Positions 1 to 64,000 of a stretch of DNA of 64,000 nucleotides are shown piece after piece (position 1 is the stretch's first letter; every line of letters starts with the position of its first letter). Source of the DNA: Escherichia coli O127:H6 str. E2348/69 (GTDB taxonomy: Bacteria > Pseudomonadota > Gammaproteobacteria > Enterobacterales > Enterobacteriaceae). The stretch lies in assembly GCF_000026545.1 (NCBI RefSeq), contig NC_011601.1. The stretch is one strand, 5' to 3'. Under the pieces are notes generated by a model. That model was not told the DNA's origin. It saw only the letters and a program-made list of their open reading frames with translations, and made no database searches. The position numbers were made by a program, and so were the translations under genes.

Positions 1-1300
1 ATTCAGCCTGGCCTGGCAGATTCTGTTTGCTATGGTGCTGGGCATTCTCCTGGGAAGCTACCTGCACTACCATAGCGACAGCCGCGACTGGCTGGTCGTC
101 AATTTGCTCTCTCCGGCGGGTGATATCTTCATCCATCTGATCAAAATGATTGTTGTGCCGATTGTGATCTCCACGCTGGTGGTGGGTATCGCGGGTGTTG
201 GTGATGCCAAACAGCTCGGGCGTATTGGTGCGAAAACCATTATCTACTTCGAGGTGATCACCACCGTCGCCATCATTTTGGGGATCACTCTGGCGAACGT
301 CTTCCAGCCTGGTGCCGGGGTGGATATGTCGCAGCTGGCGACCGTCGATATCTCGAAATATCAGAGCACTACGGAAGCGGTACAAAGCAGTTCCCACGGC
401 ATTATGGGCACGATTTTGTCGCTGGTGCCGACGAACATCGTGGCGTCGATGGCGAAAGGCGAAATGCTGCCGATCATCTTCTTCTCGGTGCTGTTTGGTC
501 TGGGGCTTTCATCCCTGCCCGCGACGCATCGTGAACCGCTGGTGACCGTTTTCCGCTCCATCTCTGAAACCATGTTTAAAGTGACTCACATGGTGATGCG
601 TTATGCGCCGGTGGGTGTGTTTGCGCTGATTGCGGTGACGGTGGCTAACTTTGGTTTCTCTTCTCTGTGGCCACTGGCGAAACTGGTGCTGTTGGTGCAT
701 TTCGCCATTCTGTTCTTCGCGCTGGTAGTGCTGGGAATTGTGGCGCGCCTGTGCGGGTTAAGTGTCTGGATCCTGATTCGTATTCTGAAAGATGAGCTGA
801 TTCTGGCGTACTCCACTGCCAGCTCTGAAAGCGTGCTGCCGCGAATTATTGAGAAGATGGAAGCCTACGGAGCACCGGCGTCGATCACCAGTTTCGTGGT
901 GCCGACCGGTTACTCTTTTAACCTTGATGGTTCGACGCTGTATCAAAGTATTGCCGCTATTTTCATCGCGCAGTTGTATGGCATTGACCTGTCCATCTGG
1001 CAGGAAATCATTCTGGTGCTGACGCTGATGGTGACCTCGAAAGGGATTGCTGGCGTGCCGGGCGTGTCGTTTGTGGTGTTGCTGGCAACGCTGGGCAGCG
1101 TAGGGATCCCGCTGGAAGGTCTGGCGTTTATTGCCGGTGTTGACCGTATCCTCGACATGGCGCGTACTGCGCTGAACGTGGTGGGTAATGCGCTGGCGGT
1201 GCTGGTGATTGCCAAGTGGGAACACAAATTTGACCGTAAGAAAGCGCTGGCTTATGAGCGTGAAGTGCTGGGCAAATTTGATAAAACTGCGGATCAGTAA
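1..1300 (+). CDS. gltP: glutamate/aspartate:proton symporter, 5' end truncated by window edge
   Basis: Reading frame open from position 2; translation matches the DAACS-family transporter GltP; track ORF 32..1300 is the internal part. Confidence 0.93.
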   Translation, partial: FSLAWQILFAMVLGILLGSYLHYHSDSRDWLVVNLLSPAGDIFIHLIKMIVVPIVISTLVVGIAGVGDAKQLGRIGAKTIIYFEVITTVAIILGITLANVFQPGAGVDMSQLATVDISKYQSTTEAVQSSSHGIMGTILSLVPTNIVASMAKGEMLPIIFFSVLFGLGLSSLPATHREPLVTVFRSISETMFKVTHMVMRYAPVGVFALIAVTVANFGFSSLWPLAKLVLLVHFAILFFALVVLGIVARLCGLSVWILIRILKDELILAYSTASSESVLPRIIEKMEAYGAPASITSFVVPTGYSFNLDGSTLYQSIAAIFIAQLYGIDLSIWQEIILVLTLMVTSKGIAGVPGVSFVVLLATLGSVGIPLEGLAFIAGVDRILDMARTALNVVGNALAVLVIAKWEHKFDRKKALAYEREVLGKFDKTADQ

Positions 1301-1309
1301 CTGAAGATT

Positions 1310-1328
1310 GCCGGGGTTATCCCCCGGC
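1310..1328 (+). terminator. GC-rich hairpin just after gltP stop (gccgggg-ttat-ccccggc), candidate terminator
   Basis: Inverted repeat read directly; the downstream T-tract is weak. Confidence 0.4.
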
Positions 1329-1337
1329 AATGTGTTG

Positions 1338-1376
1338 ATGCCTGATGCGACGCTTGCCGCGTTTTATCAGGCCTAC
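1338..1376. repeat. REP (repetitive extragenic palindrome) unit
   Basis: gcctgatgcgacgc...ttatcaggcctac motif typical of E. coli REP elements. Confidence 0.6.
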
Positions 1377-1377
1377 C

Positions 1378-2067
1378 TTAACCGTTAGTTAATTTTTCAA
1401 ACTCTTCACACCCGGTATCAAACCCTTCCATACAGCTCAGATTCAACCAGTGCAGCGCCTTTTGTTTGTTCTTCTCGATAAAACCCTCTTCACCGTTTAA
1501 GAACATCATTCCCGCCCAGTATTCGGAATAACCGGTTCGGGAAATCGCGGAGCTACGTTTGAAATACCAGGTTGCTTTGTCATCGTCGGCCTTAATGCCC
1601 ACGCCGTTGGCGTAAATCAAACCAAGCAGCATTTGGGCATCGACGGCAGAGTCGTTCTCCAGATCTTCCGAGGCGTTTTCTAACAGCGAAATCGCCTTTG
1701 GATAATCCGGTTTACCCGCTTGCGTATTTACCAGAATATGCGCCAGCGTTACTTCACCTTCTTTACTGCCCGCTTGCGCTGCTTTCTCGGCAAGCACTTT
1801 TGCTTGTGGATAGTCCAGACTGACCGGATTGGTGATTTTGATCTGCGCCAACAGCGCGCAGGCATCGGCATCACCGCTGTCGGCGGCTTTCTGTGCCCAA
1901 TATTCGGCTTTGCTCAAATCGCCGGAGCTAAACCAGCTGTCGGCAAGAAAATATTGTGCGCGTCGGTCTCCGGCCTCTGCTGCCTTTAAATACTGGCTGC
2001 CAGGCTCGGAGTCGTTCGCGTGGGCAAAGAATGTCAAAAATAACATCAAAGTGATAATTTTTTTCAT
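1378..2067 (-). CDS. yjcO: Sel1/TPR-like repeat protein with signal peptide
   Basis: Track ORF 1378..2121 begins at TTG; ATG at codon 19 (MKKIITLMLFLTFFAHA) gives a signal peptide followed by Sel1-like repeats. Confidence 0.85.
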   Translation of the reverse strand: MKKIITLMLFLTFFAHANDSEPGSQYLKAAEAGDRRAQYFLADSWFSSGDLSKAEYWAQKAADSGDADACALLAQIKITNPVSLDYPQAKVLAEKAAQAGSKEGEVTLAHILVNTQAGKPDYPKAISLLENASEDLENDSAVDAQMLLGLIYANGVGIKADDDKATWYFKRSSAISRTGYSEYWAGMMFLNGEEGFIEKNKQKALHWLNLSCMEGFDTGCEEFEKLTNG

Positions 2068-2177
2068 TTTGATAATGAAGTTTGGTAGGGGAGAGACAGT
2101 ATAAAGTGTTCGGGTGGACAAAAAAACAACTGTAAAAAGACCTGAAAGCAGAATGAATTAATGCAATGTCAGGTTTT

Positions 2178-2882
2178 TTAATCCATCCGATGTTCCCCCT
2201 TTTCCATGGCGTCGCGATCAAAAAATCGCTGAATTTTTCCCTCGGACATCAATGCCGCTCGATCAGACATATGCGCGATGACATCGGCATCGTGACTGAC
2301 CAGCAGATATGTCATTTGGTGTTCCAGCTTAAGTTGATTCAACAAATTAAGGATTTCCGCTTGTACCGACATATCCAACGCCGAGGTGGGTTCATCCAGC
2401 AGAAGAAGTTGTGGTCGTAACAACAGGGCGCGAGCAATAACCACACGTTGCCGTTGACCACCGGAAAGCTGGTGTGGGTAGCGACGAGCGGCGTCGAAAG
2501 GCAAGCCAACCTGTTCCAGTGCAGTCTGGACGCGTTTTTCTATTTCTCTTTCGCCACGAATTTTGAGTGGTTCAGCCAGCGTTCGCCACAGAGTATGATT
2601 GGGATGCAACGAGGCATAGGGATCCTGAAACACCATTTGCACATTGCGGCGGAGATCGCCCTGAAAACGCATTCCTGGTTTGATGGTGTGCCCAAACAGT
2701 GACACCTGACCGTGCCAGTCGCGCTGTAATCCAGCAATTACGCGCAAAATCGTGGATTTTCCGCAGCCTGATTCGCCAATTAAACTAAATGTCTCTCCGG
2801 CATTAACCGAAAAACTGGCGGCAGAAACTGCGGTTTTCTCAGCAAAAGTCACCTGTAAGTGATTAATTTCAACAATCGTCAT
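2178..2882 (-). CDS. ABC transporter ATP-binding protein (short NikE/DppF-like), last gene of accessory ABC operon
   Basis: Walker A GESGCGKST, signature LSGGQRQR, Walker B LLLLDEPTSALD; ATG start overlaps the upstream ATPase gene by 14 nt. Confidence 0.9.
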   Translation of the reverse strand: MTIVEINHLQVTFAEKTAVSAASFSVNAGETFSLIGESGCGKSTILRVIAGLQRDWHGQVSLFGHTIKPGMRFQGDLRRNVQMVFQDPYASLHPNHTLWRTLAEPLKIRGEREIEKRVQTALEQVGLPFDAARRYPHQLSGGQRQRVVIARALLLRPQLLLLDEPTSALDMSVQAEILNLLNQLKLEHQMTYLLVSHDADVIAHMSDRAALMSEGKIQRFFDRDAMEKGEHRMD

Positions 2883-3705
2883 GGTATTTCTCCGGCGTCA
2901 TTGCCGTCCTGTCCAGCGTCGGCAGCATCTGCCCGTAAGTTTGTGCATTTGGGCGGCAAGTCCACAGTGTGCGCGTGTAAGGATGCGTTGCTGTAGGTAG
3001 CGCAGCAGCGTGCATTTCATCCACCTTATTTCCCTGATACATCACCAGCACCCGATGGCAAAATTGGGCAACTAATGGCAGGTCGTGACTGATCAGCAAC
3101 ATTGCCATCTGACGTTGTTCACACTGGGTAACCAGCAGTTCCAGAATCTGATTACGCAGGCGCACATCCAGTGCTGATGTTGGCTCATCGGCAATCAATA
3201 CCCGGGGATCGTTGATGAGCGCAATTGCAATCATCACTCGCTGCCCCATGCCGCCAGAAAGTTCACGAGGATAGCTTTGCAGTACTCGCGTATTGAGGCC
3301 GACAGCCTGAATTGCGGTGTTTATTTTCTCTTCTTTCTCGCGGCGGTTCAGACGTTGATGGAGCGTAAGCGCCTCTTCCAGTTGCGCTTTTACTGTCTTT
3401 ACTGGATTAAGCGCGTAACGCGGATCTTGCAATACCATCGCGATATCGTTACCGCGCAACTGTTGCCATCCACGCGCGTTAAGGGTGAGTGCATCACGCC
3501 CCAGAATGTTAAGTGTGTCCGCGGTTACTACACCCGGTTTACGCACCAGCCCCATCAGGGCGCGGGCGGTCATGGACTTACCTGAACCCGACTCACCGAC
3601 CAGCGCCAGACGTTCATTGCCTAATGTAAAACTGACATTGTTGACGACCCGGGACTCCGGATAATCGACGCAGAGATTGTTGATACTAAGACGTGAGTCA
3701 GTCAT
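2869..3705 (-). CDS. ABC transporter ATP-binding protein (short NikD/DppD-like)
   Basis: Walker A GESGSGKS, signature LSGGMGQR, Walker B LIADEPTSALD; start taken at the internal ATG (MTDSRLSINNL), since the track's 20-codon upstream extension overlaps the permease gene. Confidence 0.85.
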   Translation of the reverse strand: MTDSRLSINNLCVDYPESRVVNNVSFTLGNERLALVGESGSGKSMTARALMGLVRKPGVVTADTLNILGRDALTLNARGWQQLRGNDIAMVLQDPRYALNPVKTVKAQLEEALTLHQRLNRREKEEKINTAIQAVGLNTRVLQSYPRELSGGMGQRVMIAIALINDPRVLIADEPTSALDVRLRNQILELLVTQCEQRQMAMLLISHDLPLVAQFCHRVLVMYQGNKVDEMHAAALPTATHPYTRTLWTCRPNAQTYGQMLPTLDRTAMTPEKYHDDC

Positions 3706-4531
3706 GTTGAGGCTCCAGAACATCGCGCAAGCCATCACCCAGCAGATTAAAGGCCAGACTGGCAATTAAGATAATTGCGCCGGGAGCGGCGGCAATCCAC
3801 CATTGATCAAAAATGACCTGCATACCGTCGGCGATCATGGCTCCCCATTCCGCCATTGGCGGGCGAGCACCAAGCCCAAGAAAACCCAGGCCAGCAGCCG
3901 CCAGAATGATACCCGCTAAATCCAGCGCCAGACGGACAATGGCAGATGGCAGGCACAATGGCAAAATATGACCAGCCAGCAGACGCCTGCCGCGGATGCC
4001 CATCATTTCTGCGGCGGCAAGATAATCACTGTGTCGCAGACGTTGGATCTCACTCCGTGCCTGACGCGCATAAGCAGGCCAGGTGGTTAATGCCAGCGCC
4101 AGTGCGCCGTTAACCAGCCCCGGCCCCAGCATGGCAACAAAAGCAAAAGCCAGAATTAAACGCGGCATTGACATTACTACGTCAGTAAAACGCATCAGCA
4201 CGCGTTCCAGCCAGCCGCCGTAGTACCCGGCTAAAATGCCAATCAGCAGACCGACCGGGAGTGTAATGATTGTCACCAATGCCACCAGCCCCAGTGCCGG
4301 GCGGCTGCCGTAGATTAAACGTGAAAGTAGGTCTCGCCCGTAACTGTCAGTGCCGAGCCAGTGCTGACGACTCGGTGCTTGTAACCGCGCCGCCGCATCC
4401 TGCCAGTTAGGATCGTGAGGTGCCAGCCACGGCGCGAAGAGCGCAATTAGCATCAATAACAGGATAATTATCAACCCGCAAAACGCGGCGGGTGAATGGC
4501 GTAAACGGCGTAAAAAGAGAAACATCGGCAT
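3698..4531 (-). CDS. ABC transporter permease (DppC/NikC-like)
   Basis: 277 aa hydrophobic multi-helix protein in operon position; ATG start. Confidence 0.88.
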   Translation of the reverse strand: MPMFLFLRRLRHSPAAFCGLIIILLLMLIALFAPWLAPHDPNWQDAAARLQAPSRQHWLGTDSYGRDLLSRLIYGSRPALGLVALVTIITLPVGLLIGILAGYYGGWLERVLMRFTDVVMSMPRLILAFAFVAMLGPGLVNGALALALTTWPAYARQARSEIQRLRHSDYLAAAEMMGIRGRRLLAGHILPLCLPSAIVRLALDLAGIILAAAGLGFLGLGARPPMAEWGAMIADGMQVIFDQWWIAAAPGAIILIASLAFNLLGDGLRDVLEPQHD

Positions 4532-5580
4532 CAGCGTAACCTCGGATCGGTCAGCCGGACCAGCAGGTCGGTTAAGTTATTTATCAACACAAAGCAGACG
4601 CCAATCAGCAGCGTTCCTCCCATGATTGCTGTGGTATCACCCGCGAAGAGCGCTGTAGTGAGGTAGCGCCCAATACCTGGCCATGAAAAGACGGTTTCTG
4701 TCAGTACCGCGCCTTCCAGCATTGATGTATAGGCGAGGGCGATAACGGTGAGTAAGGTGCCGCGAATGTTGGGTAAAACATGACGTAGCAAAATTGTCAT
4801 CTCGCTGGCCCCTTTGGCGCGCGCCAGCAGAATATATTCTTTATTCATTTCGCCAAGACAGACGGAACGAGTCAGGCGCGTAATACTGGCGAGCGAGAAG
4901 TACGCCAGTAATAAAACCGGAAGTATCAAATGGTTGATTGCATTGGTAAATGCCTCGCGATCGCCAGAAAGCCACGTATCAATCAGCGCAAATCCGCTGC
5001 GGGGTTCTATGGTGAATTGATAAATATCATCCAGCCTGCCCGGCCCGGCACTCCATTGCAGTCTGGCGTAGAACAGCGCCAGCATCAGCAGACCAAGCCA
5101 AAAAACAGGGACGGAATTTCCCAGTAGAGTTAATGTTCGCACGGTGAAATCCAGCGGAGAACCGACATAACGGGCGCAAAGTACACCCGCAATGACGCCG
5201 ACAACAGCACCGACAATAAGCGCCAACGTTGCCAGTTCAATGGTCGCCGGGAATGCTGATAGCAAGTCCTGGAGTACCGGTTGCCCGGTGGAGCTGGCGA
5301 TGCCCAGATCGCCGTGTGCCAGATTCATCAGGTAATGCCAGAACTGGACGGCTAACGGTTGATCCAATCCTAACTGGTGGCGTACCTGATCATAGGTGGA
5401 CTGGCTGGCGTGATCGCCAACGATTTGTAGTACGCGATCGACCGGTGAGAGAGCCGAAAGCGCAAAGGTAATCAGCAGCAGGCCGAGTAGCGTCAGAGCA
5501 ACGGTAAACAGCCCTTGCAACAGCGCGAGCAGAGGGCGTTTGCCTCGCCATCTCGCGCGAGTGGAAAAAACGACAGACAT
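4531..5580 (-). CDS. ABC transporter permease (DppB/NikB-like)
   Basis: Hydrophobic permease; start taken at ATG MSVVFSTRAR, as the track extends 31 codons upstream; stop overlaps the next gene's start. Confidence 0.85.
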   Translation of the reverse strand: MSVVFSTRARWRGKRPLLALLQGLFTVALTLLGLLLITFALSALSPVDRVLQIVGDHASQSTYDQVRHQLGLDQPLAVQFWHYLMNLAHGDLGIASSTGQPVLQDLLSAFPATIELATLALIVGAVVGVIAGVLCARYVGSPLDFTVRTLTLLGNSVPVFWLGLLMLALFYARLQWSAGPGRLDDIYQFTIEPRSGFALIDTWLSGDREAFTNAINHLILPVLLLAYFSLASITRLTRSVCLGEMNKEYILLARAKGASEMTILLRHVLPNIRGTLLTVIALAYTSMLEGAVLTETVFSWPGIGRYLTTALFAGDTTAIMGGTLLIGVCFVLINNLTDLLVRLTDPRLR

Positions 5581-5607
5581 GATCTTTCCATACAGTGATA
5601 AATCAGC

Positions 5608-5632
5608 GGCTGGCCTGCAATACAGGCCAGCC
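5608..5632 (-). other. Intercistronic stem-loop between binding-protein gene and first permease gene
   Basis: 10-bp inverted repeat ggctggcctg / caggccagcc with 5-nt loop, read directly. Confidence 0.5.
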
Positions 5633-5679
5633 CTGGTACCGCGCCCGGTAATATGGCTGGACGCGAGTTGCATACAGGG

Positions 5680-7248
5680 TTATTTGGTTACCTGATCAAA
5701 CCAGACCATATCGGCATTCAACCCTTGTTGATACCCCTGCACATTATCACGCATGACAATTTGCGTTTTGCCTTGATCAATAAAGACATACGGGGAACTA
5801 CGTTGTAGTTCTTGTTGCATTTTCTTATACAAATCAAGACGTTTAGCGCTATCAGGTTCAGCGATGGCCGCCAGCGTTTCTTTGTTCAGTTCCGGGATTT
5901 TCCAGCCGTTTAACCCGGCAACGGTGCTGGATTTGCCATCGTTATAGGCGAAAGAGCTGGCGTTGGAATGTGCGTCAAAATAATCAGGCAACCACATACG
6001 AATGGCCCCCTGATGCTGGTGGGCGCGAACGCGAGAGTAGACCTGACTCCCTGCGGCTGGCAGCAAATCAACTTTTACACCGCCCTGAGCAAAGCTGGCC
6101 TGAATTGACTGCGCGATGGTAATAAATGGCGGTTTATTTTCGACATCAAGCGTGAAGTGCGGGTCTTTGATTCCGGCTTTAGCGAGGATCTCTTTTGCTT
6201 TGGCTGGATTAAAGGTAAACGGTGTTTCTTCCAGTGCTCCAGGAAAGCCCACGGGCAGGAAACTTTGATGGGTAAAATATTGTCCTTTTAAGAGATTTTT
6301 GGTGATGCCGTCGTAATCGACCAACCAGCGAGCGGCCTCCCAGAACGCAGGATTACTCATCAGCGGGTTATCCTTGTTACCGGTATTGAAGGCCAGGTAG
6401 TTCTGTTCGGCGGAGGCAATGCTCATCACTTTTACGCCAGGTTTACCCTGTAATGCATCGATTTGATCGGCTCCCAGATCACGAGCCATATCAGCATCAC
6501 CTTGTTGGATCAGCAGGCGACGCGTTGCCGGATCGGGAACATTTTTGATGATGACGTTTTTCAGTTTCGGGGCGCCGGTTGGTGAGCTGGCGTTGGCTTC
6601 CATCACGATGGCCTGATGCGGTTGGTAAGTACGCATTTTAAACGCGCCGCTGCCAGCGGAATGCATCTTCAGCCATTCATTACCAAAGTCGTTATTTTTG
6701 GCGTTTGGCGCAACCAGCTTCTCGTCAACAATTGAGGCGATTGGTGTGGAGAGAATATTCAGTGCCAGCGCCGGGCTGACGTCGGCACTCCATTGCACCT
6801 GGACGGTATGGTCATCGATTTTCTTCAACTGGCTGGCGATATTTTCCGGCTGCCATCCCAGCACATTGAGAATAAACGCACCGGATTTATTCAGTGTGAC
6901 AGCCCGGACATAAGAGTAAATCACATCTTCCGGGCGTACCGGATTACCAGAGGCAAATTTCGCATCGCTTTTCAGTTTTATGGTTAGCGTTTTGGCTGCT
7001 GGGTCAGCCTGCCAACTTTCCGCCAGAATCGGAGTGATTTTCGTCGGATCATTACGGTCCGGTTGTACTACGCGTTGATACAGACTTGGTACAGTCTGAA
7101 TACTTGAGAGTTCATTAGCTTCTGCCGGGTCCAGACTCACAATATCATCCAGTCCCTGGGCTACAACCAACGTATTAGGCGGTGTAGCGGCAACGGTTGT
7201 GGCGGAAATTGTGCTTAAAACCAGTAAAGGTAATAGTTTTTTAATCAT
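5680..7248 (-). CDS. Periplasmic substrate-binding protein, family 5 (OppA/DppA/NikA-like)
   Basis: 522 aa with N-terminal signal peptide MIKKLLPLLVLSTISATTVAA; first gene of a five-gene ABC operon; ATG start. Confidence 0.9.
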   Translation of the reverse strand: MIKKLLPLLVLSTISATTVAATPPNTLVVAQGLDDIVSLDPAEANELSSIQTVPSLYQRVVQPDRNDPTKITPILAESWQADPAAKTLTIKLKSDAKFASGNPVRPEDVIYSYVRAVTLNKSGAFILNVLGWQPENIASQLKKIDDHTVQVQWSADVSPALALNILSTPIASIVDEKLVAPNAKNNDFGNEWLKMHSAGSGAFKMRTYQPHQAIVMEANASSPTGAPKLKNVIIKNVPDPATRRLLIQQGDADMARDLGADQIDALQGKPGVKVMSIASAEQNYLAFNTGNKDNPLMSNPAFWEAARWLVDYDGITKNLLKGQYFTHQSFLPVGFPGALEETPFTFNPAKAKEILAKAGIKDPHFTLDVENKPPFITIAQSIQASFAQGGVKVDLLPAAGSQVYSRVRAHQHQGAIRMWLPDYFDAHSNASSFAYNDGKSSTVAGLNGWKIPELNKETLAAIAEPDSAKRLDLYKKMQQELQRSSPYVFIDQGKTQIVMRDNVQGYQQGLNADMVWFDQVTK

Positions 7249-7422
7249 ATGCTTCCCAATCCCTAAAATTACTTTGAGGTTATTAATATGCTATCAGACG
7301 GGGGTTCGCTGCATTAATCGCGCCAGAATATCCCGTTAATAGAACGAGTTAAACGGTCGATGATTTCTCACCTTACCGAAATTTTGTTTATCAAATGTAA
7401 AGTATTATTACGTTAGGCCGCG

Positions 7423-7450
7423 ATGAGAATTGAGTAAAGATAATTCTCAT
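7423..7450. promoter_or_regulatory. Perfect 9-bp inverted repeat (atgagaatt N10 aattctcat) upstream of the ABC operon, candidate operator
   Basis: Palindrome read directly, about 175 bp upstream of the binding-protein start; no known regulator assigned. Confidence 0.3.
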
Positions 7451-7533
7451 TTGCAATCGTGACAGGAATAGAAGAACAACCGAGAAGACGTCGCTAATAA
7501 CCAGAATGGGCTGGTTTGACTGCGCAGGTATGT

Positions 7534-7570
7534 ATAAAAAAATCCGGAAACAGAGAGTCGTTTCCGGATT
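7534..7570 (-). terminator. Rho-independent terminator of fdhF
   Basis: Stem aatccggaaac / gtttccggatt followed by a T-run on the minus strand, ~50 nt after the fdhF stop. Confidence 0.8.
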
Positions 7571-7622
7571 GATACAAAGGCGTTGGGTAATATCGCCGCT
7601 TTTAACGTGAGTTTACGCGGTA

Positions 7623-9770
7623 TTACGCCAGTGCCGCTTCGCGCAGGCGAGTTTTCAACTTGTTGTACTCGTCAATCACGTACTGCTCGGCGGCGCGCTG
7701 ATCGGCGATCGGCTCGACGCGCACGGCGCAGTATTTGTATTCCGGCGTTTTCGTAATCGGGCTTAAGTTTTCGGTAACCAGCTCGTTACAGGCACCAATC
7801 CACCACTGGTAGGTCATGTAAATCGCCCCTTTGTTCGGACGATCGCTGACCTGCGCACGGGTGATAATTTTGCCTTTACGCGAGTGCACCCAAACCAATG
7901 CCTCATCTTCAATACCCAGACGTTTGGCGTCTTCGGTATTGATTTGTGCGTAGCCAGGTTCATCAGCCAGCGCCGCCAGTGCCGCACAGTTACCGGTCAT
8001 CGAACGGCAAGAGTAGTGACCAACTTCACGCACCGTTGACAGTACCATCGGGTACTCGTCGGTGAGTTTGTCGATTGGCGCGACCCAGTCGCAGGTGAAG
8101 AACTGCGCCAGACCGTTCGGGGTATCAAACTTCTCTTTAAACAGATAAGAAGTCCCCTGATCGGCATCTGAAGTATCCCGGCAAGGCCACTGAATGAAGC
8201 CCAGTTCGCCCATTTTTTCGTAAGTCGCACCGTAGAAATCCGGGCACAGATGACGCAACTCATCCCAGATCTCCTGGGTGTTGTTGTAGTGCATCGGATA
8301 ACCCATACGGGTGGCGATTTCACTGATAATCTGCCAGTCCGTTTTCAGATCCCATTTCGGTTCAACCGCTTTGAAGAAACGCTGGAAGCCACGGTCAGCC
8401 GCAGTAAACACGCCTTCATGCTCGCCCCACGACGTTGACGGTAAAATAACATCCGCCGCCGACGCGGTTTTGGTCATAAAGATGTCCTGAACGATGACCA
8501 GTTCCAGATCTTCAAAGGCTTTACGTACTGCCGACAGCTCCGCGTCAGTTTGCAGCGGATCTTCGCCCATAATGTACGCGGCACGCACTTCGCCATGCGC
8601 TGCGCGGTGCGGCAGCTCGCTGATGCGATAGCCGGTATGAGCAGGCAGGCTTTCCACGCCCCAGGCTTTGGCGAATTTCTCGCGGTTAGCCGGATCTTTC
8701 ACGTACTGGTATCCCGGATACGTATCCGGCAGCGCGCCCATATCGCAGGCACCCTGCACGTTGTTCTGACCACGAACCGGGTTTACACCCGCATGCGGCT
8801 TACCGAGGTTACCAGTCAGCATCGCGAGGCTGGTCAGAGAACGCACGGTTTCCACGCCCTGGTAGAACTGGGTTACACCCATGCCCCACAGGATGGCGGC
8901 GCTTTTCGCCTGGGCATACATCCGCGCCGCCTGACGAATCTCACTGGCGCTGACGCCGGTGATATCTTCAACCGACTCCGGCGTGTAGCCTTCAACGATT
9001 TTACGATACTCTTCAAAGCCTTCTGTACGGGAAGCGACGAAAGCTTTGTCGTACAGGTTTTCTTCAATAATGACATGGCCCATCGCATTCAACAGCGCGA
9101 TGTTCGAGCCGTTTTTCAGTGCAATGTGCATGTCAGCAATGCGCGCGGTTTCAATTTTGCGCGGATCGCAGACGATAATTTTCGCCCCGTTACGTTTAGC
9201 GTTAATTACGTGATTCGCCACGATTGGGTGGGAATCCGCCGGGTTGTACCCGAAAACGAACACTAAATCGGTATTATCAATTTCGTTAATAGCATTGCTC
9301 ATTGCGCCATTACCGACCGATTGGTGCAGACCTGCAACCGATGGGCCGTGTCAGACACGAGCGCAGCAGTCAACGTTATTGGTACCAATAACGGCGCGCG
9401 CAAATTTTTGCATTACATAGTTGGTTTCGTTACCCGTACCACGCGAGGAGCCGGTCGTCTGGATGGCATCCGGACCGTACTTCTCTTTGATGGCGCTCAG
9501 GCGCTCGGCAACGTAATTCAGTGCCTCATCCCAGGAAACAGGTTCGAGTTTGCCGCCACGCTGGCGACGGATCATGGGGGTTTTCAGGCGCGGGGTCAGG
9601 ATCTGGGTATCGTTAATGAAATCCCAGCCATAATAACCCTTCAGACACAGGGTACCCTGGTTGGTTTTCCCCTGCGCTGCCTCCGCCCGGACGATTTTGC
9701 CGTTATCGACGACCAGGTTGATTTTGCAACCTGATGCGCAATAGGGGCAAACCGTGACGACTTTTTTCAT
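7623..9770 (-). CDS. fdhF: Formate dehydrogenase H, selenocysteine-containing molybdoenzyme
   Basis: Track ORFs 9351..9770 and 7623..9302 are in the same frame across a single TGA; 716 codons total; N-terminal Cys cluster CPYCASGCK. Confidence 0.95.
9305..9353 (-). other. In-frame UGA selenocysteine codon (9351..9353) with downstream SECIS region
   Basis: TGA flanked by ...DCCARV and HGPSVAGLHQSVGNG...; bacterial SECIS elements lie immediately 3' of the UGA. Confidence 0.85.
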
Positions 9771-9810
9771 CGGTCTCGCTCCAGTTAATCAAATCACGCA
9801 TACGCGCTCT

Positions 9811-9827
9811 CGACTACAGTATGCATC
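9811..9827 (-). promoter_or_regulatory. Sigma-54 (-24/-12) promoter of fdhF
   Basis: Minus-strand TGGCAT-N5-ATGCA matches the TGGCAC-N5-TTGCA spacing, about 40-55 nt upstream of the fdhF start. Confidence 0.75.
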
Positions 9828-9899
9828 TTTTATGCCACATTTTATTTGGGGTCATTCCCTGATATTACGGGCACTATTTATTCAAAACTCTGACGAAAA

Positions 9900-9955
9900 A
9901 CAGGCTGTCGTCAGTTTTGACGTGACGAAACGAAATACCGCGTGACAGCCATCAC
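9900..9955 (-). promoter_or_regulatory. Putative enhancer (FhlA upstream activating sequence) for fdhF
   Basis: Inverted-repeat-rich segment (tgtcgtca / tgacgtgacg / cgtgacagcc) about 80-130 bp upstream of the sigma-54 element; assignment by position only. Confidence 0.4.
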
Positions 9956-9967
9956 GCGGCAGACATT

Positions 9968-11434
9968 TTATTTTTTCTCGACGACGGGAGCCGCCTGATA
10001 CCCGCCGCCCAGCGATTTCATCAACTGAATGCTTTGGATCACCCGGCGGCTGTCCAGCATCAGTAATGACATCTCTTCGGCAAGTACTGGCAACCGGGCT
10101 TCAGTGGCCTGTAAGCGGCTGGTTAAGCCGCGTTGATAGGCGGCCTCGGCAGCGCGCTGGGTGAAGCGCGTTGCTTCCACGCGTTCAGCCTGCATCTCTC
10201 GCTCGTCGTTGAGCGTTTGCAGACGCGTGCCGTTGACGGCAACGTCGCGCACCGCATTCAGCACTGACTGGTTGTAACGTTCAATCATCATGTTGCTGGC
10301 GGCGCGAATGCCTTCGAGATTGGCATTCAACCGTCCACCGTCAAACAGCGGCAATTTCAGACCCGGGATAAAGTTGAACTGGCGACTGGTTTTTTTGAAT
10401 AAGGTATCCAGGTGGATAGAATCCAGGCCGAAAAACGCTTTGATATCAAAGCTCGGGTAGAACAACGCCCGCGCGGAATCCACCTGATCTAATGACGCCT
10501 GAACATACCAGCGCATCGCTTGCAGATCCGGGCGTCTGGCGAGCAACTCATAAGAGAGTGTCGCCGGAATACCGGTCTGGACTCGTGGTAATGCCACCGG
10601 TTTGATCTCCGGCATATCGCTGGCTCCCGCGCCAATCAATGCGCGCAGAGATTCCCGCGTTTCAGTGATTTGCCCTTTGACGGCAGCAATTTGTTTATCG
10701 ACCGCCAGAATCTGTGCCCGCGCGCCGTGGAAAGGCACTTGCGCTTCCAGACCGTGCGCCACTTTACTCTGGTGCGCTTTCACCGCGTAATCAATCACAT
10801 CGCGAGTTTGTTCTAACAGATCGAGCATCTGATAGCTGGCCTGCATACTGTAATAAAGCTGCGCTACGCCCGTGGTCAGCGATAGCTCTACTGCTGCGGT
10901 TTCTGCCAGCGCGGCATTATGCGCGCCAATGGCGGCAGCAACCGCTGAGCGATGCACACCCCACAAATCGAGATCCAGTCCGGCAAACAAACCGACTGTG
11001 GCTTCCGTATAGTACGGCCCGTCCATCCCCAGTGCGGGCGCATCCATCGCATAAGGGCTTAAAAAGCCGTTCGCCGAGACACGTTGGCGGTTGAGCATCC
11101 CTAACGCTGCGACCTGTAATTGTGAACCGGCATCTAACAAATCGGCCTGCGACTGCGCTTTTTCTTCCCGCAGTTTCGCTTCGGCGAGGGTGTGTGAACC
11201 ACTTAGCGTCTGTTGGACCAGTGCATCCAACTGCGGGTCATTGAGTTGTTTCCACCACTGCGCCTGCGGCCAACCGGAGCTGGCAAGATGAATATCATCG
11301 GCCAGTTTGATTTGTTCCGGTTTGAGCTGTTGATGAGGCGCAGAATCCTTACGTACCAGGGCACAGCCGGAAATCAGCGTCGTGCTGCCGAGAATGCTGC
11401 ACAACAGCAGGCGTGAAAGTTGACGATTGATCAT
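9968..11434 (-). CDS. mdtP: Outer-membrane efflux channel (TolC/OprM family) of putative efflux pump
   Basis: 488 aa with lipoprotein-type signal (LISGCA); downstream of mdtO. Confidence 0.88.
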   Translation of the reverse strand: MINRQLSRLLLCSILGSTTLISGCALVRKDSAPHQQLKPEQIKLADDIHLASSGWPQAQWWKQLNDPQLDALVQQTLSGSHTLAEAKLREEKAQSQADLLDAGSQLQVAALGMLNRQRVSANGFLSPYAMDAPALGMDGPYYTEATVGLFAGLDLDLWGVHRSAVAAAIGAHNAALAETAAVELSLTTGVAQLYYSMQASYQMLDLLEQTRDVIDYAVKAHQSKVAHGLEAQVPFHGARAQILAVDKQIAAVKGQITETRESLRALIGAGASDMPEIKPVALPRVQTGIPATLSYELLARRPDLQAMRWYVQASLDQVDSARALFYPSFDIKAFFGLDSIHLDTLFKKTSRQFNFIPGLKLPLFDGGRLNANLEGIRAASNMMIERYNQSVLNAVRDVAVNGTRLQTLNDEREMQAERVEATRFTQRAAEAAYQRGLTSRLQATEARLPVLAEEMSLLMLDSRRVIQSIQLMKSLGGGYQAAPVVEKK

Positions 11435-13482
11435 TGCGTGGCTCCTTGTACCTGTTCCGTGGCGGGCGTTAATGCCGGGGCTGTCCAGTCTGGCAAGCGG
11501 GCGAAAAGCTGGCAGACGTGTTGCTCCTGTTTTAATAAGGTCGGCAGGATGGCCTGCGAGGCGGGTGTTTCTTCAAGCGTTATTTGAGGAGAACGGCTGA
11601 GTGCAGTTGCCAGACCGGCGGCGTATTTCTCCAGTGCGTCGGCAAACTGACCTGCTCTGTCCGGCTGTAGTGCGTTATCCAGAGCCTGCGCCGAGTTCCA
11701 GGTTGCATCCCAAGCGTGAAGAATATCGCGGCCCTGACGAATAACCGTTTGCGAACGTTCAATCAGTAAAGCGCGTTCTTCGCTGTCCAGTTGACGCTCC
11801 AGCGCCACGCGTTGGCACATCTCTTCACAGGCATTAAACGCCGCATGCAGACCTATGCGAATTTGCAGATAAGTGCGCAGAGCCGTGACTTCCTGCTGGC
11901 GTGGGATCCGCATTACTTTACTCAACATACCCAGCGCGCCAGCCAGTTTTTGCGGCAGCGTGCGCGCTTCACTTTCAGGCCAGACAAAGGTGTAAATCAC
12001 CGCGGACACCACGGTACCAATGATGATACCCAGGGCGCGATCGCGAATTTCCACCAGGTCGTACACCGGGCCAAAAACGTTTTCGAGCGTGGCGAGCGCG
12101 AAGGTGACCACCATCTGTGTGCCGATATAAGAAGAGCGTTCAGAGCTGGTGGCAATCCATGCGCCCAACAGGAAAATCGGTGCCAGCACAAACAGCAATT
12201 CGACAATATTGTCCAGCCAGGGCATGACCAGCAGCGTGAATAACAGCGCCAGAATTGCACCGCAGAAGGCACCGCCAAAACGCAGCGCCATTTTCTGATA
12301 CGACGAACCAACATTCGGGTTAGCGACGATCACGCAGGTCAGCATACAGGTGTGAATGCCTTCCCAGTCCACGCCGCTGTAGAAGGTGTAACAGATCAAA
12401 CAGGCGAGCAGCGTTTTTACCGCGTAGCGCATATAGTCTGGATTGGTAAAAGCGTCGGCGACCATTGATGGCGGTTTGGCGGCGGGCGTTGGCGGCGTAT
12501 TCGGGTCCATCTGACCCAGTTGCAATAACGTCTGGCAGATATTCTCCAGGTTACATTCCCGTGCCGCCATCGCTTCACTTTCACTGATCCGCCAGTCGCT
12601 TTGCCAGCACTGACCTTCGGTAATGGAATGCTGCAGCTTGTTGATTTCTGAAGCTAATTTTTGTCGGAATTCAATAATTGCCTGAGAATCAGCAAAAGAG
12701 GTGGGATCGTAGCGATTCAGCGTCGAGTAAATGTAGGTTACCGTTGTCACGCAGCTTTGCCACCATGCGCTCTGGGTTCGCCAGTTGGCATCGTCCGCGA
12801 GGCAAAAGACATTGAGTTTTTGCAGCGCCAGCGCCTCTCTTTCAATCCGCGTTTCGGGTAGCGGTGCGAGGCTGTCCGTCAGGTGGCTAATGGCATCATC
12901 AAGCCGATCATTAAGCGCCTGATGCATCTGCGTAATGGCACGACTGGGAAACCACAGCACGCCGATTAACGTCATCAGCAAGGTTGGATAGAGGCCAACA
13001 ACGATACACCAGAGCGTTAAGCGCACGACCACTTCCGGATAGTCGAGCATGGCGGGGAAGGTTTGCCCGTAAATAGCGACAATGGCGACGGCGAAAAAGA
13101 CCAGCCCCAACCGATGGGTGCGCATCAAAAACATACCGCCCATCAGGATCGGTCCGGCGATGATCAATCGGATCAACGGTTCGCCGTATGACCATTTGTA
13201 GATCAAAAACAGGCTGCCGATCTCCAGCATCGTGGCGACCACAAACAAGATCGCCACAAATTTGGTGTAAAACGCGTTGGACTGAATACCGTAAAACAGC
13301 ACTGCCAGCGATAACGCCACAAAAGGGATCTCAAAAGTCATCGAGATCAGAATCACCAGCAGGCAGCCTACCCAGAGTTGCATAGTCTGCGGCACGCGGC
13401 CTGGTCGCCGCTCGCTTAACTCTTCATGAAAGAACGCCAGCAGCCTGACCACCGGTAATGGCAGGGAGTTGAGCGCGCTCAT
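11431..13482 (-). CDS. mdtO: Inner-membrane efflux component (AaeB/fusaric-acid-resistance family)
   Basis: 683 aa polytopic membrane protein; 4-nt overlap with mdtP. Confidence 0.88.
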   Translation of the reverse strand: MSALNSLPLPVVRLLAFFHEELSERRPGRVPQTMQLWVGCLLVILISMTFEIPFVALSLAVLFYGIQSNAFYTKFVAILFVVATMLEIGSLFLIYKWSYGEPLIRLIIAGPILMGGMFLMRTHRLGLVFFAVAIVAIYGQTFPAMLDYPEVVVRLTLWCIVVGLYPTLLMTLIGVLWFPSRAITQMHQALNDRLDDAISHLTDSLAPLPETRIEREALALQKLNVFCLADDANWRTQSAWWQSCVTTVTYIYSTLNRYDPTSFADSQAIIEFRQKLASEINKLQHSITEGQCWQSDWRISESEAMAARECNLENICQTLLQLGQMDPNTPPTPAAKPPSMVADAFTNPDYMRYAVKTLLACLICYTFYSGVDWEGIHTCMLTCVIVANPNVGSSYQKMALRFGGAFCGAILALLFTLLVMPWLDNIVELLFVLAPIFLLGAWIATSSERSSYIGTQMVVTFALATLENVFGPVYDLVEIRDRALGIIIGTVVSAVIYTFVWPESEARTLPQKLAGALGMLSKVMRIPRQQEVTALRTYLQIRIGLHAAFNACEEMCQRVALERQLDSEERALLIERSQTVIRQGRDILHAWDATWNSAQALDNALQPDRAGQFADALEKYAAGLATALSRSPQITLEETPASQAILPTLLKQEQHVCQLFARLPDWTAPALTPATEQVQGATQ

Positions 13483-14513
13483 TATTGCGGCTCAAGATTA
13501 GCGACTGCCGAAGCGCCGATGCGGAACATTTCCGGGTCAGGTTTTTCAACCATGATTTTGACCGGAAAACGCTGGGCAACGCGGACCCAGTTAATAGAAC
13601 GAGACACTTTCGGCAGGCCGCCCAGCACCAGGCCGCCGTCATCCGGTAGCACGCCGTAGCCAATCGAATCCACTTTACCCTCGAAGGTTTTGCCGCTGTT
13701 GCTCATCAGGCGAATCGTTGCGGGTGTACCTGAGCGAATATTTTTCAGTTCGGTTTCGCGGAAGTTGGCAATCACGTACCAGTGACGAGTGTCGATTAGG
13801 GTGAAAATAGGGCGCATCGCAGATGCAAACTGCCCGACGGAGGTTTTGAGGGAAATGACCCGGCCATCAAACGGCGCGCGAACGGTCGCCATTTCCAGAT
13901 GCAGTTTGGTCAGGGCAATATCTGCTTCCACTGCCGCACGCTGGGCAACTAATGCATCCACGCCGCTAACGGCGCTGGCGGCTGACTGCGCTTGTAACAA
14001 TACGGCATTAAGGTCCGCTTCTGCCGCACGCTGTGCGGTTCTTGCACGGTCAACCTCTTCCGCAGAAACAAAACCTTCTCGCAGTAGCGGTTCGGTACGG
14101 CGTAACGTATCGCTGGCTTGTTTAGCGGCGGCACGGGCTTTTTCTACCGTGGCATTAACCGAGTCGGCACCAAACTGTTGTGCGTCAACGCTACGCTGGG
14201 TGAGCATAATTTGCTTATCCAGCGCTGCGAGGGAGGCTTCAGCTTTCGCCAGATTGGCTTCGTACGGGCGCGGATCAATGCGGAACAGCAAATCGCCCTG
14301 TTTCACCGCCTGGTTGTCGGTGACCGCCAGTTCTACAATGCGACCGCTGACTTCCGGCACCACATCAATGGTATCTGCTGACGCGTAAGCGTCATTAGTT
14401 GATGGCGCACTGTCTACGCGCCAGATAACGAAAACAAGGGCAACCAGCGCCAACGCAACCACTAACAGAGCAGGGAATTTACTGCGAGGAGCTTTTTTCG
14501 GCGTACTTTCCAT
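13482..14513 (-). CDS. mdtN: Membrane fusion (HlyD/EmrA-like) efflux component
   Basis: 343 aa with single N-terminal TM segment and coiled-coil region. Confidence 0.88.
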   Translation of the reverse strand: MESTPKKAPRSKFPALLVVALALVALVFVIWRVDSAPSTNDAYASADTIDVVPEVSGRIVELAVTDNQAVKQGDLLFRIDPRPYEANLAKAEASLAALDKQIMLTQRSVDAQQFGADSVNATVEKARAAAKQASDTLRRTEPLLREGFVSAEEVDRARTAQRAAEADLNAVLLQAQSAASAVSGVDALVAQRAAVEADIALTKLHLEMATVRAPFDGRVISLKTSVGQFASAMRPIFTLIDTRHWYVIANFRETELKNIRSGTPATIRLMSNSGKTFEGKVDSIGYGVLPDDGGLVLGGLPKVSRSINWVRVAQRFPVKIMVEKPDPEMFRIGASAVANLEPQ

Positions 14514-14531
14514 GAGCGCGTCTCAAATAGA

Positions 14532-14807
14532 TTAGAAAAATACCAGCCAGAACAGCATGGCGTAGAGAGCAAAAAGGGCGGTATAAATAATTCCGACAAA
14601 TGCCAGATTGATATTTGTCCGCTGAATAATTCGCCTCGTGATGAGCGTCAAAATAAGGCTGGCAATGGCGCAGAAAAACCAGCCGGGATAATAAGCGCCG
14701 ATCACCGGGATTGCCGGAGATAATGAGCATCCCGAAACCATGAAGACGGGAATTATCCAGGCTGTTTTTTTGAGTTGCATCGCCATGCGAGAGAGAACTG
14801 TTGGCAT
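14532..14807 (-). CDS. ytcA: Small lipoprotein upstream of mdtNOP
   Basis: Internal ATG MPTVLSRMAMQLKKTAWIIPVFMVSGC with lipobox; track ORF extends 16 codons upstream. Confidence 0.7.
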   Translation of the reverse strand: MPTVLSRMAMQLKKTAWIIPVFMVSGCSLSPAIPVIGAYYPGWFFCAIASLILTLITRRIIQRTNINLAFVGIIYTALFALYAMLFWLVFF

Positions 14808-14983
14808 ATTAAATACATCCTGTCTGCTGCGAACAATATCTGTAGTGAATATCAATATCCATTGAAGGCGTCAGTATGGCTATTTTCTCGATGAATAAAA
14901 ATAGCTTTATTCAGCCACCACATTCATAACTTATATATTTTATGTATTAATTTGCTGTATATATTTTTAAAATAAATGTTTTT

Positions 14984-15001
14984 GGGGGCTTCAGCGCCCC
15001 C
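14984..15001. terminator. GC hairpin (gggggc-ttcagc-gccccc) flanked by T/A runs, possible terminator after yjcS
   Basis: Read directly; U-tract geometry is imperfect. Confidence 0.35.
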
Positions 15002-15015
15002 AAAAGCGAGTGACA

Positions 15016-17001
15016 TTAATTTGGGGTTACGATATTCACCCACAAATCGAAATTATCCAGACAGGCGATAATTTCTTCCAGTTTCGCGCCATTGCCAATA
15101 ATTTTGGCTTTCTTCGCTTTCACCAGATCGGCCATTTTTGCCTGTCCGGTCAGCACGGCGTGCAGATCTTCACGGCTGATGTAGAAAGAGGCGTCAGCTT
15201 GCGGTTGCAGTGTTTTACGGTAGTTAAGCACGCTATTGTTGAGTGAGAGGTTCAGGTTATCGTTGTCAGAGAGATTGAAGTTCAGGCTGATGGATTTGCC
15301 CGCGGCTTTCTCACTGTCCAGACGAACAGCCATGTAATCAAACAGCATCTCGACAGTCATACTCTTGATAGTGTCAGGAGAGGCGGTGCTGGCGTGTTCG
15401 ATTTTCTTCACGCCCTCACGAAGTTCTTTCGCTCCCGTCAGGTAGAAGCCGCGCCAGGTCGCTGATTCGGCCTGATAACCCAGTTGTTCGAAGGTATCGG
15501 CCTGTAGGTTTTTCGCCACCTGGTCTCCCGGATTGGCAGCAATCACCTGTTTCAGCAGTTCAGAGGCCCAGCGGTAGTCGCCCTGGTTATAGGCTTCACG
15601 CGCCAGATTGATAGCATGTGCGGAACCTCCCAGCGCTTTGACATAACGTTTACCCATATCGACCTGGCCATACGGATTCAGGTTTGCTGGGTTACCGTCG
15701 TAGTAGCCGAGGTAAAAGTTATATACCGCGCGAGCGTTATGACTGACGGAGCCATAATAGCCATGGCTGGCCCAGTTTTTATCCAGCGTTTCCGGCAGAT
15801 GAATCATGTTGCCGATTTCATTCATGGTGTAACCCTGGTTCGCCAGGTGCAGGGTTTGGTCGTGAATATACCTGATGGTGTCGCGATATTTTCCAATATA
15901 ATCATTGATATGCTGATTACCCCAGACCGGCCAGGTGTGCGGCATAAACAGTACTTCTGCTTGTGATCCCCACTTATCCAGCGTTTCGTTTAGGTAATTG
16001 GTCCACTTCGCGGTATCGCGGGTTTTCGCGCCACGCAGGGTGTAGAAGTTATGCAGGGTATGGGTGCTGTTTTCCGCTGTGCACAGGGCTTTCAACGCCG
16101 GAATATAGAGGTGCATTTCAGACGGCGCTTCGCTGCCTGGAGCCATCAGGAATTCGAAATCCAGCCCGTCGATATTGAGTTTCTCACCTGTCTTGGTGAT
16201 AGATCGCGTCGGCGCGATAATTGTCGGGTCGCCGGTAGTAAGCGTAACACCCAGCCCGTTGCCGATATCTCCCTGTGCATTATGCGGGAGTAGCAGGCCG
16301 TAAGAGTAAAATGCACGGCGACTCATGATATTACCCGCCAGCACGTTTTCACTGATGGCTTCGTCCATAAAGCCTGCCGGGGCGATGATCTGCACTTTGC
16401 CTGCTTTTACATCGGCTTCTGAGATAATACCTTTTACGCCGCCATAGTGGTCAGTGTGGCTGTGGGTGTAGATAACGGCCACAATCGGTTTTTGTGGGCG
16501 GTGTTTGAAATAGAGATTAAGGCTGGCTTTTGCTGCATTTGGCGTCACCAGCGGGTCAATGACGATGATGCCCGTATCACCTTCAATGAAGGTGATGTTC
16601 GAGATATCCTGGCTGCGCACCTGATACATGCGGTCGGTGACTTTAAACAGACCGGAGATGCCGTTTATCTGCGACTGACGCCACAGGCTGGGGTTTACGG
16701 TTTCCGGCGCAGCGGCATTAATATCAAATTTGTAATCGTCCGCGCGGTAGTAAACTTTACCGTTCGCATCACGCAGAATACCTTCATCCAGCAGCGGAGC
16801 GATAAATCCACGCTGCGCATCGTCAAAATCCTGACGATCGCTAAACGGTAATGATTTGGCGTAATTCTGATTAACCTGTTGGGTATATTGAGTGGCGGCT
16901 TTCGCTTCATCTGTTGCGTAAGCGGTATTTATCATCATGCCGCTGGCGGCAGTGAACGCAATAACAATCCTGCTCAAACGGAATAACCGAGAGTTATTCA
17001 T
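15016..17001 (-). CDS. yjcS: Alkyl/aryl sulfatase-like metallo-beta-lactamase-fold protein
   Basis: Signal peptide plus HxHxDH motif ([11 protein letters not shown]); start chosen at MNNSRLF, 4 codons inside the track ORF. Confidence 0.85.
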
Positions 17002-17273
17002 ATAAATCTCCATTTATCATTTATGTCGTAAATATGTAATCCATGCAAAATACGTCATTTAAAGCTGGCGTTATCATAATTGGGAATTTGCGAATTTAAT
17101 AAGTGGAAGTGTGAGCGGAACGATCCATTTCATTAGGTATTTGTGCTGAAGAGGGAAAATTGCAGTAGAACTATCATTTCTGGGAATAATATGGGCTGTT
17201 TTATGTAACTATTATATATATTGTACCTGTCGTTGGCACCGCGAGACATTGCGCTACTGTGCCAACGCTTTAC

Positions 17274-18882
<1,609 letters not shown>

Positions 18883-18892
18883 GTTCAATTCC

Positions 18893-19873
18893 TTACTTAC
18901 TGATAAGACGGTCAAGGGCGACAGCCGCGATAATTAATCCGCCCATCACCACCAGTTGGTAATAGGTTTGTACCTGCAAAATATTCAGACCGTTGTTGAT
19001 GGTGCCGATGATCAACCCGCCAATCACCACAGAGAAAATGCGCCCCTTGCCGCCGAAGAAACTGGTGCCGCCAATGATGGCGCTGGCAATGGCATAGGTT
19101 TCAAAACCCATACCGGCAAGCGGTTCTGCGGCACCGAGTCGTGCAGTTGAGACGACGCCTGCCAGACCTGCACAAACACCGGAGATGATAAACACCACCA
19201 GAATGTGGAATTTCACGTCAATCCCGGAATAGAACGCCGAGTTTTTGTTGCCGCCCAGTGCGTAGATGTTGCGCCCGAGCCGCATACGCGTTGTCAGAAA
19301 CCAAAGGATGAGCGCGACAATTAGCGAGAAGATAACGGGGACAGGTATCCCAATTACGCTGGCGGCAAAGAAGTTCACGAAGTCAAATGAGAAGCCGTAT
19401 ACCGAGTTGGCATCGGAGATCACCAGCGTGATCCCACGGAAAATGGCGTTGGTACCAAGGGTGATAATAAATGGGTGTAGCCCCGTCCAGTTGACCAGGC
19501 AGCCGTTGATCGCCCCCAGTGCGCCGCCAACCAGTACACCGCCAATCAGCGCCGCGAGAAACGGGTCAACACCTGCCAACATCAGTTTGGCGGTCACCAT
19601 ACCGGAAAGCGCCAGAATCGCGCCAACCGAGAGGTCGATACCAGCGACCAGGATAGCGAAAAACTCGCCCATGCCGATCAATACCGTCACGGAGCTTTGC
19701 ACAAAAATCTGGGTAATATTATTGGTGGTCAGAAAATATTCTGGCGACAGCGAACCAAAAATGGCGACGATGATCGCCAGGATAAAAAAGGTGCCGTATT
19801 TATCCCAGAACAGCGCAAAGTTGAACGGTTTCTTCTCGCTCGCTTCGCTTTTTACTCGTGTGGTAAAGCCCAT
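18893..19873 (-). CDS. alsC: D-allose ABC transporter permease
   Basis: 326 aa ribose-type permease. Confidence 0.9.
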   Translation of the reverse strand: MGFTTRVKSEASEKKPFNFALFWDKYGTFFILAIIVAIFGSLSPEYFLTTNNITQIFVQSSVTVLIGMGEFFAILVAGIDLSVGAILALSGMVTAKLMLAGVDPFLAALIGGVLVGGALGAINGCLVNWTGLHPFIITLGTNAIFRGITLVISDANSVYGFSFDFVNFFAASVIGIPVPVIFSLIVALILWFLTTRMRLGRNIYALGGNKNSAFYSGIDVKFHILVVFIISGVCAGLAGVVSTARLGAAEPLAGMGFETYAIASAIIGGTSFFGGKGRIFSVVIGGLIIGTINNGLNILQVQTYYQLVVMGGLIIAAVALDRLISK

Positions 19874-21384
19874 GCCATAATCTCCTCTTCGCTCATGTCA
19901 TCGCGATTGGTCAGGATTTGCGTCAGTCGTCCTTCGCAGAACACGGCGATGCGGTCGCAGACGGTGATAATTTCAGGTAGTTCAGATGACACCATCAGGA
20001 TGACTTTTCCGTCGTCCGCCAGTTGGCGCATCACTTTGTAAATTTCGGCTTTCGCGCCAACGTCGATGCCACGGGTAGGTTCATCGAAAATGATCACTTC
20101 CGGGTGACAGCACAGCCATTTGGAGATCAGGACTTTCTGCTGATTCCCCCCGGAGAGTTCGGTGATATTCTGGTTTATCGAATGACATTTCAGCGCCAGC
20201 AGTTCGCGTTGATTTTCAGCGGTACGTTGCTCGTCAACTTCATGAAACAAGCCCATCGCGCCTTTATAGCCGCCGTCTTTCAGACTGCGGCTGATCGCCA
20301 TGTTCTGAGCGATGGAAAAGTTGGGGAAAAAACCGTTATCCCGGCGGCTTTCAGTGATGTAAGCCATCCCTTTTTTCACGGCATCCAGGGGTGAGCGTGG
20401 AGAGATATCTTTGTCATTAAGACGGATTTCTCCGCCAGCGCGTTTATCAACGCCAAACAGGCAGTTCATCAGTTCAGTACGTCCGGAACCGACCAGTCCG
20501 GCAAAGCCTAATATTTCTCCCCGGCAGACGCTAAATGAGATATCCCGGACCTTTTTTCTGTCACGGCTGGTGACGTTGCGCACCTCAAAAACCGTATCGT
20601 GCGCAAGGTTGCTGACATTCTCCTTCATCGCGTTAAAACGGTTTTGCAGTTCGCGGCCTACCATCAGACGGACGATATCGTCATTTGACACATCGCTCAC
20701 CATGCCGCTGCAAACGCTGCTGCCGTCTTTCATCACCGTATAGCGGTCGCAAATACGGCGAATTTCCGCCAACTTATGCGAGATATAGACGATGGCCGTA
20801 CCCTCTTTACGCAACTGATTCATGATCAGAAACAGATAGTCCACCTCTTTATTGGTGAGTGAGGAGGTGGGTTCATCCATGATGATGACTTTGGCGTCGA
20901 GCATCAGCGTTTTGGCAATTTCCAGCATCTGCTTGTGGCTGATAGATAAGTTCGCCACTTTCTCATCTAAATCAACTTTCAAGCCCACGCGTAATAACAT
21001 CATGGCGGCGCGGACACGCATTTCTCGCCAGTCGATAATATTGACGCCACAGATTTTTTTCGTCAGATGACGACCAATATATAAATTTTCCAGTACGGTT
21101 AATTCATCAATAACGCTGAGTTCCTGATAAATGATCCCGATACCGAGTTGTGTCGCTAATTTATGATCCAGCTTGTTATAGTTAATGTTATTAATGGTAA
21201 TGGTGCCTTTGGTTGGCTCATGTATTCCGGATAACACTTTCATTAGCGTGGATTTACCCGCGCCATTTTCTCCTAGTAATGCATGTATTTCACCAGGATA
21301 AACCGTTAAATTAACCGACTTTAATGCGTGAACCGGACCAAAGGACTTGCCGATCCCCGCCATCGATATATATGGCGTGGCCAT
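19852..21384 (-). CDS. alsA: D-allose ABC transporter ATPase (duplicated ATP-binding domains)
   Basis: 510 aa with two nucleotide-binding domains (GENGAGKST). Confidence 0.92.
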   Translation of the reverse strand: MATPYISMAGIGKSFGPVHALKSVNLTVYPGEIHALLGENGAGKSTLMKVLSGIHEPTKGTITINNINYNKLDHKLATQLGIGIIYQELSVIDELTVLENLYIGRHLTKKICGVNIIDWREMRVRAAMMLLRVGLKVDLDEKVANLSISHKQMLEIAKTLMLDAKVIIMDEPTSSLTNKEVDYLFLIMNQLRKEGTAIVYISHKLAEIRRICDRYTVMKDGSSVCSGMVSDVSNDDIVRLMVGRELQNRFNAMKENVSNLAHDTVFEVRNVTSRDRKKVRDISFSVCRGEILGFAGLVGSGRTELMNCLFGVDKRAGGEIRLNDKDISPRSPLDAVKKGMAYITESRRDNGFFPNFSIAQNMAISRSLKDGGYKGAMGLFHEVDEQRTAENQRELLALKCHSINQNITELSGGNQQKVLISKWLCCHPEVIIFDEPTRGIDVGAKAEIYKVMRQLADDGKVILMVSSELPEIITVCDRIAVFCEGRLTQILTNRDDMSEEEIMAWALPHE

Positions 21385-21511
21385 AAATAACCTCTCTGCA
21401 CGAAATATCGTATTATTGCCTGATGGGCTACACTTATCAGGTCTACGTTCAGGTTATTTTGTTGGCCGGATAAGACACTTCATTAGCATCACTATCCGGC
21501 ATCATTCAGTT

Positions 21512-22447
21512 TTATTGAGTGACCAGGATTGAATCGACCAGTTTAAATTCCGGTGCTTTATCCAGCGGGATAACCTTGCCGGATTTCTCAGCGTCAACCA
21601 TCAGCTTCAGACCCGTTGCACCGATATCCGCCGGGTTCTGGGCAACCGTCGCGGTCATTTGTCCGGCTTCCACCATTTTGCGGGCTTCCGGAATTCCATC
21701 TGTACCGACGACCAACACTTTGCCCGTTTTTCCAGCGTTTGCGACTGCCTGAGCAACACCCATTGCCATCGTGTCATTCGCGCAATAGATCGCTTTAATA
21801 TTCGGATTACGTTGCAACACGTTAGTGGCGACATCCAGTGCTTTAATGCGGTCCCAGTCGGCAGGCTGGCTGGCGACAAGCTTGATCTGGCTTGCTTTTT
21901 TGAAGGCTTCGGTGGCACCATTACGACGCGCTTCACCGGAGGCGTTACCGGCTTTACCCTCAATGATTGCGACTTCACCCCCTTCGGCACCCAGCTTGTC
22001 AATAATCAATGACGCGCCTTTCGCCCCGACGGCAACATTATCGGTGGTGACAAAACCTTCCACATTACCGCCTGCTTTTTTCAGATTATCCATGTCGATT
22101 TTTTCATCGAGATTGACCAGATAAATGCCTTTTTTCCATGCGCGGGCAACAGGCATGACCAGGTTCACTGAGGATAATGGTGCGAAGGCGATACCTTTGT
22201 AATTTTTATTACTGAGATCTTCAAATAACTGCAATTGAGATTGAAAATCGCCTTCTGAAGGAGAGGCAAAAATATCAACGCTGACGCCCAGCGTTTTTGC
22301 TTCATCTTCAATGCCTTTTTTCATATCTACCCAAAATGGATTGGAGAGTGTTTTCAATACGACGGCATATTCGGCGGCAGCAAAAGCGCTGGTTGACAAC
22401 ATTAAGCCCACGAGTGTGCCGCTGAAATATTTCAGATATTTATTCAT
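21512..22447 (-). CDS. alsB: D-allose periplasmic binding protein
   Basis: Signal peptide; ribose-binding-protein family; start at MNKYLKYF. Confidence 0.9.
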   Translation of the reverse strand: MNKYLKYFSGTLVGLMLSTSAFAAAEYAVVLKTLSNPFWVDMKKGIEDEAKTLGVSVDIFASPSEGDFQSQLQLFEDLSNKNYKGIAFAPLSSVNLVMPVARAWKKGIYLVNLDEKIDMDNLKKAGGNVEGFVTTDNVAVGAKGASLIIDKLGAEGGEVAIIEGKAGNASGEARRNGATEAFKKASQIKLVASQPADWDRIKALDVATNVLQRNPNIKAIYCANDTMAMGVAQAVANAGKTGKVLVVGTDGIPEARKMVEAGQMTATVAQNPADIGATGLKLMVDAEKSGKVIPLDKAPEFKLVDSILVTQ

Positions 22448-22505
22448 AATCATGTTCTCACGGTAAGGGGAGAGGTAACTCCGCGATGGCGGAATTACCT
22501 TTTTC

Positions 22506-23396
22506 TTATTTCAGCGCGCCTGGTGAGAAGAAATCAACAATTGCGCCGGTTTTTTGCATATTAATATTAGCTTGTTCAATGTTGAGCTGGGCGACAGAGA
22601 CAAAAAACGCGTCCAGCAAAGTCAGTTGTAATATTCTTGCCGAGGCATTACGACCTAATAACGGTGTTTCCGGGGCCGGTGAGCAAATAATATAATCGGC
22701 CAGCTTCGCTATTGGTGAATGATAGCTATGCGTTATACAAATAATCTTTGCCCCGTTCTTTTTTGCCAGTTCTACAGCCGCTTTTACATCACTGGTTCGC
22801 CCGGAATGGGTCACCACCAGCACCACATCTCCTTCCTGTAACAACGAAGCAGACATCATCATGATGTGAGCGTCCGGATAGGCCTGGCAGCGTACGCCAA
22901 TGCGCAAAAACTTGTGCTGTACATCAGCACAGATAGCATTTGATCCTCCGGCACCGTACAAATCCCGCTGTCTGGCCTGATAGAAAAAGCGGGCGGCACG
23001 GTGGATCTCATCAACGTTGACGATCGACTGACCTTCCATAATGGTGCGTAAAGTGATGTTAAATACCTTATTCACCACATCCTGCGGCGCTTCATCAAAA
23101 GCCAACTCGGAAGGCAATACTTGTTCTGACTGAGAAAAATAATCTTCCAGCGCACTGCGTAAGTTACGAAAGCCGCTAAACCCCAGCAGCTTTGATACCT
23201 TAACGATCATCGCTTCAGATACCGCCAGAGCTTCTGCGACATCTTTAATTGCGGGTGCACAACTCAGGTTACCGGGTTTGAGTAACCACTCCACGATGCG
23301 GCTTTCGTTTTCTGTCATTCCTTCCTGCTTCATTCGCAGGTAAGGCGCTAACCCGATACCGTTCGGAAGCGCTGAATCAAACTCTGACTGGCTCAT
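22506..23396 (-). CDS. rpiR: RpiR/AlsR transcriptional repressor (HTH plus SIS domain)
   Basis: Start at MSQSEFDSAL (track extends 11 codons); divergent from rpiB. Confidence 0.88.
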   Translation of the reverse strand: MSQSEFDSALPNGIGLAPYLRMKQEGMTENESRIVEWLLKPGNLSCAPAIKDVAEALAVSEAMIVKVSKLLGFSGFRNLRSALEDYFSQSEQVLPSELAFDEAPQDVVNKVFNITLRTIMEGQSIVNVDEIHRAARFFYQARQRDLYGAGGSNAICADVQHKFLRIGVRCQAYPDAHIMMMSASLLQEGDVVLVVTHSGRTSDVKAAVELAKKNGAKIICITHSYHSPIAKLADYIICSPAPETPLLGRNASARILQLTLLDAFFVSVAQLNIEQANINMQKTGAIVDFFSPGALK

Positions 23397-23749
23397 CACG
23401 TTCTCTTGTCCTTGAATTGAAGACGCCACTATATCACCACAGCAAGAACAGAAAAGATGCTGGCAACTTCACAAAAAAATAAAATTTATAAAGTTTGTTT
23501 TGTTGTGAATAATGGAGAGTGGCTTAAAATTTCATTTAATCACTTTAAAAACATGATGTTATTTGTTTTTCTGGTTTATTGGATGATAGATGTTGCTGGA
23601 TAGTGAGTGTCTTTAACGCTATTGCGCTGCCAGATGTAACTCTGTAAAACAGATCAGGAAGGCGGATTTCATCGATTTTGGGTGTTTTTAATTCATTTAC
23701 ATCACAAATGTTTTTTTATTGTGAAGTTTTGCGCGGGCGGGGAAGATGA

Positions 23750-24199
23750 ATGAAAAAGATTGCATTTGGCTGTGATCATGTCGGTTTCATTTTAAAACAT
23801 GAAATAGTGGCACATTTAGTTGAGCGTGGCGTTGAAGTGATTGATAAAGGAACCTGGTCGTCAGAGCGTACTGATTATCCGCATTACGCCAGTCAAGTCG
23901 CACTGGCCGTTGCTGGCGGAGAGGCTGATGGCGGGATTTTGATTTGTGGCACTGGCGTCGGTATTTCGATAGCGGCGAACAAGTTTGCCGGAATTCGCGC
24001 GGTCGTTTGTAGCGAACCTTATTCCGCGCAACTTTCGCGGCAGCATAACGACACCAACGTGCTGGCTTTTGGTTCAAGAGTGGTTGGCCTCGAACTGGCA
24101 AAAATGATTGTCGATGCGTGGCTGGGCGCACAGTACGAAGGCGGTCGTCATCAACAACGCGTGGAGGCGATTACGGCAATAGAGCAGCGGAGAAATTGA
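23750..24199 (+). CDS. rpiB: Ribose-5-phosphate isomerase B / allose-6-phosphate isomerase
   Basis: 149 aa RpiB/LacAB family. Confidence 0.92.
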   Translation: MKKIAFGCDHVGFILKHEIVAHLVERGVEVIDKGTWSSERTDYPHYASQVALAVAGGEADGGILICGTGVGISIAANKFAGIRAVVCSEPYSAQLSRQHNDTNVLAFGSRVVGLELAKMIVDAWLGAQYEGGRHQQRVEAITAIEQRRN

Positions 24200-24267
24200 G
24201 ATTCATCCACTACTTGCATGGATGAGTAATGACTAATGTGGATAGAGTTTCTTTTTGAGGTTGGCTA

Positions 24268-24597
24268 ATGAAACGCTTTCCGCTATTTCTTTTATTCACC
24301 CTGTTCACGCTGTCCACCGTTCCGGCCCAGGCCGATATTATCGATGACACCATTGGCAATATTCAGCAGGCGATTAACGACGCTTATAACCCTGACCGTG
24401 GGCGAGACTATGAAGATTCGCACGACGACGGCTGGCAGCGTGAAGTGAGCGACGATCGGCGCAGACAATATGACGACCGCCGCCGCCAGTTTGAAGATCG
24501 CCGCAGGCAGCTGGACGATCGCCAGCGCCAGCTGGATCAGGAGCGTCGGCAGCTAGAAGATGAAGAGCGGAGAATGGAAGATGAGTATGGGCGGTGA
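24268..24597 (+). CDS. yjdP: Small secreted, highly charged repeat protein
   Basis: Signal peptide MKRFPLFLLFTLFTLSTVPAQA followed by reiterated DDRRRQ-type repeats. Confidence 0.75.
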   Translation: MKRFPLFLLFTLFTLSTVPAQADIIDDTIGNIQQAINDAYNPDRGRDYEDSHDDGWQREVSDDRRRQYDDRRRQFEDRRRQLDDRQRQLDQERRQLEDEERRMEDEYGR

Positions 24598-24631
24598 TGT
24601 TGAGTTTAGAGCAGGCATCGCCCCTCACCCA

Positions 24632-25390
24632 TCACGCCACCCCAATCTCCATCCCATCAAACCCCGCCTCAAACCCCGACGGCAGTGCGTTTTCCATCAG
24701 CCACGCATCAAACTGGTGGTTGATATGGGTCAGAATCACCCGTGGCGAGCGGATAACCTGATTCAGCGCAAGCACGGTATTTAAATCACAGTGATTACGC
24801 GGTGCATCCTCGCGCGGCGGGTGGCTGCAATCAATCACCATTACCTGCGGCTGATTATTGCGTAAAAATTTCAGCGTTTTTTCCGGCAAGCCAGCGGTGT
24901 CAGACAGCCACGCCACCCGGCTGTGTGCCGTTTCCAGCAGATAACCGAAGGTCAGTTTTGAGTGGTTGAGCGGCAGGGGCGTGACCTGTAACCCCTGTAA
25001 ATCAAACACCACAAACGGTTCCATCGTGTGGCTGAAATCAAGCAGGCCCGGATGTTTAAACAGATCGTCGCAGCCCTGTTCATCCGGCGGGCCGTAGACC
25101 GGGATCTGATCGCCCACGCCCCAGCGCAGCGGAAACAGCCCCTGGACGTGATCCATATGATAATGCGTCAGCAAAAACTGCTGGAACGATCCGGGAGACC
25201 AGCGATCGGCGAGATCGTGCAGCCCGGCGTCGATCAGGGTGATCGCCCCGTTAAACTTCACTACGCCGCTGCACGGCTGGCGGCGATACTGCGGTGAGCG
25301 CAGCGCTCTGACGCAGGCTACGCACTCGCAGCCCCATGCCGGAACGCCCTGTGCGCCGCTGGTGCCGGTGAGCGTGAGGGTCAGGCTCAT
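24632..25390 (-). CDS. phnP: Phosphoribosyl 1,2-cyclic phosphate phosphodiesterase (metallo-beta-lactamase fold)
   Basis: Start at MSLTLTLTG (track extends 16 codons); HxHxDH motif (THYHMDH). Confidence 0.9.
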
Positions 25391-25391
25391 A

Positions 25392-25826
25392 TTACAGCGC
25401 CTTGGTGAAGCGGAAGTGGCTCTGCTCGTAGCCTTCACGCAGGTAAAAACGGTGCGCGTCGTGGCGCTTGACGTTGGTGGAAAGCTCGGTCATTTCGGCC
25501 CCAGCCTGGCGGGCTTCTTCTTCTGCCCATGCCAGTAATTTACTGCCGACGTTCAGACCGCGTGCCTGCGGCATCACCACCAGTTCCTGAATTTCGCCGA
25601 TCCAGTTGACATGATGCAGATGAAACTGCAAATGCAGGCCGATCATGCCGACAACCTCGCCATCCAACAGCGCCAGATGGTAGCGCATATTCGGGTCACG
25701 CAGGTTGGCGTTAAAGCCCACGCGAAACGCCTGGTGGTCAAACTCCGCTTGTTTTAGCTCACAAATCAGCGCGTAAACCGCGTCGGTGTCGTACTGCGTT
25801 GCCGGGCGAAGCTCACAAGCAGGCAT
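25392..25826 (-). CDS. phnO: Aminoalkylphosphonate N-acetyltransferase (GNAT)
   Basis: 144 aa GNAT fold in operon position. Confidence 0.9.
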
Positions 25827-26370
25827 GGTGTTTCTCCTTCTGATGAATCAGCGTCAGCAGCGTGTCGACCGACTGGCGCAGGCTGCCGTCATTATTGAGC
25901 GTAAGACAATCCTGAGGAGTATAGCGGGCAGCGCGCGCCAGCCGGGCGTTAATTTCACTGGCATTTTCACGACCACGGTTTTCCAGGCGCTGGCGCAGGA
26001 TCTCTGGCGAAACCTGTAAACAAACGGGCAGCAGCGCCGATTGATAGCGCGCCCGCGCCTGCGGCAGATGGGCGCGTGAGCCGTTGACCACCACGTCAAA
26101 TCCAGCGTGCAGCCAGAGGTCAATCTCGACGCCGACGCCATAATACAGACCGTTAGCGTGCCAGCTTAAGGCCAGAAGGTTCTGCCCCGCGCGGGTAAAA
26201 AACTCCTGCTCGCTCAGGGCGATATGGTTTTCACTTCCGGCGCTGGCGGCGCGCGTGATGTAGCGATGCGCTACCAGTAGCTGAGTTTGTTCCCGCTGGC
26301 GGAGTTCCGTCAACAGACTGTCTTTTCCGGAGCCAGAGGCCCCCATTAACCAAATCAGTTTTCCCGTCAT
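25813..26370 (-). CDS. phnN: Ribose 1,5-bisphosphate phosphokinase
   Basis: P-loop GASGSGKDS; 185 aa. Confidence 0.9.
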
Positions 26371-27506
26371 CAGAACACCCTTTTACCCTGACGCCAAACG
26401 TGGTCGATATGAATGTGGTTGCCCTTGCGATGCGCCAGCACCAGGTCGGCGCGTTTGCCCTCGCCAATCACCCCACGATCCTGGAGATTCAGTGCCTGGG
26501 CCGGGTTTTTGGTCACCAGCCTCACCGCCTGCGGCAGCGTAAAGCGGTTGCTCTGGTCATCGGCCACGCGAAACGCCGCATCCAGCAGGCTGGCGGGGTA
26601 GTAGTCGGAAGAGAGGATATCCAGCAGGCCAAGCTGCGCCAGTTCACTGGCCGCCACGTTGCCGGAGTGCGAACCGCCGCGCACGATATTCGGCGCGCCC
26701 ATCAGTACGTTCATGCCGTGCTTGCGCGAGGCTTCTGCCGCTTCGAATGTGGTAGGAAATTCGGCGATCACGCTGCCAAGCTGATGGGATTGGGCTACGT
26801 GGGCGTGCGTGGCGTCATCGTGGCTGGCGAGCGCAATGTGTCGCGCGCGGCACATTGCGGCGATGGATTCGCGATTCGGCTGTGACCAGCGTGCGGCGAG
26901 CGCCAGTTGCTCCTCTTCGTACTGTTGCATCTGCGCATCGGTGAGCGAGTATTTGCCCTGATAATATTCACGATATTTTTCGCGGTTGGCGAACTGGCGC
27001 TGGCCCGGTGAGTGATCCATCAGCGACACCAGCGTTACCGGTTCGCGCTGTACCAGTTTTTCAAACAGCGGCAGCGTGGTGTGATGCGGCAGTTCGCAGC
27101 GCAGGTGCAGACGGTGCTCGGCACGGTTGACGCCGCGTTTCTGCGTCTCTTCGATGGCGTTGATCATCTTCTCCAGATTCTCCAGCCGATCGCCGCCGTC
27201 GCGTACATCACCAATCGCCACGGCGTCCAGCACGGTGGTGATGCCGCTCGCCACCATCAGCGCGTCGTGGCTGCTCATCGCCGAGTGGGCAGGCCAGTCA
27301 ACTTTCGGGCGCGGGGTGAAGAATTTATCCAGATTATCGGTATGCAGCTCAATCAGCCCCGGTAGCAGCCAGCCGCCTTCGCCGTCCATTGCTTCTGACA
27401 GGTGACTCTGGCTTTCGGCAAAGGCGCGGATTTCGCCGTCCTGCATCTCCAGAGAACCGTGTACCACCTCGTTTTCCAGCACCAGTTTGACGTTATTGAT
27501 AATCAT
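26370..27506 (-). CDS. phnM: Amidohydrolase-family C-P lyase pathway enzyme
   Basis: 378 aa amidohydrolase-family protein. Confidence 0.9.
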
Positions 27507-28183
27507 GAAGAGACTCCCATTGGGTGCAGGCGGTCGGCGACTTGCTCGCGTACGGCTTCGTCATGGAAGATACCGACGATGGCCGCGCCGCGGGCTTTGG
27601 CTTTGCGGATCAGTTCCACTACGGCGGCGCTGTTTTTAGCGTCCAGCGAGGCGGTAGGTTCGTCGAGCAGCAGAATGGGGTAGTCGACGATAAAGCCGCG
27701 GGCGATGTTGACACGCTGTTGTTCGCCGCCGGAGAAGGTCGATGGTGCCAGGTGCCACAGACGTTCCGGCACGTTCAGGCGCGTGAGCAGACGCGCGGCT
27801 TTAGCGGCACAGGCTTCACGCGGTACGCCGGTATCGAGCAGCGGCTGCATCACCACTTCCAGTGCCGAAATACGCGGGATGACGCGCAGAAACTGGCTTA
27901 CCCAGCCGACAGTGGTTTTGCGGATCTCCACCACTTTGCGTGCTGGCGCGGTGACCAGGTCGACCCATTCATCACCGTGTTTGATCTGGATTTGCCCTTC
28001 GTCGGGTAGATAGTTGGCATACAGCGAGCGTAGCAAAGTTGATTTTCCACTGCCGGAATGGCCGTGGAGTACCACGCATTCGCCGGCGTTGACGGTGAGT
28101 GAGGCGCCTTGTAATACAGGCAGGCGCACGCCGTTTTGCTGGTGCAGGATAAAGGTTTTACTGACGTTTTGTACGTTAATCAT
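27503..28183 (-). CDS. phnL: C-P lyase system ATP-binding protein
   Basis: Start at MINVQNVSK (track extends 38 codons through the REP); Walker [10 protein letters not shown]. Confidence 0.88.
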
Positions 28184-28204
28184 TTTTCGCCTCGTGGTTC
28201 GGGT

Positions 28205-28289
28205 GTCGGATGCGACGCTGATGCGTCTTATCCGACCTACGGGGAGCGCATTTGTAGGCCGGATAAGGTGTTTACGCCGCATCCGGCAC
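28205..28289. repeat. Pair of REP units between phnL and phnK
   Basis: gtcggatgcgacgc...cttatccgacctac and gtaggccggataagg...gcatccggca motifs. Confidence 0.7.
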
Positions 28290-28293
28290 CGGC

Positions 28294-29052
28294 TCAATTC
28301 TGCAAAACCGATGACACCAGCAACTGGGTATACGGATGGTGTGGGTCGTCGAGCACGCGGTCAGTTAACCCACTCTCCACCACTTTCCCTTGCTTCATTA
28401 CCAGCAAACGGTCCGCCAGCAGACGGGCGACGCCTAAATCGTGGGTGACAATCACTACCGCCAGGTTAAGCTCCATCACCAGACCGCGGAGCAGGTCCAG
28501 CAGGCGCGCCTGTACCGACACATCCAGCCCGCCAGTGGGTTCATCCATAAACACCAGCTTCGGATGCGTCACCAGGTTGCGGGCAATCTGCAAACGTTGC
28601 TGCATGCCGCCGGAAAAGGTGGTCGGCAGGTCGTCGATACGGTTAGCGGGAATCTCCACCTCTTCCAGCCACTTCTGCGCGGTGGCGCGAATATCGCCGT
28701 AATGACGCGCTCCGGTTGCCATCAACCGTTCGCCGATATTGCCGCCTGCCGACACCTGGCGGCGCAGGCCGTCAAGCGGATGCTGATGTACCACACCCCA
28801 TTCGGTGCGCAGCAGGCGACGGCGGTCGGCCTCGCTCATCGCATACAGCGAACGGTTCTCGTAGCGAATTTCCCCTTGCTGTGGCGTCAGGCGGGCGGAA
28901 ATTGATTTCAGTAGCGTGGTCTTCCCGGAACCGGACTCCCCAACAATGCCCAGAACTTCTCCCGGCCATAAATCAAAAGAGACATCGCTGAAACCTTTGC
29001 CCGGGGCATAAAGGTGGGTCAGGTTATTGACCGAAAGTAACGGTTGATTCAT
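28294..29052 (-). CDS. phnK: C-P lyase system ATP-binding protein
   Basis: Start at [11 protein letters not shown]; Walker [10 protein letters not shown]. Confidence 0.9.
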
Positions 29053-29894
29053 TGGCTTTTGGCCTCGCTCTGTTGGCGGCAATAATCGGTATCGGAGCAG
29101 ACAAACATGCGGTTTCCGGCGTCATCCAGCACCACTTCATCAAGATAGCTGTGGGTCGATCCGCAGATGGCGCATGGTTCATCCCACTGCTGGACGGTGA
29201 ACGGATGATCATCGAAATCGAGGCTTTCCACGCGGGTAAACGGTGGCACGGCATAGATGCGCTTCTCGCGCCCCGCGCCAAACAGTTGCAGGGCGGGCAT
29301 CATGTCCATTTTCGGGTTATCGAATTTCGGGATCGGCGACGGGTCCATTACGTAGCGCCCGTTCACCTTCACCGGATAGGCGTAGGTGGTGGCGATATGA
29401 CCGAAGCGGGCGATATCTTCATACAGTTTCACCTGCATCACGCCGTACTCCTCCAGCGCGTGCATGGTGCGCGTTTCCGTCTCTCGCGGCTCAATAAAGC
29501 GCAGCGGTTCGGGGATCGGCACCTGGAAGATAACTATCTGATCTTCGGTCAGCGGCGTTTCGGGTATGCGGTGACGCGTCTGGATAAGTGTCGCATCGTC
29601 CGTGCGCTCGGTGGTGTTCACCCCGGTCACGCGCTTAAAGAAGTTACGAATCGACACGGCGTTGGTGGTGTCGTCTGCGCCCTGGTCAATCACCTTCAAC
29701 ACGTCGCTTTCGCCAATCACGCTGGCGGTGAGCTGAATGCCGCCGGTTCCCCAGCCGTAGGGCATCGGCATCTCGCGTCCGCCAAACGGCACCTGATAAC
29801 CGGGGATTGCCACCGCTTTTAAGATAGCGCGGCGGATCATGCGTTTGGTCTGCTCGTCGAGGTAAGCAAAGTTGTAGCCGCTCAGATTAGCCAT
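29049..29894 (-). CDS. phnJ: Radical-SAM C-P lyase catalytic subunit
   Basis: Start at MANLSGYNFAYLDEQTKRMIRR, 63 codons inside the track ORF; conserved C-terminal cysteine cluster. Confidence 0.9.
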   Translation of the reverse strand: MANLSGYNFAYLDEQTKRMIRRAILKAVAIPGYQVPFGGREMPMPYGWGTGGIQLTASVIGESDVLKVIDQGADDTTNAVSIRNFFKRVTGVNTTERTDDATLIQTRHRIPETPLTEDQIVIFQVPIPEPLRFIEPRETETRTMHALEEYGVMQVKLYEDIARFGHIATTYAYPVKVNGRYVMDPSPIPKFDNPKMDMMPALQLFGAGREKRIYAVPPFTRVESLDFDDHPFTVQQWDEPCAICGSTHSYLDEVVLDDAGNRMFVCSDTDYCRQQSEAKSQ

Positions 29895-30951
29895 GGTTCT
29901 GCTCCTGTTGCAGACGTTTGAGTAGCTCCAGTTCGGCCTGGAAATCGACGTAGTGCGGGAGTTTGAGATGCGAAACAAAGCCTGCGGCTTCGACGTTGTC
30001 GGCATGGGCCAGCACGAACTCTTCATCCTGTGCCGGACCTGTTGCGTACTCGCCGTATTCCGGTGCCTGCAACGCACGGTCAACCAGCGCCATCGCCATT
30101 GCTTTGCGCTCGCTCATGCCGAACACCAGCCCATAGCCGCGTGTAAAATGCGGTGGTTCATCCGGCGGGTCGATAAAACCGTTGACCATTTCACACTCGG
30201 TCATCAACAATTCGCCGACGTTCACCGCAAATCCCAGCTCTTCCGGCACAATAAATATATCGATATAGCCACTGCGAATTTCGCCTGCGAACGGGTGATT
30301 GCGCCCGTAACCGCGTTGGGTGGAGTAGGCCAGCGCCAACAAATAGCCTTCGTCACCGCGCATTAATTGTTGTAGACGGGAAGAACGCGAACAGGGATAA
30401 ACCGGCGGCGTGCGGGTGATGTCGTCCGGTTGTGCGCCGCTATCTTCTTCAAACTTCGCCAGCCCCTGACGCGCCAGCAGGCTGAAGACGTGTGGCGACG
30501 GTTGCTGTTCGCTGTCAGCGGTGGTCAGCGTTGGCGTTTCGCCGTTTGCCAGCAGGGTGAAATCGAGCAGGCGATGGGTGTAGTCGTAGGTGGGGCCAAG
30601 CAGTTGGCCGCCGGGAATGTCTTTATAAATTGCTGAAATACGCCGTTCTAGACGCATCCCGGTGGTGTCGAGCGGCTCACTGACCGCCAGCTTCGCCAGC
30701 GTGGTGCGGTAGGCGCGCAACAGGAAAATCGCTTCGACGTTATCGCCGCTGGCCTGTTTCAGCGCCAGCGCGGCCAGCTCGCGGTCGGCAATACCGCCTT
30801 CGGTCATCACGCGATCTACCGCGAGGTTAAGCTGCTGTTCAATCTGGGCGACGCTCAGTTCAGGCAAATCAGTATCGCCCCGGCGTCGGCTCTCTTGCAG
30901 GGCGTGGGCGGCGTCGATCGCCTTTTCGCCCCCTTTCACGGCAACGTACAT
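29887..30951 (-). CDS. phnI: C-P lyase core complex subunit
   Basis: Start at [10 protein letters not shown] (track begins at an upstream GTG); 8-nt overlap with phnJ. Confidence 0.9.
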   Translation of the reverse strand: MYVAVKGGEKAIDAAHALQESRRRGDTDLPELSVAQIEQQLNLAVDRVMTEGGIADRELAALALKQASGDNVEAIFLLRAYRTTLAKLAVSEPLDTTGMRLERRISAIYKDIPGGQLLGPTYDYTHRLLDFTLLANGETPTLTTADSEQQPSPHVFSLLARQGLAKFEEDSGAQPDDITRTPPVYPCSRSSRLQQLMRGDEGYLLALAYSTQRGYGRNHPFAGEIRSGYIDIFIVPEELGFAVNVGELLMTECEMVNGFIDPPDEPPHFTRGYGLVFGMSERKAMAMALVDRALQAPEYGEYATGPAQDEEFVLAHADNVEAAGFVSHLKLPHYVDFQAELELLKRLQQEQNHG

Positions 30952-31535
30952 CAGCACACCTCCACATGAGTGGTTCGCGGAATAGCCAGCAGGCGCTCGC
31001 CGCAGGTCAGGATCAGGTCGATGCCGAGCGGGAACGGGTGCGGGCGCTCGGTAAGTTCATGAAGAATGCACTTTGGCAGTTGCGGGGCGATCATCCGTTC
31101 TTCGGCAATACCTGCGCCGGTGAGGCGCAACATACGCCCACCGCTCAGGCTGGTGACCTGTAAAATCAGCGTTGCGCCCGCTTCTGGTGCAACGGCAGTG
31201 CCGGTGGAAAGGGCGTTGAGCTGCTCGCTGGAGATCGCCTCATCTGTTACCGCGAAGGTCGCCTGTTTCGGCTGATTAACCAGCGGCGCGTTGGTATGAA
31301 AACGCAGGCTCTGATTGACGATATCGTTGCTCAATGGTGCGGCAAGCCACACCGGCGTGTCGTTATCGGCCAGCGTCAGCAGCACGCTGGTGGTGGCGAT
31401 ATTCAGCGGCTGCCAGCCGCGCTTGAGCTGATGCAGGGCGACAATCACGCCCGGCTCGCTCATGGCCTTTAACAGGCGACGAAAACTGTGCTGGGCATCC
31501 TGCACGGGAAGCATAAAAGCGGTTTCCAGGGTCAT
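30951..31535 (-). CDS. phnH: C-P lyase core complex subunit
   Basis: 194 aa; overlaps phnI start and phnG stop. Confidence 0.9.
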
Positions 31536-31984
31536 GCGTTGTCTCCGCGAACCATCGTAAAGAAGTCGACCCGGCTGGCGTTCACTTCGGCCTGACGCGC
31601 GGCAATGCGTGCCATACGGTTAGCGTCCAGCGGGGCAATAAGGGTTTCTGATAAGTTTTGAAAATGGCGGGTTTGCTGCATCAGCGCGTCAATCAGCGCG
31701 CAGCGTTCGGCGTGCTGTTTGTCGCGCCCCAGTACCCAGCTATAGCCGAGTGTGCCGTCAGTCAGACGCACGGCGGCGCGGGTGAGCGTGGCGTCGCCAG
31801 CAAAAAAGCGTTCGCCGGTGCCGCCCATTCGCGCCTGAATCTGCACCAGGCCAGTTTCAGCGGCGCGGATCACCTCATAATCGGCGTTGATGTTCAGCGC
31901 CTTCAGGCGGGCTGCCAGTTCAGCCGGTTGGCTGTGCGCCAGCACGGACATCCAGTGCTGGCGGGTCGCGGTATCTGCGTGCAT
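31532..31984 (-). CDS. phnG: C-P lyase core complex subunit
   Basis: 150 aa; 4-nt start/stop overlap with phnH. Confidence 0.9.
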
Positions 31985-32710
31985 TCAGTGCTCCATAGTG
32001 AATTCAATCATGTCGGCGCGCGTCAGGCTGACGGAGTACTCCGCCGGGCTGCTTTCACCGTCACGGTGGTTAAGGGTGCGCACGCACAGCAGCGGCGACA
32101 GATTCGGGATTTCAAGACGCTGGCACTCTTTGGCCTGGGCGCGGCGGGCGCTGATCCGCGTCTGGCTGCGTCGTAGCGTAATCCCCGTTTGCTCGCGCAG
32201 AAAATCGTGCAGCGAACCGCTGTCGAAACGTTGCAGCGTCGGCCAGAGGGTGAGGTCCGCAAAGTAGTGGTCGATTAAACAGAGCGCGACGCCGTTGACC
32301 CGACGCAGGGTGCGCAGGTGGATGACGTTCTCCCCCTCGGTTATCCCCAGCGCGTCAGCGACGTGACCGGAGGCGGGGCGCAGCACTGATAGCAATTTTT
32401 CGCTGGTGGGATGGCTGCCCTGGTCCAGCAGGTTCTGGCTAAAACGCGCCTGGGCGTTGAGCGGGTAATCGAACGGGCGCATCAGCACCAGTACGCCGAC
32501 GCCCTGACGGCGCTGTACCCAGCCTTTTTCCACCAGTTGGTCGATGGCGCGGCGCAGGGTGTGGCGGTTCACCTCAAAGCGTGCCGCCAGTTGCTGCTCG
32601 GCGGGAAGATAGTCGCCGCAGCGGTAGTGTTGACGAAGCTCCTGCTCAAGTTTTGCGGCTATCTCCTGATAGCGTGTTGGGTAGCTGGTCGGATGTGTAG
32701 ACAAGTGCAT
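31985..32710 (-). CDS. phnF: GntR-family repressor of the phn operon
   Basis: HTH N-terminus and UTRA-like C-terminal domain; start at MHLSTHPTSY. Confidence 0.88.
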   Translation of the reverse strand: MHLSTHPTSYPTRYQEIAAKLEQELRQHYRCGDYLPAEQQLAARFEVNRHTLRRAIDQLVEKGWVQRRQGVGVLVLMRPFDYPLNAQARFSQNLLDQGSHPTSEKLLSVLRPASGHVADALGITEGENVIHLRTLRRVNGVALCLIDHYFADLTLWPTLQRFDSGSLHDFLREQTGITLRRSQTRISARRAQAKECQRLEIPNLSPLLCVRTLNHRDGESSPAEYSVSLTRADMIEFTMEH

Positions 32711-32730
32711 AGATATCAATGCCTCGCTTA

Positions 32731-33510
32731 TCAGATAAAGTGCTTACGCAACCGTTGAGAGAGGAAATCCAGCAGGCTGACCGTGACGATGATGAGCACC
32801 ATCAGGGCGCAGGTTTGCTGGAACTGGAAACCGCGAATCGCTTCCCACAGCGTGACGCCAATTCCGCCCGCACCAACCATACCGACGACGGTCGCCGAGC
32901 GGACGTTGGATTCGAAGCGATAGAGAGAGTAGGAGATCAGCAGCGGCATGACCTGCGGTAGTACGCCGTAAAGGATCTCTTCCAGCTTGTTGGCACCGGT
33001 GGCGCAAATGCCCTCCACCGGGCCGGGTTCAATCGCTTCTACCGCTTCGGAAAGCAGTTTGGAAAGTACGCCGGTGGTGTGGATAAACAGCGCCAGCACG
33101 CCAGCGAACGGGCCGAGGCCGACGGCGACCACGAACAGCATGGCGAAGACCATTTCGTTAATGGCGCGGCAGGCGTCCATCAGGCGGCGTACAGGTTGGT
33201 AGACCCACCACGGTACCAGGTTTTCAGCGCTCATCAGGCCGAAGGGGATGGAGAGAACCACCGCCAGCGCGGTGCCCCAGACGGCGATTTGCAGCGTGAC
33301 GGCCATTTCGGTGAGGTAATCCTGCCACTGGCTGAAATCGGGCGGGAAGAAGTCGGCGGCGAACGTCGCCATGTTGCCGCCATCTTTAATCAGCGTAAGC
33401 GGTGCCATTTCCGCGCCCTGCCACGAGACGACCAGCACGGCGATAACAACGGCCCAGCTCAGAAGCGAGAACCAGCTGCGCTTGGGTGGGGCGATGGTGA
33501 TGGTTTGCAT
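32731..33510 (-). CDS. phnE: Phosphonate ABC transporter permease, intact frame
   Basis: Uninterrupted ORF; start at [17 protein letters not shown]; the track's upstream extension ([13 protein letters not shown]) is REP-derived. Confidence 0.85.
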
Positions 33511-33526
33511 GTTTGGCTCCGGTCTG

Positions 33527-33614
33527 TAGGCCGGATAAGGTGCTTGCACCGCATCCGGCATCAACGTCTGCACATTGTCGGATGCGACGCCGGGGCGTCT
33601 TATCCGACCTACGA
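33527..33614. repeat. Pair of REP units between phnD and phnE
   Basis: gtaggccggataagg...gcatccggca and gtcggatgcgacgcc...ttatccgacctac. Confidence 0.7.
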
Positions 33615-33615
33615 T

Positions 33616-34632
33616 TTACTGCACCGCTTTACTCACCGAACTCATTGCGCTTAACGCGTTGTTCAGGCGGTCCAAATCATCCAGTTGCGCCTGAATGGCG
33701 GTGGTTTTTGCCAGCTTGTCCTGTTCGTTCAGCCCTTTGTTGTCCTTCACGCTTTGCATCTCTTTAAACAGTGCGAGCTGGCGAATCGGCACCAGTTGCA
33801 AGTCGCTGGAGGCGCGGAACGGCGCCCAGCCCAGGCGCTCCAGCACCGCTTTCTCTTCCGGCGTTTTGCCGTAATTCATAAAGAAGTCGTAGATCTTGTC
33901 TTTAGTGGTTTCGGACAGATTTTTGCGCCAGACGATCGGATCGCCTGGGATCAGCGGCGATTTCCAGATCACTTTCAGCTCTTTGAGCTTCTCCGGCGCG
34001 GAGGTTTTCAGCTTGTCGAGGTTTTCGGTGTTGTTGGTGGCGACATCCACTTGCTTGTTAGCGACGGCGAGGGCGTTGGTTTCATGCCCGGCGTTGACGG
34101 TGCGCTTAAAGTCGCTGGCGGAGATATTGTTTTTAGCGAAGACGTAGTAGCCGGGGACGAGGAAGCCGGAGGTAGAGTTAGGATCGCCATTGCCGAAGGT
34201 GAGATCTTTCCGCTTCGCCAGCAGATCGTTCAGGTTGTTGATCGGACTATCTTTGTTGACGATCAACACGCTCCAGTAACCCGGCGATCCATCCGCCGCG
34301 ACCGTCTGGGCGAAGACCTGGCCGTTGGCGCGATCCACCGCTTCCATCGCCGACAGGTTGCCGTACCAGGCGATATCCACTTTATTGAAGCGCATCCCCT
34401 GGATAATGCCCGCGTAGTCCGGGGCAAAGAAGGCGTTTACCTTTACGCCCAGCTTCTTCTCCATATCCTGTAAGAACGGCGTCCATTGCGGTTTCAGGTT
34501 TTGCTGTGATTCCGTTGAAATAATGCCGAAATTCAGCGCCTTTTCCTGCTCTTCGGCGTATGCCGGATTTAACAGGGTGCTGAGGCTGAACATGCTGGTG
34601 AAGGCCAGCGAGGCAATTATCTTAGCGTTCAT
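33616..34632 (-). CDS. phnD: Phosphonate periplasmic binding protein
   Basis: 338 aa with signal peptide. Confidence 0.92.
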   Translation of the reverse strand: MNAKIIASLAFTSMFSLSTLLNPAYAEEQEKALNFGIISTESQQNLKPQWTPFLQDMEKKLGVKVNAFFAPDYAGIIQGMRFNKVDIAWYGNLSAMEAVDRANGQVFAQTVAADGSPGYWSVLIVNKDSPINNLNDLLAKRKDLTFGNGDPNSTSGFLVPGYYVFAKNNISASDFKRTVNAGHETNALAVANKQVDVATNNTENLDKLKTSAPEKLKELKVIWKSPLIPGDPIVWRKNLSETTKDKIYDFFMNYGKTPEEKAVLERLGWAPFRASSDLQLVPIRQLALFKEMQSVKDNKGLNEQDKLAKTTAIQAQLDDLDRLNNALSAMSSVSKAVQ

Positions 34633-34656
34633 TCGTTTTCCTCAATGATGGGGATG

Positions 34657-35445
34657 TCAGGCAGCTTTCGCGTTCTCTTCGACGCGGTTAATGCTGCGGT
34701 AGAGATGGTCAAAACGTTCGTTATCAAACTGTTGGCTGCAGCCGTCGTAGAAGACGTGCCCCTGGCGCAGGGCGACGATGCGTTCGCAGTAGCGCAGGGC
34801 GTAATCCACCTGATGCAGCGTGACGACCACGGTAATGCCGTCGTTCTGGTTGATGTCGCGCAGGGTGTCCATCACGATGCGTGCCGATTCCGGGTCCAGC
34901 GAGGCGATGGGTTCGTCAGCGAGAATGACCTTCGCCTGCTGCATCAGCGCGCGGGCAATCGCCACACGCTGTTGCTGGCCGCCGGAGAGTGTGGAAACGC
35001 GTTGATGGGCAAAGTGCACCATGCCAACGCGGGTCAGCGCCTGTAACGCGCGCTGTTTCTGCTCGCGGGTGAAGTAGCTAAAACAGGTTCGCCAGAATGG
35101 CGTGCTGCCGAGCGCGCCAATCAGCACGTTCTCCAGTACGCTCAGGCGATTCACCAGGTTGAATTGTTGAAAGATGTAGCCGGTATGGGCGCGGCTTTTG
35201 CGGATATCGCGGGCCAGACGGCCTTCGCGCTGGACAGTGCGGCCCAGCAGCTCGATATGGCTACCGACAGATTTATCGCCGGTAATCAAACCGCTTAAGT
35301 GACGTAAAAGGGTGGATTTTCCGGAACCCGACGGCCCAAGCAGAGCCACCATTTCACCATGATGAATGTTCAGATCAACCGCGTGCAGCGCCTGATGCTG
35401 ATTGAAGGTTTTGGCGAGCTTCTCGACACGGATAATCGTTTGCAT
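34657..35445 (-). CDS. phnC: Phosphonate ABC transporter ATPase
   Basis: Walker [10 protein letters not shown], signature LSGGQQQR. Confidence 0.92.
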
Positions 35446-35577
35446 GATGCAGCCTCCCTAAAAAAGTGGCTCCATCGTGGCGGATTATTGTGACGATTTG
35501 GTTAATTAAAAGTGACTAACAGATGAAGAGTTAACGGGAATTCGATGACAGTGCGGGAGGGCGGGCCTCCCGGCGGG

Positions 35578-36021
35578 TTATTGCGTTGGCTGTTGTTTGA
35601 TGACATTAATCATCCACGGTACGCCAAATTTATCGGTGACTTTGCCAAAGCCATGCGCCCAGAACGTTCCCTGCCAGGCCATTTCGATTTTTCCGTTGGC
35701 GGCAAGGTTATCAAACCAGCGTTTTCCTTCTTCCACCTGTTGCGAATCGAGCACCAGCGTAAAGCCGGAGTAGCTGGCTTTTCCTGACGGCATGGCATCG
35801 CTCATCATGATGTCGCTTCCGGCAATGCGCACGTTGGCATGCGCGATGGCGGTATCGGGAAATTGCATTCCGGAAGGGCAGTTTTCGGCGCTGTCCTGCG
35901 CTGATTTCGGCATTTCGCCGAAGCTGATTTTATAGAGCAGTTCCGCGCCCAACGTACGTTGATAATAGGCAATCGCGTCGGAACAGTTACCGGCAAAAGA
36001 GAGGTAGGGACTTAACGGCAT
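35578..36021 (-). CDS. yjdN: VOC/glyoxalase-family protein (PhnB-like)
   Basis: 147 aa. Confidence 0.8.
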   Translation of the reverse strand: MPLSPYLSFAGNCSDAIAYYQRTLGAELLYKISFGEMPKSAQDSAENCPSGMQFPDTAIAHANVRIAGSDIMMSDAMPSGKASYSGFTLVLDSQQVEEGKRWFDNLAANGKIEMAWQGTFWAHGFGKVTDKFGVPWMINVIKQQPTQ

Positions 36022-36085
36022 GATGGTGACCTCAGTTAAGAGAAGCCCGTTAAGTGTAGTTCGAAATTTATACAGATGAGAGGGA

Positions 36086-36165
36086 AGCCTGATAAGACGC
36101 GGTCAGCGTCGCATCAGGCAGTCGCCACCGTTGCCGGATGCGGCGCGAGCGCCTTATCCGGCCTA
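36086..36165. repeat. Pair of REP units between yjdN and yjdM
   Basis: gcctgataagacgc...gcatcaggc and gccggatgcggcgc...ccttatccggcctac. Confidence 0.7.
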
Positions 36166-36180
36166 CCGATCACAATACAA

Positions 36181-36516
36181 TCAGTTCTTTTTCACAAACT
36201 CAGACTTCAGTTTCATCGGACCAAAACCGTCGATTTTGCAATCGATGTTATGGTCGCCTTCAACCAGGCGGATGTTTTTCACTTTGGTGCCAATTTTCAG
36301 CATCGAAGAGCTACCTTTCACTTTCAGATCTTTAATGATGGTCACGCTGTCGCCGTCAGCCAGCAGATTGCCGTTAGCATCTTTAACGATCAGCTCGTCG
36401 CTTTCCTGTGCAGGTTCTGCGTCGTTCCATTCGTAGGCACATTCCGGGCAGATGTACATGCCGTTATCTTCGTAGGTGTATTCGGAGTTGCATTTTGGGC
36501 AGTGTGGTAATGACAT
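36181..36516 (-). CDS. yjdM: Zinc-ribbon protein YjdM (PhnA-like)
   Basis: Start at [26 protein letters not shown] with CxxC...CxxC; track ORF extends 49 codons upstream into the REP. Confidence 0.88.
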
Positions 36517-36918
36517 GTGGATTTCCTCAAAAGTCAGCAGGGCAAAAGCGCCAAAAAACGGCAGATTGCCGAAAAAGGCCGCAATTATACACAAAATCCC
36601 TGAGTTTGTCGGGGGTACTGCTGATTTTAGACGACGATCGTTTTCATTTGAAAGGAAACGCAAAAAGAAAATAATCTTTTTGCCTCCATTTATTATTTAA
36701 GATAAGGTTAATGCTCTACATGTTCTTTTTTTAATTCAAATGATGTTTTTTATCTTTCTGACGTTTTAAACGTATCGGAAGACGTTATTTATTCTAATAA
36801 AAAACAACACTCTAAATATAAAATTATTTCTTGCAGTAATTATAAAAGCCGAAAACAGAACTCAAAAACAATCTGGCTAAATAAAAGTAATAAAATTTGC
36901 TTTAAGGAAAAATTTTCT

Positions 36919-39147
36919 ATGTACACACAGACCCTGTATGAGTTAAGTCAGGAGGCTGAACGCCTGTTACAGCTTTCTCGCCAACAGTTGCAGTTACTGG
37001 AAAAAATGCCTCTCTCTGTACCCGGAGACGATGCGCCACAACTGGCTTTACCCTGGAGTCAGCCTAATATCGCCGAACGTCACGCGATGCTGAATAATGA
37101 GTTGCGTAAAATTTCCCGACTGGAAATGGTGCTGGCGATTGTCGGTACTATGAAAGCAGGGAAATCAACCACCATTAATGCCATTGTTGGTACGGAGGTT
37201 CTGCCTAATCGCAATCGCCCAATGACTGCGCTGCCGACGCTTATTCGCCATACGCCCGGGCAAAAAGAACCGGTACTGCATTTTTCACATGTCGCGCCAA
37301 TCGATTGTTTAATTCAAAAATTACAACAGCGCCTGCGTGATTGCGATATTAAGCATCTGACCGATGTGCTGGAAATAGATAAAGATATGCGTGCGCTTAT
37401 GCAGCGGATCGAAAATGGCGTCGCTTTCGAAAAATATTATCTGGGTGCCCAGCCTATTTTTCATTGTCTGAAAAGTTTGAATGATTTGGTGCGACTGGCG
37501 AAGGCGCTGGACGTCGATTTTCCTTTTTCTGCTTACGCCGCCATTGAGCATATTCCCGTGATTGAAGTGGAGTTTGTCCATCTGGCGGGGCTGGAGAGTT
37601 ATCCCGGTCAATTGACGTTACTGGATACCCCCGGGCCAAATGAAGCCGGGCAACCGCATCTGCAAAAAATGCTTAACCAGCAGCTGGCACGCGCCTCGGC
37701 GGTACTGGCGGTGCTGGATTATACGCAACTGAAATCGATCTCCGATGAAGAGGTCCGTGAGGCGATTTTGGCGGTGGGGCAATCGGTGCCGCTGTATGTG
37801 CTGGTCAATAAGTTCGATCAACAGGATCGTAACAGTGACGACGCCGACCAGGTGCGGGCACTGATTTCCGGAACGCTGATGAAAGGCTGTATTACGCCAC
37901 AGCAGATATTTCCGGTGTCGTCGATGTGGGGCTACCTGGCGAATCGGGCGCGCCATGAGTTAGCCAACAACGGTAAGTTACCCGCGCCAGAGCAACAACG
38001 CTGGGTGGAAGATTTTGCCCATGCCGCGCTCGGCAGGCGCTGGCGTCATGCCGATCTGGCGGACCTCGAACATATTCGCCATGCTGCCGATCAGTTGTGG
38101 GAGGATTCGCTGTTCGCCCAGCCAATTCAGGCGTTGCTTCATGCCGCTTACGCTAACGCCTCGTTGTATGCTCTGCGATCTGCCGCGCATAAACTGTTGA
38201 ATTACGCGCAGCAGGCGCGGGAATACCTGGATTTTCGTGCGCACGGGTTAAACGTCGCTTGTGAACAATTGCAGCAAAATATCCATCAGGTCGAAGAAAT
38301 TTTGCAGCTATTGCAACTCAATCAGGCGCAGGTGAGCGGCGAGATTAAACATGAAATCGAGTTGGCCCTGACCTCCACCAACCACTTTCTGCGTCAACAG
38401 CAAGATGCGGTGAATGCGCAGTTAGCCGCGTTGTTTCAGGATGATTCGGAGTCGTTAAGTGAGATGCGTACCCGCTGTGAGACACTGTTACAGACGGCGC
38501 AGAACACCATCAGTCGCGACTTTACGCTGCGCTTTGCCGAGCTTGAGTCCACCCTTTGCCGGGTGTTAACCGATGTTATTCGCCCCATTGAGCAACAAGT
38601 CAAAATGGAATTGAGCGAGTCAGGGTTTCGTCCTGGGTTTCATTTTCCTGTTTTTCACGGCGTAGTTCCCCACTTCAACACTCGCCAGCTGTTCAGTGAA
38701 GTCATTTCGCGCCAGGAAGCAACGGACGAGCAGAGCACGCGTTTAGGCGTTGTGCGTGAGACTTTTTCGCGCTGGTTGAATCAGCCCGACTGGGGACGGG
38801 GAAATGAGAAATCCCCGACAGAGACGGTTGATTACAGTGTGTTGCAACGAGCATTAAGCGCAGAAGTCGATCTTTATTGCCAACAAATGGCTAAAGTTCT
38901 GGCAGAGCAGGTCGATGAATCTGTTACGGCAGGCATGAATACTTTTTTCGCTGAGTTCGCTTCATGTTTGACGGAATTACAGACGCGTTTACGCGAAAGT
39001 ATGGCTCTGCGTCAACAAAATGAATCGGTGGTCAGGCTGATGCAACAGCAATTGCAGCAGACTGTGATGACTCACGGCTGGATTTACACCGACGCTCAGC
39101 TGTTACGCGATGATATTCAAACACTTTTCACGGCAGAACGATATTGA
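36919..39147 (+). CDS. crfC: Dynamin-like GTPase (clamp-binding sister replication fork colocalization protein)
   Basis: 742 aa; P-loop GTMKAGKST near the N-terminus; long coiled-coil C-terminal region. Confidence 0.88.
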   Translation: MYTQTLYELSQEAERLLQLSRQQLQLLEKMPLSVPGDDAPQLALPWSQPNIAERHAMLNNELRKISRLEMVLAIVGTMKAGKSTTINAIVGTEVLPNRNRPMTALPTLIRHTPGQKEPVLHFSHVAPIDCLIQKLQQRLRDCDIKHLTDVLEIDKDMRALMQRIENGVAFEKYYLGAQPIFHCLKSLNDLVRLAKALDVDFPFSAYAAIEHIPVIEVEFVHLAGLESYPGQLTLLDTPGPNEAGQPHLQKMLNQQLARASAVLAVLDYTQLKSISDEEVREAILAVGQSVPLYVLVNKFDQQDRNSDDADQVRALISGTLMKGCITPQQIFPVSSMWGYLANRARHELANNGKLPAPEQQRWVEDFAHAALGRRWRHADLADLEHIRHAADQLWEDSLFAQPIQALLHAAYANASLYALRSAAHKLLNYAQQAREYLDFRAHGLNVACEQLQQNIHQVEEILQLLQLNQAQVSGEIKHEIELALTSTNHFLRQQQDAVNAQLAALFQDDSESLSEMRTRCETLLQTAQNTISRDFTLRFAELESTLCRVLTDVIRPIEQQVKMELSESGFRPGFHFPVFHGVVPHFNTRQLFSEVISRQEATDEQSTRLGVVRETFSRWLNQPDWGRGNEKSPTETVDYSVLQRALSAEVDLYCQQMAKVLAEQVDESVTAGMNTFFAEFASCLTELQTRLRESMALRQQNESVVRLMQQQLQQTVMTHGWIYTDAQLLRDDIQTLFTAERY

Positions 39148-40022
39148 CCAAGACGTTACTGGACGGCCCCGGTCGCGTGCTGGAGTCGGTTCATCCGCGC
39201 TTTTTAGTAGATCTGGCGCAGGGCGATGATGCCCGCCTTCCACAAGCCCATCAGCAGCAGTTTCGTGAACGACTGATGCAGGAACTTCTTGCGCGCGTGC
39301 AGCTTCAGACATGGACGAACGGCGGCATGTTAAATGCGCCGCTTAGTCTGCGTCTGACATTGGTGGAGAAACTGGCGTCGATGCTGGATCCCGGTCATCT
39401 GGCGCTGACGCAGATCGCGCAGCATCTGGCGCTGCTGCAAAAAATGGATCACCGCCAGCACTCTGCTTTCCCGGAGCTCCCCCAGCAAATTGTCGCCTTG
39501 TATGAGTGGTTTTCAGCCCGTTGTCGCTGGAAGGAAAAGGCGTTAACGCAACGAGGCCTATTGGTGCAGGCGGGTGAACAGAGCGAGCAAATTTTTACCC
39601 GCTGGCGTGCTGGGGCGTATAACGCCTGGTCGTTGCCTGGGCGCTGTTTTATCGTTCTGGAGGAGTTGCGCTGGGGTGCATTTGGCGATGCCTGCCGTCT
39701 GGGAAGCCCGCAAGCGGTGGCGTTGTTGCTGGGTGATTTGCGCGTGAAAGCGACACAACATTTGGCAGAGAGTATCAATGCGGCCCCGACCACGCGTCAC
39801 TATTACCATCAGTGGTTTGCCTCTTCGACCGTTTCGACGGGCGGGGATCATGCTGATTTTTTAAGTTGGCTGGGAAAGTGGTCTACGGCAGATAAACAAC
39901 CTGTTTGCTGGTCAGTGACCCAACGCTGGCGAACTGTCGCACTGGGGATGCCACGACTCTGTTCAGCGCAGCGTCTGGCGGGGGCAATGGTCGAGGAAAT
40001 CTTCTCTGTAAATTTGGTGTAA
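39144..40022 (+). CDS. yjcZ: Uncharacterized protein co-transcribed with crfC
   Basis: 292 aa ORF starting at TTG and overlapping the crfC stop by 4 nt. Confidence 0.75.
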   Translation: MTKTLLDGPGRVLESVHPRFLVDLAQGDDARLPQAHQQQFRERLMQELLARVQLQTWTNGGMLNAPLSLRLTLVEKLASMLDPGHLALTQIAQHLALLQKMDHRQHSAFPELPQQIVALYEWFSARCRWKEKALTQRGLLVQAGEQSEQIFTRWRAGAYNAWSLPGRCFIVLEELRWGAFGDACRLGSPQAVALLLGDLRVKATQHLAESINAAPTTRHYYHQWFASSTVSTGGDHADFLSWLGKWSTADKQPVCWSVTQRWRTVALGMPRLCSAQRLAGAMVEEIFSVNLV

Positions 40023-40061
40023 ATAATCAGTTACACTAATGAGTCCTAAACGAAATACATG

Positions 40062-40077
40062 TGTGAAGTTGATCACA
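40062..40077. promoter_or_regulatory. CRP binding site in proP promoter region
   Basis: TGTGA-N6-TCACA perfect core (tgtgaagttgatcaca), ~210 bp upstream of proP ATG. Confidence 0.7.
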
Positions 40078-40285
40078 AATTTAAACACTGGTAGGGTAAA
40101 AAGGTCATTAACTGCCCAATTCAGGCGTCAACTGGTTTGATTGTACATTCCTTAACCGGAGGGTGTAAGCAAACCCGCTACGCTTGTTACAGAGATTGCA
40201 TCCTGCAATTCCCGCTCCCCTTTTGCGGCCGTCGCGCTGATTTTTCTGGCGTTTGCGGAAATGGGCCAACTCTGCGAGGAAAGCT

Positions 40286-41788
40286 ATGCTGAAAAGGAAA
40301 AAAGTAAAACCGATTACCCTTCGTGATGTCACCATTATTGATGATGGTAAACTGCGTAAAGCCATTACCGCAGCATCACTGGGTAATGCAATGGAATGGT
40401 TCGATTTTGGTGTTTATGGTTTTGTTGCTTACGCATTAGGTAAAGTTTTTTTCCCGGGGGCTGACCCCAGCGTGCAGATGGTTGCTGCACTCGCCACTTT
40501 CTCCGTTCCCTTTCTGATTCGACCGCTTGGCGGGCTCTTCTTTGGTATGTTGGGCGATAAATATGGTCGCCAGAAGATCCTCGCTATCACTATTGTGATT
40601 ATGTCGATCAGTACGTTCTGTATTGGCTTAATACCGTCCTACGACACGATTGGTATTTGGGCACCGATTCTGCTGTTGATCTGTAAGATGGCACAAGGTT
40701 TCTCGGTCGGCGGTGAATATACCGGGGCGTCAATATTTGTTGCGGAATACTCCCCTGACCGTAAACGTGGCTTTATGGGCAGCTGGCTGGACTTTGGTTC
40801 TATTGCCGGGTTTGTGCTGGGTGCTGGCGTAGTGGTGTTAATTTCGACCATTGTCGGCGAAGCGAACTTCCTCGATTGGGGCTGGCGTATTCCGTTCTTT
40901 ATCGCTCTGCCGTTAGGGATTATCGGGCTTTACCTGCGCCATGCGCTGGAAGAGACTCCGGCGTTCCAGCAGCATGTCGATAAACTGGAACAGGGCGACC
41001 GCGAAGGTTTGCAGGATGGCCCGAAAGTCTCGTTTAAAGAGATTGCCACCAAACACTGGCGCAGCCTGTTGACATGTATTGGTCTGGTAATTGCCACCAA
41101 CGTGACTTACTACATGTTGCTGACCTATATGCCGAGTTATTTGTCGCATAACCTGCATTACTCCGAAGACCACGGGGTGCTGATTATTATCGCCATTATG
41201 ATCGGTATGCTGTTTGTTCAACCGGTGATGGGCTTGCTGAGTGACCGTTTTGGCCGTCGTCCGTTTGTGCTTCTTGGTAGTGTTGCACTGTTTGTGTTGG
41301 CGATCCCGGCGTTTATTCTGATTAACAGTAACGTCATCGGCCTGATTTTTGCCGGCTTATTGATGCTGGCGGTGATCCTTAACTGCTTTACGGGCGTTAT
41401 GGCTTCTACCTTGCCAGCGATGTTCCCGACGCATATCCGTTACAGCGCGCTGGCGGCGGCATTTAATATTTCGGTGCTGGTTGCCGGTCTGACGCCAACG
41501 CTGGCGGCCTGGCTGGTCGAAAGCTCGCAGAATCTGATGATGCCTGCCTATTACCTGATGGTAGTGGCGGTGGTTGGTTTAATCACCGGCGTAACCATGA
41601 AAGAGACGGCGAATCGACCGTTGAAAGGTGCGACACCAGCGGCGTCAGATATACAGGAAGCGAAGGAAATTCTCGTCGAGCATTACGATAATATCGAGCA
41701 GAAAATCGATGATATTGACCACGAGATTGCCGATTTGCAGGCGAAACGTACCCGCCTGGTGCAGCAACATCCGCGAATTGATGAATAA
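40286..41788 (+). CDS. proP: Proline/glycine-betaine:proton symporter (MFS osmosensor)
   Basis: Start at ATG MLKRKKVKPITLRDV (track begins at upstream TTG); C-terminal coiled-coil. Confidence 0.93.
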   Translation: MLKRKKVKPITLRDVTIIDDGKLRKAITAASLGNAMEWFDFGVYGFVAYALGKVFFPGADPSVQMVAALATFSVPFLIRPLGGLFFGMLGDKYGRQKILAITIVIMSISTFCIGLIPSYDTIGIWAPILLLICKMAQGFSVGGEYTGASIFVAEYSPDRKRGFMGSWLDFGSIAGFVLGAGVVVLISTIVGEANFLDWGWRIPFFIALPLGIIGLYLRHALEETPAFQQHVDKLEQGDREGLQDGPKVSFKEIATKHWRSLLTCIGLVIATNVTYYMLLTYMPSYLSHNLHYSEDHGVLIIIAIMIGMLFVQPVMGLLSDRFGRRPFVLLGSVALFVLAIPAFILINSNVIGLIFAGLLMLAVILNCFTGVMASTLPAMFPTHIRYSALAAAFNISVLVAGLTPTLAAWLVESSQNLMMPAYYLMVVAVVGLITGVTMKETANRPLKGATPAASDIQEAKEILVEHYDNIEQKIDDIDHEIADLQAKRTRLVQQHPRIDE

Positions 41789-41802
41789 GCTGAAACGGAT
41801 GG

Positions 41803-41828
41803 CCTGATGTGACGCTGTCTTATCAGGT
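41803..41828 (+). terminator. Hairpin after proP stop (cctgat...atcagg), possible terminator/REP-like
   Basis: Inverted repeat read directly. Confidence 0.35.
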
Positions 41829-41838
41829 CAATTGAACT

Positions 41839-41855
41839 CTTAAGGTTCACTTAAT
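41839..41855 (+). promoter_or_regulatory. PmrA (BasR) box upstream of pmrR
   Basis: CTTAAG-N5-CTTAAT direct repeat, ~45 bp upstream of pmrR ATG. Confidence 0.65.
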
Positions 41856-41899
41856 CTCTGACGCGCATACTCTCCTCCAGGTTAACGGAGGAGAGTGCA

Positions 41900-41989
41900 A
41901 TGAAAAACCGTGTTTATGAAAGTTTAACTACCGTGTTCAGCGTGCTGGTGGTCAGCAGCTTTCTTTATATCTGGTTTGCCACGTACTGA
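41900..41989 (+). CDS. pmrR: Small membrane peptide PmrR (29 aa)
   Basis: ATG preceded by GGAGGAG; MKNRVYESLTTVFSVLVVSSFLYIWFATY is a single TM helix; not in the ORF track (<60 aa). Confidence 0.75.
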   Translation: MKNRVYESLTTVFSVLVVSSFLYIWFATY

Positions 41990-43056
41990 TCTTTTTTCAG
42001 CCGTATACAGGCCCGCGTGCCGGAAGTCTCTTGCCGGTTTTGCAGGAAAAAATGCCCGTGATGCAACTGTGTAATGCGGCTGACAATACTTAACCCCAGA
42101 CCAATCCCGCCATAACGGCTGTCCATTCGTACAAACGCTTTACTCAACTCCCCGCATTTACTCTCATCAATACCCGGTCCTTCATCTTCAACGGCCATGA
42201 CCGCTCCGCCATCTTCTTGCAGCTTAATCATAATGTTGCTGCCTTGTGGGCTATAACGATGGGCGTTTTCTACCAGGTTTCGCAATAACATCCGCAGCAG
42301 GGTTGCATCACCCTGAACGGTGATGTCGGCGGCGCTCTCTGGCAATAGCAGGGTTTGCTGGCGCTGGTCGAGCATGGTACTAAGTTCGTCATACGAGGGG
42401 AGAATGACATCTTCCAGCAGTTTTACATGTTGATAATTACCGGAAGAAAATGACTGTCCGGCACGCGCCAGTTGCAGCAGCTGGGAGACGCTCTCCATCA
42501 TCTGATCAAGTCGTGCCACTAACGGTGCTACATCAATGTGATGCGTTTTCGCCAGCAGTTCCAGATGCAAACGCACCCCCGCCAGTGGCGTTCGCAGTTC
42601 GTGCGCGACGTCAGCGGTAAACAACCTTTCGTTATCCAGCGTGCTGGTCAGGCGACTGACCAGATCGTTTAACGCCGAAACCACCGCATCGATTTCGAGG
42701 GTGGCGCTATGAATGGCAATGGGCGTTAAGTTGTCGGCGGTGCGCGCTTCCAGCTCTTTTTGCAGCTCCGCCAGCGGTCGGGTGATGCGGCGTACCGCCT
42801 GATAGCAGATAAATAGCGTCAGGCTAACCATAAAGACGCCGGGGACAATCAGGCTGGCGACCGCCTCGCGGATCTCACGCATGATGTGGCGATCGTTGTT
42901 GCGATTGTCGCGTAACGCCTGCTCAAACAGCTGAATCTGCTCGGTACTTTCATGCCATAGCCAGAAGACGCTGATCAGCTCGAATACCAGCAGAATAGCC
43001 CCAATGGTCAATATCAGCCGTTGACGTAGTGATATTGGTTGGCGTAAAAAGCGCAT
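41965..43056 (-). CDS. basS: Sensor histidine kinase BasS/PmrB
   Basis: HAMP, HisKA (H-box AHELRTP) and ATPase domains; start taken 3 codons inside the track ORF. Confidence 0.9.
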   Translation of the reverse strand: MRFLRQPISLRQRLILTIGAILLVFELISVFWLWHESTEQIQLFEQALRDNRNNDRHIMREIREAVASLIVPGVFMVSLTLFICYQAVRRITRPLAELQKELEARTADNLTPIAIHSATLEIDAVVSALNDLVSRLTSTLDNERLFTADVAHELRTPLAGVRLHLELLAKTHHIDVAPLVARLDQMMESVSQLLQLARAGQSFSSGNYQHVKLLEDVILPSYDELSTMLDQRQQTLLLPESAADITVQGDATLLRMLLRNLVENAHRYSPQGSNIMIKLQEDGGAVMAVEDEGPGIDESKCGELSKAFVRMDSRYGGIGLGLSIVSRITQLHHGHFFLQNRQETSGTRACIRLKKDQYVANQI

Positions 43057-43065
43057 CAGATTCAA

Positions 43066-43734
43066 TTAGTTTTCCTCATTTGCGACCAGCATATAGCCAA
43101 ATCCGCGCACGGTGCGGATACGGGCTTTGCCCACTTTGTCGCGCAGGTTATGGATATGCACTTCCAGGGTGTTGGTCGAGGGCTCGTTGTCCCAGTTGTA
43201 GATATCGTTGTAGAGAATTTCCCGATGCACCGGGCTGCCTGCTTTAAGCATCAGGCGCGACAGCAGAGCATATTCTTTGGGCGTCAGAATCAGTTCTTCT
43301 CCGCTCATCCATACCTGGCGGCGACCCATATTCAGCGTCAGGTTGCCAACGTTCAGCTCACTTTCGCCCTGATTATTATGGCGTCGTAGCAGGGCGCGGA
43401 TACGGGCGTGCAACTCTTCCAGCGCAAAAGGCTTCACCAGATAATCGTCGGCCCCGACATCCAGCCCGGCGATTTTGTCGGTAAGGGTATCGCGGGCGGT
43501 GAGAATTAACACCGGCAGAGTGTATTTTTTCTGCCGGATACGGGCAAGAAAATGCAGCCCATCTTCATCGGGTAAGCCTAAATCCAGTACCACCAGGCTG
43601 TAATGACCGGCCTCAAGGCTTTGTTCCGCCATCCGCGCGGTGCTCACGCCATCGCACGCGTAGCCTTCGGTTTGCGCCGCCAGAATCAATCCCTGCAATA
43701 ACAGCGTATCGTCTTCAACAATCAGAATTTTCAT
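43066..43734 (-). CDS. basR: Response regulator BasR/PmrA (OmpR family)
   Basis: 222 aa receiver plus winged-helix domain. Confidence 0.93.
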
Positions 43735-45374
43735 TCACTCACTCTCCTGCAAGTTTGCAGAATATCATCCGCAGCCTGGTAATACTTCGTCTCAACGCCA
43801 GTCAGGCCCAATAAGGTTGAGAATAAATTGTCTTGTGAATAGTGTTGCGTTTGCGCCTGTTTTTGCAGGCAGTTCTGGTCAACCTGATACCGTTTTTGAT
43901 AATCCTCCGATAGCCACAGCAGCATCGGTACCTGTTTTTGGCTATCCGGGGCGATGGCATAAGGCAGACCGTGCAGATAGATGCCATTTTCACCTAACGA
44001 TTCACCGTGGTCAGAAAGATAAACCAGGCTGGTGGTAAATTTATCCTGATGTTCTTTCAGCAGATTAATCGCTTTATCAACAATATAGTCGACGTAAACC
44101 AGCGTGTTGTCGTAAGTGTTCACCAGTTGCTCTTGGGTACAGGTCTGGATCTCGTTAGTGTCGCAGGTTGGGGTAAATTTCCTGAACTGCGGCGGATAGC
44201 GGTTGTAATAGGTCGGGCCGTGGCTGCCGATGGTGTGTAAGACAATCACGCCATCACCCTGCAGGTTATTGATGTAATCTTCCAGCCCGTGGAACAGCAC
44301 TTCATCATAGCATTCGCCGTTGATGCACTGACCAGGCAGGTTCAGCGCGGTGACGTTCTGGTGAGGTACGCGATCGCAAACGCCTTTACAGCCGCCATCG
44401 TTGTCATTCCACAGCACGTTGATGCCCGCTCGCTGAATGATATCCAGCACGCCTTCCTGGTGCTGTGCCAGCTCTTCTTTGTAGTGCTCACGCGGCATAT
44501 CCGAGAACATGCACGGCACTGAGACGGCTGTTGCTGTGCCACAAGATGCGGTATTAGGGAAATAGACCACGTTATCTTTTGCCAGGCGAGGATTGGTTTC
44601 GCGTGGATAACCATTCAGCGAGAAATTCTCTGCGCGCGACGTTTCTCCGACGATCAAAATGGTCAGGTTTTTGCGTTTCCCATTTTGCATTAATGGGTTG
44701 CGGTGAGCATCTTCACCAATGCGTATCAGTGGCAGGTTGGCTGACCGCTGGTGAGAGTACCACGACCAGCTAGCAACAATGCTGTTGGACGGGCTTAAGG
44801 ATTTCACCAGTTCTTTGTTGTTGCGAAACAGCGAGGCATAGTCTTTGTAGAACAGTGCGGCAACCAGCAGAATCAGCAGTACAGAAATCAGGATGTTGGC
44901 CCCGCGGAAAAGAACGCTGCGCAGGCGTGAGGTGGTGGATTTGATTTTGATCCAGCAGGCAATAATCGCGGCCAACACGCCACTTAACCCCAGCGTTAAT
45001 AACATTCGTGGCGTCATCAACGCATAACTTTCCGCCGGCGTAGTATCAATGATATTGGTGATCATTGAACGGTCGATGACGATGCCATAGGTCATGATGA
45101 AATATTGTGCAGCCGCACCGACCAGAATAAACAGGCAGGCGAGTGGACGATTAAGCCATAAGAAAGAGCCTAGTGTCAGGACAATATTAATCACGCTGAA
45201 TGCGACGACCGGCATCGACAAGAAAACCAGCACGTTATGCAGTGAATCCAGCGGTAACACCTGTAGCACCTGTTTAAAAAAGGCGATATTCAGGCAGACT
45301 GAGATATAAAAAGTAGCAAGTAATAACCAGGAGAATAAATTTAAAGAGGGTCTTTTTAGTAGGCGCTTCAACAT
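43731..45374 (-). CDS. eptA: Lipid A phosphoethanolamine transferase
   Basis: Start at [10 protein letters not shown] (track extends 15 codons); N-terminal TM helices plus sulfatase-like domain. Confidence 0.9.
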
Positions 45375-45420
45375 CACGGTGTTTCCATCGAACAAAGTGC
45401 GCATATGCTCGCAAAGCAAA

Positions 45421-45437
45421 ATTAAGCCAACCTTAAG
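45421..45437 (-). promoter_or_regulatory. PmrA (BasR) box of the eptA-basRS promoter
   Basis: Minus-strand CTTAAGGTTGGCTTAAT, ~47 nt upstream of the chosen eptA ATG. Confidence 0.7.
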
Positions 45438-45477
45438 TTCTTAAGGTTGGCTTTTATGTTTGCTTGATTAAGGGGAA

Positions 45478-46815
45478 TTAATCTTTGCTTATTGGTGCAT
45501 CTAAGGGATACGGGTTTTTATGCAGCCGGTTGTAATTCAGCGCATACATGGCGGTGATTACCATCAGAGTGACAAATGACCACATAACCTCTTTCGCGCC
45601 GGACCCTACTACGGCCCAGATGCAGTAGAGGAAGGCAATGGTAGTAACTGCCAGGTATGCCGGGCGTGCTTTACCAAAGTGACCGTGGCCGAGCAGCAGT
45701 AACGCCGCACAGGTGTAAAGATATGGCACCAGTGTAAAGATGACCGACACGGAAGAAACCAGACCGAATTCTTTGGTCGCGTTTGGCGAAATGCTACTGA
45801 GCTGGAAGATGGTCATCAAAATACCGACGATAATCAGCCCCGCCACTGGCGTGCCCGCTTTATTTACACGGGCAAAAATCGGTGGGAACAGTCCGTCATC
45901 GGCAGCGGCTTTCGCCGTTTGACCCGCCAGCAACGTCCAGCCGCCCAGTGAACCTAAGCAACCCGCAGCTGCGCAGAAGGAAACAATGGCCCCGGCGGTG
46001 TCACCCAACGCCATCCGTGCGGCATCACCGAATGGCGAAGCAGAAACGCGCAGTGCGGCATTAGGGATCATCCCCATAATCGCGGTGGTAGAAAGTACAT
46101 AGCAAACGGCAGCAATCAATACCCCGCCAATGGTGGCGATAGGGACGTTGCGTTTCGGGTTTTTCACCACACCTGCGGCAACGGAGGCACTTTCCACACC
46201 GATGAACGACCACAGCGTAACGTTAAGGGTACTTTGAATCGCACCGAAGGTGCCCAGACCGCTGACGTTCCATGCCGCCATATAGGTTTCACCACGGAAC
46301 CAGAACCAGCCAAATACGGCAATCCCGACGATGGGGATCAGCGCCAGCACGGTAGCAACGGCCTGTACGCGGGTGATCATTTTCGGACCGACAATGTTCA
46401 GCAGGACGAAGATCCACAGCACCACGACGCAGGTGATGGTTAATACCAATGGGTCTTTCAGAATCGGGAAGAAGTAACTTAAATATCCTACGCCAATGAC
46501 CACCATGGCGATATTGCCGATCCAGCAGGCCAGCCAGTAGAGGACGTTGGTTTGATAACCGAGAAACGGGCCAAAGCAGCGGCAGGCGTAAGCGTAAGAA
46601 CCACCAGGACTTGGGTCGAGGAACGACATTTTGGCGTATACCATCGAGAGCCCCAGCGCACCGATAATCGTCACCAACCATCCATAAATGGCAATCCCGC
46701 CAGTGGAGGCCAGGTTTGCAGGTAACAGAAAAACACCTGACCCCATAATATTCCCCGACACCATCAGGGTGACGGGGATTAAGCCCACTTTGTGAGCATC
46801 AGCATCCGAAGACAT
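45478..46815 (-). CDS. adiC: Arginine:agmatine antiporter
   Basis: 445 aa APC-family transporter. Confidence 0.93.
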
Positions 46816-46951
46816 AATTAAACTCCTGCGAAGGCGAGCTTCGTGACAATAAATTACGTCGTATCATACGCCTGCATTCGATAGTTGAATTATTATCGGC
46901 CGGGTTATCGCTGATGCCGTTATTAATATAGCTCTTCGTTAAGGTTAAAAA

Positions 46952-47713
46952 TCAGGCGACAGTGCGTTCTCTGTGCTGACTAACATAATGCAGCGGCGTC
47001 ATACCGTAGAAGTCTTTAAAGACAGAAATAAAGTACGACGTACTGTTGTAGCCGCAGGACTGTGATACCTGAGAGATATTTTTACCGTCCATCATTAATT
47101 CATTTACGGCATAACGCATGCGGCAGGTGGTGATTATTTGGCTATAACTGGTGTTTTCGCTTTTCAGCTTTTTCTTTAACAGACTTGGGCTAAGACATAA
47201 ACAACTGGCTACCATACTAAGATTCCAGTCTTTGTGGATATCGCTTTCAATAATTTGATAAACGCTGTCACTTACACAATTACGTAACATATACATCATT
47301 AGTGAAAGGAATTTTTTACTGTCGAGAAAACGGGATAGCACAGTGAATAATAATGCACGTGTTCGTTCCTTTTCTGACTCAGTTTCAGCGGGCATCATGC
47401 TATGTTGCGCGGCAACGCGAAAGACGTCTGGCGTCAGGCATGGCAGGGTGAGGATGGGCGTAGCGCTACGTTGCCATACTGGTATTTGCGAGAGATCTTT
47501 ATTCAGAAACCGGAGGTAATCTTTGATGATGTCGTGACTAATATGAGCAACCAAAGTGTTATTAAGAGAGGAGACGTCGATAATATTATTTTCACAATTT
47601 AATAACGCCATGTGGTTAGCTTTAAGGCTAATAGGTTCTTTCCCATTCACCCTTATCCAGACATCTTTTTCAGTCAATAAAACAATACAAGGTTGGTCGC
47701 TGCAAATCCTCAT
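46952..47713 (-). CDS. adiY: AraC-family regulator of the adi system
   Basis: 253 aa with C-terminal AraC-type HTH. Confidence 0.9.
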   Translation of the reverse strand: MRICSDQPCIVLLTEKDVWIRVNGKEPISLKANHMALLNCENNIIDVSSLNNTLVAHISHDIIKDYLRFLNKDLSQIPVWQRSATPILTLPCLTPDVFRVAAQHSMMPAETESEKERTRALLFTVLSRFLDSKKFLSLMMYMLRNCVSDSVYQIIESDIHKDWNLSMVASCLCLSPSLLKKKLKSENTSYSQIITTCRMRYAVNELMMDGKNISQVSQSCGYNSTSYFISVFKDFYGMTPLHYVSQHRERTVA

Positions 47714-48036
47714 ACATGTACTCCTGAGTGCGAATAAAAGACCAGTTCTCGCTAAAGCAAAGCGATACCGGGAAATGGTTATATAATTGTATGATGAATA
47801 TAAACATGCATAAAAATAACGAGTTTTACTAATATTACAAATTTTTATAGTAATTTCTCATGTACATATTTTTTTACAGGGTAAATAACAGGCAAAAAAA
47901 GCGCGGGGTGGGACCGCGCAAAAAGCATGACATTTTTTGTTTGCAGCAATTTTTATGAAAACGTTGCCATACTTAAAAGGCCTCAAGCCATGCGGCGTAA
48001 TGTTATTTAACAATTACGCCTTCAGCGGAATAGTGG

Positions 48037-50307
48037 TTACGCTTTCACACACATAACGTGGTAAATACCGTCAATAATTTCTGTCCCTTCTGTTTCGTGT
48101 TCAAATCCAGGGAAATGATGGTCCCAGGATTGCAGCGAGCGTAAATAACTTACTTGCGGACTGTTTTTATCGCCGAAGTTTTCACCAGACAGCAGCATCG
48201 GGATTCCTGGCGGATACGGGATAACTGAGTTTGCCGCGATACGTCCTGGCAGATTTTCAATGGATACCAGTTCGACATTGTTGTCGACAATCGCGTTGTA
48301 CGCTTCACGCGGGGTGATTTCCGCCACCGGCAGGCCGGAATAGGCTTCATTCAACCGTGCGCCAGGGTTGTTTTCTTTCAGCCAGGCAAACATGGTGTCA
48401 CCCAGATCGTGAATCCCCATGTTCGCGTAAGTGTCAGGATATTGTTCAACAAGTTCCGGCATCACCTGCGCCAGCGGTGTGTTGGCATCATAGTGGCGTT
48501 TGAAGGAGCAAAGGGTGTTAACCAGAGTTCCCCATTTCCCACGGGTCACGCCCATAGAGAACAGGAACATAATCTGGAAGTCAGTGGTACGGGTAGGCAC
48601 AATGCCGTGGCGACCAAGCCAGGCTGTGACCAGCGCCGCCGGAACACCGGTTTCTTCCAGTTCACCATCTTCACCCATTCCCGGAGCAAGGATGCTGACT
48701 TTAATCGGGTCGAGCATACTCCAGTTATCCGGAATATCTTTGAAGCCGTGCCAGCTTTCGCCCGGATGCATGACCCAGCAGTCCTGAACGGTGGTCAGCA
48801 GTTTGGTTGGTGCGTCAGCAAAGTCATAGGTTTTGCCGGTTTGTGGGTCGGTGACGACTTCTTTGTTCCACGGTTTGAAGAACCAGCTACCGTCAGCGGT
48901 GAACTCTTTATACAGCCGCGCCATCGCCTGACGGAAATCAACCGCTTCGTCGATCACTTCCTGAGTCAGTGACAGGCCGCTGTTGCCGTCCATCATCGAC
49001 ACCGCCACGTCGTTGGATGCGCAGATGGCATACAGCGGGGAGGTGGTGGCATGCATCATGTAGGCCTGGTTGAAGCGGGAGAAGTTAATCGCCCCACGAC
49101 CTTCACGTACATGAATATAAGAGGCCTGTGACAGCGCATTCAGCAGTTTGTGGGTGGAGTGGGTGGCGAAAACGGTAGGGCCGTTGTGATCGCCAGGTTC
49201 GCCGCGCATGGCATAGTGATCGGCATAGATCGGGTTGAAACGTGCATAGCCGTACCAGGCTTCGTCAAAGTGCAGACGATCGGAGGTTTTTTCCAGCAGA
49301 TCCTGCGCTTCTTTAGCGTTATAACACACGCCGTCATAGGTGCAGTTGGTCACCACGCAGTAAGACGGTTTTTGCCCGGCTTTGTCTTTAGTCAGCGGGC
49401 TTTCATTGATTTTCTTCTGCAAGGTTTCAGGTTGCATTTCCTGCGGATAGATTGGCCCGATAATGCCGTAGCGGTTGCGGCTTGGCACCATGTAGACCGG
49501 TTTCGCGCCGGTCAGCATCAAGCCTTGTTCGATGGATTTATGGCAGTTACGGTCAACGACCACGACATCGTTATCGGTCATGCAAGCCTGCATGATGGTG
49601 CGGTTAGAGCCGGAAGTACCGACGACTACCGACCAGGAGCGATCGGCACCAAATACGCGTGCGGCATATTTTTCGCTTTCGCCAAATGCGCCAGTATGGT
49701 CAAGCAAAGAACCGAGGGAAGTGCGTTCGATGCCCATGTCGGTGCGGAACAGATTTTCACCATAATAGTCATGGTAGAAACGTCCGGCGGGTGTTTTGGT
49801 AAAACCAACGCCGCCCTGGTGGCCTGGCGCTGCCCAGGAATATTCATGGATGTCGCTATATTTCATCAGCGCGCTGAACAGTGGCGGCAACAGCTGCTGG
49901 CGGTAGCGGGTCATCGCGGCAACGGCGCGTCCGGCGATAAAGTCGGCGGTATCTTCCAGAATCCAGGCGAATTCATCGACAAGCTCCAGCAGATCCCGGT
50001 CCATTGCGGCGAGGGCTTTTTCCCGATCGCCCAACAGGAAGACCGGCACGTTTTGTTGGCGCTCATGAAGCTTACCGATCAATTGTCTGACGTTTTGATG
50101 TTCGTCCGGATGTTCCATTTGATAGCTGAACATCAGGCAGTCAATGGCTTCGTTTGAAGAGAGAATGGCAAAACCATCATCAAAGGAGGTGGATTTAATC
50201 ACGGTAACATTTTGCTGGCTTAAAGCATCTGCCAGACGCTCAACGGCGTTACCGACCCAGGTGTCTTGATGGAGAAACTCGCTTTCAACAATTAATACTT
50301 TCATCAT
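48037..50307 (-). CDS. adiA: Biodegradative (acid-inducible) arginine decarboxylase
   Basis: PLP-dependent Orn/Lys/Arg decarboxylase; track start MMKV, true start may be the second Met (50304). Confidence 0.93.
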   Translation of the reverse strand: MMKVLIVESEFLHQDTWVGNAVERLADALSQQNVTVIKSTSFDDGFAILSSNEAIDCLMFSYQMEHPDEHQNVRQLIGKLHERQQNVPVFLLGDREKALAAMDRDLLELVDEFAWILEDTADFIAGRAVAAMTRYRQQLLPPLFSALMKYSDIHEYSWAAPGHQGGVGFTKTPAGRFYHDYYGENLFRTDMGIERTSLGSLLDHTGAFGESEKYAARVFGADRSWSVVVGTSGSNRTIMQACMTDNDVVVVDRNCHKSIEQGLMLTGAKPVYMVPSRNRYGIIGPIYPQEMQPETLQKKINESPLTKDKAGQKPSYCVVTNCTYDGVCYNAKEAQDLLEKTSDRLHFDEAWYGYARFNPIYADHYAMRGEPGDHNGPTVFATHSTHKLLNALSQASYIHVREGRGAINFSRFNQAYMMHATTSPLYAICASNDVAVSMMDGNSGLSLTQEVIDEAVDFRQAMARLYKEFTADGSWFFKPWNKEVVTDPQTGKTYDFADAPTKLLTTVQDCWVMHPGESWHGFKDIPDNWSMLDPIKVSILAPGMGEDGELEETGVPAALVTAWLGRHGIVPTRTTDFQIMFLFSMGVTRGKWGTLVNTLCSFKRHYDANTPLAQVMPELVEQYPDTYANMGIHDLGDTMFAWLKENNPGARLNEAYSGLPVAEITPREAYNAIVDNNVELVSIENLPGRIAANSVIPYPPGIPMLLSGENFGDKNSPQVSYLRSLQSWDHHFPGFEHETEGTEIIDGIYHVMCVKA

Positions 50308-50502
50308 TGCTTACCCGGTTATGAAGGAATCTTCGTTGCGGGCAAGTATCTTCCGGCCTTTTCGGGCTGTAAAGGGCGTGAAAAACAAACATTTTTTGGA
50401 TATTTATTTTTATAAACAATACGTTATGTGATTATTTTAAATTATTTTCACTGCTTATTATCGACGGCTAAACTATTTTTTTGGCTGATACTGATATCGT
50501 CT

Positions 50503-51411
50503 TTAGCCGGGAAACGTCTGGCGGCGCTGTTGGCTAAGTTTGCGGTATTGTTGCGGCGACATGCCGACATATTTGCCGAACGTGCTGTAAAAACGGCTAC
50601 TCGAACGAAAGCCTGCCGTCAGGGCAATATCGAGAATACTTTTATCGGTATCGCTCAGTAACGCGCGAACGTGGTTGATGCGCATCGCGGTAATGTACTG
50701 TTTCATCGTCAATTGCATGACCCGCTGGAATATCCCCATTGCATAGTTGGCGTTAAGTTTGACGTGCTCAGCCACATCGTTGATGGTCAGCGCCTGATCA
50801 TAGTTTTCGGCAATAAAGCCCAGCATCTGGCTGACATAAAATTGCGCATGGCGCGAGACGCTGTTTTTGTGTGTGCGCGAGGTTTTGTTGACCAGAATCG
50901 GTTCCCAGCCAGAGAGGCTAAATCGCTTGAGCATCAGGCCAATTTCATCAATGGCGAGCTGGCGAATTTGCTCGTTCGGACTGTTTAATTCCTGCTGCCA
51001 GCGGCGCACTTCAAACGGGCTAAGTTGCTGTGTCGCCAGTGATTTGATCACCATGCCGTGAGTGACGTGGTTAATCAGGTCTTTATCCAGCGGCCAGGAG
51101 AGAAACAGATGCATCGGCAGATTAAAAATCGCCATGCTCTGACAGGTTCCGGTATCTGTTAGTTGGTGCGGTGTACAGGCCCAGAACAGCGTGATATGAC
51201 CCTGATTGATATTCACTTTTTCATTGTTGATCAGGTATTCCACATCGCCATCGAAAGGCACATTCACTTCGACCTGACCATGCCAGTGGCTGGTGGGCAT
51301 GATATGCGGTGCGCGAAACTCAATTTCCATCCGCTGGTATTCTGAATACAGCGACAGTGGGCTACGGGTCTGCTTTTCGTCGCTGCTGCACATAAACGTA
51401 TCTGTATTCAT
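50503..51411 (-). CDS. melR: Melibiose operon activator (AraC family)
   Basis: 302 aa; divergent from melA. Confidence 0.92.
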   Translation of the reverse strand: MNTDTFMCSSDEKQTRSPLSLYSEYQRMEIEFRAPHIMPTSHWHGQVEVNVPFDGDVEYLINNEKVNINQGHITLFWACTPHQLTDTGTCQSMAIFNLPMHLFLSWPLDKDLINHVTHGMVIKSLATQQLSPFEVRRWQQELNSPNEQIRQLAIDEIGLMLKRFSLSGWEPILVNKTSRTHKNSVSRHAQFYVSQMLGFIAENYDQALTINDVAEHVKLNANYAMGIFQRVMQLTMKQYITAMRINHVRALLSDTDKSILDIALTAGFRSSSRFYSTFGKYVGMSPQQYRKLSQQRRQTFPG

Positions 51412-51561
51412 GGATGACTCTCTTTCCTGGAATATCAGAATTATGGCAGGAGTGAGGGAGGATGACTGCGAGTGGGAACACGCTTTTCACCCTCTTCCCA
51501 CAGCGGAGAGGGGAGCGTCCGAGCATCATGAGGCCGAAAACTCTGCTTTTCAGGTAACTTA

Positions 51562-51615
51562 TTCCCATAAACTCAGATTTACTGCTGCTTCACGCAGGAT
51601 CTGAGTTTATGGGAA
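51562..51615. promoter_or_regulatory. Inverted pair of MelR-type operator sites in the melR/melA divergent promoter
   Basis: ttcccataaactcagat ... atctgagtttatgggaa, inverted copies with centers ~37 bp apart; assignment to MelR by position and known architecture. Confidence 0.55.
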
Positions 51616-51693
51616 TGCTCAACCTGGAAGCCGGAGGTTTTCTGCAGATTCGCCTGCCATGATGAAGTTATTCAAGCAAGCCAGGAGATCTGC

Positions 51694-53049
51694 ATGATGT
51701 CTGCACCCAAAATTACATTTATCGGCGCTGGTTCGACGATTTTCGTTAAAAATATTCTTGGTGATGTGTTCCATCGTGAGGCGCTGAAAACGGCGCATAT
51801 TGCCCTGATGGATATCGATCCCACCCGCCTGGAAGAGTCGCACATTGTGGTGCGTAAGCTGATGGATTCAGCAGGGGCCAGCGGCAAAATCACCTGCCAC
51901 ACCCAACAGAAAGAAGCCTTACAGGATGCCGATTTTGTGGTGGTGGCATTTCAGATTGGCGGTTATGAACCTTGCACGGTGACTGATTTCAAGGTCTGTA
52001 AGCGGCATGGTCTGGAACAAACCATTGCCGATACGCTGGGGCCGGGCGGCATTATGCGTGCGCTACGTACCATTCCGCACCTGTGGCAGATTTGCGAGGA
52101 CATGACGGAAGTCTGCCCCGATGCCACCATGCTCAACTATGTTAACCCAATGGCGATGAATACCTGGGCGATGTATGCACGCTATCCGCATATCAAGCAG
52201 GTAGGGCTGTGCCATTCGGTGCAGGGAACGGCGGAAGAGCTGGCGCGTGACCTCAATATCGATCCGGCTACGCTGCGTTACCGTTGCGCAGGTATCAACC
52301 ATATGGCGTTTTACCTGGAACTGGAGCGTAAAACCGCAGACGGTAGCTACGTGAATCTCTATCCTGAATTGCTGGCGGCTTATGAAGCAGGGCAGGCACC
52401 GAAGCCAAATATTCATGGTAATACTCGCTGCCAGAATATTGTGCGTTACGAAATGTTCAAAAAGCTGGGCTACTTCGTCACAGAATCGTCAGAACATTTT
52501 GCTGAGTACACACCGTGGTTTATTAAGCCAGGTCGTGAGGATTTGATTGAGCGTTATAAAGTACCGCTGGATGAGTACCCGAAACGCTGCGTCGAGCAGC
52601 TGGCGAACTGGCATAAAGAGCTGGAGGAGTATAAAAACGCCTCCCGGATTGATATTAAACCGTCACGGGAATATGCCAGCACAATCATGAACGCTATCTG
52701 GACTGGCGAGCCGAGTGTGATTTATGGCAATGTCCGTAACGATGGCTTGATTGATAACCTGCCACAAGGATGTTGCGTGGAAGTGGCCTGTCTGGTTGAT
52801 GCTAATGGCATTCAGCCGACCAAAGCCGGTACGCTACCTTCGCATCTGGCCGCCCTGATGCAAACCAACATCAACGTACAGACGCTGCTGACAGAAGCTA
52901 TTCTTACGGAAAATCGCGACCGTGTTTACCACGCCGCGATGATGGACCCGCATACTGCCGCCGTGCTGGGCATTGACGAAATATATGCTCTTGTTGACGA
53001 CCTGATTGCCGCCCACGGCGACTGGCTGCCAGGCTGGTTGCACCGTTAA
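51694..53049 (+). CDS. melA: Alpha-galactosidase (GH4, NAD/Mn-dependent)
   Basis: 451 aa; N-terminal Rossmann motif KITFIGAGS. Confidence 0.93.
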   Translation: MMSAPKITFIGAGSTIFVKNILGDVFHREALKTAHIALMDIDPTRLEESHIVVRKLMDSAGASGKITCHTQQKEALQDADFVVVAFQIGGYEPCTVTDFKVCKRHGLEQTIADTLGPGGIMRALRTIPHLWQICEDMTEVCPDATMLNYVNPMAMNTWAMYARYPHIKQVGLCHSVQGTAEELARDLNIDPATLRYRCAGINHMAFYLELERKTADGSYVNLYPELLAAYEAGQAPKPNIHGNTRCQNIVRYEMFKKLGYFVTESSEHFAEYTPWFIKPGREDLIERYKVPLDEYPKRCVEQLANWHKELEEYKNASRIDIKPSREYASTIMNAIWTGEPSVIYGNVRNDGLIDNLPQGCCVEVACLVDANGIQPTKAGTLPSHLAALMQTNINVQTLLTEAILTENRDRVYHAAMMDPHTAAVLGIDEIYALVDDLIAAHGDWLPGWLHR

Positions 53050-53696
53050 GGGGTAATCGCTTCCGGCGCTCTGGTGATTAAGCCAAAGCGCCGTAGCTGG
53101 CGGCAATGAAAGCGGGCGAGGAATATCACCGTCGTTAATGCGCCCAGTAGTGCGCAGAACATATCGGATTGCGTATCCCACGGGTCGCCTTGAGTACCGA
53201 GAAAATCATCTGCGCCCTGGCCCATTGCCAGCGCTGCCCACCACTCGATTAACTCATACATCGCGCTTATCGCCAGCGCGACACAACAGACCAAAAACGC
53301 CACCATTTTACGCCCGCGAACGTACATCCCGCGTACAAGGATCTCTCGTGCCACCAGTGCAGGCACCAGCCCCTGGAAAAAATGCCCCAGTTTGTCATAC
53401 GGATTACGGCTCAACCCCAGCCATTCCTGTACCTCAAAACCAACGGGGACTTTCGCGTAGGTGTATTGCCCGCCGACCATCAGGATGATGGCGTGAAAGA
53501 AAATGAGCGTATAGAGCAGCGGCGTTAACGGATAACGTTTAGCGGTGGCAAGCAGTAGCGGCACGACAATAATCACCGGTGTCACTTCCATCAGCCAGGT
53601 GAGTTTGTCATGGGCCGAAATGCCGGTATAAATCAGGATTAACGTTAGCGCCAGTGCGCCGGTGTTAAGAATTAACGGCTTGAGTGTGCGGGTCAT
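53046..53696 (-). CDS. yjdF: Inner membrane protein YjdF
   Basis: 216 aa polytopic membrane protein; stop codon overlaps the melA stop convergently; C-terminal tail may be junction-derived. Confidence 0.8.
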   Translation of the reverse strand: MTRTLKPLILNTGALALTLILIYTGISAHDKLTWLMEVTPVIIVVPLLLATAKRYPLTPLLYTLIFFHAIILMVGGQYTYAKVPVGFEVQEWLGLSRNPYDKLGHFFQGLVPALVAREILVRGMYVRGRKMVAFLVCCVALAISAMYELIEWWAALAMGQGADDFLGTQGDPWDTQSDMFCALLGALTTVIFLARFHCRQLRRFGLITRAPEAITP

Positions 53697-53818
53697 GGTG
53701 AGTTCGCAAGTCAGGGAAAATACTGACTATTGACCAGTAAGCGTGAAATTACAATCGCAAAAGAGGTGGCCCAGGGGGATCACCTGGCAGCATGCTGCCA
53801 GGCGCTGGGCCGAAGAGG

Positions 53819-55465
53819 TTACTTAGTGCAGTTCGCGCACTGTTTGTTGACGATCTGCTGGAAGAAGTCGTTACCTTTGTCATCGACCAGGATAAACGCC
53901 GGGAAATCTTCTACTTCGATTTTCCAGATAGCTTCCATACCCAGCTCCGGATAAGCGACGCATTCCAGATGCTTGATGCTCTGCTGCGCCAGTACCGCCG
54001 CCGGACCGCCGATACTACCGAGGTAGAAGCCGCCGTGTTTATGGCACGCGTCGGTAACCTGCTGACTGCGATTACCTTTCGCCAGCATGATCATGCTGCC
54101 GCCGTGGGATTGCAGCAGATCCACGTAGGAGTCCATACGACCTGCGGTGGTTGGGCCAAGTGAACCTGATGGATAACCGGCAGGCGTTTTCGCCGGACCC
54201 GCGTAGTAGATCGGGTGATCTTTGATGTACTGCGGCAGTTCTTTACCGGCGTCAATCAGCTCTTTCAGCTTGGCGTGTGCAATATCGCGACCCACGATAA
54301 TGGTGCCGGTGAGCGACAAGCGGGTGGATACCGGGTATTGCGAAAGCTGGGCAAGGATCTCTTTCATCGGGCGGTTAAGGTCGACTTTCACTGCTTCGCC
54401 TTCACCTGCCTGACGCAGTTCTTCTGGAATGTACTGGCCTGGATTGTGTTCCAGTTTTTCGATCCAGATACCTTCGCGGTTGATTTTCGCTTTAATGTTA
54501 CGGTCAGCGGAGCAGGAGACTCCCATGCCTACCGGGCAGGATGCGCCGTGACGTGGCAGACGGATAACGCGGATGTCGTGCGCGAAGTATTTACCGCCAA
54601 ACTGCGCGCCAAGACCGAGTTTCTGGGCCTCTTCCAGCAGTTCCTGTTCCAGCTGGATATCGCGGAACGCCTGACCATGTTCGTTCCCTTCCGTCGGCAG
54701 TTCATCGTAATAGTGAGCGCTTGCTAACTTGACGGTTTTCAGGTTGGTTTCCGCAGACGTACCGCCAATCACAAACGCGATATGGTACGGCGGGCAGGCT
54801 GCAGTACCGAGGGTACGCATTTTCTCGACGAGGAAGTTTTTCAGTTTGCCGGGCGTCAGCAGGGCTTTGGTTTCCTGGTAGAGATACGTTTTGTTGGCAG
54901 AGCCGCCGCCTTTAGCGACACAGAGGAATTTGTACTCATCGCCATCTACCGCGTACAGGTCGATTTGCGCAGGCAGGTTCGTGCCGGTGTTGACCTCTTT
55001 ATACATGTCCAGCGGCGCGTTCTGTGAATAGCGCAGGTTATCTTCGATATAGGTGTTATAGACGCCTTTCGACAGCGCTTCTTCATCACCGCCCCCGGTC
55101 CACACGCGCTGACCTTTTTTACCGACGATGATCGCGGTGCCGGTATCCTGGCAGGTCGGCAGCACGCCTTTGGCGGCGATTTCGGAGTTTCTTAAGAATT
55201 GCAGCGCCACGTACTTGTCGTTTTCGCTGGCTTCTGGATCGTGAAGAATAGCCGCAACCTGTTTCTGGTGTGCCGGGCGGAGCATGAAAGAAGCGTCGTG
55301 AAAGGCTTGCTGCGCCAGCAGGGTCAGGGCTTCTGGTTCCACTTTCAGGACGGTTTCGCCGTCGAAGTCGGCAACGCTAACGTAATCGGAAGTGAGTAGA
55401 TAGTATTCGGTATTGTCTTTCCCCATCGGGAAAGGTGCCTGGTAGATAAAGGGTTTGTTTGACAT
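53819..55465 (-). CDS. fumB: Class I (Fe-S) fumarate hydratase, anaerobic
   Basis: 548 aa. Confidence 0.95.
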
Positions 55466-55542
55466 AGCTTCCAGCCTGTAACTCTGTATTTGTTATTTGA
55501 AAATGGCGTGCCGCGTAGTTACGGGCGGCACGCAAAGTGCAT

Positions 55543-56883
55543 TTATAAGAATCCGTACATCGCGGCGAAGATCCAGCCGAAGACGCACGATACGCTCACA
55601 CCAATCAACCCCGGCAGAATAAAGCTGTGGTTGATGACGAAGCGACCGATGTGGGTGGTGCCGGAACGGTCAAACTGAATCGCTGCCAGATCGCTCGGAT
55701 AAGTCGGCAGGATGTAATAACCGTAGCAAGCCGGTGCTGAAGCCACGATGTATGCCGGATCAACGCCGATCGCCAGCGCGACCGGAACAATCGCCGCCAG
55801 CGCTGCAGCCTGAGAGTTTACAAACTTTGAAACCAGCAGCAGAACAATGGCATAGGCCCACGGATACTCTTTCACCATTTCACCCAGCACGCCCTGAATT
55901 TCAGACATATGCGCACCGAACATGGTTTCAGCCATCCATGCGATACCGTACACCGCCACGATGGCGATCATACCGGAACGGAAAACTTCGTTTTTTGAGA
56001 TAGACGCGGGATTGGTTTTGGTCAGGATAATAATCAGCGCCCCGGTCAGCAGCATAAACATCTGAATAACCAGTACCATCGACAGCGGTTTGCCGCCGAA
56101 GGATGGACGCAGGTCCGAATCAGCACCAAGAAGGGCGACTACAGCGATTGCCCCGAGGAAGATCCACATTGCCAGCCAGTTGCTTTTCGGCAGTTTTTTA
56201 TCGAGCAGCGTCGCGGTATCACCGTAAACATACTCACGGTTTTCCGGTACGGAGATGAATTTCTGGAACTCTTCGTCTTTATCCAGATCTTTACCGCGGA
56301 ACCAGCTGAAGATACCGATCGCCAGGATACCGATTAACGTCGATGGAATGGTGATTGCCAGCAGGTCGAGGAACTCAAGATGGCGACCATCAAAGGTGAC
56401 ATTACCCAGCATCGCAACCAAAGATACGACCGCAACCGACACCGGACTGGCGATAATCCCCATCTGTGCACCAATAGAACTTGCCGCCATCGGACGTTCC
56501 GGACGGATGTTGTTCTTAATAGCAACGTCGTAGATGATCGGCAGAATGGTGTAAACCACATGACCCGTACCGCAAAGAATGGTCAGCGTACAGGTCACAA
56601 ACGGCGCGACAATTGAGACATATTTCGGGTTGCGGCGCAGCAGCTTCTCGGCAATTTGCAGCATGACATCAAGACCGCCCGAAGCTTGCAAGGTCGCCGA
56701 TGCTGCCACCACCGCAATGATAACCAGCATGACATCAACCGGTGGTTTACCTGGCTGAAGGTGGAAGACGAAGACCAGAATGACCAGACCGATACCGCCT
56801 AATAAACCCAGCGCGATACCCCCCTTTCTGGCACCATAAAACAGACATATCAGTATTATGATAAGTTGGATAGTAAATAACAT
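55543..56883 (-). CDS. dcuB: Anaerobic C4-dicarboxylate antiporter
   Basis: 446 aa polytopic transporter. Confidence 0.95.
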
Positions 56884-57453
56884 GTGTGAACCCTCGCGAT
56901 AATCCTATTTAAATTTTTGCTGAATAGATCACAGTCACGTTCTGTTTTGTATGAACTGTTTTCAGAGCCTGACTAAATATCCGTTTGGTCGTTACCGGCT
57001 TGAGCAAATACCTCACAGTGAATATTGGCTGATTAAAGCAGCGGCAAATTTATGCACTGTGATAAGCGGCTTTTTCAGAGAGAAAGACTCTCTGGCGATG
57101 GGTTTATAGTTTGTACAGCGCAGATGTTAATGTTTTGTTTGCTGTTATCTTATTGATATTTATCGGTCTGTTTTTTGTTCTCAGGGCAGGTATCATTAGG
57201 TTTATAGATTAATCTGATCTACCCATTTGTGGGTAAAAATACACATAATGTGGGTGACATAATAGTTAATTAACTTTTGTTAGCGTTTTGAAATTAAAAA
57301 CACCGTTCATCTGAAGAGGTATTAATTTTTAGCGATGATGGAGGGATAATTATATTTGATCTGGCACAAGTTTTACTGATGAACGATGTAACTTGTGCCA
57401 GGGGTATTTTGCATTACGGTAATAATTATTACTTACAGATAACCAGCGATCCG

Positions 57454-58173
57454 TTATTGGCAATATTGTTTCAGTAGTGAGTAGTGTTCTGCCTGAATAC
57501 GGTAACGGTAAACCGGACGCCCCGTGACGCCATAATGGATACTGGTGAACAAGATGTGGCAGTTGACTAGCCAGATAAGGTATTTACGGCAGGAAACACG
57601 CGAGATGTTAACCTCGTTAGCCAGCTCGTCGGTTGAAAACTCATAGTCCTGATGCGCGTCAATCCACTGGCACAGCGTGCGTAACGTCTGCGGCGTTAAG
57701 CCTTTTGGCAAGCGACGAGGATCCTGCTCGTTGGAGCTGCTGCCGTGGATTAGCTGATCAAGCTCGGCCTGGTCATAATACTGATGTTTTTCCAGCGCCA
57801 TTTTCTTTTGCCGCCAGCCGGTGAGCGCCTCTTCAAAGCGGGAAGCCTGGAAGGGTTTGATCAGGTAATCCACAACACCGTAATGCAGCGAATCTTTGAT
57901 GGTTGCTGCATCGGCAGCGGAGGAGATGACAATCACATCACTTTTGCAACGCGCGTTATGCAGGACAGGCAGTAAATCGAGCCCGTTCTCTTTTTGCATA
58001 TAGATATCTAGCAATATCAGGTCGATAGGCGTATCGCTATTGAAGATAATCTCTTTGGCTTTCTCCAGCGTCGAAGCCGTTCCACAGCATTGAAAGCCCG
58101 GGATTTGTGCCACGTATCGGCGATTCAGCTCCGCGACCATTGCGTCGTCATCGATAATTAATACATTGATCAT
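57454..58173 (-). CDS. dcuR: C4-dicarboxylate response regulator
   Basis: 239 aa receiver plus HTH; 4-nt overlap with dcuS. Confidence 0.93.
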   Translation of the reverse strand: MINVLIIDDDAMVAELNRRYVAQIPGFQCCGTASTLEKAKEIIFNSDTPIDLILLDIYMQKENGLDLLPVLHNARCKSDVIVISSAADAATIKDSLHYGVVDYLIKPFQASRFEEALTGWRQKKMALEKHQYYDQAELDQLIHGSSSNEQDPRRLPKGLTPQTLRTLCQWIDAHQDYEFSTDELANEVNISRVSCRKYLIWLVNCHILFTSIHYGVTGRPVYRYRIQAEHYSLLKQYCQ

Positions 58174-59801
58174 CTGTTCGACCTCTCCCCGTCCCAGGGT
58201 ATCTGGACAAAAAATTGTGTGAAAATCCCGGGTTCCGATTCCACGGCGATGCTGCCGCCGAGATTTTCTACCTGTTGTTTGACAAGTGCTAAACCGACGC
58301 CTCGCTCGCTTCCTTTTGTCGAGACACCTTTGTCAAAAATGTGATCGATTTTGTCGGGTGCGATCCCCGGTCCATCATCGTTAACTTCGCAGTGCAGCCA
58401 GCCGTGACGGTAGTGCAATGTTACGCTAATTTCGCCACCGGGTTCCGGTCCTAATGCCTCCAGCGCGTTTTCTATCAGATTTCCCAACGTGGTAATCAGC
58501 GTCGCGACCTGATCCTCACTACCGCTGTCTGGCAGCTGGCTTTCACTGTTTAAAATTAGCGTATGGCCTAAATCGGTCGCGCGGTTAATCTTGCTGATTA
58601 AAAAACCAGCGATAACCGGAGATTTGATCTTACCCAGCAGAGAGCCAATCTCTTCCTGATAGTTATTGGCTGTTTTGAGAATGTAATCTTCCAACTGCTT
58701 ATAACTCTTCAGATGCAATAATCCGAGAATCACATGCAATTTATTCATAAATTCGTGGGATCGTTCACGAAGTGCGTCAGCATAGTTGACCAGACCGTCG
58801 AGTCGCTGCATCAGTTTACGTACTTCAGTTTTGTCCCTGAAGGTTGAAATGGCACCGATGATAACGCCATTACTGCGCACCGGAACGGTGTTGATCAGTA
58901 ATAGTCGGTCCTTAATCGTAATCTCTTCGTCGCGGCGTGGGGTTCCGTCGCGTAACACTTCCGAGACATCTACCACCTGTGACCACGAGTGGCTTAGCGT
59001 CGACAGTTTCTCATCGTCCTGCGACTTACGGTAATTCAGCAATTCTTGTGCGGCATCGTTGATCAGCGTGACCTCGCCGCGATCGTCCACGGCAACGACG
59101 CCTTCTTTGATGGACTGCAACATGGCCTGGCGTTGCTCAAACAGTGTGGAGATTTCGTAGGGTTCCAGGCCGAAAAGGATTTTTTTCAGTACGTTAACCA
59201 GAATGCAGGTGCCGATCAGTCCGACCAGCATGCCAAATAGTACCGACCAGATAATGCTCCAGCGACTGTCATTGATCTGTTGGGTCACGCGGCTTAACTC
59301 AAGGCCGATCGCCACCACGCCAATTTGTTTATGATTTTCATCGTAGATGGGGGTAAATACGCGTAAAGCCTGCGCCAGAAAACCGCGATTGATAGCGACA
59401 TTTTCTTCGCCATTCAGCGCTTTAAGGATGTCATCACCTTTAAATGGCTGACCAATACGCTGGGCTTCAGGATGCGAGTAGCGAAGACTGTGCATATCGG
59501 TAACGACAATAAACAGCAGATCGCTGCGTTTGCGCACGGCTTCCGCGATGGCCTGGATTCCACTCTCCTGCGGTTTTTTCTGCAAGCCCTGACGGATTTC
59601 TGGCGAGTCGGCGAGGGTACGCGCTACTGCCAGAGCCTTGTTAGCTAGCCCGTCTCGCGTCATGTCACTGATTTGCGAGAAGTAAATCAGATGCACCACC
59701 AATAGTACCGAGAACAGTACCGCGCTGACCATTAAGATCACAGTGGTACTCAATTTCATCGGACGTTTGCGTAACATACGGTAGGGCAATGAATGTCTCA
59801 T
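58170..59801 (-). CDS. dcuS: C4-dicarboxylate sensor histidine kinase
   Basis: 543 aa with periplasmic PAS, cytoplasmic PAS and kinase domains. Confidence 0.93.
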   Translation of the reverse strand: MRHSLPYRMLRKRPMKLSTTVILMVSAVLFSVLLVVHLIYFSQISDMTRDGLANKALAVARTLADSPEIRQGLQKKPQESGIQAIAEAVRKRSDLLFIVVTDMHSLRYSHPEAQRIGQPFKGDDILKALNGEENVAINRGFLAQALRVFTPIYDENHKQIGVVAIGLELSRVTQQINDSRWSIIWSVLFGMLVGLIGTCILVNVLKKILFGLEPYEISTLFEQRQAMLQSIKEGVVAVDDRGEVTLINDAAQELLNYRKSQDDEKLSTLSHSWSQVVDVSEVLRDGTPRRDEEITIKDRLLLINTVPVRSNGVIIGAISTFRDKTEVRKLMQRLDGLVNYADALRERSHEFMNKLHVILGLLHLKSYKQLEDYILKTANNYQEEIGSLLGKIKSPVIAGFLISKINRATDLGHTLILNSESQLPDSGSEDQVATLITTLGNLIENALEALGPEPGGEISVTLHYRHGWLHCEVNDDGPGIAPDKIDHIFDKGVSTKGSERGVGLALVKQQVENLGGSIAVESEPGIFTQFFVQIPWDGERSNR

Positions 59802-59981
59802 CAGCTTCCTTGTGTGACAAATTTCTTAAGCATTATCTCTGATGAGGCGGGTAATTCAAAGGGAGTAAGAATGATTGGCTATATAGGGGAGGAGACTCTG
59901 GCAACGGAAACTGCCAGTGCTGTATGAAGATTCCGGGGCTATGCTTATAGTGAAAACCATACTGATGAGAGAGGGAAGGTC

Positions 59982-60212
59982 ATGGATCAGGCGCTACTGG
60001 ACGGGGGTTATCGCTGTTATACCGGCGAAAAGATCGATGTCTATTTCAACACTGCGATATGTCAGCATTCTGGCAATTGCGTACGTGGCAACGGCAAGTT
60101 ATTTAATCTCAAACGAAAGCCGTGGATCATGCCGGATGAAGTCGACGTCGCCACTGTGGTTAAAGTGATTAATACGTGCCCGAGCGTCGCGCTGAAATAC
60201 CGTCATAAATAA
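59982..60212 (+). CDS. yjdI: Small cysteine-rich protein
   Basis: 76 aa, four Cys. Confidence 0.8.
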
Positions 60213-60223
60213 GCGAGGGTAAA

Positions 60224-60496
60224 ATGGAAATACGCGAAGGCCACAATAAATTTTACATTAATGACGAACAGGGCAAGCAAATCGCTGAAATTGTCTTTGT
60301 GCCGACCGGAGAGAATTTAGCGATTATCGAACATACCGATGTCGATGAAAGCCTGAAAGGGCAGGGGATTGGTAAACAGCTGGTTGCGAAAGTCGTGGAA
60401 AAAATGCGTCGGGAAAAACGAAAAATTATCCCACTATGCCCATTTGCGAAACACGAATTTGATAAAACACGGGAGTATGATGATATTCGCAGTTGA
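60224..60496 (+). CDS. yjdJ: Small GNAT-like acetyltransferase-fold protein
   Basis: 90 aa. Confidence 0.8.
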
Positions 60497-60723
60497 TGGG
60501 AGAGTACAGAGTCGCGATATTTTTCATGCTCTCCGCGGTGTGATGCAGGAGAGCATCTGAAGGGTAGGGGATGCACAAAGAATGGTCAGAGAGAGCGTTT
60601 TTTTGTCCCAAGTCATCCCCTTTACTGAGCAAAAAAAAAAGAATATCTCCTATATGAGAATCATCATTCGGGGTTAATAAGTTTTGCGTCCCCAGAGCGT
60701 TCAATATTGATAGGAGTCATATT

Positions 60724-61020
60724 ATGGAAGGTAAAAACAAGTTCAATACTTATGTTGTTTCTTTTGATTATCCATCATCTTATTCCTCAGTGTTCTTAAG
60801 GTTAAGATCATTGATGTATGATATGAATTTCTCCTCTATCGTGGCTGATGAATATGGGATACCACGACAATTGAATGAAAACTCCTTCGCAATAACGACA
60901 TCGTTAGCCGCAAGTGAAATCGAAGATTTAATCAGGCTTAAATGCTTAGACTTACCGGATATTGACTTTGACCTCAACATTATGACCGTTGATGACTATT
61001 TCCGTCAGTTTTACAAGTAG
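60724..61020 (+). CDS. ghoS: Type V antitoxin, RNA endonuclease GhoS
   Basis: 98 aa ORF immediately upstream of the ghoT small ORF. Confidence 0.85.
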   Translation: MEGKNKFNTYVVSFDYPSSYSSVFLRLRSLMYDMNFSSIVADEYGIPRQLNENSFAITTSLAASEIEDLIRLKCLDLPDIDFDLNIMTVDDYFRQFYK

Positions 61021-61047
61021 CCAGGAAGGATAAGAAGAACATAAAAA

Positions 61048-61221
61048 ATGGCACTATTCTCTAAAATATTAATTTTTTATGTGATTGGTGTGAACATATC
61101 CTTTGTCATTATCTGGTTTATCTCACATGAGAAAACACATATTCGTTTACTTAGTGCATTCCTGGTCGGAATAACCTGGCCAATGAGTTTACCTGTGGCA
61201 TTACTTTTTTCTCTCTTTTAG
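61048..61221 (+). CDS. ghoT: Small membrane toxin GhoT (57 aa)
   Basis: Hand-translated ORF MALFSKILIFYVIGVNISFVIIWFISHEKTHIRLLSAFLVGITWPMSLPVALLFSLF; two predicted TM helices; below the track's size cutoff. Confidence 0.8.
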   Translation: MALFSKILIFYVIGVNISFVIIWFISHEKTHIRLLSAFLVGITWPMSLPVALLFSLF

Positions 61222-61296
61222 GAGTTGTAGTTGAGTGGACCCGCTGGTTATCGTGAAACGAAGCGTCTCTCCTCAAAACTGGATTTGCGGAACGAC

Positions 61297-61326
61297 GAAC
61301 GAAGCAGCCGCCTGACTGCTTCGTTC
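61297..61326. terminator. 11-bp stem hairpin between convergent ghoT and lysU, candidate bidirectional terminator
   Basis: gaacgaagcag ... ctgcttcgttc, followed by a moderately U-rich tract on the plus strand. Confidence 0.5.
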
Positions 61327-61339
61327 ATTTAAGTGAAAT

Positions 61340-62857
61340 TTATTTCTGTGGGCGCATCGCCGGGAAGAGAATAACGTCGCGAATAGTATGGCTGTTAGTA
61401 AACAGCATAATCATTCGGTCGATACCAATACCCAGACCAGCGGTTGGCGGCAGACCATATTCCAGCGCAGTCACGTAATCTTCGTCATAGAACATGGCTT
61501 CGTCGTCACCTGCAGCTTTAGCGTTAACCTGTTCCTGGAAACGTTCAGCCTGATCTTCTGCATCGTTTAATTCGCTAAAACCATTACCGATTTCACGACC
61601 ACCGATGAAGAATTCAAAACGGTCGGTGATTTCCGGGTTAACATCATTACGGCGCGCCAGCGGGGACACTTCTGCTGGATATTCCGTAATAAAGGTTGGC
61701 TGAATCAGATGTGCTTCTGCCACTTCATCAAAGATCTCCGTGACAATACGTCCCAGCCCCCAGCTTTTCTCTACCATAATACCAATAGATTCAGCTAATG
61801 CTTTAGCGGCATCAAAATTATCCAGATCCGCCATATCGGTTTCTGGACGATATTTTTTGATTGCTTCGCGCATGGTGAGTTTTTCAAACGGTTTGCCGAA
61901 ATCAAACACATGCTCGCCATAAGTGACTTTAGTGGTACCAAGAACCTCTTGTGCCAGGGTGCGGAACAGGGACTCCGTCAGTTCAATCAAATCGTGGTAA
62001 TCCGCATACGCCATGTAGAGTTCCATCATTGTGAACTCAGGATTATGGCGAACAGAAATACCTTCATTACGGAAGTTACGGTTGATTTCGAATACCCGTT
62101 CAAAACCGCCTACAACCAGACGTTTCAGATACAGCTCCGGCGCGATACGCAGGTACATATCTAAATCCAGAGCGTTATGATGGGTTATAAACGGGCGAGC
62201 AGATGCCCCACCTGGAATTACCTGCATCATCGGGGTTTCTACTTCCATAAAGCCGCGCGCGACCATGAACTGGCGGATAGCGGCCAGAATTTTTGAACGG
62301 ACAACAAACGTTTGACGGGATTTATCGTTAGCGATGAGGTCCAGATAACGTTGACGATAACGGACTTCCTGATCCTGCAGACCATGGAATTTATCTGGTA
62401 AAGGACGTAGTGCTTTAGTCAGCAGGCGCAGCTCAGTACAGTGAATGGAAAGCGCACCCGTTTGCGTCTTAAACAGCGTACCGCGGGCACCGATAATGTC
62501 ACCCAGATCCCATTTTTTAAACTGATCGTTATAAACACCTTCTGGCAGGCTATCTCTTGCAACGTACAGTTGAATACGGCCACCGACATCCTGCAACGTT
62601 ACAAAGGAGGCTTTCCCCATAATACGACGGGTCATCATTCGGCCAGCAACCGAGACTTCAATGTTTAAGGATTCCAGTTCCTGGTTATCCTTCGCATCAA
62701 ACTCTTCGTGCAACTGGTCAGAGGTATGGTCGCGGCGAAAATCATTGGGAAACGCCACACCTTGCTGACGTAGTGCCGCCAGTTTTTCGCGGCGATTTCT
62801 CAGTTCATCGTTAAAATCAATAGCCTCATTGGCTCCCCGTGTTTCTCGTTCAGACAT
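61340..62857 (-). CDS. lysU: Lysyl-tRNA synthetase, inducible isoform
   Basis: Start at [13 protein letters not shown] (track extends 9 codons); class II aaRS. Confidence 0.93.
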
Positions 62858-63093
62858 TTTGGTTCCTCTAAATCCAGCTTTCAATTTAGCGTAGATAAAG
62901 AGACAGATCGGTACACTGTATTATCTGCCTCGACTATTAATAACTCAGTTTATCTTATCGAAACTAACGCTTACCTCAAGTTGATATCACTAATAAATAA
63001 CCATCAAAATGGTTTAAATGACTTATTAATCTCGATTTACTAGTGTGATAAACTGAAAGTTAATTTATTCATAACCAATTGTTTTTAAGACAG

Positions 63094-64000
63094 TTAATCG
63101 TTGCTCTCCTGTATCATATTCGTCGGCGTGCTAAACAGAAAACGGGTAGCAAAGGCCAATACCACGATGATCGCGACACAAGCCAACGTCCACTCTCCCA
63201 TCTGAGAAAAGAATCGCTGGTAAGCGGCAATTGCCATACCGCTAATTTGCGACTCTGTCGTCTGCTGTGCCACGACGCCTGCCAGCCAGTTGGCGACCGC
63301 GCCTGTTGCCAGCATATAAATACCGGTTAATACGCCAGACATTTTCAGACGCGTGATTTGCGCAATCGCCACCGGGTCAATAAAGAGTTCAGCAAAGCCC
63401 ATTAGCGCCAGCCCGGATATCATCACGCCCATTGACGCTTGACCGCCAGCCGCTGCATGTCGGGCATCAAATGCCAGCAACATAAAGCCACAAGCCATCA
63501 GCAGTAAGCCAAAGGCAAACTTCAGCCAGACGCGCAATGCTGAATTGCCGCGGCTTTCTGGCGACGCCAGCCAGGCCAGAACAACCCCAGCGAGCATCAC
63601 CGCAATGGCATTCACCGACTGGAATAGTGCTGTAGGTACTTCAATATTGAATGCCTGACGATTCACAAAGCGATCGATAAACAAGCTGATGGTACTGCCG
63701 CCCTGTTGTGCCAGTACCCAGAACAACGTCCCGACAAACATCAACAATACAATTTGCCAAAGAGCACGGCGGTGTTCGGGGAATTTGATCATCATGCGGG
63801 CAATGATTTGTGCGGCAATGAGGCAAACGATCGCCAGCAAATATCCGGACCAGTCGTTCTCCAGCAGCAGGGTAAAAAATACTGGGGCTAAACAGAGCAT
63901 CACCACTAACCAGCTCCATACTGGTAAGGCAAATTTGACGCTTGTGAGCGCTTTTTTATCCATACTACGCGTGGACTGGAAATGACGATGACCACTTAAG
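63094..64000 (-). CDS. dtpC: Dipeptide/tripeptide:proton symporter (POT family), 5' end beyond window edge
   Basis: Reading frame open to the window end; the track ORF starts at an internal Met. Confidence 0.88.
   Translation of the reverse strand, partial: LSGHRHFQSTRSMDKKALTSVKFALPVWSWLVVMLCLAPVFFTLLLENDWSGYLLAIVCLIAAQIIARMMIKFPEHRRALWQIVLLMFVGTLFWVLAQQGGSTISLFIDRFVNRQAFNIEVPTALFQSVNAIAVMLAGVVLAWLASPESRGNSALRVWLKFAFGLLLMACGFMLLAFDARHAAAGGQASMGVMISGLALMGFAELFIDPVAIAQITRLKMSGVLTGIYMLATGAVANWLAGVVAQQTTESQISGMAIAAYQRFFSQMGEWTLACVAIIVVLAFATRFLFSTPTNMIQESND

Follow-up and report, generated by a model that had tools for sequence, protein, structure and literature searches.

The GhoT/GhoS (YjdO/YjdK) pair of Escherichia coli K-12 was reportedly described by Wang et al. 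in 2012 (Nat Chem Biol 8:855) as a type V toxin-antitoxin system. GhoT damages the membrane, giving rise to lysed 'ghost' cells and lower ATP (PMC4344625, PMC6273597). GhoS neutralizes it as an RNase, cutting ghoT mRNA within A/U-rich regions (PMC4344625, PMC3997798); the antitoxin remains stable during stress and has no part in regulating transcription of the two genes (PMC4344625, PMC6273597, PMC3997798). Residue Arg28 is important in GhoS, and overproduction of the protein lowers around 20 purine/pyrimidine transcripts (PMC4010927). Another RNase, MqsR, is specific for GCU and acts preferentially on the ghoS portion of the two-gene transcript, destroying it and enriching ghoT, which is said to be one of just 14 GCU-free mRNAs in E. 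coli (PMC4905990, PMC5408214).

Two further groups of toxins invite comparison. OrtT (YdcX) resembles GhoT in belonging to Pfam family PF10753 and in being a small two-helix peptide that damages membranes (PMC4344625); the two are about 63% identical, based on tblastn matches to annotated ortT. In contrast to the GhoST pair, ortT has no adjacent antitoxin gene, its product is not neutralized by GhoS, and its mRNA holds two GCU sites (PMC4344625). Type I systems (Hok/Sok, TisB/IstR-1, Ibs/Sib) likewise combine a short hydrophobic inner-membrane toxin with control at the toxin mRNA; they differ in using an antisense RNA as antitoxin, where the present locus has an upstream gene, on the strand of the toxin gene, for a protein RNase.

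We analyzed a window of 64,000 nucleotides of the chromosome of E. coli O127:H6 str. E2348/69 (contig NC_011601.1), meaning by the window the whole of this stretch. With high confidence, we identify the region set out below as the ghoS-ghoT operon of the E. coli chromosome, the founding example of a type V toxin-antitoxin system; its mechanism would be that given in the K-12 literature.

60724..61020, + strand: ghoS, encoding an antitoxin endoribonuclease of 98 residues and Cas2-like fold
61021..61047, + strand: ghoS-ghoT spacer of 27 nt, CCAGGAAGGATAAGAAGAACATAAAAA, the same in K-12
61048..61221, + strand: ghoT, 57-residue hydrophobic membrane toxin with two predicted helices

Open reading frame calling placed ATG starts on both genes, and the positions, lengths, and 27-nt gap given by the first-pass annotation proved exact. 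The default cut-off of the calling tool is 60 residues and ghoT was listed after this minimum (min_aa) was lowered to 30, consistent with the explanation offered earlier that a frame of 57 residues had been left off the ORF track by its size. For a genome scan, the value of the case is that a small gene was called correctly though hidden by a 60-aa filter. The antitoxin gene comes first and the toxin gene second, on one strand and with a short spacer between them, which is likewise the order in K-12.

Profile searches assigned the 98-residue protein to the Pfam family GhoS (PF11080; E-value 6.1e-41, score 138.8 bits, cut-off 21) and the 57-residue protein to Toxin_GhoT_OrtT (PF10753; E-value 8.9e-26). 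NCBIfam has no HMM for either GhoS or GhoT and was uninformative either way. Alignment to reference proteins confirmed the original naming of the pair: GhoS is identical at 98/98 residues to the chain of PDB entry 2LLZ (deposited as YjdK, with the title 'GhoS (YjdK) monomer'), and GhoT is identical at 57/57 residues to K-12 GhoT (b4559). These E-values and identities place the assignment well beyond chance. E2348/69 and K-12 share both proteins, the 27-nt spacer, the gene order, yjdJ upstream and convergent lysU downstream, as well as three GCU sites in ghoS and none in ghoT. The two strains differ by six base substitutions in the genes, all synonymous, of which ghoS has four and ghoT two (both in the Leu48 codon), and by a small number of flanking base changes. 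In addition, E2348/69 lacks mqsRA at its K-12 position, such that the published upstream trigger is missing.

Short open reading frames arise readily in a region as AT-rich as this one (about 34-36% GC) and another lineage does have decaying ghoS alleles, both of which could be taken to mean that the two frames are decayed or accidental and without function. We regard such a reading as vanishingly improbable. Both frames are full length, their products match those of K-12, and their differences are synonymous only; the Pfam E-values are very strong and the pair is kept in 98% of E. coli genomes. Together, full-length identity, E-values, and retention refute it. Both genes of the operon are intact and encode products identical to the characterized K-12 proteins, and every sequence- and structure-level feature of GhoST membership that we examined was found. 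The call of a ghoST pair was therefore correct but ordinary: the pair at this locus is already known, and its recognition adds nothing new on the system itself.

The genomic context is also that of K-12. RefSeq annotates ghoS and ghoT of E2348/69 between yjdJ, whose product is a GNAT acetyltransferase, and a gene for lysine-tRNA ligase that runs convergently; dcuS/dcuR/dcuB lie farther upstream and dtpC/cadA farther downstream. The order in K-12 MG1655 is dcuS, yjdI, yjdJ, ghoS (b4128), ghoT (b4559), lysU, dtpC, and cadA; the neighborhood dcuS-yjdI-yjdJ-ghoS-ghoT-lysU is canonical. The lysyl-tRNA synthetase gene (61340..62884, - strand) is the heat-inducible lysU in K-12 and is named lysS by PGAP in E2348/69; in the mechanical ORF list its frame begins at an upstream TTG and spans 514 residues, the annotated product being 505 residues long.

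The structure model of GhoS follows the order beta-alpha-beta-beta-alpha-beta and has as its best matches 2LLZ and then Cas2 proteins; this is a Cas2-like ferredoxin fold. Residue 28 of the translated frame is the catalytic arginine, which is kept in an ortholog of 77% identity and is lysine instead in a decaying allele (P0042-type). Sequence identity of GhoS to Cas2 and VapD endoribonucleases amounts to just about 10-16%. GhoS further differs from Cas2 in that no cas genes or CRISPR array lie nearby; it is reported to be monomeric and to act as an antitoxin on a single mRNA, rather than within an integrase complex. For GhoT, hydropathy analysis (GRAVY 1.5) delimited hydrophobic segments at approximately residues 3-26 and 34-57, separated by a polar loop (H27-E-K-T-H-I-R33), and a single-sequence AlphaFold2 model placed helices at residues 2-28 and 30-56 (pLDDT 80.6). 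Both predictions agree with the earlier description of a two-helix protein, and GhoT is predicted to be a small peptide with two transmembrane helices. An orphan toxin would have no antitoxin gene adjoining it. Here, intact ghoS lies 27 nt upstream of ghoT, hence this frame, which is 100% identical to GhoT and stands directly behind ghoS, is not OrtT.

Identity, fold, architecture, context, and GCU asymmetry were observed directly at this locus; RNA cleavage, toxicity, and the MqsR cascade we infer from the literature on the identical K-12 proteins. Following published K-12 work, ghoS and ghoT would be co-transcribed. Production of GhoT, as a 57-residue two-helix peptide of the inner membrane, would lead to membrane damage, a fall in ATP, and 'ghost' cells. 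GhoS, as a stable endoribonuclease with the Cas2 fold, would neither bind the toxin nor repress the promoter; its cuts would instead fall in A/U-rich regions of the ghoT portion of the transcript, leaving the toxin untranslated. The release step in K-12 would fall to MqsR, which by cutting at GCU would destroy the ghoS half of the transcript and spare ghoT. The base composition of ghoT is 66% A+T, and an A/T-run scan of the gene yielded one stretch at which GhoS may cut.

61062..61080, + strand: 19 nt of uninterrupted A/U close to the start of ghoT, a candidate GhoS cleavage region

Several elements that may govern expression of the operon were located around and between the two genes.

60497..60723, + strand: gap of 227 nt between the genes yjdJ and ghoS, from stop codon to start codon
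60712..60716, + strand: good Shine-Dalgarno of ghoS (AGGAG), read from the sequence, 7 nt before the ATG
61032..61038, + strand: weak purine-rich ribosome-binding stretch of ghoT (AAGAAGA), in the spacer
61042..61044, + strand: in-frame TAA in the spacer
61297..61326, + strand: GC-rich hairpin between convergent ghoT and lysU, found by RNA folding

The gap between yjdJ and ghoS presumably holds the ghoST promoter and 5' UTR. A sigma-70 consensus scan gave no convincing site within these 227 nt, and its number of matches was not above that in shuffled sequences. Within the presumed promoter or 5' UTR lies a length-variable homopolymer (60631..60640), which is A10 here versus A8 in K-12. Some E. 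coli carry IS1B inside the same gap (locus L003, 1851..2548, NZ_CP195483.1; also NZ_CP124374.1), at a point corresponding to about 60500..60670 of the window and with the end of the transposase gene 53 nt before the ghoS start; such an insertion would displace the native ghoST promoter. At the spacer position of the ribosome-binding stretch of ghoT, orthologs have AAGAGGA or AAGAGGG. The two genes share a reading frame, their starts being 324 nt apart, and read-through of the ghoS TAG would end at the in-frame TAA (61042..61044); a GhoS-GhoT read-through fusion in the window was rejected on this ground. Downstream of ghoT, the hairpin forms a stem of 10-11 bp followed by AUUUAAG on the + strand and a stem of 15 bp on the - strand (dG -23.8 kcal/mol), and is probably a shared or bidirectional terminator. 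A scan for consensus terminators reported none for the region; this hairpin was missed because its T-run is imperfect.

The size and hydrophobicity of GhoT are like those of type I toxins, and promoter-like matches occur on the - strand both within ghoT (TTCACA-17-TAATAT, 61094..61066) and within ghoS (61008..60979). These features would fit control of ghoT by an antisense sRNA transcribed from the opposite strand within the gene, in place of or in addition to GhoS. Such matches are, however, not in excess (4, versus 3.2 +/- 2.2 in shuffled sequences), no Rfam family matches 60400..61400, a conserved protein antitoxin adjoins the toxin gene, and neutralization by GhoS is published (PMC4344625). 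We therefore consider type I control of ghoT very unlikely and retain GhoS as its antitoxin. Elsewhere in the window, Rfam matched an STnc630 sRNA (41831..41996, +), two copies of naRNA4 (36086..36163, -; 33529..33609, +), a REP-derived nucleoid-associated RNA, and SECIS_2 (9304..9358, -), a selenocysteine insertion element; fdhF is annotated in the SECIS_2 part of the E2348/69 chromosome.

Of 5426 complete E. coli genomes, 5318 carry the 498-nt pair (5272 with coverage of at least 80%), almost always as a single chromosomal copy. The first-pass annotation had held that automated annotation easily misses the system. This no longer applies: RefSeq/PGAP names both genes in 39/39 full-length records, sampled evenly over the identity ranking, and in diverged loci of public assemblies, too, the 57-aa gene was picked up by the gene callers. 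The late tag b4559 beside that of ghoS (b4128) suggests that ghoT was overlooked originally in K-12. A search of 5.8 billion proteins returned 47 GhoS clusters, for which the source names given are all Escherichia or Shigella; the most diverged full-length GhoS found was 77% identical, in a search that needs shared 5-residue words and hence may miss more distant relatives.

We also considered whether ghoST is a plasmid addiction system or another mobile toxin-antitoxin module. GhoS was found on nine 'plasmid' records, all from E. coli and all non-mobilizable, of which eight are 0.37-4.9 Mb and one is 94 kb. Among the PLSDB records holding ghoST, NZ_OL790696.1, NZ_CP134663.1, and NZ_CP141089.1 are chromosome-sized (4.8-4.9 Mb), and the 94-kb record NZ_CP048307.1 (p009_C) carries the block dcuB-dcuRS-yjdIJ-ghoST-lysU-dtpC-cadA. 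These four records are likely mislabeled or misassembled chromosomal DNA. As the plasmid matches are confined to non-mobilizable E. coli records, including the 94-kb one with its chromosomal dcuB to cadA context, we rejected a mobile addiction module. Toxins of the GhoT/OrtT family occur, mostly without GhoS, on 95 plasmid records, 78 of them from Pantoea; on Pantoea agglomerans megaplasmids (e.g., NZ_CP143412.1, 451686..451856) the toxin is about 56% identical to GhoT. No GhoS homologs were found on non-Escherichia plasmids in the plasmid collection. With 78 Pantoea plasmid records of the toxin and no non-Escherichia GhoS, the toxin family is much broader than that of the RNase antitoxin.

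Some diverged forms of the locus lie outside the canonical neighborhood. Two of them (L010, 4001..4497, GCA_902838365.1; L011, 3914..4410, GCA_902847105.1) are ghoST orthologs with a GhoS of 77% identity. They retain the antitoxin-first architecture, with 98 residues, a spacer of 26 nt, and 57 residues, and differ in context, having decarboxylase and amino-acid permease genes on both sides. This type of locus was not found in complete RefSeq E. coli genomes, including as a second ghoST copy. The locus of E. coli M056 (L012, 4001..4498, ADIK01000037.1) agrees with K-12 in what its 3' ghoS half, spacer, and ghoT encode. Its 5' ghoS half has diverged, leaving GhoS 84% identical overall, and in place of yjdJ the upstream genes encode a decarboxylase and a permease; the arrangement has the appearance of a recombination junction within ghoS.

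A further type occurs on AT-rich metagenome/Logan contigs (L007, approximately 960..1457; L008, approximately 365..862; L009, approximately 890..1387), where the locus is roughly 60-65% identical. It has an in-frame TAA at the expected ghoS start, no ATG before Met31, and lysine in place of Arg28. The ghoS stop has become TAT, and the frame continues into a GhoT-like gene that is intact and has a ribosome-binding site of its own; a homopolymer frameshift is present in one contig. The corresponding cluster has 91 member sequences. This type reads as a decaying antitoxin beside an intact toxin, and loss of the antitoxin in this manner may be one way in which orphan toxins like OrtT come about. 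Two apparent natural GhoS-GhoT fusions were rejected: P0003 is a single contig in which extra substitutions in the GhoT part suggest error-prone assembly, and P0042 is a gene call from Met31 of a ghoS without start and stop codons.

The published link to MqsR depends on an uneven distribution of GCU over the transcript, and by pattern count ghoS has three such sites, the spacer and ghoT none.

60844, 60936, and 60944 (stretch 60844..60946), + strand: three 5'-GCU (MqsR-type) sites of ghoS

When codons were resampled with the window's own usage, the probability of no GCU in ghoT was 0.027, which is nominally unusual; among real 174-nt coding windows within this window, 2.9% are GCT-free. The diverged orthologs do contain the triplet in ghoT, with two sites in each of L010 and L011 and one in the GhoT part of the P0042-type locus. 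These sequences weaken the case for GCU avoidance as a core property of ghoT.

In E2348/69 (NZ_CP059840.2, 731056..733254; L006, 31057..33255), ygiV is followed after 108 nt by ygiS, and the segment of approximately 930 nt that holds mqsR-mqsA between these genes in K-12 is cleanly absent; this applies to the usual site, a diverged copy elsewhere being possible. The MqsR step is therefore probably inoperative in E2348/69, in which case another signal must shift the balance of GhoS and ghoT. By megablast, K-12 mqsRA was detectable in 2298 of 5426 complete E. coli genomes (42%), versus 5318 (98%) for ghoST, so the published trigger cannot be the general one. For the mqsRA-less B2 strain NRG857c, ghoT has been reported to respond to acid and macrophage conditions, and its authors stated that another regulator must exist (PMC7232551); independence from MqsR was thus already hinted at for a B2 strain. 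We give even chances to the proposal that the cascade from MqsR to GhoST is a peculiarity of K-12-like lineages rather than core control, and that E2348/69 and most E. coli would release or limit GhoT independently of MqsR.

A rival reading accepts the genes as ghoS and ghoT by identity and disputes that the toxin-antitoxin pair with its MqsR cascade, as known from overexpression in K-12, is the native role here. GhoS would serve chiefly as a small RNase regulating other targets, and GhoT would be a membrane peptide held within tight limits and controlled by an MqsR-independent signal. The missing mqsRA of E2348/69 and its limited occurrence among complete genomes relative to ghoST are in keeping with this, as are the GCU sites of diverged ghoT orthologs, the purine/pyrimidine transcripts lowered by GhoS overproduction (PMC4010927), the acid and macrophage response of ghoT in NRG857c (PMC7232551), and a locus fixed in the chromosome and not on mobile elements. 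Yet the proteins are identical to a K-12 pair for which toxicity and specific neutralization were shown, and the two-gene arrangement with ghoS in front persists down to 77% identity and among other neighboring genes, a conservation that speaks for a functional link between ghoS and ghoT. On balance we think a different native role unlikely, and we keep to the reading of the locus as a toxin-antitoxin operon.

For specialists in toxin-antitoxin systems, the points of possible interest are the absence of mqsRA here and from most E. coli genomes, the lineage-restricted avoidance of GCU in ghoT, and the decaying ghoS beside an intact ghoT. They question the generality of the textbook example of one toxin-antitoxin system controlling another; the absence of mqsRA had been raised before for another strain. 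If control of GhoT is indeed independent of MqsR in most E. coli, lineages with a decaying ghoS and an intact ghoT would illustrate the origin of orphan toxins such as OrtT.
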